Both the position numbers and the translations under genes were made by a program. Below the pieces are notes generated by a model. The model made no database searches, was not told where the DNA came from, and saw only the letters and a list, made by a program, of their open reading frames with translations. Shown here piece after piece: positions 1 through 64,000 of a stretch of 64,000 nucleotides of DNA (positions are counted from its first letter, which is position 1; every line of letters begins with the position of its first letter). Source of the stretch: Macrostomum lignano (taxonomy: Eukaryota); the NCBI GenBank assembly GCA_002269645.1, contig NIVC01002210.1, forward strand, positions 62,001-126,000. The letters are read 5' to 3'.

Positions 1-2
1 CC

Positions 3-305
3 AACGCGGAAGCCATCTTCCGGGAGAACTTCAGCAGACAGAAATGCATCCGAGAGGCTTACGGGCCGGGAATCTACTTCTCTGAGTTCACGGATGAGTC
101 AGAAAAGTATGGAGACGCGCTGTTACTGTGCAAGCTGCTGCTTGGCAAGGAGGTGGATCACCAGGCGCGTAGGAGCTCCAGCAGCTACGACAGCATTCGA
201 GTGAGGCAATCTGCAGGTGAGCACTGCCGAATGCTGATCATCGCTCACCCAGACCAGATTATGCCAATGTACCGCATCTTCACTAAAAACAAATTCAAGC
301 AGTGA
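3..305 (+). CDS. 3' end of a PARP-family ADP-ribosyltransferase catalytic domain (5' part lies outside the window)
   Basis: Open frame NAEAIFRENFSRQKCIREAYGPGIYFSEF...LLLCKLLLG...YDSIRV...MLIIAHPDQIMPMYRIF..KQ*. It carries the YGxGIYF, LCxxLLG, YDS and QIxPxY hallmarks of the PARP catalytic fold. Stop TGA at 303-305. Confidence 0.8.
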   Translation, partial: NAEAIFRENFSRQKCIREAYGPGIYFSEFTDESEKYGDALLLCKLLLGKEVDHQARRSSSSYDSIRVRQSAGEHCRMLIIAHPDQIMPMYRIFTKNKFKQ

Positions 306-1703
306 CTCATCGGTTTTCTATGTTTTGAGTACGCGGAATTTTAATCATTAATTTGCTATCCTATGAAGTTGAAATAAGATCGTGAATTAGTTATGTATAA
401 ATATATGATTATAGTATAAATTATACCAATAATAAATTAATACAACGATTATGTATTATTATGTATATAAAATACTTTTAAGATTTTTTGTATATCATAG
501 TTATTGAAAAATGCATGCTTCATAAAAACAAAGTCAAAAATATTTTACGGAATAACTTACACAACCGAAAAATCCCTAAAAATGAAAATAACGGGCGGGC
601 GCAAAATTTTGTCTATCGTTATACCAATGCTTTATATCTACTAAGCCACGATGTCTGAAGAATAGTGCTAACGTATATAAAAGATATAAGCAATATTCTA
701 AGTGACTTAGTTATAGTAGGTGCGTAGGTGCATAAAAATTTTTGTCTTAGCTTTGTCTGTTTTACTTAAGAGACTGAGAAAAGTTCGTTCTATATACTCG
801 TATAATACACTTACTCAAGTTTTCAGCTATAACGTTACTATTTAACGCTAATTATTAATCTAAACTACATGTATTAACAATTATTTTTATCGATTGCTAT
901 TACTTGCAATCGTTCCAATAAAAAAGTAATTAAAAAAACCTAAGATGCAGCCAATGCAGTTTGCATTGGCATTGGAATTGCACTTGTGTTTCAAATTTTA
1001 TTTATTGTTTTTTTTCTTTAATTATTAATACTTATTCTTGAACAGAAGAAAATTGTGTTAAAATTGAATGCTTTTTTATCTACATGTACACTGTAAATCA
1101 ACGGATAGAAATCTATAGTGAGGAGCATTTGCAGTGCCTGGAGATATTGAAGTGATTAATGTTGATTGAATCGATTGGGGTGATTGAAGTGACTGTGAGC
1201 TCGAGCTCGACAAGAACAAGCCGTGAGGCGACAACCATTGCAGCGCCACGAAGACTCTTCAGGTAACAAAATCAACGCCAAAGGGAAATCTTTACACTGG
1301 CGACGAGCCATGAGTTTGTTAGGCTCAATTGAAGAGGGGAGTGAAAAATGGCAGCCAATAGCAGCTGGGACAGCTGGGTGGGCGATCACAGCAACGAACC
1401 AGCAGCACGCTACCCAGTGCTTTCTGTAATTGACTCTAATAGACTCGTTCTACCCGCTAACTAAAGTAGGCTGCACTTTTCGGAATAATCCTATTCGCTC
1501 TAATCGCCTGTTTACAACCCAGTCAGCTCCTTATAGCTACATACTAACCACAGCCAACTCTGCTTAACTTGCAATGCTTGACTGGCGATCTGCCTATGGC
1601 AATTTGTTTATGGCACTTGCTTGCCAGCCAAGTTCTGTCTGTCATCATAAGACTGAAGCTGAGCATTAACGCCATCCCAAGCGTTAATCCGCTCAGTGCC
1701 ATC

Positions 1704-4690
1704 ATGTTCGGTCCGGTGAACTACGCGGACGCACCACCGGAGCTGTGCTACAGCAACTGCCCGAGAATATACCCGGCCGCCGAGGACTCGAGTGCGCCAA
1801 GCAGTACTGCCTCAGAGAATTCGACCAGGCGACCCTCAGCCTCGGCGCTTTCAGACATCTTTCTCACTGAAACGGGTAAATTTATTTCATCCTATAAATT
1901 GATTGTTCCCAAATCTGCTGCACAACCAGTCCCATAAAACCTGACAAAACATCAATGACCCAACCCTGCTAGGAAGGGCGCTTTACCCAGTGAGGAAGCG
2001 GCCCTGCTACCTTCTGATTCGGTTCACTAAGCCTCACTGCAGGGTGCTGCGAAACTTCATCATATCCTGCTCAACCCGGCTGGCAGTTGTCAACGGCGAC
2101 TACTGCGGCATAGCAACCAAGGTACGAGCTAGTAGATTCGACAGAGGAGTTTGTAAAGTACGCCTTTTACCTGGCGATGATGCTTTGATTGTCGATTGAT
2201 TGATAGAGGCTCACAAAGGTTCAGTATCTTACCTGTTAGACAGGAGTGTCACCTGTTAGACAGAATTGTCACCTGTTAGACAGGATTGTCACCTGTTAGA
2301 CAGGAGTGTCACCTGTTAGACAGGAGTGTCACCTGTTAGACAGGAGTGTCACCTGTTAGACAGGAGTGTCACCTGTTAGACAGGAGTGTCACCTGTTAGA
2401 CAGGAGTGTCACCTGTTAGACAGAATTGTCACCTGTTAGTCAGGAGTGTCACCTGTTAGACAGGAGTGTCACCTGTTAGACAGGAGTGTCACCTGTTAGA
2501 CAGGAGTGTCACCTGTTAGACAGGAGTGTCACCTGTTAGACAGGAGTGTCACCTGTTAGACAGAATTGTCACCTGTTAGACAGGATTGTCACCTGTTAGA
2601 CAGGAGTGTCACCTGTTAGACAGGAGTGTCACCTGTTAGACAGGAGTGTCACCTGTTAGACAGGAGTGTCACCTGTTAGACAGGAGTGTCACCTGTTAGA
2701 CAGAATTGTCACCTGTTAGACAGGAGTGTCACCTGTTAGACAGGAGTGTCACCTGTTAGACAGGAGTGTCACCTGTTAGACAGGAGTGTCACCTGTTAGA
2801 CAGGAGTGTCACCTGTTAGACAGAATTATCACCTGTTAGTCAGGAGTGTCACCTGTTAGACAGGAGTGTCACCTGTTAGACAGGAGTGTCACCTGTTAGA
2901 CAGGAGTGTCACCTGTTAGACAGGAGTGTCACCTGTTAGACAGGAGTGTCACCTGTTAGACAGGAGTGTCACCTGTTAGACAGGAGTGTCACCTGTTAGA
3001 CAGGAGTGTCACCTGTTAGACAGGAGTGTCACCTGTTAGACAGGAGTGTCACCTGTTAGACAGGAGTGTCACCTGTTAGTCAGGAGTGTCACCTGTTAGT
3101 CAGGAGTGTCACCTGTTAGTCAGGAGTGTCACCTGTTAGACAGGAGTGTCACCTGTTAGACAGGAGTGTCACCTGTTAGTCAGGATTGTCACCTATTAGA
3201 CAGGAGTGTCACCTGTTAGTCAGGAGTGTCACCTGTTAGTCAGAAGTGTCACCTGTTAGTCAGGAGTGTCACCTGTTAGTCAGGAGTGTCACCTGTTAGT
3301 CAGGAGTGTCACCTGTTAGTCAGAAGTGTCACCTGTTAGTCAGGAGTGTCACCTGTTAGTCAGGAGTGTCACCTATTAGTCAGTAGTGTCACCTGTTAGT
3401 CAGGAGTGTCACCTGTTAGTCAGAAGTGTCACCTGTTAGTCAGGAGTGTCACCTGTTAGTCAGGAGTGTCACCTGTTAGACAGGAGTGTCACCTGTTTGA
3501 TGTAAGTGTTGCCTGTTAGATTTTCACCTGTTAAAGAAGAGTGTTACAAGAGAGCAGACGGGGATTCGTCCGCATTGCCGCCGTCAACCGCAGGTGTTCA
3601 ACGTGAAGACGGACGCCCCGGACCCGGTGCAGTCAGTCGGGCTGCTGCGCTTCGCCAGCACCGAGCAGGCCTATCGATTTGTCACCGACGAGCGGCACTT
3701 CAGCAACAAAGAATTTCTCGGCGGCCGCTTCGATGTGTGGTGCCTGTCGCTGCACTCACCGGATAGATCCGTGATGCCCAGCCCCATTGAACCCAGGAAA
3801 CTGATCAGCAACATGTGCGTCTTCCATCTGGTGCATGTGCGAGTCCATGCCGCCAAGCCTGAGGGCATGGACATGACGGCTGAGGCTCTGCAGCTGGCTG
3901 AGGCTGAGATTAGCGAGCTGCAGGTGCGAATTTAGTCTTTTACTCGGGTGCTGTGTGTGTTGAACTGGTGCTGTGTGTGTTGAACTGGGGTGCTGTGTGT
4001 GTTAAACTGGGGTGCTGTGTGTGTTGAACTGGTGCTGTGTGTGTTGAACTGGTGCTGTGTGTGTTGAACTGGGGTGCTGTGTGTGTTAAACTGGGGTGCT
4101 GTGTGTGTTGAACTGGTGCTGTGTGTGTTGAACTGGGGTGCTGTGTGTGTTAAACTGGGGTGCTGTGTGTGTTGAACTGGGGTGCTGTGTGTGTTGAACT
4201 GGTGCTGTGTGTGTTGAACTGGGGTGCTGTGTGTGTTAAACTGGGGTGCTGTGTGTGTTGAACTGGGGTGCTGTGTGTGTTGAACTGGGGTGCTGTGTGT
4301 GTTGAACTGTGGTGCTGTGTGTGTGTTAAACTGGGGTACTTTGTGGATTGGATTGGTTGCCACACACGATGTCAGCTCCCATTGGCTCCGCAGACTCGCC
4401 TGGAGGCCAGCCTGGCAGCTGTGGACCGCTACGAAGGCCGCCTGGTTGTCAGGGCCTCAGCTGGGGAATCGGGCAGCGCGACTCGAATCCGAGGCCAGCC
4501 GTTTCTGAATCCGCTGGGCGAGCCGGGCAAGTCAGTGTACGTCAGCCAGTGGCCGGGCGTGCGCCAGTTCTGGCAGTGGATGGACGGTCCGGACGGCCAG
4601 GAGTTCGGCCGCTGCATCGGAGAGCTGGCCGGAGTCGGCTTCGAGTCTCTGCTGTTCACCGCCTGTCTGGACTTTCGCGACGTTGTTTGA
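1704..4690 (+). CDS. 4-exon gene encoding a protein with two putative DUF1330-like (dimeric alpha+beta barrel) domains
   Basis: Exons 1704-1875, 1973-2121, 3594-3923 and 4394-4690, all GT-AG with matching phases (1,0,0). Motifs VGLLRFASTEQAYRF and DRYEGRLVVR...VYVSQWPGVRQFWQWMDGPDGQEF resemble DUF1330. The exon structure is well supported; the domain call is from motif memory. Confidence 0.7.
2231..3497. repeat. 20-bp minisatellite (ACCTGTTAGACAGGAGTGTC), about 63 copies, intronic
   Basis: Direct reading; period 20 is visible from the line alignment. Confidence 0.98.
3947..4336. repeat. 21/23-bp minisatellite GTGCTGTGTGTGTTGAACTGG(GG), intronic
   Basis: Direct reading. Confidence 0.95.
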
Positions 4691-5556
4691 ATTGAATTTG
4701 TAGTTATTTTCATAGGATACTACTTTTTGTTTTCAGAAGTAGGCTAAGAAGCGTGTAAATGCTATAAGAATTTTTTTCTTTTAAAAAGAGCATTTTCAAA
4801 GACATTAGCGGTGAACAGGTGGCACAATTGCTGTTAGGTTCCTTATTAATGCGATGCCTTTGCATGCATGCAATGTTTTATTAGAGTGAAATACAATTTT
4901 CGAATTTCAAGAGACATAAGACTTGCTCATTCAGTTGTTTTTTATTGTTTTATTTAAATATTTGTCTGCTAAATTTACAAGAAAACAAGCCAGAATTACC
5001 AAGCACTGCAGACTACAGTTTCGTGGCGCATATAATTTTAACGTTAGCATAAAAAAGTAAAGAATCTGTAAAATAAGTGGCATCCAGTAAAATAGAACGC
5101 TAACGATTTATAAAAAAAACACATTTGGCTTTTATGGGGCCTTAGGAATTATGTGAGTTAATGAGCGGCTAAGGAATTTGTGAGCAATCTTCAATCCAAT
5201 CAATGATTAGTAATATCAGTTGCAGGTTCAGAAAATCACGGACATTGCGTGTCTGATTATCCGAAAATTTTTAACAACACAATTACAGGCTACTATAAAA
5301 ATTGAGTAAGAAAGTACGCAATTTAACATTCAACTTCTGCAAGATTTTCTGGCGCACCAGGACGCTGTGTTATGGTCCTGGGGAGTGATGACTGTGCTAC
5401 ATATATGGTCTTGGGAGGGGTGCCAATGTTATTATCTCGGGGAGGGGTGGCTGTGTTATTGTCTTGGGGAGGGGTGACTGTGCTATGGTCTTGGGGAGGG
5501 GTGACTGTGCTATGGTCTTGGGGAGGGGTGACTGTGCTATGGTCTTGGGGAGGGGG

Positions 5557-6408
5557 TACGTATCCGCGCGCTTGTATGCCTGCTCAGGGGAGTCGGCGGA
5601 ATGGGCAGTAATGCCTCTCGCCGGTTGTGTGCCTATGTCGCTTAAAGTGCGCCAGGGTGCAACAACAACCCCTGCCTCTAATAAAAAAAATGGGTCCATG
5701 AGAATTGCCCGCAGACAAATTGCCCGCCGAGATTTGCCCGCAGGAGATTTGCCCGTGGAAATTTGCCCGCCGAGCTTTTCCTGCGGAGATGTGCCCGCAG
5801 TGCATTTTGCCCGTGAGCGAATTGCCCGTGGAGATTTGCCCGCCGAGAATTGCCCGCCGAGATTTGCCCGCAGTGCAATTTGCCCGCGAGTGAATTGCCC
5901 GCGAGCGAGTTGCCCGCCGAGTTTTTTCCCGCCGAGGTTTGCCCGCAATGCCTTTTTCCTGCAGCGAATTTAGCGACGCGGCAGATTTTGTCTGCATTGC
6001 CTTCCCAATGCTTAGTACGTGTTAATCTCAATAAAGAGATTTACACGATCAAAACGTTTTGATAGTAACTGCATATCAAAAGCATATTTTTTTTGGGGGG
6101 GGGGCAATGCAGACAGAATCTAGCTGCCAAATGCGCTGCAGGAAAAAAGCATTGCGGGCAAACCTCGGCGGGAAAAAACTCGGCGGGCAACTCGCTCGCG
6201 GGCAAATTGCACTGCGGGCAAATCTCGGCGGGCAATTCTCGGCGGGCAAATCTCCACGGGCAATTCGCTCACGGGCAAAATGCACTGCGGGCAAATCTCC
6301 GCGGGAAAAGCTCGGCGGGCAAATCTCCACAGGCAAATCTCCCGCGGGCAAATCTCGGCGGGCAATTCGTCTACGGGCATTTCTCGTGCTCCCAAAAAAA
6401 ATAATAAA
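5557..6408 (+). mobile_element. Short A-tailed insert (about 140 bp once the foldback is removed), probably a retroelement 3' fragment or SINE
   Basis: Unique sequence ending ...CCTGCCTCTAATAAAAAAAATAATAAA interrupts the 27-bp array, with AGGGG on both sides. Confidence 0.5.
5692..6393. mobile_element. Non-autonomous Mutator-like/foldback element, 702 bp
   Basis: Inverted arms of about 300 bp (about 5692-6003 and 6103-6393) built from ATTTGCCCGC subrepeats. Both ends read GGG. 9-bp TSD AAAAAAAAT at 5683-5691 and 6394-6402. Confidence 0.85.
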
Positions 6409-7371
6409 AGGGGTGGCTGTGCTATGGGCCTGGGGAGGGGTGACTGTGCTATGGTCTTGGGAAGGGGTGGCTGTGCTATGGTCTTGGGAAGGGGTGGCTG
6501 TGCTATGGTCTTGGGAAGGGGTGGCTGTGCTATGGTCTTGGGAAGGGGTGGCTGTGCTATGGTCTTGGGGAGGGGGGCTGTGCTATGGTCTTGGGAAGGG
6601 GTGGCTGTGCTATGGTCTTGGGAAGGGGTGGCTGTGCTATGGTCTTGGGGAGGGGTGGCTGTGCTATGGTCTTGGGAAGGGTGGCTGTGCTATGGTCTTG
6701 GGGAGGGGTGGCTGTGCTTTGGTCTTGGGGAGGGGTGGCTGTGCTTTGGTCTTGGGAAGGGGTGGCTGTGCTATGGTCTTGGGAAGGGGTGGCTGTGCTA
6801 TGGTCTTGGGAAGGGGTGGCTGTGCTATGGTCTTGGGGAGGGGTGGCTGTGCTTTGGTCTTGGGGAGGGGTGGCTGTGCTTTGGTCTTGGGAAGGGGTGG
6901 CTGTGCTATGGTCTTGGGAAGGGGTGGCTGTGCTATGGTCTTGTGGTGTAGGGGTGACTGTATGGTTTTGGGGAGGGGTGGTCGTGCTGTGGGCCTGAGG
7001 AGGGGAGAAACACAACAAGTTTAAGCCACATATCATGCACCTAACTTTAAAAAGTTCAATAACTTGATACAGATCACGCTTCTGCCATAAACTTCAGGTG
7101 TGCTGTGTGTGGAGATAGAAAACTGACTAAATTCAGAGCTTTAAAGAGCAAGAAAATTAACATTAACATAGACGTAGCGCATCGCGTTGATTGTGAGTAA
7201 GAAACGGAAGAGACGGAAGATCAACAACACGAAAGTATGATTATGAAATCGCGTTGGAAATCCTGTTAAACGTAACACGCTACTTGCAGTAGTCACAAAA
7301 CATAAAAGTCTTCACGAATTCAATGAAACCCGATTGGCAGCAAAGATTTCCCTACAAAGTGGATTTGAAGA

Positions 7372-13713
<6,342 letters not shown>

Positions 13714-16062
13714 GCGAAGAGATGGGGTGAGGGGCATGTGTTTCCCGCTGAGGATTTATTCAATCTGACTTAAAGAAAATTGACACTGACAGTTTTTTTG
13801 TAATTAATTATCTCCGCCCTAAAAATATGAAAATCATTTGTCACAATTCTTTAAAAATGATTTACAGTATACATGTAGATATAATAAACAATTATATTTG
13901 ACTGATAATAATCTATATAACAATTTATTAGTAATACCATATATATACTTTGCTCATAAATGCTAAATTTAAGGCATTAAATATCAAATAGAACTATTAG
14001 ACATTAAATATTTGATGAGCAACTTTTTGTTTCTAAAAAAATTGGAATGATCAAGTATAAAAATCTCTAAACTTTTTCCTGAAGCCTTCTCTTTTCCTGA
14101 AAGAGAACCAAATTATACAATCACAAAAACACATCTATGGCTGCAATCTTTGTGAAATTCTGCTGGGAAAACTTTAGGCTTTTTGTTACTTATATGCAAC
14201 ATAGTAGAAGTGAGCTCATAGTCTCAGTCATTTTAGGTAAATATATAATTTAGTACTAAAATACTGCAGTCTGTATATACTGAATACACAGAAATGCTCA
14301 GTTTTACAAGGAAATGCCGAAATAATTTTGAATTGATAGAATATATTTCTTATCCTGAATAGACTTTAATTTTATCGAAGGTTATGTCACTTGTTTATAT
14401 TCATTCCAATCTGGAAATATATAGCTAGTATTGTAAAAAATGGTACAAAAAAGCGGATAGAAAAGATAAATATTAAAATAAAATATGAAAAATATGATAT
14501 AACTTACCCATACTGTATTAAAAGCTTTTAAAGTTTTTATCTAGGCTGTCTGTGACGCATTTCTGATGAGCAAATGAAGCAGTTGAGTAATTAACTAACA
14601 ACAAATCCAATCGATCACTAAATCAGTCATACTGCTTGAAACTGTATCCAAGCATCAACATTGCAATGTTGTACTGAATATTTTAATCCTAAACCAAAAA
14701 TCTGGAGAAATAACGCTTATTAAAGCACTTAGCTTTTAATTTTAGCTAATAAAAAACTTTTAGAACACTTTAGTTGTCAGTTTTGGTAAAATCACTTAAA
14801 ATTCCGGTGTTTCCTATAAAACAACGATTTAAAAGTAACACGAAAAGCTTGCACGAGAACAAGTCTTTGATACCAAGAACGAGTTTTGTAATGTGCTATC
14901 AAGTAAAAGTAAGTGTCCCTTTTATATCTAAATCCATGACCATTTCATAAACACGCACTTTTTTCTACTCTCAAAAAATATTTTAAATATTATAAATACG
15001 GAAATGCTGTCCTTGACTATTTAGTGCTCACAATTTAAAATATGCAATGGCATTCAATGATAACTTCTAGTGATCCTTGTGCCTACCTCTGCCGTAATGT
15101 CAAGGTCGATTACTCAGGTGCAAAACTAACGAGATAAATATTGCAAGGCCGGTTTTTAGTGGTAGTCAGTATAGTACCATACCAAAAAATCAGCCAAAGG
15201 GCCAACGAACATGCAAATTTAGTCAGCTTCGCACATGCGCAATGTATGGAGTGCTTAGCTAACGTGCTCCTCGTATTACGCATAGACGTAGTTTTATGGT
15301 TCTCTTCTCAGAAAACTCTAAAACACCCAGAGTAACCCAGAAGTTTTTTTAAGCAGCAGATTTCTCCGCTAAAACATTAAAGCAAAAACCATTTATAAAA
15401 CAATAAAGATTTTTTACGTCTTTTTATATAGGCGTTAGTGAATTAATAAGCTCTTCTACAGTTTCATACATAAATGAAGCCACCTTGACTGCGCTTTCAA
15501 TTTATTATATTAATTTTGTACACATAAAGGACTTCACAAATTAAGTAGCAACAAAAACCAGAGTGCTACGAAAGTACATTGCGAAGTTAAGAGCACTGCA
15601 ACTGTCCATGAGCACTGTTATTAACGTCCTGCTTGTCAACAACTATATTCAGAAATTAATTACTGAGTTGTTGTAAGGTTAACAGGTTTGCCAGGACAAA
15701 ATTGAGTTAATTTTTTAAACATTACAATACATGACGCATCTTTGTTTATATGCAATAAATCGAATACAGATCGCGTGTGTTCACTGTCACATCGCAGTAG
15801 CATATAATATTTACAGGCCTACAAGTACAATCAATACGCGACTCAAGGTGAGCAATTCAAGACTGAAAAAAGGCGTGGAGGAAAGGCGCAAGCGAGCAAA
15901 CAAAACAAGCAACAGAATTGTACACTAATTTTGCACTTGCTATTTAATAATCGCAATTTTGCTAATCACATAGACGCAGTTAGCTTTAATTAGATAATCA
16001 GAGACATATTCGCAGGGTCTGTACTCTAATTAACGCAGAATTGCAGGAACAAACACAATGCA

Positions 16063-19000
16063 TCAATTGATCTCAAGGTCGATGTGCTTCACTTCTGGAA
16101 ATTCTTTCTTAATGCTAGCCTCAATTTCATTAATCTCGGCGCCAAGAATGTTAGTAATATTCTCGCCGTGCTTCATTAAGAATTTCAATGCCTGTTGTTC
16201 TGTCTCGATTGCCTTGATCTCCTGTGGATTGGTAATAGGGGAGTATATATGCAACCACTTTGCGACCTCCCTCTGCGCGCAGCCCCACCACCCCACTTTG
16301 CGACTTCATTCCATCCCGCGCAGCCCCACCACCCCACTTTACGACCTCGTCTCTTTCCGCGCAGACCCACCACCCCACTTTGCGACTTCATTCCATCCCG
16401 CGCAGCCCCACCACCCCACTTTACGACCTCGTCTCTTTCTGCGCAGACCCACCTACCCACTTTGCGACTTCATTCCATCCCGCGCAGCCCTACCACCCCA
16501 CTTTACGACCTCGTCTCTTTCTGCGCAGACCCACCACCCCACTTTACGACCTCGTCTCTTTCTGCGCAGACCCACCACCCCACTTTGCAACTTCCTTCCT
16601 CCCCGCACAGCCCCACCACCCCACTTTACGACTTCATTCCATCCCGCGCAGCCCCACCACCCCACTTTACGACCTCGTCCCTCTCCGAGCAACGTTACCA
16701 CTCTCAACACCAACCCCCCCACTAAATAAAAATCCATACCGACTCAAAACTCACCTGCAGTAGTTTGCCAGGCTGCTGAGTCTCCAAATAGCGCATGGTG
16801 AGCACAGCGCCGTCAATATCAACTTCTGCTTTGAGCCGAACCGAGGTGCCAAGCACCGTAGCTTTGCAGTCGTAGACACCGCGCACTACTTTGTGCCGTT
16901 CCATAACGCGAAGCATCGCGTCGCGCTGTTGTGCTGGCACACTTTTGCCGATGAGAGCCTGCCGGGTAGGAGTTTAAAAATGTTGCATGCATTTGTCATT
17001 CAGAAGCTGAATGCACCGGCTATTACCCTCGGCAGTGTCAGCAAATTAAGACACAACATTAGCACTCCCGGACACATCAATGCATCATCCAACGCTCCCA
17101 GAGCCAGATACAGCATCTTAACAGCCCTTACACAGCACCCAATACGTCCAGACACGCCATCCAACATCAAATATCTACAGACTCACCATCCAATACCTAC
17201 AGACACAGCATCCAATACCTACAGACACAGCATCCAATACCTACAGACACAGCATCCAATACCTACAGACACAGCATCCAATACCTACAGACACAGCATC
17301 CAATACCTACAGATACAGCATCCAATGCCTCCAGACACAGCATCCAATACCTACAGACACAGCATCCAATGCCTCCAGACACAGCATCCAATACCTACAG
17401 ACACAGCATCCAATACCTACAGACACAGCATCCAATACCTACAGACACAGCATCCAATACCTACAGACACAGCACTAAACATCCAAGAACTCAAGCCAGA
17501 CCAACCTGAGCATTAGTCCGCACAATGAAGCCGGCCACCCCAGCCAGCAGGCAGCCAATCACAACGGCCCCGGCAGCGTCGGGATAGGCGTGCCCAGTCC
17601 AGGCGCTCAGTCCCATGCCAACGGTGGCAACGGTGACCCCGGCAACTGCGGCCAGATCCTCCATCAGCACCACATTAGTAGACGGATCGTAGCCTGCCAC
17701 AACGAACTGCCGCAAGCTGATTTTCATCCTAGCCGCCTCCTGCTGCGCGTGTCTCAGCGCCATAATCAGCGTGGCGCCTTCGGACAGCAGGGAGCCGCCC
17801 ATGATGACCATGGCCCAGTACAGATTGTGCGGCCCGTCGGCAGCGCCGCTGAGGCCGCGCATGCCCTCGTACCAGGCCACCACAGCGCCGCAGAAGAATA
17901 TGCCAACGCCGCTAATTAGCGAGGACACGTTGCGCAACGGTGCGTAACCGTACGGATGCGTCTCGTCTGGGCGTTGCAGCGATTGGTGCAGACCGAATGC
18001 CAGAATGATTTGATTGAGCGTGTCGGCTAGCGAGTGCACAGTCTCGCCTAGCATGCTGTGCGATCCCGTGAACCACCAGGCCACCGCTTTGATGCCAGCA
18101 TTGGCCGCGTTGATGGCCACGGCTGTTAGCACGATTCGGCCAGCCTTGGATTGGACCAGGCTCTCGCTGGGCCGGTCTAGGCGGGCATTGTACCTGCGTA
18201 GGTGGATATGGGAGGGCTTAGTTTAGGATTAGCTGGATAGCAGATGGAGTGGGGTTGGTGTTGAATGTACACAGAGGGAGGGAAGGGAATCCTGATAGCG
18301 GAGTGGGGTTGGTGTCCAATGTACACAGAGGGAAGGGAATCCAGATTGCGGAGTGAGGTTGGTGTCTAATGTACACGGAGGAAAGGGAATCCTGATAGCG
18401 GAGTGGGGTTGGTGTCCAATGTACACATAGGGAAGGGAATTCAGATTGCGGAGTGAGGTTGGTGTCTAATGTACACGGAGGAAAGGGAATCCTGATAGCG
18501 GAGTGGGGTTGGTGTCCAATGTACACAGAGGGAAGGGAATCCAGATTGCGGAGTGAGGTTGGTGTCTAATGTACACAGAGGGAAGGGAATCCTGATAGCG
18601 GAGTGGGGTTGGTGTCCTATGTACACGGAGGGAAGGGAATCCTGATAGCGGAGTGGGGTTGGTGTCTAATGTGCATAGAGGGAAGGGAATCTAGTTTGTG
18701 ATGTGGGGTTGGTGCTTAATGTACGCAGACGTAAAGGGATCCTGATAGCGGAGTGGATCGGTGTCTATGTACATGAAGGACAGAATTTCCCGAACACTTA
18801 TCAATAGCACAACTCACTCCTCCATCCGCTCCTGCTCCATAGTGCTCTGGCCGTGCAGTTTCTTAAGTGCTTTCTTAATATTAAACAAGTTCGTCCGCTC
18901 CTCCAGCTGCTGCCTGGAGAGGCGTTCGCGCAGTCGGTCCAGAGAATCCTTACCGCCGTGTTTGGCGTAGGCCAGGGCTTCAATATCAGCTCTATTGTAC

Positions 19001-19761
19001 AGCTCGATGCGTACATTGTGCGAATAGGGGCTTCGACTGGAGTACTTAGTGAGCTTGTCCAAGTCGGAGAATTCCAGCACGTATTCGCGCATCGCCCGCA
19101 GAGGGGTGATGAAGTGCATGGACTTTACGGACCCGTCGTATCTGTTAGGGCAGGCATCGAAAAAGTTGACAAATATTAGAGATGAACTACTAACGAGTAG
19201 CAAAAGAAGAATGTGAAGTGAATTTTAGTGTAAATGATTTAAATGAATGATGTTTTGGCATTTGATGTTTTGAGTCACACAAATTTAGAAACTGGCTACA
19301 CTAACGAAATTTGCCAGTTAAGCAGAACTGGCAGCGGTTAGTACGCCATTCAATAGACTGCATAGTGTCACCGGCCTCTAAGACAACTACGCATTTCCTG
19401 GAAAGACAAGGAAATTCCGCTTCTTCAGGCATGTTGCGAGAATTGATGGAGAGCCGGAAGCTGGGGCGAACCCTATTCAGCTCAATGCACAAAAGCACAC
19501 TTTAGACCAGATAGAAACGTAGTTGACTAAAAATCAAAGCGCCGCTCACTTAATATCTGTTTTAATTCTCGGCACAACCTTCACATTTGGCTTCGCGTCA
19601 ACTCCGCCGCCGCCAGAGCCCGGCTCTGAAGAGGATGGTGTCCCGGACAGAAGACGCCGAGGCTGGCCGGACAAAGACGACAACAACAAGCGATGCATTG
19701 AGGCGGCGGCTGGAGCCGCTAGTGGCTGCCGCAGCAAGCATAGGCGACAAGTGAACGACAT
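16063..19761 (-). CDS. SLC30A9: Mitochondrial zinc transporter ZnT9 (CDF family), 5 exons
   Basis: Exons 19761-19550, 19141-18818, 18193-17506, 16958-16755 and 16221-16063, GT-AG with matching phases (2,2,0,0). N-terminal transit-peptide-like sequence, FITPLRAMREY..SDL..RSPY segment, SMLGETVHSLADTLNQ, HPYGY, EDLAAV, KHIDLEI C-terminus. Confidence 0.95.
16255..16690. repeat. 41-bp minisatellite with two alternating variants, SLC30A9 intron 4
   Basis: The ACTTT anchor recurs at 16295, 16336 and 16377. Confidence 0.92.
17190..17475. repeat. 22-bp minisatellite (ACACAGCATCCAATACCTACAG), SLC30A9 intron 3
   Basis: Direct reading. Confidence 0.93.
18235..18755. repeat. About 49-bp minisatellite, SLC30A9 intron 2
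   Basis: Unit GATAGCGGAGTGGGGTTGGTGTCCAATGTACACAGAGGGAAGGGAATCCT alternating with a variant. Confidence 0.92.
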
Positions 19762-20299
19762 TAAAAAGCAGAGTTCGAGTTCTAATCAGCTTAGACAACA
19801 AAGCAGAAAGCTGCTTTTGCAATCAGGGCATCATACTTGGCGCTGGAGGCATCATGTTGAAAGCTTAAACTCTCTGTTTTAAAGCTTCTATATTAATGAA
19901 GCTTTGTGAGCTAGAGAATTCGCTGAAATTGACAAAATGAATGATGTATTAAAGTCTGTCATGTAAAATCCAACTAATAAAAATAAAACTTTGAAAAACT
20001 TTTTCTAACACTTTTTTTTCACCCAAAACAATCAACTTCATTAATAACGCACTCCATCATACTTAACTTGGTCACGATTTATTTGATAAACATAACCTCA
20101 TAGGCCAAACTAAATACTGCTATACAATAATTTAAAAGCAGTCTGCAGTCACAACCTCAATAAACAATTAATATGCAATTTAATCAAGCAAAACACTGAA
20201 TATATAGTATTTCTAAACGCTTACTACTGATAGTAGCCTAATGAGCAACTACAGAAATCATCACATCAGCTGCCTTCCCAGCCTCACTTCTCATCATGC

Positions 20300-20490
20300 C
20301 TTCTCCAGCCTCACTCCTCATCAAAGGCACCCGCATCCCCATCAGCTTCCCCAGCATCAATGCTATCCCAGCCTCACTCGTCATCAAGCACACCCGCATC
20401 CCCATCAGCTTCCCCAGCATCAATGCTATCCCGGCCTCACTCCTCATCAAGCACACCCGCATCCCCATCAGCTTCCCCAGCATCAATGCT
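20300..20490 (-). repeat. Three tandem copies of a 63-bp unit containing the last codons and stop of EIF2B2
   Basis: The unit encodes [17 protein letters not shown] followed by GGCTGGGA. Confidence 0.9.
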
Positions 20491-22368
20491 ATAGTCATCC
20501 TGATGGTACTGCTCAGCCAGGCAGCGGTGCAGATGCGCGGGTGCCAAGCCGCCCAGGTTGGTGACAAACAAGGTCACAAGGCCGGGCGGCACCAAGTCAT
20601 ACTTGGGACAGTGCACCTCGGCAAAGGACAGATTCTCCTCCAGCAGGCAGGCCGGGTTCAGATAGACGTTGGCCCGTTCAACGCTGTGATATGCGGGGGC
20701 GAGCTTGTGCGCGGGCGTGCAGACCAGCACTGGCACGGAGTGGCGCTTGGCCGCCAGCAGGAGACCGTGGGTGCCGCACTCGGCCCTGAGGCCGCCGTCG
20801 GCGAACACCGTCTGGGCGGAGAGCAGGCAGCGGTGCACTCGGGACATGACAGCGAATGCGTGCGCGTCAGTGATCAGGCTGGCGTCGATCTGGGAGGGGG
20901 TGAGTTTGAGATTGATCTGGCGATAGTAACCACGGAAAGGATGCCAGGAAAGTGTGGCATCTGGGGGTGTGGGATCTGAGGGGGATATGGCATCTGGGGG
21001 TGTGGCATCTGATGGGGATATGGGATTTGGGGTGTGGGATCTGATGGGAATATGGGATCTGGGGGTGTGGCATCTGGGGGTGTGGCATCTGGTGGGGTGT
21101 GGCATCTGGGGGTGTGGGATCTGAGAGGATATGGGATCTGGGGAGGGTGTGGCATCTGGGGTGTGGCATCTGGGGGGTGTGGCATCTGGGGGGTGTGGGA
21201 TCTGAGAGGATATGGGATCTGGGGAGGGTGTGGCATCTGGGGGGTGTGGCATCTGAGGGGGATATGACATCTGGGGGTGTGGCATCTGATGGGGATTTGG
21301 GATCTGGGGAGGGTCTGGCATCAGGGGGTGTGGGATCTGATGGGGATATGGGATCTAGGAGAGTGACATCTGGGGGTGTGGGATCTAAAGAAAATGTAGC
21401 ACTAGGGAGGGTGTGGCATCTAGAGAGAGTGTGGCATCTGGGGAGGGTGTGGCATCTGGGGAGGGTGTGGCATCTAGAGGGAGTGTGACATCTGGGGAGG
21501 GTGTGGCATCTAGGGAGGGTGCGGCATCTGGGGAGGGTGTGGCATCTAGTGAGGGTGTGGCACTAGTGAGGGTGTGGCATCTAGTGAGGGTGTGGCATCT
21601 AGTGAGGGTGTGGCATCTAGTGAGGGTGTGGCATCTAGTGAGGGTGTGGCATCTAGTGAGGGTGTGGCATCTAGTGAGGGTGTGGCATCTAGTGAGGGTG
21701 TGGCATCTAGTGAGGGTGTGGCATCTAGTGAGGGTGCGGCATCTACGGAGGGGTTGGCATGATGTGAGATCTGATGTTTAGAAAGGGTTGCGCTCAGTTT
21801 CCAAAAAAACACACCTGCGGCACAGTTTTGAGCAGCTGCAGCATCCGAGAACCGGAGAAGTTGGGCCCAGAGTCGCACACAATCGCTTGAAATTTGCGAG
21901 TAGCAGCCGCTGTCTGCAGCACCCTGGCAACTGAGTGCGAGTAGCCCAGCGTGAGCACCACCTCGTTCTCGCCGATGTGGGCGGCGCCGTGGCTGCGCAG
22001 ATCGTCCAGACTGGTCTCGAGTTCCAGCGACAGCTCTTTGATGGCGGCAGAAACGGCATCGCGAAGACTGTCGGCTTTCACCTGAATTGAAAGAAAAATT
22101 AAAATGCACGGATCTAGGAAGTGATTAAATCAACAGCTATAGGCTTACCTGTATATTCAAAACAAAGGTGCAATACACAATACGCGACTAATGCGCATAA
22201 AATGACAGCAACAAATCTATACATAGAGCACAGAGCTCTATGTAGACAGATTTTGCTTAAAAGGGGCAGAAAGGCCAGACACACAGACAGATGACAGACA
22301 GACAGAATGACAGACAGACAGACAGACAGAATGACAGACAAAACGACAGAATGACAGACAGACAGAAT

Positions 22369-22402
<34 letters not shown>

Positions 22403-22704
22403 ACGACAGAATGACAGACAGACAGAATGACAGACAGACAGACAGACAAAACGACAGAATGATAGACAGACAGAATGACAGACAGACAGACAGACAGAAT
22501 GACAGACAGACAGACAGACAGACAGAATGACAGACAGACAGACAAAACTACAGAATGACAGACAGACAGACAGAATGACAGACAGACAGACAGAATGACA
22601 GACAGACAGACAAACAGACAGACCGACAGACAGACAGAATGACAGACAGACAGACAGAATGACAGACAGACAGACAAACAGACAGACCGACAGACAGACA
22701 GAAT

Positions 22705-22738
<34 letters not shown>

Positions 22739-22740
22739 AT

Positions 22741-22782
<42 letters not shown>

Positions 22783-22784
22783 AT

Positions 22785-22836
<52 letters not shown>

Positions 22837-23234
22837 GGCAGACAGACAGACAGCCAGCCAGCAGACACAGACAGCCATCAGACACAGACACAGCCGAAGC
22901 CAACAATCACCTGGCTGTAGTCGATGGGCCGCTCGCTAAACAGATTATTCTGCAGAGAGCTGAGCAGCTGGGCCGAGGCGCCCAGGCTGTGCACGGCCTC
23001 CTCGCGAAGGATTTTCAGCACCCGACGGCAGGCGTTCTGCGACACGGCGTCGACGGGATCGCGGCCGGCGCAGGCCACGGCCTCGTGGCGAACCATCTGG
23101 ATGAGATCGGCGGCGGTGGCGCCAGACTCGGCCTGCTGGCGCTTTTGCAGCCGCTTAGAGAGGCGCCTGACAACCTGCATGGCCAGCTGGTTGGAGTGCA
23201 GCTCCTTCGCTGCTGGCTGCTGCTGCTGTTGCAT
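20437..23234 (-). CDS. EIF2B2: Translation initiation factor eIF2B subunit beta, 3 exons
   Basis: Exons 23234-22911, 22081-21815 and 20889-20437, all phase 0. Motifs [85 protein letters not shown]. Confidence 0.95.
20955..21760. repeat. Composite GTGGCATCT-core minisatellite (14-18-bp units), EIF2B2 intron 2
   Basis: Direct reading; pure AGTGAGGGTGTGGCATCT 18-mers at about 21548-21745. Confidence 0.93.
22272..22892. repeat. (GACA)n with GAAT interruptions, EIF2B2 intron 1
   Basis: Direct reading. Confidence 0.95.
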
Positions 23235-24239
23235 TTCTTTGCCCGCTCACTTGCACTGAAGTGTTCATTTGTTTTGTACTTAATCCTGGTCCTGTGTACT
23301 CGTACTACTATAAGTAGAACTAGTAGAGCAGAGTCCTACTATATATTTTACTATGATGCTTTTGACTCTGACCACAGATAAGCGCGGTTTGAGGGTTTAA
23401 GCTAGGGGTTAAGAGCCAATAAATGAGCCTTGGCTTTAAAAATACATTAAAACGCTTCTTTTTAACTTACTACTGAACTGAAAGTAGCTTACACGCAAAT
23501 GTGCTGAGTGGCTCATCTAGTTATTCTAGTATCTGCGACTCCAATTAAGAGTTGTCTTTTTGAGAAATACAGCCCAAAGTCATGTGTTCTAACCCCATCC
23601 CCCATTTTTGGCCATTTGTGGCTCATGACAAATACATTTTGTAGTTATTTTACAAAACCATAATGAATGTAATATGCTAGAAAGTGGAAAGATTTATTTA
23701 TAAAATAACTTTAATTTAACTGATTTTGGATAAGTAAATGAAGGTCCATCTTTAGAGTGTAAAGTTGGCATGTTGTTGCCTAGTCTTTAAATGGGACATC
23801 CACCTGACAATTAAAAATTTATAATAAAAGTGTTAATGACAATTTTTAGGCAAGGTTGGTAAAGCTACCATTTTTTCCAAAGAAGACTCATTGCATAACC
23901 AATAATGCAGGTAGATACAAGAAAAAATCAATATAATATTATAGAATAGGCTTAGGTTCTATAGGCTATATCTCAATAAGTCAAGGTCATAAAAATCAAT
24001 AGACAGTAGGGGACCTAAGCCAAGAATAATAAAAAATTAAATATTAATATAAGCATTCTATGTCAATAAGCCTATAGCTATAGTGGCTTAAATATTATCT
24101 TGAATATTTTTATTTTATAAAACATACTTTTAGCCTTAGGTCTGAAGCAATTATAGTATAAATAAGTATAACTTCTCCTTTGGAGGATAAAGAAGAACTT
24201 CCATTGCCAGAATTCCATTCCTTGAACTCTATCAGCTGA

Positions 24240-24830
24240 ATATCATAACCCAAATCTCAGCATCCAAGTCCTCTCCAAATCCATGAAAATCCTCTCCATC
24301 AAACAGGACTCCATTAAAATCATCTCAGTGAAAAAGAAATCCATTAAAATCCTCTTCTTTAAATAGAAATCAATCAAAATCTTTTCTGTAAAACAGATAT
24401 CTATCAAATCAAAAGCCACTCTGTGAAAAAGAAATCAATCAAAATTGATAGTCTTAATAAAACAGAAATCTATCAAAATCCTCTTTGTGAAACAGGACTC
24501 TATCAAAATTCTTTCTATGAAACAAGACTACTAAAATCCTTTCTATGAAATAGAACTATATCAAAATCCTTTCCATAAAACTTTAATCCATTGAAATATT
24601 TTCTATGAAACTTAAATCCAACAAAATCCTCTCTATAAAATAGTAATCCTCTCCATGAAATAACAATCCTCTCCATGAAATAGCAATCCTCTCCATGAAA
24701 CTGAGTACCATTGATATCCTCTCCTTGAAATAGAACTTTATTAAATTCCCTTGATGAAACTAAATTCTACCAAAATCCCCTTTGTTAAAAAAATTTCTAT
24801 CAATATCATCTCCATCAATCAAGACTAATA
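24240..24830. repeat. Old, degenerate AT-rich tandem repeat (AAAATCCTCTCCATGAAA core, about 29-bp period)
   Basis: Recurring ATCAAAATCCT and CTATGAAA motifs. Confidence 0.65.
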
Positions 24831-26255
24831 AATTGAAATCTATAAAAAGATGCATTTAATTTAGCTAGTATGCAAGGTAGAGGCATTAGTGGTTAGGGTT
24901 AGATTTAGGGTTAGGGATATACAGAGCTACCTGTTAAAAGGCACCAATAAAAAAATGTACCAATTCAACCAATTGATGGTGTAATCAATTTCTTAGTCAG
25001 TCAGTATCAGTCTTAGTTAAAGTTAACAAAATGGCTAAGCAATCAGAATCAATCCTCCAATATATAGCAACCAACCCCCTTCCAATATACAGTGGCAGTT
25101 AGAAGTTGAACCCCCCTATCTTTATCTATTATATCTCACAAAAATGAGTACAAGATTTGTAGAAAGGTAAAAGTATGGACATTATTTTTTTAATCCTGTG
25201 CTTTCTGTTTTCATATTTAAAGCAAACAACTTATAACCCTGAACTTAGCATTGCAAGCTCTTTTTAGCAATAGTTATTCCTCTCAAAGTTTAAAGGTCAA
25301 GGAACAGTTAGCATTTAAATCTTCCTAATTAAAAGCATTAAAGTATCTGGTATAGGTTCACTTTTTGCTATAGTAAGATGCTTGCAAGTTTAATAAATTT
25401 CACTATTTAGCTAATACATAGGGCTACATATCCTAGTCCCAACTATGTTTATACTGTACAATTGCTATGTCCATTTAGCCCAAGCCCAACCCTTATTACA
25501 TTTAATTGTACCCACAACATTGGGGGGGGGGTATTTGCCCCCCTCCTAATATATAGCAACACGCGGCCATGATATGGGTGGAGGTTAGGGTGGTTTTTCA
25601 CAAACTAGCTGCCAACCTTTTCACTAGAAAGGCGGAGTGGCCAAAAATATTGAAGGTTTAAAAAAGCTGTTTTCTACTTTTTTAGAAATCTTAAAATGTG
25701 AAAATAAAAGATTAAACAAAATAGCCTAACTAATGCCTGATCCTGAAAATTTTATGTTAACTTGCAAGTAGTCTAGGCTGGGGTTTTTTTAAGGTTGGAA
25801 ATTCAGTTGCCAGCTAGCCCTTGGGGCTCAAAATCCAGTTGCCAATGGCTATTTTGGGTTGCCTATTGGCAACTAGCCAAATTCTCAACAATAGATTTCC
25901 AAGACTCATTAAAATGTATGCACTGTATGACTGTGGGAATGAGATTGTCTAGGACTTATTATTGACATTGTCAATTTTAGCAACTTAAGTATTTGCCACA
26001 ACTTAGATTTATATAGCACTTTTATTATACTTACAATTTTTTTACAAAATCATTTTTTTGAAATTGGCAACAGTCATAGGGAAAATAAAGTTGCTAGATT
26101 GGCCTCTGATGACAAAAATCTAGTTGCCAATGAGATTTTCAAAGGGCCAAAAAAATAAACTCAGAATCTAGGAGTTAAATTGTAACAAAAAAAGATAAGC
26201 CTTGCATTACTTTTAGTAGTCCTAGGCCTATATTTAGATGATTTTTATATACATA

Positions 26256-27571
26256 CGAGGGATACTCCAAAAGTTTTGCAATTCAACCACTTGTGCAAGT
26301 TGCATAATCTTCGAAACCTACTCCTGTACAATAAACATATACATAGTCCCCACCTCAATTTTCAAGTGAATTCATACATATATGCCTGCTCAGCCCCCAC
26401 TCAAAGTCAGAGACTCCTTAACTGTACAGCTGCAGCCATGGAATTGAATTGTGAGCAGAATGAATTGGCTACTAATTTGGTACTGATACAAGCGAAAGCT
26501 CATGGCACTTGAGACTCATGCCGAGCTACTAGCAACATTGGAGGCTCAAGCACCGTCATATACTACGGTTACACGCTGGTACCGCGAGTTCTAGGCTGGC
26601 AGGACCAGCTTTTTTGACGACCCCCAGCCCGGGAGACCACCAACAGCAGTGACGGAGGAAAACATCGCTGCAGTGCTGAAGCTGATTCATCAGGATCTGC
26701 GAATCACCACGGACATGCTAGCTATGATTATGAATGACGGCATTGGATTGGTAGCAGTCAATATGTTCTACACGATCACCTGAGAGTCAGGAAGCTTTGT
26801 GAGCAATGGATACCCCACATCCTGACAGATGCTCAGAAACAGGCCCACATGGAGTTCTGTCAGTTTCTCATCAATTGATATGAGCACGGGAGCCATCAGC
26901 GCCGCTCTGAGGTCATCACTGGTAATGAGACGTTTCTCTATCATTTTGACATCGAGACAAAGCACAGCAGTGCAGAGTGGATGCCGGAAGGTGGGCAACG
27001 ACCCCTGAAAGCAAGGCGGTCCCAGTCCCAGGGCAAGTGGATGTTTGCCATCTTCTTCAACTCACAAGGCGTGGTGGCAATGGTGAAGCTGGAGGGTCAA
27101 GCTACAGTCACTGCTTGATAGTACACTGAAGAGTACTTGCCAGTCGTGATTGACAGCGTGACCCAGAGGGCGCCAAGGACGAGAATGCGAGGGTGGAAAC
27201 TTCACCATGACAACACCCCCGCCTACATGGCTACTGCAACTCAAGCATTCCTGGACCAAAAGGGCATTTCAATGCTACTACACTCACCCTATTCACCAGA
27301 CCTCGCCCCCTACGACTTCTGGCTCTTTCTAGAAATCAAAAAGTTGCTTAGAGGGCGCAGGTTTCAGTCCGACAAGGAGCTGGAACAGGCGGCAAAGGAG
27401 GCGATTGATGGCATCCCAATTGAAGACTTCCAGGGCTTGATGAACAAGTGGCTCAGACAAGCGCACAAGTGTTTGCAGTTCTGGGGAGCCTACTTTGAAA
27501 GATTGTAATAGAAAAGTTTGGCAAAATTAACTTTAAATAGTCAAATTGCAAAACTTTTAGAGTATCCCTTG
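26256..27571 (+). mobile_element. Mariner (Tc1/mariner, DD34D-type) transposon, full length (1316 bp), inactive
   Basis: TIRs CGAGGGATACTCCAAAAGTTTTGCAATT and its near-complement; TA TSD at 26254-55 and 27572-73. Transposase remnants RWYREF, WIPHILT, ITGNET (first catalytic Asp replaced by Asn), HHDNTP, HSPYSPDLAPYDFWLF, with stops and frameshifts. Confidence 0.96.
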
Positions 27572-28096
27572 TATAGGCTTATTATATCATTGATCTACCT
27601 AGCCAGGAAAATGGTTTTTTCATTGAAAATTCAGGGCAAATTTAACTTGGGTAGGTCAGAGCAAAGTGAGACAAGGTAGGGCAGGACAAGGAAAGGCAAG
27701 TTGAAGCAGGGCAAAGCAAAGGCAGGGCAGGGCAAGTTGAGACAAGACAAGAATGCCTAGGGCAGTTGGCAGGCCAGGCAGGGCAAGGCCAAGGCCAAAG
27801 GTAAATAGGGAATAACATGGGATAGAGAATAACAAAGTAGTTGACTTATATGATAGAAGAGCTAAACAATGTTGCCTATTTTTTGGCCAATACTACATTT
27901 ACAATGTGGATCTAGATAAAATTAAAAATGATGATTGAATTTCGTTCTCAATTTCAAGGCAGTGCAAATGAGTTTTTAATGAAAAAATAGGTTATGAGAC
28001 CGCACTTAAACCGCACCCACTTTTCAATTTCAGGGTGCGATTTTAAAATTTAGGGTGCATATGCACACTCTACACAAAAAATAAACCCAGATAGGC

Positions 28097-29394
28097 CGTT
28101 ATCCACGCTTTTCGGTGCCTGTGCATTTCGGTGCCCGGCATTTCGGTGCCCCAGTTTATGACGCCAAGCCAAAATGATAATAAAAAAAATTCTATAACAA
28201 ATATAATAAATACTTTACAAAACGTTCGATATTCCTAATAAAAGCAGTATTACGTATCCACGCTTATTACGTATAGAAACGTATCCACGCTATCCGGTGC
28301 CGGTGCATTTCGGTGCCCCAGATTGCTTTTCGGTGCCTAAGTTATACATTAGAATTGGACACAAAAATATATAAATTGAGCCCTAATTTAGCAGTAAGTG
28401 CTTTGCCTTTTCAGTACTTATTTACTTAAAAAAACTAAGGTATTACTCATTTTGTTAAGCTGACCTGGTGTTTTAATTCAAAAAATGGTTTTCGATTACT
28501 CGATTAGATTTACTTCTGTCGCTAGCAACGCCTCAGCCGCGTCAAAATTTTAAACTAATGCCCCAAATGCGCTTGTAATAAAATTTGATAATTATGGTCC
28601 AATAGTTATGCCCCAAAATATTTCAGCTCGTTAAATAATACTCGCTTCATTTCCTAGGCAGTTTTATGAAATAAAACATATGATGTCGATCGTGTGCTTC
28701 AAAAAATCAATACTAACTAAAATACACGTAGACTTGTCACATTTTATAATTTCGATCAAAACTACATGTAACATCGTTGATGGATTTCAACTTTACCTAA
28801 CTAAGTCTTCATAGCACGCTTGCTGAGTGCAGCCAGCTTGTATTGGAGCCTCTTCACGGCAATCGATTCCAGAACCAGAATCGGTTCGGATTTCCAAGAA
28901 AAAAAGCAGTATAACTATTTAACTTTGTTGAATGTTTGACTGCCTTAAAAGCCTCACTTTGCACAATTTTTCACTTTCTTTTTGGCTATTGCCATTCAAT
29001 AATCACAATTTTAAAGCACTAATATCCCTCTAGTTTAGGAGACAAAAAGTTTAACTTTACAAATTGGTTCTATGGTTCTAGAACCAGGTCCAGAACAAGC
29101 AATATGAAGAGCCTCTTGTATATTTACATGGATACGTACAGCATATGCATGCAATTAAATTGGCCGGATTTTTTCAGATTTAAGAAAGGTTTAAAAAAGA
29201 TTTAATTTTAACAAAATTAATACTGCTTTTATTAGGAATATCGAACTTTTTGTAAAGTATTTAATATATTTGTTTATAGGATTTCTTTTTTATTATCATC
29301 ATTTTGGCATCATAAACTGAGGCACTGAAAAGCAATCTGGGGCACCGAAATGCCGGGCACCGAAAAGCACTGGCACCGAAATACATGGAAACCG
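28097..29394. mobile_element. Non-autonomous TIR DNA transposon, 1298 bp, with 6-bp TSD ATAGGC
   Basis: Imperfect TIRs of about 160-175 bp (28097-28253 and 29218-29394) containing TTTCGGTGCC subrepeats. ATAGGC at 28091-28096 and 29395-29400. Confidence 0.85.
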
Positions 29395-29810
29395 ATAGGC
29401 CTAAATACCTAAATTGAGAACTCTTAGCCTAGGCCTAGAGCCTAATGTCTGGTCTTAGGCCAGGCCTGGGGCCTAAAAATTTAATAGTTTATAAAATTTA
29501 GGCCTAAAGGTAAAATAGAGAAAAATAGCCCTAAGCTACTAGGGTTCTATCATGGCACTTTAAAAATGAAGGAATCATATCAACTAAAACTGGCCTACCC
29601 ACTACCCTAGTATTTGCTTATCTTAGATAAGCTTTATGCTTAGATAAGGAAACGATCGAAAGACTCGTCTTTGGATTAGTATTTCATTTAATATAGCAGG
29701 CTAGGCTTAGCCGGGGCTGTTGCCCCCAGGACCCCGGGTCCTGCACGCAATGGCGTGGTGAACTATCTGTGCAGTATGAGACTGGTATGGCCCTTATCCC
29801 AACCAGCGAT

Positions 29811-29955
29811 GCTCACACCTGCCTCCCCTGGCGGGCTGATAGCTAAAGAGACTTTGTCTCCTGATTTTCACCTTGCAAGGCGCACTTCGAAGGGTACTCG
29901 TCCCGTGGGTGTTAAGGCAGGCTCTCGGGCCTTGCCGAGCTAATTCGTTGGCGCC
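29811..29955 (+). ncRNA. HDV-like self-cleaving ribozyme in the LINE 5' UTR
   Basis: P1 GCTCAC (29811-16)/GTGGGT (29905-10) with G1-U wobble. P2 CGAA (29888-91)/TTCG (29944-47), extendable by GGCGC/GCGCC. P3 GGG/CCC around L3 TACTCGT. P1.1 AC/GT. P4 hairpin at about 29915-29936. J4/2 CTAA with the catalytic C at 29940. Confidence 0.75.
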
Positions 29956-30184
29956 GGGTCCTGGTGTGACCATATAAACGCACCCTCTAATGTCCCAGTG
30001 TAACTCCGTGCTGATGGACGCTTGGCCAGGGAGTAGTCTGGTCGCTAACGGTTCCCCTTGCGCTTTTGGGTCCCCCGCAGGGTGGTATTTCGCTTTTTGG
30101 GGGCCTGCCGCTTGGTTTGGGGTTGCGGCCTTGCGGCTCTTTGCCTGTGTTCTGCAGGAAGTCCCACCTTTTTAATTCCAGCCA

Positions 30185-31705
30185 ATGGCTTCTAACCGAA
30201 GTACCCAACCGGCTGTGGATGACACAGTGCCTCCGGCCTCGGCTGGGGCCGTGGACTCCGCGGCCATACCACCTGCTACCATCGGGGACGCCTCGGCGAG
30301 ACCCGTGGAGCCAACTCTGAGCGGTGCCTCCGAGAAGACACCTGCTACTCCAGCTGCCAAGCAGCTGAGCACCACCTCTGGAGCTGCCCGCCGTCGACTT
30401 AACAAGGCGAGGCGGGCCAAGGAGGGCGGAAGCCTAACCGGCGCCAGGGGCCAACGGCCCGCGGCAGCGGAAGCTTCCTAATCTGGGGCGGTGGCGGAAG
30501 AGGGCCTCGAGCCCACTGAAGCCCCTGTCCAGGATGGGGAGGCCGATGCAGCCGGGAGGGTGGACAGCCCACCTGAAAAATGCTCCACCGACCCCCGGGC
30601 CTCCTACGCTGATGCGGCAAAGAGGCAACCGGCGGTTGTCATTCTGGGGAAGGACGCGCGCCTGTCTCCCGATCAGCTGAAGCAGGTGAGAGGTGCCGTT
30701 GATGGCCTCCTGTGGAAGCAAACTCTGAAGGGCACGCCTCTGAACATTCATTCGAATGCGACGAGGGACTCGTGCCTTCTCATTTGGCCCAGTGATGCTG
30801 ACTCGGGTCGGCGGCTCCTTGAGCTGCTGCCCGAGCAGAGCTGGGACCTCAACCTAGCCTTCTGCAGAGAGGACGAACGCCCCCGGACCAAGAGGCATCG
30901 AATCTGGGTTCCGGCCAGGAGCGTCGTTACCTCTGCTGACGAGCTCCGGAAAGGACTGCTAGCAGTCAACCGGGAGCTTCCCGCCGCGGGCCTAGTGGTG
31001 CATGACACCCTTAAGCGCACCGACGGCACTGGCTTCACAGCCATCCTGGGGCTGTCGGACGCCTGGGTGAGGCGCTATCCGCACGGCAGCTTCATCAACG
31101 TCGGCCTTTGGAAGCTGCGCATCCGCTCCTACGAGGCCGACCCTCCCCGTGGTGGTGAGCAGGGTGGGCGGAATGCCGAAGCAGCCGGGGCCGTGGCGCG
31201 AGCTTCTGCTCAGGCTGCCAAAGCAAACCGCCCCGCCCGGCAGCACGGCCGCGCGGGTAAAGCCGAGCGCGCTGCTGAGGGCGGAGGAGACCGACGCCCG
31301 GCACGCAGCACCAAGCGACGCGGCCTGTACCAGCGCGCAGCTGAGGCAGTCCGTACCGCCAAAATCACCCAGCTGAGGAGAGAGGTCGCCGGGACGCCTA
31401 GGCGCACCAGTTCGTCCAGGGAGGGTGGGGATGTCCCAGCTGGGCCCAACCCCTCGGGGCAGGGCCGACTGGAGACGGACCCGCCTGCCCAGGCGGCTGG
31501 CTGCTCCAGGGCATTGGGCCAGTCTGAAGCGGAGGACCCCATGGCTGGTGGGCGAAGGGCGGCGAACGCTGCCTATTGCCTTCCGACCAACCGGGGGCCT
31601 TTTGCTGAAGAAGAGCCCATGGACACCGGTGACCCCGACCCGAAGCTGGTGAGCGCCGAGGAGGAGGAGGAACTCCTGGCGACTGCAACACCCGATCTGC
31701 ACTGA
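30185..31705 (+). CDS. LINE ORF1 (DUF4780-like, no zinc knuckle), interrupted by one in-frame TAA at 30479-30481
   Basis: ORFs 30185-30481 and 30491-31705 are in the same frame. The SYADAAK...RIWVP...VGLWKLRI pattern resembles LOA-type ORF1. Confidence 0.75.
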
Positions 31706-34700
31706 TGCCAGCGGCTACCTGGTGTCTGCAGATCAACACCCAGCACTGCGTGGCGGCGTCAGTCAACCTGATGCGCACGACAGAGCAACAGCTTCCGGGC
31801 CTGGTCTTCGTACAGGAGCCCTGGATGACTAAAGGTAAGCCAAATAATGTGCCATCTGACTACCACTGTTTTTGCATGGCGGACTCTCAGCCTGGCCCAA
31901 GATCTCTGGTCTTTGCTGCAAAAGCTTTTGAAGCATGGATGAGACCTGATCTCTCGACTGGGGACATCTGTGTTGTTCAAATCAATAACCTCATTCCAAA
32001 TAAACCTGCGCTGGTAGCATCTGCCTATTTCCCAGGCGATGCCCCAGTAGTCTGCGACGCACTAGTCAACCTCATTGACTATGCCGCGTCCCGACGGTTC
32101 GAGCTGCTCATTGCAGGGGATGTGAACGCACACCACCTGCATTGGGGCAGCAAGAACACCAATAACAGAGGCGAGGAGCTGCTGGCCTACGTCAGCAGCA
32201 CAAACCTCAATTTCTGTAACGTGGGCAATGCACCAACGTTCAATAATGGGCGGTGGGCCGAAGTCATCGACACCACCATCGCCTCACCCGGACTGCTTTC
32301 CGCAGTCACGGGCTGGCGAGTGTGGGACGAGGACTCGCTCTCGGACCACCGCTTTATCCGCTTTTGCATTGGGCCGACCAAGCAAAAGCCTAAAGTCACT
32401 TGGAGTCGGAACGTCAGGAACACCGATTGGGCCGCCTTTGGCTCGAAGCTGAGCCGCGGCCTTCGGGATCTTGACCCCCCCAGTGACCTCTCTGACTGCC
32501 AGGTGATGGATGATCTCGCCTCCTCCCTGGGCGGGGCGATCACCACTGCCTTTGAAGCAGCCTGCCCCCTAAAGGCCTATAAAGGCAAGAAATCTGCTCC
32601 CTGGTGGAACCCAGAGCTCGGGGCCCTTCGGCGCCGAGCCAGGACCCTCCAAAGGCGAGCACTCAAAACCAAAGACCCATCTGATATAGAGGCCTACACC
32701 CGTGCGATCCACGAGTTTAAGGGCCAAGTCAGAAGGGCCAAGACGGACAAGTGGCGCCAATATTGCGAAGGGCTTGAGGGCTCTCGCCCCGTAGCCCGCG
32801 TGGTTAAGGCACTCACTAATGACCGTTTTTCTAAACTCTCTGTTGTGAAGAGACCTGATGGCTCGGTCACAGAGAGTTCGGAAGAGACTCTAGAGCTCAT
32901 GCTCAACAGTTTTTTCCCTAAATCTCCGACTCAGCAGGGCCCGCCCGACCACACAGTGGGAGGGCAAGGCCTAGCAAAGTCTATGATCACCAAAGACCGC
33001 ATTATTAGAGCGGCAAGGTCCTTTAACCCGTTCAAGGCGCCTGGGCCCGACGGCATCTACCCAGCGTTCTTGCACGAGGCGGTAAAAAACCACCGCTTCC
33101 TGGACCTGCTCTGTCGTCTCCCTCGAGCTTGTATGGAGCTGGGCTATGTACCAGTTGCATGGAGAGAGGCCCGGGTGGTCTTTATCCCCAAGCCTGGAAA
33201 GAGCGACTACCAATCGGTGAAGGCCTTCAGGCCTATCAGCCTCACTTCTTTCTGCCTCAAGCTCCTCGAGAGACTGGTGCTTTGGCGCCTACTTTCGGTC
33301 GAGCTGAAGCGCTTCCCACTCTCGCAGAACCAGCACGCCTTCCGCGCGGGCAGGTCAACCGAGAGTGCTCTCCATGTCATTGTTGACTTCCTGGAGAGGG
33401 CCGTTCTTGGCAGCGGCTTTGCCCTCTCGCTTTTCCTGGACATTGAGGGGGCCTTCGACAACGTCATCTTCGATGCCTTTTGCAGAGCCCTGGAATCCAG
33501 GGCCACGCACCCTCACCTTGTCCGGTGGATCATGTTCATGATCCGGAACCGCACTGTTGTGGCCCACCTGAACGGCAGCTCTCTTTCGGTGCCTGTCCTG
33601 AAAGGGGGCCCCCAGGGCGGCGTTCTCACCCCCGTTCTCTGGAACATGGTCATGGATGAGTTGCTTTGCAGTGATCTCCACGACCCCATTCTCAAGGTGG
33701 GCTATGCCGATGATGTGACCGCGATATGCGCGGGCCCCTCGGTTGATACCATCAGAGACCTGCAGGGCTTTCTGGGACGAGCGGAGCGTTGGGCAAACCA
33801 ATGTGGCCTTAGACTCTCAGAGTCGAAAACCACAGCAGTCATGTTTACCAACAAACTGCTCTGGACCATTAAGCCCCTCACCCTCTATGGAAAGAATATT
33901 TCCATGGAGAAGCAGGTCCGCTGCCTGGGCCTCACTCTGGACCACAGGCTTAACTGGACTCCGCACATTCAAACTAAAGCCAAAAAAGCCCTGGCTGTCC
34001 TGGCTCAGATCAGGCGCGCCGTGGGCACCACCTGGGGGCTCACCCCCAGGAAGCTGTGGTGGATTTACACTGCCATCATCCGCCCCTCGATCAGTTACGC
34101 CAGCCTCGTGTGGGCTAGCGGCCTGAGCGTCAAGAGCAACCTCGACGCTCTCTACAAAATCCAGGGCAGAGCCTGCCGCATGACTATGGGCGCTCCACCC
34201 TCTACTCCTTTTGAAGGCATGAATGCCTTCCTCTGTGCCCCTCCTTTGGATATATATATCAAAGGAGAGGCGGCGAAGAGCACCCGGCGTCTTCTGGATG
34301 CTGGGGTGGCCTTCAAGAAAGTGCGGGCCTTTAAGAAGCGGTCGCTTATCCCGCACTCTGACCTCTGCCTCAAGGCTCTCGAGGAGTGTGGCGGGCTCAA
34401 CATCCTCACGGACTCGATCCCAGCCACCCTTCTCCTGAGCCAAAGGTATAAGGTCACCATTCAGCCTCGACACGAGGCGAGTGACAGCTGGAGCGATTCT
34501 GAAGTCCACTGTTACACTGACGGCTCTATGAGGCATGGTCGTTCAGGCTTCGGAGCTTGCGTCTTCTTTAAGGGAGAAGTGGTGTGGAGCTACTCCCAAC
34601 ACACTGGGCTCAACTCCAGTGTTTTTCAGAGCGAGGTGCTTGCCATCAGCTCCTGCGCGGCAGAGCTGCGCCGAAGGCAGCTTGGCGGCCGGAAATTTAT

Positions 34701-35403
34701 TTTTCACTCTGACAGCCAAGCTGCCCTTCGGGCCCTCTGCCGCAGCACCGCCAGCTCCAGGTCCGTCCTGGACTGCAACACCCAGCTCAACGGGCTTGCG
34801 CTAGGCAACCAAGTGGAGCTCAGATGGATCCCGGGCCACGCCGGCTTCCTCGGCAACGAGCGCGCTGACCTGCTGGCCAAGGCTGGCTCCGTCGGCGCGC
34901 TGCTGGGGCCGGGCCCGGGAGCCCCCATCCCCGCCTCGGTGATCAATTCCCGCGTTAAGCGATGGGCTGACTCCGAGCATCTCCGCAGGTGGCACGACAC
35001 CCGGAATTGTAGGCAATCCCGTGCTGCCGTCCCCTGCCCCTCTCCTCTCCTGCGTAGAGCCCTCCTCAGGCTCAACCGCAGAGACCTCAGAGCAGTTAGC
35101 ATGGCCCTCTCCGGGCATGGCTGCTTCTCTCGCCACCGTTTCCTTCAGGGCCAAGTACCCGAGGAGCGGTGCCCCTTCTGCCGCTCAGGCAGTGAAAACG
35201 CCGAGCATTTTATCTGCCACTGCCCGGTTTTCACCAGGGCCAGGCTTACTCACCTCGGGCCAAACCCGGTTCTCTCCGACGTTTGCAGGCCCGAGAGCAT
35301 CCCGCTGCTCGCCCGGTACCTCAGGGACACCGGACGAGCTGATTTCTTCCCCACCGTCGGTGAGGAGGACCGCGCTGCAGGCGAGACCGACGGGTCCCCC
35401 TGA
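31705..35403 (+). CDS. LINE ORF2 polyprotein: AP endonuclease, reverse transcriptase, RNase H, C-terminal CCHC
   Basis: Uninterrupted 1232 aa. VQEPW, GDVNAH, SDHRFI; KAPGPDG, FRPISL, LDIEGAFDNV, GGPQGGVLTP, GYADD; YTDGS, FQSEV, SDSQAAL, WIPGH, GNERAD; CPFC-x8-HFICHC. Confidence 0.97.
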   Translation: MPAATWCLQINTQHCVAASVNLMRTTEQQLPGLVFVQEPWMTKGKPNNVPSDYHCFCMADSQPGPRSLVFAAKAFEAWMRPDLSTGDICVVQINNLIPNKPALVASAYFPGDAPVVCDALVNLIDYAASRRFELLIAGDVNAHHLHWGSKNTNNRGEELLAYVSSTNLNFCNVGNAPTFNNGRWAEVIDTTIASPGLLSAVTGWRVWDEDSLSDHRFIRFCIGPTKQKPKVTWSRNVRNTDWAAFGSKLSRGLRDLDPPSDLSDCQVMDDLASSLGGAITTAFEAACPLKAYKGKKSAPWWNPELGALRRRARTLQRRALKTKDPSDIEAYTRAIHEFKGQVRRAKTDKWRQYCEGLEGSRPVARVVKALTNDRFSKLSVVKRPDGSVTESSEETLELMLNSFFPKSPTQQGPPDHTVGGQGLAKSMITKDRIIRAARSFNPFKAPGPDGIYPAFLHEAVKNHRFLDLLCRLPRACMELGYVPVAWREARVVFIPKPGKSDYQSVKAFRPISLTSFCLKLLERLVLWRLLSVELKRFPLSQNQHAFRAGRSTESALHVIVDFLERAVLGSGFALSLFLDIEGAFDNVIFDAFCRALESRATHPHLVRWIMFMIRNRTVVAHLNGSSLSVPVLKGGPQGGVLTPVLWNMVMDELLCSDLHDPILKVGYADDVTAICAGPSVDTIRDLQGFLGRAERWANQCGLRLSESKTTAVMFTNKLLWTIKPLTLYGKNISMEKQVRCLGLTLDHRLNWTPHIQTKAKKALAVLAQIRRAVGTTWGLTPRKLWWIYTAIIRPSISYASLVWASGLSVKSNLDALYKIQGRACRMTMGAPPSTPFEGMNAFLCAPPLDIYIKGEAAKSTRRLLDAGVAFKKVRAFKKRSLIPHSDLCLKALEECGGLNILTDSIPATLLLSQRYKVTIQPRHEASDSWSDSEVHCYTDGSMRHGRSGFGACVFFKGEVVWSYSQHTGLNSSVFQSEVLAISSCAAELRRRQLGGRKFIFHSDSQAALRALCRSTASSRSVLDCNTQLNGLALGNQVELRWIPGHAGFLGNERADLLAKAGSVGALLGPGPGAPIPASVINSRVKRWADSEHLRRWHDTRNCRQSRAAVPCPSPLLRRALLRLNRRDLRAVSMALSGHGCFSRHRFLQGQVPEERCPFCRSGSENAEHFICHCPVFTRARLTHLGPNPVLSDVCRPESIPLLARYLRDTGRADFFPTVGEEDRAAGETDGSP

Positions 35404-35979
35404 GCGACACCACTTCAACGGAAGTCGTTGGTCGCCAGGGGCTAGCGGAATGGGCGGTCTCCTCCGCCTCCTCGCTGCATCCGCCGGACGCCCCCTGCAG
35501 CTAAGTAAGTAAGTAAGGCTTTGAATATATTCAGTTCAGTTCACTAGGGAAAGGCACACGGCAATTTTAGGCTTACTTTGATTTGATTGAACTTAGTGCC
35601 TTTGGGCACTACCATAAAGTCTCTCTTAAACAATTAAATTTAAAGACATTAAAGTTCACAAGACTGTAACTGGGCTCGTAGAGGCCAATTATCATGAAAA
35701 AAGTTTTTTTACACAAACAGCTGATTGTCATGACTGTTGGCAGCTTGGCTGTTGTTGTTTTTTTACATGAAACTCTTCCCCTCCTAACTTGTCCGCCAAA
35801 CTAGAGTTAAATAGGCCCATCCGCCATACATTCAAAAATATAGTCCGGTCAATATGAATATAACCCTGAGTCCCTGATCAACCTGATCAACCTGTAAAAC
35901 GTAGCGAAAGTTTTTTGAAGAATAATTTTTTTATTTAATTAAATGAATTGAGAGGTAGAACGACCAGTCAACAAACCGA

Positions 35980-38900
35980 ACCTCCATGGCTGACCCGCGC
36001 GACACTGAAGCCCTCTACGAAGCCCTAGGGCAACTCCTGGACTCGGCGCCTTCTCGCGACATTGTCATCATCGCTGGTGACTTCAACGCCACACTCCCTG
36101 CTGACGGCAGGCTCGTCAAGAACAGATGTGGAACTCCGAACGCTAACTCTGCAATCCTAGCAAACTTCATCCAAGCCAGAGACCTCGGTCCAATCAGTGG
36201 CTTCATGCGCCAACCCATCAAAAAGCTTCCAACTTTAGTCGGCACCAACAACAGAGTTACCCGGCTCGATTGGATCATGACTCACCTCTCAAACAAGAAC
36301 GGGTCTACGACGTTTGCCTGCGGGATGTTTGCCAGACGACGTTTGCCAGCGAGACGTTTGCCAGCCGACGTTTACCAGCCGACGTTTGCCAGCCGACGTT
36401 TGCCTGCGGGACGTTTGCCAGCCGACGTTTGCCTGCGGGACGTTTGCCAGCCGACGTTTGCCTGCGGGACGTTTGCCAGCCGACGTTTGCCTGCTGGAAG
36501 TTTGCCAGAAAATATGTGCCAGCCAATATAAATCCAGTCAGTGAAAAATTTGATACTGAAATATTCGCAGTTTAGCGGTTTGACAAAAATCGTTTTTACT
36601 CAAACTTTTTGACGGTTATTTGCATATATACAAGTTTGAAAGCAAAATCTATAAATTATGCTATTTATTAGTCTAACATCTAATATCTAGTTTAATAACG
36701 ATTTTCTTTGAATGTGAAAATATAGTTTACTTAATTTTTGACAATTGTGTATCGTTTTTTCCAGTTTGAGATGCTTGATTTTTGATGTGCGAAAGAAGAC
36801 ACGCAGATTAAAACGGGAATCTCCAGCGATTTAAGGTATGAAGCAAACAAAAAGAGCTGCTGAGCGGTGGCTTATCTATTTCTCAGTTCATTGGGGGATC
36901 CAAAAGTAAGCAAATTGATTCCAATGCTGTTGTATTACTACTCAAGTAAGACAGGAAACCGCGATCTCAACGTACATGTGTAGACGAGTCGAATGCGGTA
37001 CGTTTGTATAGTAAGCTAGCTGAATAGCCAGACAAGCCGCCAGTAGCAAGAACTAGTAGGATAGCAAGCGCTAGACACTTCGTATACAAAGCTTAGTCAC
37101 GCCAAGGACTACTAAAGTAGAAGGACGCGCAGCAGTCGAAGTCTATGGAAAATGTTTTGAAGGCCATAGGGAGATAGGAAGTTTTCATCTTTTCAGCACA
37201 ACAATTGTTATTGCTTTCATACGAGGCAAACCCATTGTTCATCTTTTGATATGTTGTGCCAAAATCGTTGTTAAACTAGATATTAGACGTTAGACTAATG
37301 AACTGCATAATTTATATATTTTGCTTTCAAACTTGTATACATGCGAATAACCGTCAAAAAGTTGGAGTAAAAACGGTTTTTGTCAAACCGCTAAACTGCG
37401 AATATTTCAGTATCAAATTTTTCACTGACTGGCTTTATATTGGCTAGAACATTTTTTCCGGCAAACTTCCAGCAGGCAAACGTCGGCTGGCAAACTTCGG
37501 CTGGCAAACGTCTCGCAGGCAAACGTCGGCTGGCAAACGTCGGCTGGCAAATGTCGGCAGGCAAATGTCGGCTGGCAAACGTCCCGCAGGCAAACGTCGG
37601 GCAGGCAAACGTCGGCTGGCAAACGTCGGCTGGCAAACGTCCCGCAGGCAAACGTCGGCTGGCAAACGTCCCGCAGGCAAACGTCGGCTGGCAAACGTCG
37701 GCTGGCAAACGTCGGCTGGCAAACGTCGGCTGGCAAACGTCCCTCAGGCAAACGTCGCTATCCCAACAAGAACAGAATGCCACGAGTTGTCAACATCCGC
37801 CCCAGCTGCGTTCAGTCCGACCACAGTATGCTGGCCTGCAATGTCGACCTAAGCTGGATGAAATTCAAGAAGCCCAAGCCCTACCCGCTCTGGGCCGACC
37901 TTCGCAACCCCGACACCCGCGACCCCCGCGAGATATTTCTGCGCAAGCTGCTCTCTGCTGAACCTAGCCCTGGTGAGTCCGATAGCGCCTTTACGGCTGC
38001 TGTTGAATCAGCTGCAGCCAATCTGCTCCCCAGGCGCAAACCGAACCAGCCCAAAGCTGTATGGGATTCGTATCCGGGGATCGCACAAGCCAGACACAAG
38101 GCCAGACAAAGAGTTCAGAGTGCCAAAGCCACGCAGGGGCAGGACAGTGACGAAGCCACCATCAGCCGCGAAGAGCTGCAACGCGTCTATGCCGAGAGGA
38201 TCCAGGCCCACGTCTCCGTAGCCGTCACAGAAATTGAAACTGCAACTGCAAACTGCAAGCACGCTGCAGCCTGGAGAGCTATAAACTGACTAACTGGCAG
38301 AAAACCTCGCCCCTCCGCCCCCGTGGGAGCCGAATCGATAGACCACCACAAATCGATTCTCGCTGATCACTATCGCAAAGTTCTCAACAACCTGAGACTG
38401 AACTTGTGCTAGTCCCGAATTTTAGCCATATCACCAACAATGACATATTTGACTGCGGACCCATCACTCAAGCAGAGGTGCGCAAAGCGCTTGCCACAAT
38501 GCGACCCGACGCTGCCACCGGCGCTGACGGTGTGCCTCCCCGTGTCCTAAAGTTAACCGAGCTGATACCGGTGATCACTGGCTTACTGAACAAGTACAGT
38601 CCTCTAGGAGGAGACCCAGACGCCACCGCCCACCACCTTGGCGGATTTCAAAGATTGTCTCCATTCCCAAAAAGGACCATCGACCAGCTTAGACAACCAG
38701 CGTGGCATCGCACTCGAACCCGCACTGCCAAAGCTACTCAACTCCATCATCCGCAATTGCCTGCTACGTGGACTCGACGCGCAGCTTCTCAGTGTTCAGA
38801 GCGGCTTCCGCCCCGGCTGATCGACAATTGAGCAAATCGCGACAATCCGCACAATTGTTGAAGCCTGCAAGACACGTCAGATGTCTGTCTCGATTGCGTT

Positions 38901-39990
38901 TGTAGACTTTCGCAAAGCTTTCGATTCGATCTTCCGGCTGGCCATTACCGGGCTCCACTCCGAGTACGGCGTCCCCGGCGCTCTCATCCGCGCCGTCATG
39001 AACCTCTACGTGGACACGAACGCCTTCGTCCAGACTACCGACGGCCCAACTAAAGAATTTCCGACCACCTCTGGAGTGCTTCAGGGGGACACCCTGGCCC
39101 CCTTCTCTTCATTCTCGCGATCGACTATGTCCTACGGCGATCCCTGTGAGAAGAAGACAGCTACATCTTGGCCTCCAGGAGGGGCCCTCGGCAACCCACC
39201 ATCATCCTCGCCGCCTTAGCTTACGCCGATGACATCGCTCTAGTGTGCAGGGATGAGCTAGCGGTTCAGCGCGCCCTGGACAGACTTTGCCTGGAAGCTT
39301 CGCGCGTCGGCCTCATTGTCAACGGGAGAAAAACCGAAGTGATGCACATCGGCACCAGCACCGCGCCCGAGCTGAGCCTGCCGAGCAGCGAAACGATCTC
39401 AACCTGCCAAGACTTCCGCTACCTGAGCGTGCTAATCTTGAATCCTGAAGATATCATCACGGACCGGAAAGCACAAGCCTGGCGTGCTGCAGTCAAGATC
39501 AGCCCTATCTTCAGCTCCGCAGCGCCTGACGCCCTCAAGATCAAGCTTTCCGCGCCACAGTCGAACCGATCCTGCTCTACGGACTGGAAGCCGTACCGGT
39601 GACCACCACCCGGGAAAACGCGCTAAACGGCATCTACCGGGCGCTTCTCCGCTACACACTCGGCATCCGATTCCCCGTGACCATCTCGAACCGCGATCTC
39701 GACCGGCGCAACGGCCTTCCGCCTCTCAGCGTTATCCTGCGACGGCGGCGACAAACCCTCGCCGGCCACGTTCTGCGTCGGCACGGTCGCGGTGAAGCCA
39801 ACCCTCTCGCGATGGCGCTGCTTCACCCACCGCGAGAACGGCTTCGACGTGGCCAAGGCCGTGCTGCCACGCTGATCCAGACTCTGACTAACGACCTCAG
39901 TGACCTTGACCTGACCCCGAGTGACACTGCTCTCTGCCCCTCTGAGCTGTTTCGCGAACGCGTCCGCGCTAGGATTCTGTAACCCAATGC
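35980..39990 (+). mobile_element. Decayed, 5'-truncated RTE-like non-LTR retrotransposon (APE plus RT), split by a DNA element
   Basis: GDFNA, RLDWI, SDHSML, ATGADG, NQRGIAL, QSGFRPG, FVDFRKAFDSI, GVLQGDTLAP and LAYADDIAL spread over several frames with stops. Confidence 0.88.
36301..37764. mobile_element. Non-autonomous Mutator-like/foldback element, 1464 bp
   Basis: Inverted arms of about 400-500 bp (36301 to about 36703, about 37259 to 37764) with GACGTTTGCC subrepeats and GGG termini. 9-bp TSD AACAAGAAC at 36292-36300 and 37765-37773. Removing the element restores the RTE reading frame (LSNKN-RMPRVV). Confidence 0.93.
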
Positions 39991-40784
39991 GTCTTTTTTA
40001 TTCTCCATTCTATACGTCGTACATGTACAAGTACGAGAAAGGAAACTAAAGCATGAAAAAGACTAAAACGATTCTATACAATTACATAGATTTACATGCA
40101 CATGTACATGTATAATAAGCAGCACTATGAGGTTGGATAGTATGATGATTCTAAAATAAAGTACGGTAAAGACAGCAATTTACATGACTATCCCCCTGTG
40201 TATAACTTTGTCCGCGACTTTTCGATCAGAGCCTGCTGGGTGCCTGCTGGGTGTTAAAACTTCTGACTATATTTTCAGTCCCATGGCTGGCTAGACATAC
40301 ATACATGTAGTCGCATGAAATTATGAAAATACAAGCTACGGAGCAGATCGTAAAAACCCCAGGTGCATGAAAAGCAGTAGCAAAGTTGGTTGCTAGCAGA
40401 GGGTCAATACGATCACTGCAATCACCGCAGTTTTGCAGTGATCGCTAAGATCGCTTCCAGCTGCTTGCTGCACAGTGCAAATTTCTGCGAGACCTCCATA
40501 GGTAAACCGTTCTGGTTGGTCGATTTCTCTCCCTCTCTCATCCCTTACTAAGCCTTCCGAAGCAATTCCCTCAGCCAAGGACGAGCCAAGCGGCCAACCC
40601 ACCCGAGCCATGCTGTGCGCAATGCCTGCTGTCTCTCCTTGTACGGATATGCAAAGCAGAAACTAGGTGTTCGAGGCAAACGCGTTTCTGCCAAAGCGTG
40701 CCCCAATATTTCAGCAGAAAAAATGACTGGAAATTGGGGTAAAAACCGTGACGGTGCATGCAGAAATCACGGATTCGACAGGCC

Positions 40785-43518
40785 ATGGGCAATTGCATTG
40801 GGGTTCGCGACGAACTGCAACTGCTGCAGAGACGCCGGCAGCGGAAGAAGGCACGCTGCAGCTATCGCGAGCGAATGACCATCCCGGACGAGGTGCTAGC
40901 CGCGAGATTTCGGCACGCCATCGTGCCCGGCAGTAGGCAGAATCACCACCACCATCATCCTCATCACCAGCACCGCCACAGCCATCATCATCCGCGATCA
41001 CTGTGCTTTCACAACGGACGCGAGAACAATCACGCTGTGCTGTTTCAGCTTGACAGCTTCGATCTTGACGATGGTGAGTTCGGTACTCAGGCCAACATTG
41101 CAGCGATGCCACAGACGCACGATGGACTCTGGCAGCTCATCGACAGCCTGCCGGAGACTTTCGTCGATCAGCAACGACAGTCAGATGCAGAAATGATTGC
41201 TTCAACTAATCCTTCGACTGCGGCGGCAAAAAAACAGCCACTAGCAGCAGCAGCAGCAGCAGCCAAAAAAGCAGCAACAAAAACACGCAAAGCCTCGCCT
41301 CTAATGAAACCTGCGGTGCCTTCGGCAGGCGGAGAGACGCCACATCTGCCTCAGGGGAAGAATCAGGCTGAGCTGAACGCTCTGTTGCAACTAGGCAGCC
41401 TGAAGGTTTGCCGCTTTGTCAACAACGTGTTAGCTAAATGTAGCAATGGTTCCTTGCTTCATCTTTTGTTATAAACAGAACATGAAATCGCATTCTGTGG
41501 GTTTGTGCGCGATTCTAAGAGTGGTTTATGGGCGATTCTAAGAATGGTTTATGGGCGATTCTAAGAGTGGTTTATGGGCGATTCTAAGAATGGTTTATGG
41601 GCGATACTAAGAGTGGTTTATGGCCGATTCTAAGAGTGGTTTATGGGCGATTCTAAGAGTGGTTTATGGGCGATTCTAAGAGTGGTTTATGGGCGATTCT
41701 AAGAGTGGTTTATGGCCGATTCTAAGAGTGGTTTATTGGCGATTCTAAGAGTGGTTTATGGCCGATTCTAAGAGTGGTTTATTGGCGATTCTAAGAATGG
41801 TTTATGGGCGATACTAAGAGTGGTTTATTGGCGATTCTAAGAATGGTTTATGGGCGATACTAAGAGTGGTTTATGGGCGATTCTAAGAGTGGTTTATGGC
41901 CGATTCTAAGAGTGGTTTATTGGCGATTCTAAGAGTGGTTTATGGCCGATTCTAAGAGTGGTTTATTGGCGATTCTAAGAATGGTTTATGGCCGATTCTA
42001 AGAGTGGTTTATTGGCGATTCTAAGAATGGTTTATGGCCGATTCTAAGAGTGGTTTATGGGCGATTCTAAGAGTGGTTCCTGAGCATATCATATCATAAT
42101 CAAATAATGATCACATTATCAACAGGTGGACTTCAAAAACATCGGCGGCATGGAGCGGCTGATGGACGCCGGCTACACTGACGAGATGCTGGCCGCCCAG
42201 GCGTTACGCGACGCCCGACTCAAAGAGGAGGCCGAGGAGGCCGCGAGGCGAGCCGAGCTGGTTGCTAGGGATACGACAAACGCGGCCGCAGCCACAGACG
42301 CCGCGGCCGCAGCTGCCGCCGCCTCCATCGCGGCCGCCACAGCTGCAGCCTCCGGGGCGGACATTGCAGACGAAACGGCGGCAATCTCGGAGCAGCCAAC
42401 GGCGGAGGCTGTTGAAAGTGCCGACAATCTCCTGGCTCTGGAAGCAAACGATGAAGCTAATGGCCCAGCTGCTGAAGCTGAGTGAGTCTGGAAGCTCTTG
42501 ATTGTACAGAGGGTTGCTTTTAACTTTTCCTATGTCCTTTGTAAGCGAATATTTAGAAATTTTCCATCTAAGGTTCTAGATATATTTACTGTATGCTACT
42601 ACTTATAACTATTTTACTAGTCTCAAGGCGAGTTGTTATGAATCGAAAGCTCACGGGGGAATCGCTGAGCTAGCTTTAGAAATTTTTTATTCCTTTCTTT
42701 TTTGCCTCGTCCACGGGGCGATGAAACTACTACCAAGTGCGTTTCTAATTTGTTAGTGCCATTTTCGCTCCTAACATCCCATACGGCTCCCCTGACATCC
42801 CATACGGCTCCCCTGACATCCCATACGGCTCCCCTGACATCCCATACGGCTCCCCTGACATCCCATACGGCTCCCCTGACATCCCATACGGCTCCCCTGA
42901 CATCCCATACGGCTCCCCTGACATCCCATACGGCTCCCCTGACATCCCACACGGCTCCCCTGACATCCCACACGGCTCCCCTGACATCCCACACGGCACC
43001 CTGTTATTGTACTCTTCCAACTCTGCCAATCCGATGGAACCCGCAGCCAAGCGGCGGCAGAAACCGATCAGGCCCAGCAACAGCAGCTGGAGCTGGAGCA
43101 GCTGCATCAGCAACAACAGCAGTTAGAATTGGAGCGTCTGCTTCTAGAAGAAGAACGAGACCAGCAATTGCAGTTGGACGCTGATGCAGCGGCGGCTGCT
43201 GAAGAGGCTGGCATCGGTGAGGCAGCCGAGTTTCAAGAGGATTTCGAATCTGAAGAAGAAGCAGAAGACTTGGAAGGCGATGAAGAAGACATTGAAGAAG
43301 ACATTGAAGAAGACGGCGAGGATGTCGAAGAAGAAGAAGAAGAAGAAGAAGAAGAAGAAGAAGAAGAAGAAGAAGAAGAAGCAGAAGAAGAAGCCGAAGA
43401 AGATGCTGAAGATGAAGCGGAAGAAGCAGAACCGGAAGCCGAAGCTAAAGAAGAGCCAGAAGAAGAGCCGGTCGAAGACGACAGAGATGATGGAGGTTAT
43501 GATGGAGACGGTGATTGA
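40785..43518 (+). CDS. 3-exon protein of unknown function: MGNC N-terminus, His-rich tract, Ala-rich linker, poly-Glu acidic tail
   Basis: Exons 40785-41405, 42126-42481 and 43047-43518, GT-AG with phases 0 and 2 matching. GCCATGG start context. Confidence 0.75.
41505..42078. repeat. 23-bp minisatellite (GGGCGATTCTAAGAGTGGTTTAT), intronic
   Basis: Direct reading. Confidence 0.95.
42772..42995. repeat. 21-bp minisatellite (ACATCCCATACGGCTCCCCTG), intronic
   Basis: Direct reading. Confidence 0.95.
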
Positions 43519-43864
43519 TAGCTCGCGAATGCTCATGCAGGCTTCATCAGTAAAGCCTGAGACCCTTCCAGAAGGCAATCCTGAATATGGTTGCCGAATT
43601 GTGTGCCTTCTTTTCTACTGAGCACTTCTGCTGCTGTTTATTTCATTTCTATCGCTTTCGAAATTCACCAGCTGGCCACATGGTTTTGAAATAAAGAAGT
43701 CATCCATATACTGATAAGTGTAATTGTACATTTGACGCATTTCCTGGTGCAAAAATGTTGCAAAAATGATAATTTCTTTCGCTTCACGTGTACTTTTCTC
43801 GTATTCTCTGTTAAATACATTCATACCAAACGCCAACTCACTGCCATTTCCCACCCTTCCTGTG

Positions 43865-44745
43865 GATGAGCGCTCACCCCACTCCAGATTTTGGGGCTCT
43901 CACCGTGCATGGGCACCAGCCCCACTCCGGATTTCGGGGCTCTCACTGTGCATGGGGACCAACCCCACTCCTGATTTGGGGCTCTCACTGTGCATGGGCA
44001 CCAACCCCACTCCGGAATTTGAGGCTCTCACTGTACATGGGCACCATCCCCACTCCGGAATTTGAGGCTCTCACTGTGCATGGGCACCATCCCCACTCCG
44101 GATTTTGGGGCTTTCACTGTGCATGGGCACCAACCCCACTCCGGAATTTGAGGCTCTCACTGTGCATGGGCACCATCCCCACTCCGGATTTTGGGGCTCT
44201 CACTGTGCATGGGCACCATCCCCACTCCGGATTTTGGGGCTCTCACTGTGCATGGGCACCATCCCCACTCCGGATTTTGGGGCTCTCACTGTGCATGGGC
44301 ACCATCCCCACTCCGGATTTTAGGGCTTTCACTGTGCATGGGCACCATCCCCACTCCGGATTTTGGGGCTCTCACTGTGCATGGGCACCAACCCCACTCC
44401 TCATTTTGGGACTCTCACTATACATGGGCACCATCCCCACTTCGGATTTTGGGGCTCTCACTGTGCATGGGCACCATCCCCACTCCGGATTTTGGGGCTC
44501 TCACTGTGCATGGGCACCATCCCCACTCCGGATTTTAGGGCTTTCACTGTGCATGGGCACCATCCCCACTCCGGATTTTGGGGCTCTCACTGTGCATGGG
44601 CACCAACCCCACTCCTCATTTTGGGACTCTCACTATACATGGGCACCAACCCCACTCCGGAATTTGAGGCTCTCACTGTGCATGGGCACCATCCCCACTT
44701 CGGATTTTAGGGCTCTCACTGTGCATGGGCACCAGACCCTCTCCG
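43865..44745. repeat. 43-bp minisatellite (CCCCACTCCGGATTTTGGGGCTCTCACTGTGCATGGGCACCAT), intergenic
   Basis: About 20 copies by direct reading. Confidence 0.95.
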
Positions 44746-45116
44746 GACTTAAATGCCCTCATGCACAAGCTGACACAGCTAGCTAAAACAGCATGTAAAA
44801 AAGACTGAAATCCTTTAAACGGATAATATACTCGTACATACAGATAAGCCGAGTGCCTCTAACTATAAAAAATTATCGCACGAAAGTTAACTATATTTTA
44901 AGCGAATATAAAAATAGCTTAGGAAAATATTTTTTTTCTTTAACTTTAGGACAATAAAACGCCAACTTACTAACTAGTGCGAATGGGCCTTTTATAGAAT
45001 TTGTTAAAATTATTCAGGAAGTGTTGAGCAACATCTAGCTTACTGTAAATTAGACAGATACAACAGCAGCACAGAAGCGAGGAGTAAAATGAGTTTCAAC
45101 TTTCTCTCAGGTGCTC

Positions 45117-48100
45117 TCAGGTGCGATACAGCACGCCAGAAATATTCTCCGGAAACGATTCGATGGGCACTCCGGGCATGCCGGGCTCCTCCTGCCTGGC
45201 CATCGTCATGATGCCCGTCCGGTTCTCCAGCACGTTTGCTGACGACTTTCTCAGCGGCTTCGGCACGAAGTCGTCCTTGTAGACGGACTGGCCAACAAAC
45301 GGGGCGCCGGATGCGAACGCCACCGTCTGCGGCTTGAACATCGGCGCGGGTTGGGCGCCAGCGAACGGCACAAACACCTTGCTGTAGGAGGTGTCGCCAG
45401 ACATTTTCTCGGTTGGCGGCTTGTAGCCGGGCGGAATCAAGCGACGGGCGGCCACCTGGGAGTGGGGATCGGACAATGTTGGGGATGAAAATAAAATACC
45501 GATGACTGATTGGTTGAAGGTTTGGGTGAAGATAACAACAACCCGATCGTTGATTGGTTGCAGGTTTGGGGTGGAGATAACAATCGGATCGCTGATTGGC
45601 TGATGACTTGGTAGAGATAACAAAAACCTGATCACTGATTGGCTGAGGGCTTGGGTTTGGAAATAACAGCCTGATCACTGATTGATTATGATTGTGATAC
45701 TCCATATCCTCATCATGATTATGAGGGATTATAATGAAAATACGGATTTTTTAGTACGTATTGATGCACATTATACCGGATGCAACTCATTCACCAAGTG
45801 TTGACGCTCCAGATTTAAACTTTTAACTTTGGCCCTGTGACGATGTTCTAATTTTCAAGAACTTGTTCTACAAAGTGAGATGTACGTTTTTATAGTTTAA
45901 CGCTTCATCAAACGAGTGGGACAAGGAATTTTTTATTTTAAAATCACCCTAAAAGCATCGATCGATCATCAGACCAACCTGTGGGTCGAGAAAATTGCCG
46001 CCGTAGTCTGTGGTGCCGTCCAGGCAGCGCAGTTTCGGATCGGCGGACTGGTACTGCTGAGGCCGGGCCGCCTGCGACTGCTGCAGCTTCGCCACCGTCT
46101 CCGACATGCTGGGGTTGGTCTCGTGCCTTGGATAGTCCAGCTTGTACACACTGCTGGCCTGGAACGGCTCCTGGGACAGGCTGGCGTCAGTCTTCGGCTT
46201 GTAGTTCTCGGTGACGCCTGAGGGCGGAGTTGAGGACCCTGGATATTGATTATGGAGATAGGGACCCTCGAAATTAATTAAGGGAGTTAAGGACCCTGAA
46301 TATTGAGTATGGAGATAGGGACCCTCGATATTGATTATGGAGATAGGGACCCTGGATATTAATTATGGAGATGGGGACCCTCGATATTGATTAGGGAGTT
46401 GGGGACCCTGGATATTGATTATGGAGATAGGGACCCTCGATATTGATTAGGGAGTTAGGGACCCTCGATATTGATTAGGAAGATGGGGACCCTCGATATT
46501 GATTAGGGAGTTGGGGACCCTGGATATTGATTATGGAGATGGGGACCCTTGATATTGATTATGGAGATGGAGACCCTCGATATTGATTATTGATTAAAGA
46601 GTTCGGGACCCTGAATATTGATTATGGAGATGGGGACCCTTGATATTGATTATGGAGTTGGAGACCCTGGGATATTGATTGCCAAGTGTCTGTACATGTA
46701 CAATGTCTTAGGTATGTACCAAGGGTCAGTCAGCAAGGGTCAGTCAGCAACAGTCAGTTAACAAGGGTCAGTCAGCAAGGGTCAGTCAGCAACAGTCAGT
46801 TAACAAGGGTCAGTCAGCAACAGTCAGTTAACAAGGGTCAGTCAGCAAGGGTCAGATACCAAGGGTCAGATACCAAGGGTCAGTCAGCAAGGGTCAGTCA
46901 GCAAGGGTCAGTCAGCAAGGGTCAGTCAGCAAGGGTCAGTCAGCAAGGGTCAGTCAGCAAGGGTCAGTCAGCAAGGGTCAGTCAGCAAGGGTCAGTCAGC
47001 AAGGGTCAGTCAGCAAGGGTCAGTCAGCAAGGGTCAGTCAGCAAGGGTCAGTCAGCAAGGGTCAGTCAGCAAGGGTCAGTCAGCAAGGGTCAGTCAGCAA
47101 GGGTCAGTCAGCAAGGGTCAGTCAGCAAGGGTCAGTCAGCAAGGGTCAGTCAGCAAGGGTAAGATACCAAGGGTCAGTCAGCAAGGGTCAGATACCAAGG
47201 GTAAGATACCAAGGGTCAGTCAGCAAGGGTCAGTCAGCAAGGGTCAGATACCAAGGGTCAGTCAGCAAGGGTCAGTCAGCAAGGGTCAGTCAGCAACAGT
47301 CAGTTAACAAGGGTCAGTCAGCAAGGGTCAGTCAGCAAGGGTCAGTCAGCAAGGGTCAGTCAGCAAGGGTCAGTCAGCAAGGGTCAGTCAGCAACAGTCA
47401 GTTAACAAGGGTCAGTCAGCAACAGTCAGTTAACAAGGGTCAGTCAGCAAGGGTCAGATACCAAGGGTCAGATACCAAGGGTCAGTCAGCAAGGGTCAGT
47501 CAGCAAGGGTCAGTCAGCAAGGGTCAGTCAGCAAGGGTCAGTCAGCAAGGGTCAGTCAGCAAGGGTCAGTCAGCAAGGGTCAGTCAGCAAGGGTCAGTCA
47601 GCAAGGGTCAGTCAGCAAGGGTCAGTCAGCAAGGGTCAGTCAGCAAGGGTCAGTCAGCAAGGGTCAGTCAGCAAGGGTAAGTCAGCAAGGGTCAGATACC
47701 AAGGGTCAGATACCAAGGGTCAGTCAGCAAGGGTCAGTCAGCAAGGGTCAGTCAGCAAGGGTCAGTCAGCAAGGGTCAGTCAGCAAGGGTCAGATACCAA
47801 GGGTCAGTCAGCAAGGGTCAGTCAGCAAGGGTCAGTCAGCAAGGGTCAGTCAGCAAGGGTCAGTCAGCAACAGTCAGTTAACAAGGGTCAGTCAGCAAGG
47901 GTCAGATACCAAGGGTCAGATACCAAGGGTCAAATACCAAGGGTCAGTCAGCAAGGGTCAGTCAGCAACAGTCAGTTAACAAGGGTCAGTCAGCAAGGGT
48001 CAGTCAGCAAGGGTCAGTCAGCAAGGGTCAGTCAGCAAGGGTAAGATACCAAGGGTCAGTCAGCAAGGGTCAGATACCAAGGGTCAGATACCAAGGGTCA

Positions 48101-49484
48101 AATACCAAGGGTCAGTCAGCAAGGGTCAGTCAGCAACAGTCAGTTAACAAGGGTCAGTCAGCAAGGGTCAGTCAGCAAGGGTCAGTCAGCAAGGGTCAGT
48201 CAGCAAGGGTCAGTCAGCAAGGGTCAGTCAGCAAGGGTCAGTCAGCAAGGGTCAGATACCAAGGGTCAGATACCAAGGGTCAAATACCAAGGGTCAGTCA
48301 GCAAGGGTCAGTCAGCAAGGGTCAGTCAGCAAGGGTCAGTCAGCAAGGGTCAGTCAGCAAGGGTCAGTCAGCAAGGGTAAGTCAGCAAGGGTCAGATACC
48401 AAGGGTCAGATACCAAGGGTCAGTCAGCAAGGGTCAGTCAGCAAGGGTCAGTCAGCAAGGGTCAGTCAGCAAGGGTCAGTCAGCAAGGGTCAGTCAGCAA
48501 GGGTCAGATACCAAGGGTCAGTCAGCAAGGGTCAGTCAGCAAGGGTCAGTCAGCAAGGGTCAGTCAGCAAGGGTCAGTCAGCAAGGGTCAGTCAGCAAGG
48601 GTCAGTCAGCAAGGGTCAGTCAGCAAGGGTCAGATACCAAGGGTCAGTTAGCAAGGGTCAGTCAGCAAGGGTCAGTCAGCAAGGGTAAGATACCAAGGGT
48701 CAGTCAGCAAGGGTCAGATACCAAGGGTCAGATACCAAGGGTCAAATACCAAGGGTCAGTCAGCAAGGGTCAGTCAGCAACAGTCAGTTAACAAGGGTCA
48801 GTCAGCAAGGGTCAGTCAGCAAGGGTCAGTCAGCAAGGGTCAGTCAGCAAGGGTCAGTCAGCAAGGGTCAGTCAGCAAGGGTCAGTCAGCAAGGGTCAGT
48901 CAGCAAGGGTCAGTCAGCAAGGGTCAGTCAGCAAGGGTCAGTCAGCAAGGGTCAGTCAGCAAGGGTCAGTCAGCAAGGGTCAGTCAGCAAGGGTCAGTCA
49001 GCAAGGGTCAGTCAGCAAGGGTCAGTCAGCAAGGGTCAGTCAGCAAGGGTCAGTCAGCAAGGGTCAGTCAGCAAGGGTCAGTCAGCAAGGGTCAGTCAGC
49101 AAGGGTCAGGAGCCACACAGGGGTCAGGGTCAGGCAGTCACCTCTCTCCTTGGCCACAAACTCCTGGCTGTAGATGCTGCTGTTATTGAAGGCCTCGGTG
49201 GACAGGGCCAGCTGACCTCGCCGAACTCGAACCCGCCGCCTGGGCTGCTGATCGCCCTGGAAGGCGGCCCGCTGCTCGGAGGTGGCGGCGAACGGCAGGT
49301 TGCTGACGTAGGCGCTGATCTTCGGGCGCAGGTCGGGCATCTTCGGCAGGCTGTGCCGCACAAAGTCCTGCCTGAATATCGAGCTCATCTGCGGCTGAAA
49401 TTCCGTCAGCTGATCGGCGCCCTCCGGCAGCCACACGGGTCGAACCTGCGACCTACTGATGGTAGGCAGTTTAACGGACTGCAT
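45117..49484 (-). CDS. SAXO/FAM154/STOP-like microtubule-stabilising protein, 3 exons
   Basis: Exons 49484-49142, 46217-45979 and 45455-45117, phases 1 and 0 matching. Seven Mn-like motifs: SSIFRQDF, TSEQRAAF, SSIYSQEF, SSVYKLDY, TTDYGGNF, DTSYSKVF, QSVYKDDF. Confidence 0.8.
46232..46680. repeat. 27/28-bp minisatellite (GGGACCCTCGATATTGATTATGGAGATA)
   Basis: Direct reading. Confidence 0.9.
46721..49110. repeat. 14-bp satellite (GTCAGCAAGGGTCA) with GATACCAAGG and AACAGTCAGTTAAC variants, about 2.4 kb, intronic
   Basis: Direct reading. Confidence 0.98.
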
Positions 49485-49640
49485 GCCTGACTGACTGGTT
49501 TTCCGAAACAAATTTATTCAAATATTTTTATCAAAGCTGACAGATTTTCCGAAACAAATATGTTTTTTCAAAAGCTTCTGTAGTGGAGGGCGAGGATTGA
49601 GAAAGAGATACAGAGAAAGAGAGAGATGGGGAGGCGGTTG

Positions 49641-49655
49641 GTTGCTAGGGGCTAC
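49641..49655. promoter_or_regulatory. Candidate RFX X-box upstream of the SAXO-like gene
   Basis: GTTGCTAGGGGCTAC about 160 bp upstream of the ATG; imperfect match to GTNRCC-N(0-3)-RGYAAC. Confidence 0.4.
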
Positions 49656-50029
49656 CCGACTCTAGTGTGCTCACCCCACCATGCAGAGTGGACAGGCCGG
49701 AGTGAGGAGGGGGGCACAGACGAGGGGAAGGCTCTAAAGAAGACGATTTTCTTGGCGCCCAAAGTTGCAGATTTTGAGCGCGCAGATGCACAATGGCACT
49801 AGCGGTCTGGCTAGAGAGTTGGTTAGAGAGCCGGCTGACTGAGCCTGAAGCCGGTGAGCACAATAGCGGTGTTGGGTAGAGCAAACAGACTTGAACTGAG
49901 CATCAAGCGCACTCTCAGCGTATGCGAGACTTTGGGATGAAGCTTAGGATGGATGAACTCGCTTTTTTTAGTTACTGTTAGTAGTGCTCTGCGAATTAGA
50001 TTCGCAGACTAGTGACCTAAATTAGAAAA

Positions 50030-50200
50030 GCAGTAGTCGCTTTAGACAGCTTCTGACACCTGACCTAAATTATGGAAGCAGTCACTTTAGACACCTGACA
50101 CCTGACCTAAATTATGGAAGCAGTCGCCTTAGACACCTGACACCTGACCTAAATTAGTGAAGCATAAAATTTAGACACTTTCTGACACCTGACTTAAATT
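50030..50200. repeat. Short degenerate repeat (GACACCTGACCTAAATT...), about 4 copies
   Basis: Direct reading. Confidence 0.75.
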
Positions 50201-51747
50201 TGGAAAAAATCTCACCATACATCCGATCACAATCAGAGAATTTTTGTACTTTAAAAAGTTTATTAAAAATAGAAAAAAAACTACAGCAAATCTACTTCAA
50301 GTAGTCTAATTGGAGTAGCAGTTGTTTCAGTTTAGAGTGGGAAATATGGGAATTTACTTAATGATATCTCGTGATATTCTCGACTGGCAGATAAGGTCAT
50401 TTAATAGAGATAGATTAGACACTATCTGCCAGGTGAGTCAGTGTTTTCCGATGCTGCTCATGCGGCAATTGGCTAAATGACTAACCATCAATTCAATAGA
50501 ATTTTGATTAAATGCAATTTCTAGGAAGGAGCACACATTTTTTCACGCTATTGAATTGGGGAATTTATTTGGCAATCGTAAGGGTGCACGCAAAGCACAT
50601 GGGAATAAAGCTATTTTTAGCCTCAGGCACTAATGAGCTGCATAAAAAAATTAAAATTTAAATAAATGTGACACAAAAATCAGGTTCCGGTTTATAATTT
50701 CAGCTGTTCCTGTTTCTGCAGTGTGTGCGTTCTCGACCAGATTCGCCTTTGGCAAAACCCCCCATTTAGCGCTCTGTAGAAAAAAAGAAAATCTTTCACT
50801 GACTGTGTCGCTTCTGTCAATGCGTGCATATGACACTAATCTTGTCCAGACTCGATTCTGGACCCTGGACAACCAGCCAGCCAGTCTGTCTGCAAGAAAA
50901 AAGTACATTACAGAGAAGATAGTTGAAGAGAGGAGAATTTTCCGGAAGATTTTATTTCAGAAAAAATAGAAGACCATAGATCCGTCTGGCGTGTATCTTT
51001 TTCTAGTTGCAGATTCTGGGCTCAGTGATTCAGCCCGATGTTGGTCATCTGCTCACCTGGCCTACACACCCGTTAGCAAAGCTTAGAACTTAAGTCTGAG
51101 TCCTTGTGGCTGTCTGTTTTTTCTCCTACTTACACACACTCTCTCTCTCAGTCTTAACGATCGCCAGGTTTCTGCTTTCGGGAGGCGGGAGGGCGGGAGG
51201 CCTTCGGAGGCTCCACTTGGAGCAGTTCAGATGGGGAGAACTGGATGCTGAGTGGACCGGCAGACTGCAGAGAGCTGAGCTGAGTGGGGGGAGGGGAGAA
51301 GAGACGGATTGGGAGCCAGGGTTGCAGGGAGAAAAGCTTTCGGTCCGTTAATGCTTGCTGGGGAAAGCAATGGGAGAGAGGGGATGGGAGTTGGGAGAGG
51401 GGATTAAGCTTAGTCAGGCTGAAACCACAGAAAGCTTTTGCTCCCATTGGCTGCCTAGGGTGCAGCTTGAATCGAGCGAGTCTGCCAAAAAAAGCGCATT
51501 TTGAACTCAAAATCCATCCGTACCTGAGGCAGCTATTTGCGGCAGATTCTTCCGTTCTTCTGTCAACAGGGAAAACTTTGTGTTTTTCTTGGTTGCTAAC
51601 GAATTCCTCTCATTGTCAGGCTGGGCCTCTGCAAACAGCCTTCGTGAGCACTCGGATTTCGGATCAGAACTTTTTGAACAAAACCCCAACACAGCAGGCC
51701 TTTTTCGCTGCTTTCGCAAACAGTCTCTTCTGAAAGCAGAATCTGCG

Positions 51748-63287
<11,540 letters not shown>

Positions 63288-63459
63288 GTGGGGCTATGAG
63301 CTGTGATGGAGATCGCTGGGAACCCTTATTGCTCATAGACTTATAGATAAATTGGTTATTGCGTTATAAACATTCCCTCATTGGTCATGGATCATAGCGA
63401 CCCTCTCATTGCTCATATGTCATAATTATTGCAATAGTTAATACTATATTGGTCATGCA

Positions 63460-63925
63460 TTACTGATCGCTCACAGCATGACTGAAGACAACATTGGTCA
63501 TGCATCACTCATCGCTCATAGAATGATTATAGACAATATTGGTCATGCATCACTCATCGATCATAGAATGATTCAAGACAACATTGGTCATGCATCACTC
63601 ATCGCTCATAGAATGACTAAAGACAATATTGGTCATGCATCACTCATCGCTCACAGCATGACTGAAGACAACATTGGTCATGCATCACTCATCGATCATA
63701 GAATGACTGAAGACAACATTGCTCATGCATCACTCATCGATCACAGCATGACTGAAGACAACATTGGTCATGCATCACTCATCGATCACAGCATGACTGA
63801 AGACAACATTGGTCATGCATCACTCATCGATCACAGCATGACTGAAGACAACATTGGTCATGCATCACTCATCGCTCACAGCATGACTGAAGACAACATT
63901 GGTCATGCATCAGCATCGATCAATC
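63460..63925. repeat. 45-bp minisatellite (ATGACTGAAGACAACATTGGTCATGCATCACTCATCGATCACAGC), intronic
   Basis: Direct reading; explains ORF 63478-63969. Confidence 0.93.
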
Positions 63926-64000
63926 TTACAATCTTACATCACAGGTATATTTCACTGAAATCTTGTTAAGCATCAGCAAGGTGCAGTTTTTGGCAACCGA

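Follow-up and report, generated by a model that had tools for sequence, protein, structure and literature searches.

A candidate large HDV-like ribozyme in the 5' leader of a young LOA/Lian-like LINE from the flatworm Macrostomum lignano

The 5' UTR of a LINE in the flatworm Macrostomum lignano carries a sequence that can be read as the nested double pseudoknot of an HDV-like ribozyme, and the question that this locus raises is whether its RNA would cleave itself and, if so, at which bond. Several non-LTR retrotransposons, namely R2, R4, Dong, RTE, L1Tc and the LOA-clade element Baggins, reportedly have HDV-like ribozymes at their 5' ends (Eickbush 2010/2013; Ruminski 2011; Sanchez-Luque 2011), and for R2, Baggins, L1Tc and RTE the release of LINE RNA with a 5'-OH has been described. 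Insects, trypanosomes and R2 elements account for most of the LINE HDV-like ribozymes catalogued thus far. Here we examine a window of 64,000 nucleotides, by which we mean the whole stretch of M. lignano DNA that was analyzed, with all coordinates on the plus strand unless otherwise stated. Our preferred reading, held at a probability of roughly 0.55, is that positions 29743-29955 form a "large" HDV-like self-cleaving ribozyme, located in the 5' UTR (sense strand) of an M. lignano LINE that is young and LOA/Lian-like.

The element itself is well preserved. ORF2 (31705-35403) is intact and encodes 1232 amino acids, in which Pfam recognizes an endonuclease (Exo_endo_phos), a reverse transcriptase (RVT_1) and an RNase H (RNase_H) domain, while ORF1 (30185-31705, 506 codons), which gave no Pfam domain match, is interrupted at codon 99 by a premature stop (30479-81), the sole defect of this copy. 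Codon 99 is a Gln codon in other M. lignano copies, so intact copies exist. ORF2 is 93-99% identical to pieces of M. lignano gene models and ORF1 95% identical to another, and the family is therefore young. These protein matches bear out the view of the first-pass annotation, made from the letters alone, that the host is not an insect. It had also placed the motif in the 5' UTR of a LOA-type LINE, which agrees with the domain content of ORF2 and with its named database relatives ("Lian-aa1 retrotransposon protein", 34-36% identity); it is on the names of these Lian-type matches that the LINE would be assigned to the LOA clade. The element ends in a (TAAG)4 tail at 35502-35517. No target-site duplication was found for it, and its 5' end cannot be fixed by that route. 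The window holds no further copy of this LINE.

Two other features of the window may be recorded here. A foldback-like insertion at 36308-37757 has terminal inverted repeats of ~400 nt, made up of 238-nt arms with 93% complementarity and of tandem repeat arrays with units of 14/29 nt (CGACGTTTGCCAGC), on either side of an AT-rich center. It interrupts the region coding for the endonuclease in a second LINE, itself truncated at the 5' end (35986-36300 and 37760-38290). On the minus strand, an ORF at 20437-21318 has an eIF-2B subunit family domain (Pfam IF-2B, E 4e-23) and is presumably a host exon.

The core of the putative ribozyme occupies 29879-29955 on the sense strand of the LINE 5' UTR and was identified by direct reading and by our own descriptor scan. 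P2 is formed by a 5' strand at 29879-29891 and a 3' strand at 29944-29955, in which four base pairs adjoining P3 (CGAA 29888-91 with TTCG 29944-47) are separated by an internal loop, with TTG on its 3' side, from five distal pairs (GGCGC 29879-83 with GCGCC 29951-55). P3 (29892-29904) pairs GGG 29892-94 with CCC 29902-04 and encloses the seven-nucleotide L3, TACTCGT (29895-29901), which has U first and G near its end. The P1 3' strand GTGGGT (29905-29910), located by the descriptor scan, follows P3' with no spacer and is itself followed by the P1.1 partner GT (29911-12), which pairs with L3 positions 2-3 (G29911-C29897 and T29912-A29896). P4 is a hairpin at 29916-29936 in which GGCAGGC (29916-22) and GCCTTGCC (29929-36, one bulged T) flank the loop TCTCGG. 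J4/2 reads CTAA (29940-29943), and its first base, C29940, the candidate catalytic cytosine, comes directly after P4 and ahead of P2'. The helix order is thus P1, P2, P3, (L3), P3', P1', P1.1, P4, J4/2, P2'. The first-pass annotation had listed the double-pseudoknot elements in this order, and its coordinates hold for the core from P2 to P2'; the P1 5' strand, which it had put at 29811-29816, is not supported. It had also argued that TACTCGT and GT are compensatory variants that keep both P1.1 pairs, a point that stands and that is extended by a differently compensated P1.1 in a related element. P2, P3 and P4 also come out of MFE folding, with overall z-scores for the region that are unremarkable (-0.2 and -0.6 in the window, -2.7 in the relative). 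An alternative P1 3' strand, GCAGGC at 29917-22, was considered and rejected, as it would leave 12 nt between P3' and P1', break P1.1 and destroy P4.

The relative in question, L001, is a 6.5-kb Logan contig with 62% ORF2 identity and is the sole close relative whose DNA was compared. Its terminus shares the ...CTGCAGCTAAGT motif of the window's tail, and its 3' end runs beyond this into unique DNA, which marks the contig as genomic. In the homologous place of its 5' UTR, L001 carries the same core (GGG, TCTCCGT, CCC, GCAGGC, AG, a 9-bp P4 hairpin, CTGC and TCTGAG), and the local alignment of the two cores has a z of 4.4. P3 is invariant and L3 retains T1, C5, G6 and T7. In P1.1 the AG of L001 pairs with C and T of its own L3, so that both pairs have changed on both sides, from A-U plus C-G in the window to U-A plus C-G in L001. 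Over a 43-column alignment of the paired segments, comprising 17 pairs, 91-94% of cells are paired, and double-sided changes fall at two proximal P2 pairs, both P1.1 pairs and one or two P1 pairs, against none in slid controls. J4/2 keeps AGCT in L001, but the two A's of the window are replaced by GC (CTGC). This covariation is drawn from two sequences, with stems taken from their own MFE folds, and its support is modest. Within these bounds, the reading of the region as a putative HDV-like LINE 5' UTR ribozyme is supported by both conservation and covariation. Between the candidate ribozyme and the conserved downstream UTR, L001 has ~135 nt that are absent from the window.

The comparison with L001 also bears on where P1 begins. 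Gapless alignment to L001 bases 1-6 (GCCTGC) places the P1 5' strand of the window at GCACGC, 29743-29748, and the predicted scissile bond between T29742 and G29743, ~68 bases upstream of G29811. In L001, P1 is a perfect 6-bp helix with G-C at the site, and its 5' strand consists of the first six bases of the contig, a placement with a chance of ~0.002. A contig start of this kind would follow from copies that begin at the cut site, with the assembly interrupted at the boundary of the repeat. The homologous P1 of the window forms five of six pairs (G29743-U29910, C-G, A29745 x G29908, C-G, G-U, C-G), with a G-U at the cut site and one position that is double-compensated relative to L001. The linker AAUG (29749-29752), identical in L001 7-10, leads from P1 into a closed, structured J1/2 domain of 124 nt (29753-29876), whose MFE stems match L001 11-162 stem for stem. 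These include the closing stem (29753-62 with 29867-76; L001 11-19 with 154-162), a long hairpin (29768-29817; L001 27-78), a second hairpin (29818-35; L001 80-95) and, at 29848-60, a third, GAGAC-TTT-GTCTC. When the stem arms are aligned without gaps, all 21 J1/2 pairs are formed in both sequences and 10 of them have changed on both sides, compared with 0-1 double changes in slid controls. It is the conservation of these stems, together with the AAUG linker and the closing stem, that sets L001 G1 in register with window G29743.

By homology, then, the predicted cut site needs to be revised to G29743 and J1/2 to 29749-29878. The third hairpin had been recognized at the outset and is retained; the proposed J1/2 length of 60-70 nt, which depends on a P1 5' strand at 29811-29816, is not supported. 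The A x G mismatch in P1 renders the activity of this particular copy uncertain. Leaving 29743-48 unpaired costs only 0.2 kcal/mol and lengthens the closing stem. We also observe a small hairpin with a conserved AAUG loop at 29744-29757 (L001 2-15), whose stem reads CACGC/GCGUG in the window but CCUGC/GCAGG in L001, two of the pairs being compensated. Since the hairpin shares bases with both the P1 5' strand and the J1/2 closing stem, it could compete with ribozyme folding.

Other M. lignano copies were read through gene models, at the amino-acid level. In the model P0123, VLVPWVLRQAPLGPAELIRWRRVLP followed by the start of ORF1 corresponds to the translation of 29893-29963 joined to 30182, and at this level the copy keeps L3, the P1 3' strand, P1.1, J4/2 and the P2 3' strand, with residues VLVPW fitting the P3-L3 bases and AELIRWRR those of the P2 3' strand. 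Its P4 loop is 3 nt longer, and its P4 3' strand lacks one T, which gives a perfect 7-bp helix. The contig collection has no exact match on record to the window ORF2 or to P0123, and the contig of P0004 is without the 5' UTR. In a further model, P0002, the residues GLLPPGPRVLH correspond to the translation of 29714-46, again joined to 30182, and the remainder of that model was sought in the window and is absent from it. P0002 thus derives from another locus, which means that sequence upstream of both candidate cut sites travels with the element and that the RNA source of those copies was not cut there. The putative ribozyme does not simply set the first base of every M. lignano copy. Where 5' ends are set by processing, copies should differ upstream of the cut site; the window and P0002 share the translation of 29714-46, and L001, whose contig starts at G1, appears to agree with the expectation. 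A His codon (CAY) at 29744-46 in P0002 and a Trp codon (TGG) at 29906-08 in P0123 make it probable that the whole family has the A x G mismatch.

The shared upstream sequence lies within a GC-rich leader at 29698-29742, delimited by a shift in composition at ~29698 and containing the hairpin CAGGACC-CCG-GGTCCTG (29727-43). The idea that 29699-29743 might be a partial upstream copy of the ribozyme 3' half, as in tandem monomers, was tried and set aside (alignment z 1.8, p 0.06). Downstream of the core, the 5' UTR contains an intron-like stretch at 29964-30181, running from GT at 29964 to ttaattccAG at 30181. Four gene models with different upstream exons (P0002, P0003, P0090 and P0123) join the LINE at 30182, a point that directly follows ttaattccAG and precedes the ORF1 ATG by 3 nt, and P0123 leaves at 29963, immediately before the GT. 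This junction (29963|30182), as seen in gene models, suggests either that the LINE 5' UTR contains an intron or that host transcripts, or a spliced leader, are captured by a strong acceptor. A second LINE family of M. lignano, whose ORF1 starts MASSAS, is met in P0096, a peptidase gene model that runs through its 5' UTR. P0096 gives a weak match of six amino acids at 29692-29709 (E 0.26), and its residues 225-287 show short collinear matches to 29692-29929, namely YSRLGL, GTRP (P3-L3-P3') and RQ.LG (P4). At the amino-acid level, and with weak statistics, this hints that the core is kept in the second family.

On the preferred reading, the RNA would fold during LINE transcription, often within a longer host read-through transcript, in the order P1 5' strand (G29743-C29748), AAUG, J1/2 (29753-29876), P2, P3/L3, P1 3' strand (29905-10), P1.1, P4, J4/2 and P2 3' strand. 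C29940 would then catalyze a reaction in which the U29742 2'-OH attacks the G29743 phosphate, releasing LINE RNA with a 5'-OH at G29743. What the analysis shows is the motif, its excess over shuffled sequence, its conservation and its covariation; cleavage, its position and the use of the cleaved RNA are what we infer. With an internal A x G mismatch in P1, cleavage in this subfamily may be weak, which would fit copies that carry sequence upstream of the site. Three explanations of that shared sequence are open: cleavage may be weak, with uncut read-through RNA being copied; the leader may be a true part of the element, with the ribozyme internal to it; or the fold may no longer cleave.

The last of these leads to the most serious competitor of a cleaving ribozyme, namely a conserved, structured 5' UTR RNA without self-cleavage, which might be a former ribozyme that now serves RNA stability, translation or protein binding, or might resemble the HDV fold only in part. 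The strongest covariation lies in the peripheral hairpins and not in the catalytic core, and curated models do not recognize the region. Rfam returned no HDV family match in the whole window at gathering threshold, nor at E<=10 on 29600-30200 or on L001 1-700. The Rfam HDV models are, for their part, blind to pseudoknot pairs and to a P1 strand 130-160 nt away, and cases such as this one are missed completely by curated covariance models. Also in favor of a non-cleaving RNA are the imperfect P1 of the window (5/6), the lack of conservation of J4/2 in L001, where GC stands for AA, and the retention of upstream sequence by the copies; the G-C at the L001 cut site and a contiguous proximal P2 of only 4 bp likewise count against the cleaving form. 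However, P1.1 and P2 covary as a double pseudoknot requires, L3 retains the U and G needed for a metal-binding wobble, the J4/2 cytosine is kept in both sequences, the L001 contig begins at the predicted cut site and the motif is very rare in shuffles. On balance, we consider a non-cleaving RNA unlikely, while giving it more weight than any other competitor.

A second competitor keeps the ribozyme and its core but follows the first-pass annotation in forming P1 from G29811-C29816 (GCTCAC), with a J1/2 of 62 nt and a cut 5' of G29811. In this copy it is the most stable P1 duplex available (-5.8 kcal/mol, vs. -3.3 to -4.2 kcal/mol for the homologous site), it forms all six pairs with a G-U at the cut site, and our own descriptor scan finds it. 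All six bases nevertheless lie in the 3' arm of the long J1/2 hairpin, paired with 29769-75, a hairpin conserved in L001 within the domain that shows the 10 double changes, and the homologous L001 segment (72-78) cannot pair with the L001 P1 3' strand. The match also carries no statistical weight, because GTGGGT consists entirely of G and T and accepts two partners at each position. In shuffles, 6/6 partners (G-U allowed) are expected 3.1 times in the 181 nt upstream, 86% of shuffles contain one that starts with G, and in the window itself a second, equally good partner lies at 29817-22. Finally, the implied J1/2 is far shorter than that of L001 (157 nt) or of a more distant candidate, L008 (160 nt). 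A P1 at 29811-29816, and with it a cut 5' of G29811, is accordingly difficult to sustain and we regard it as improbable.

More speculative still, and in our estimation a slim prospect, is a ribozyme that is deliberately internal and attenuated, its P1 5' strand being held alternatively in the CACGC-AAUG-GCGUG hairpin, with a mismatch in P1 and a cut ~45 nt inside the element. If this were true, the fold would be a switch, in which uncut full-length RNA is copied into insertions and keeps the leader while cut 5'-OH RNA is translated, and it might act together with the splice acceptor just before ORF1.

Least credible is a chance match of a permissive descriptor in GC-rich sequence, for although the relaxed descriptor yields ~0.5 loci per 64-kb strand in shuffles and picks out two unrelated places in the window, it matches just 7 of 3000 dinucleotide shuffles of the 485-nt UTR, and none of 3000 when L3 must have U first and G sixth, while L001 has the same motif in the homologous place with compensatory changes, making it very unlikely that the core motif is due to chance. 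The two additional matches, at 7618-7863 and 25577-25753 (loci 7758 and 25660), have an unrelated L3 and no LINE context and are taken as chance matches.

To return to the preferred reading of a large, cleaving ribozyme, more distant elements offer a partial comparison. Scanning metagenomes yielded 80 loci of LOA-like type (28-38% identity). Rfam had no match in the 20 of these that were searched, and among the ~23 loci with at least 250 nt upstream of ORF1 our own scanners returned one convincing motif, the ~22 other distant relatives with some 5' UTR having none. With a loose descriptor, matches were not enriched in the sense over the antisense orientation. The single motif, at 45-288 of L008 (Ga0208479_1000771), is a near-canonical HDV-like candidate upstream of ORF1. 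Its P1 has 7 bp, with a G-U pair at the cut site, and its J1/2 is 160 nt long; P2 and P4 have 6 and 8 bp, L3 reads TCCACGTT, the P1.1 partner is GG and J4/2 is CCAA. At E<=10, the only Rfam families to match this stretch are HDV and HDV-F-prausnitzii, both sub-threshold (19.8 and 14.5 bits). Going by the L008 candidate, LOA-like elements outside insects carry such putative ribozymes with a long J1/2. Searches with ORF1 returned only L001 and L002, and the contig of the latter, a relative with 57%-identical ORF1, starts downstream of the ribozyme region. Its positions 1-200 consist of a tandem duplication of a ~109-nt unit that is homologous to L001 302-400, a segment absent from the window.

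How, then, does this candidate compare with known systems? The ribozymes of R2 elements have a P1 of 6-7 bp (down to 4 bp), a J1/2 of between 216 and 498 nt, a P4 that varies and few bases that are invariant, and in Baggins, L1Tc, R4 and Dong the cut falls at the element's 5' end (PMC3774820). Like the ribozymes of R2, R4, Dong, RTE, L1Tc and Baggins, the window candidate shows the double-pseudoknot order, a sense-strand position in the 5' UTR, a predicted P1 of 6 bp with one mismatch, a long J1/2, variability in P4 and one conserved C after P4. It differs from the R2/Baggins type in its P1.1, which has A-U plus C-G (U-A plus C-G in L001) instead of two C-G pairs, in its L3 (TACTCGT), in its free-living flatworm host, and in a predicted cut site that lies at least 30-45 nt inside sequence shared by copies and not at the first base. 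In the literature searched we found no link between HDV-like ribozymes and Macrostomum, the only flatworm case being planaria R2.

The closest structural parallel is with the large HDV-like ribozymes, in which peripheral domains bring P1 and P2 together (Webb and Luptak 2016, PMC4908430). Both the window and L001 have this layout, with a closed domain (124 nt in the window) between P1 and P2, whose closing stem would draw these helices toward each other. The J1/2 of L008 is also long (160 nt), but it is predicted to fold as separate hairpins. Set against the large ribozymes, the domain differs in that its sequence and stems are peculiar to this LINE lineage. The core layout is also that of the Rfam families HDV_ribozyme (RF00094) and HDV-F-prausnitzii (RF02682), to which L008 aligns over P3, L3, the P1 3' strand, P4 and J4/2, whereas the window and L001 score nothing with the Rfam HDV-like models at E<=10. 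Should the preferred reading hold, it would pose the question of why copies retain sequence upstream of the cut site. The lineage would also add to the known systems a free-living flatworm host, a well-supported structured J1/2 and two natural P1.1 variants, in which a C-G pair is swapped for A-U or U-A with pairing kept.
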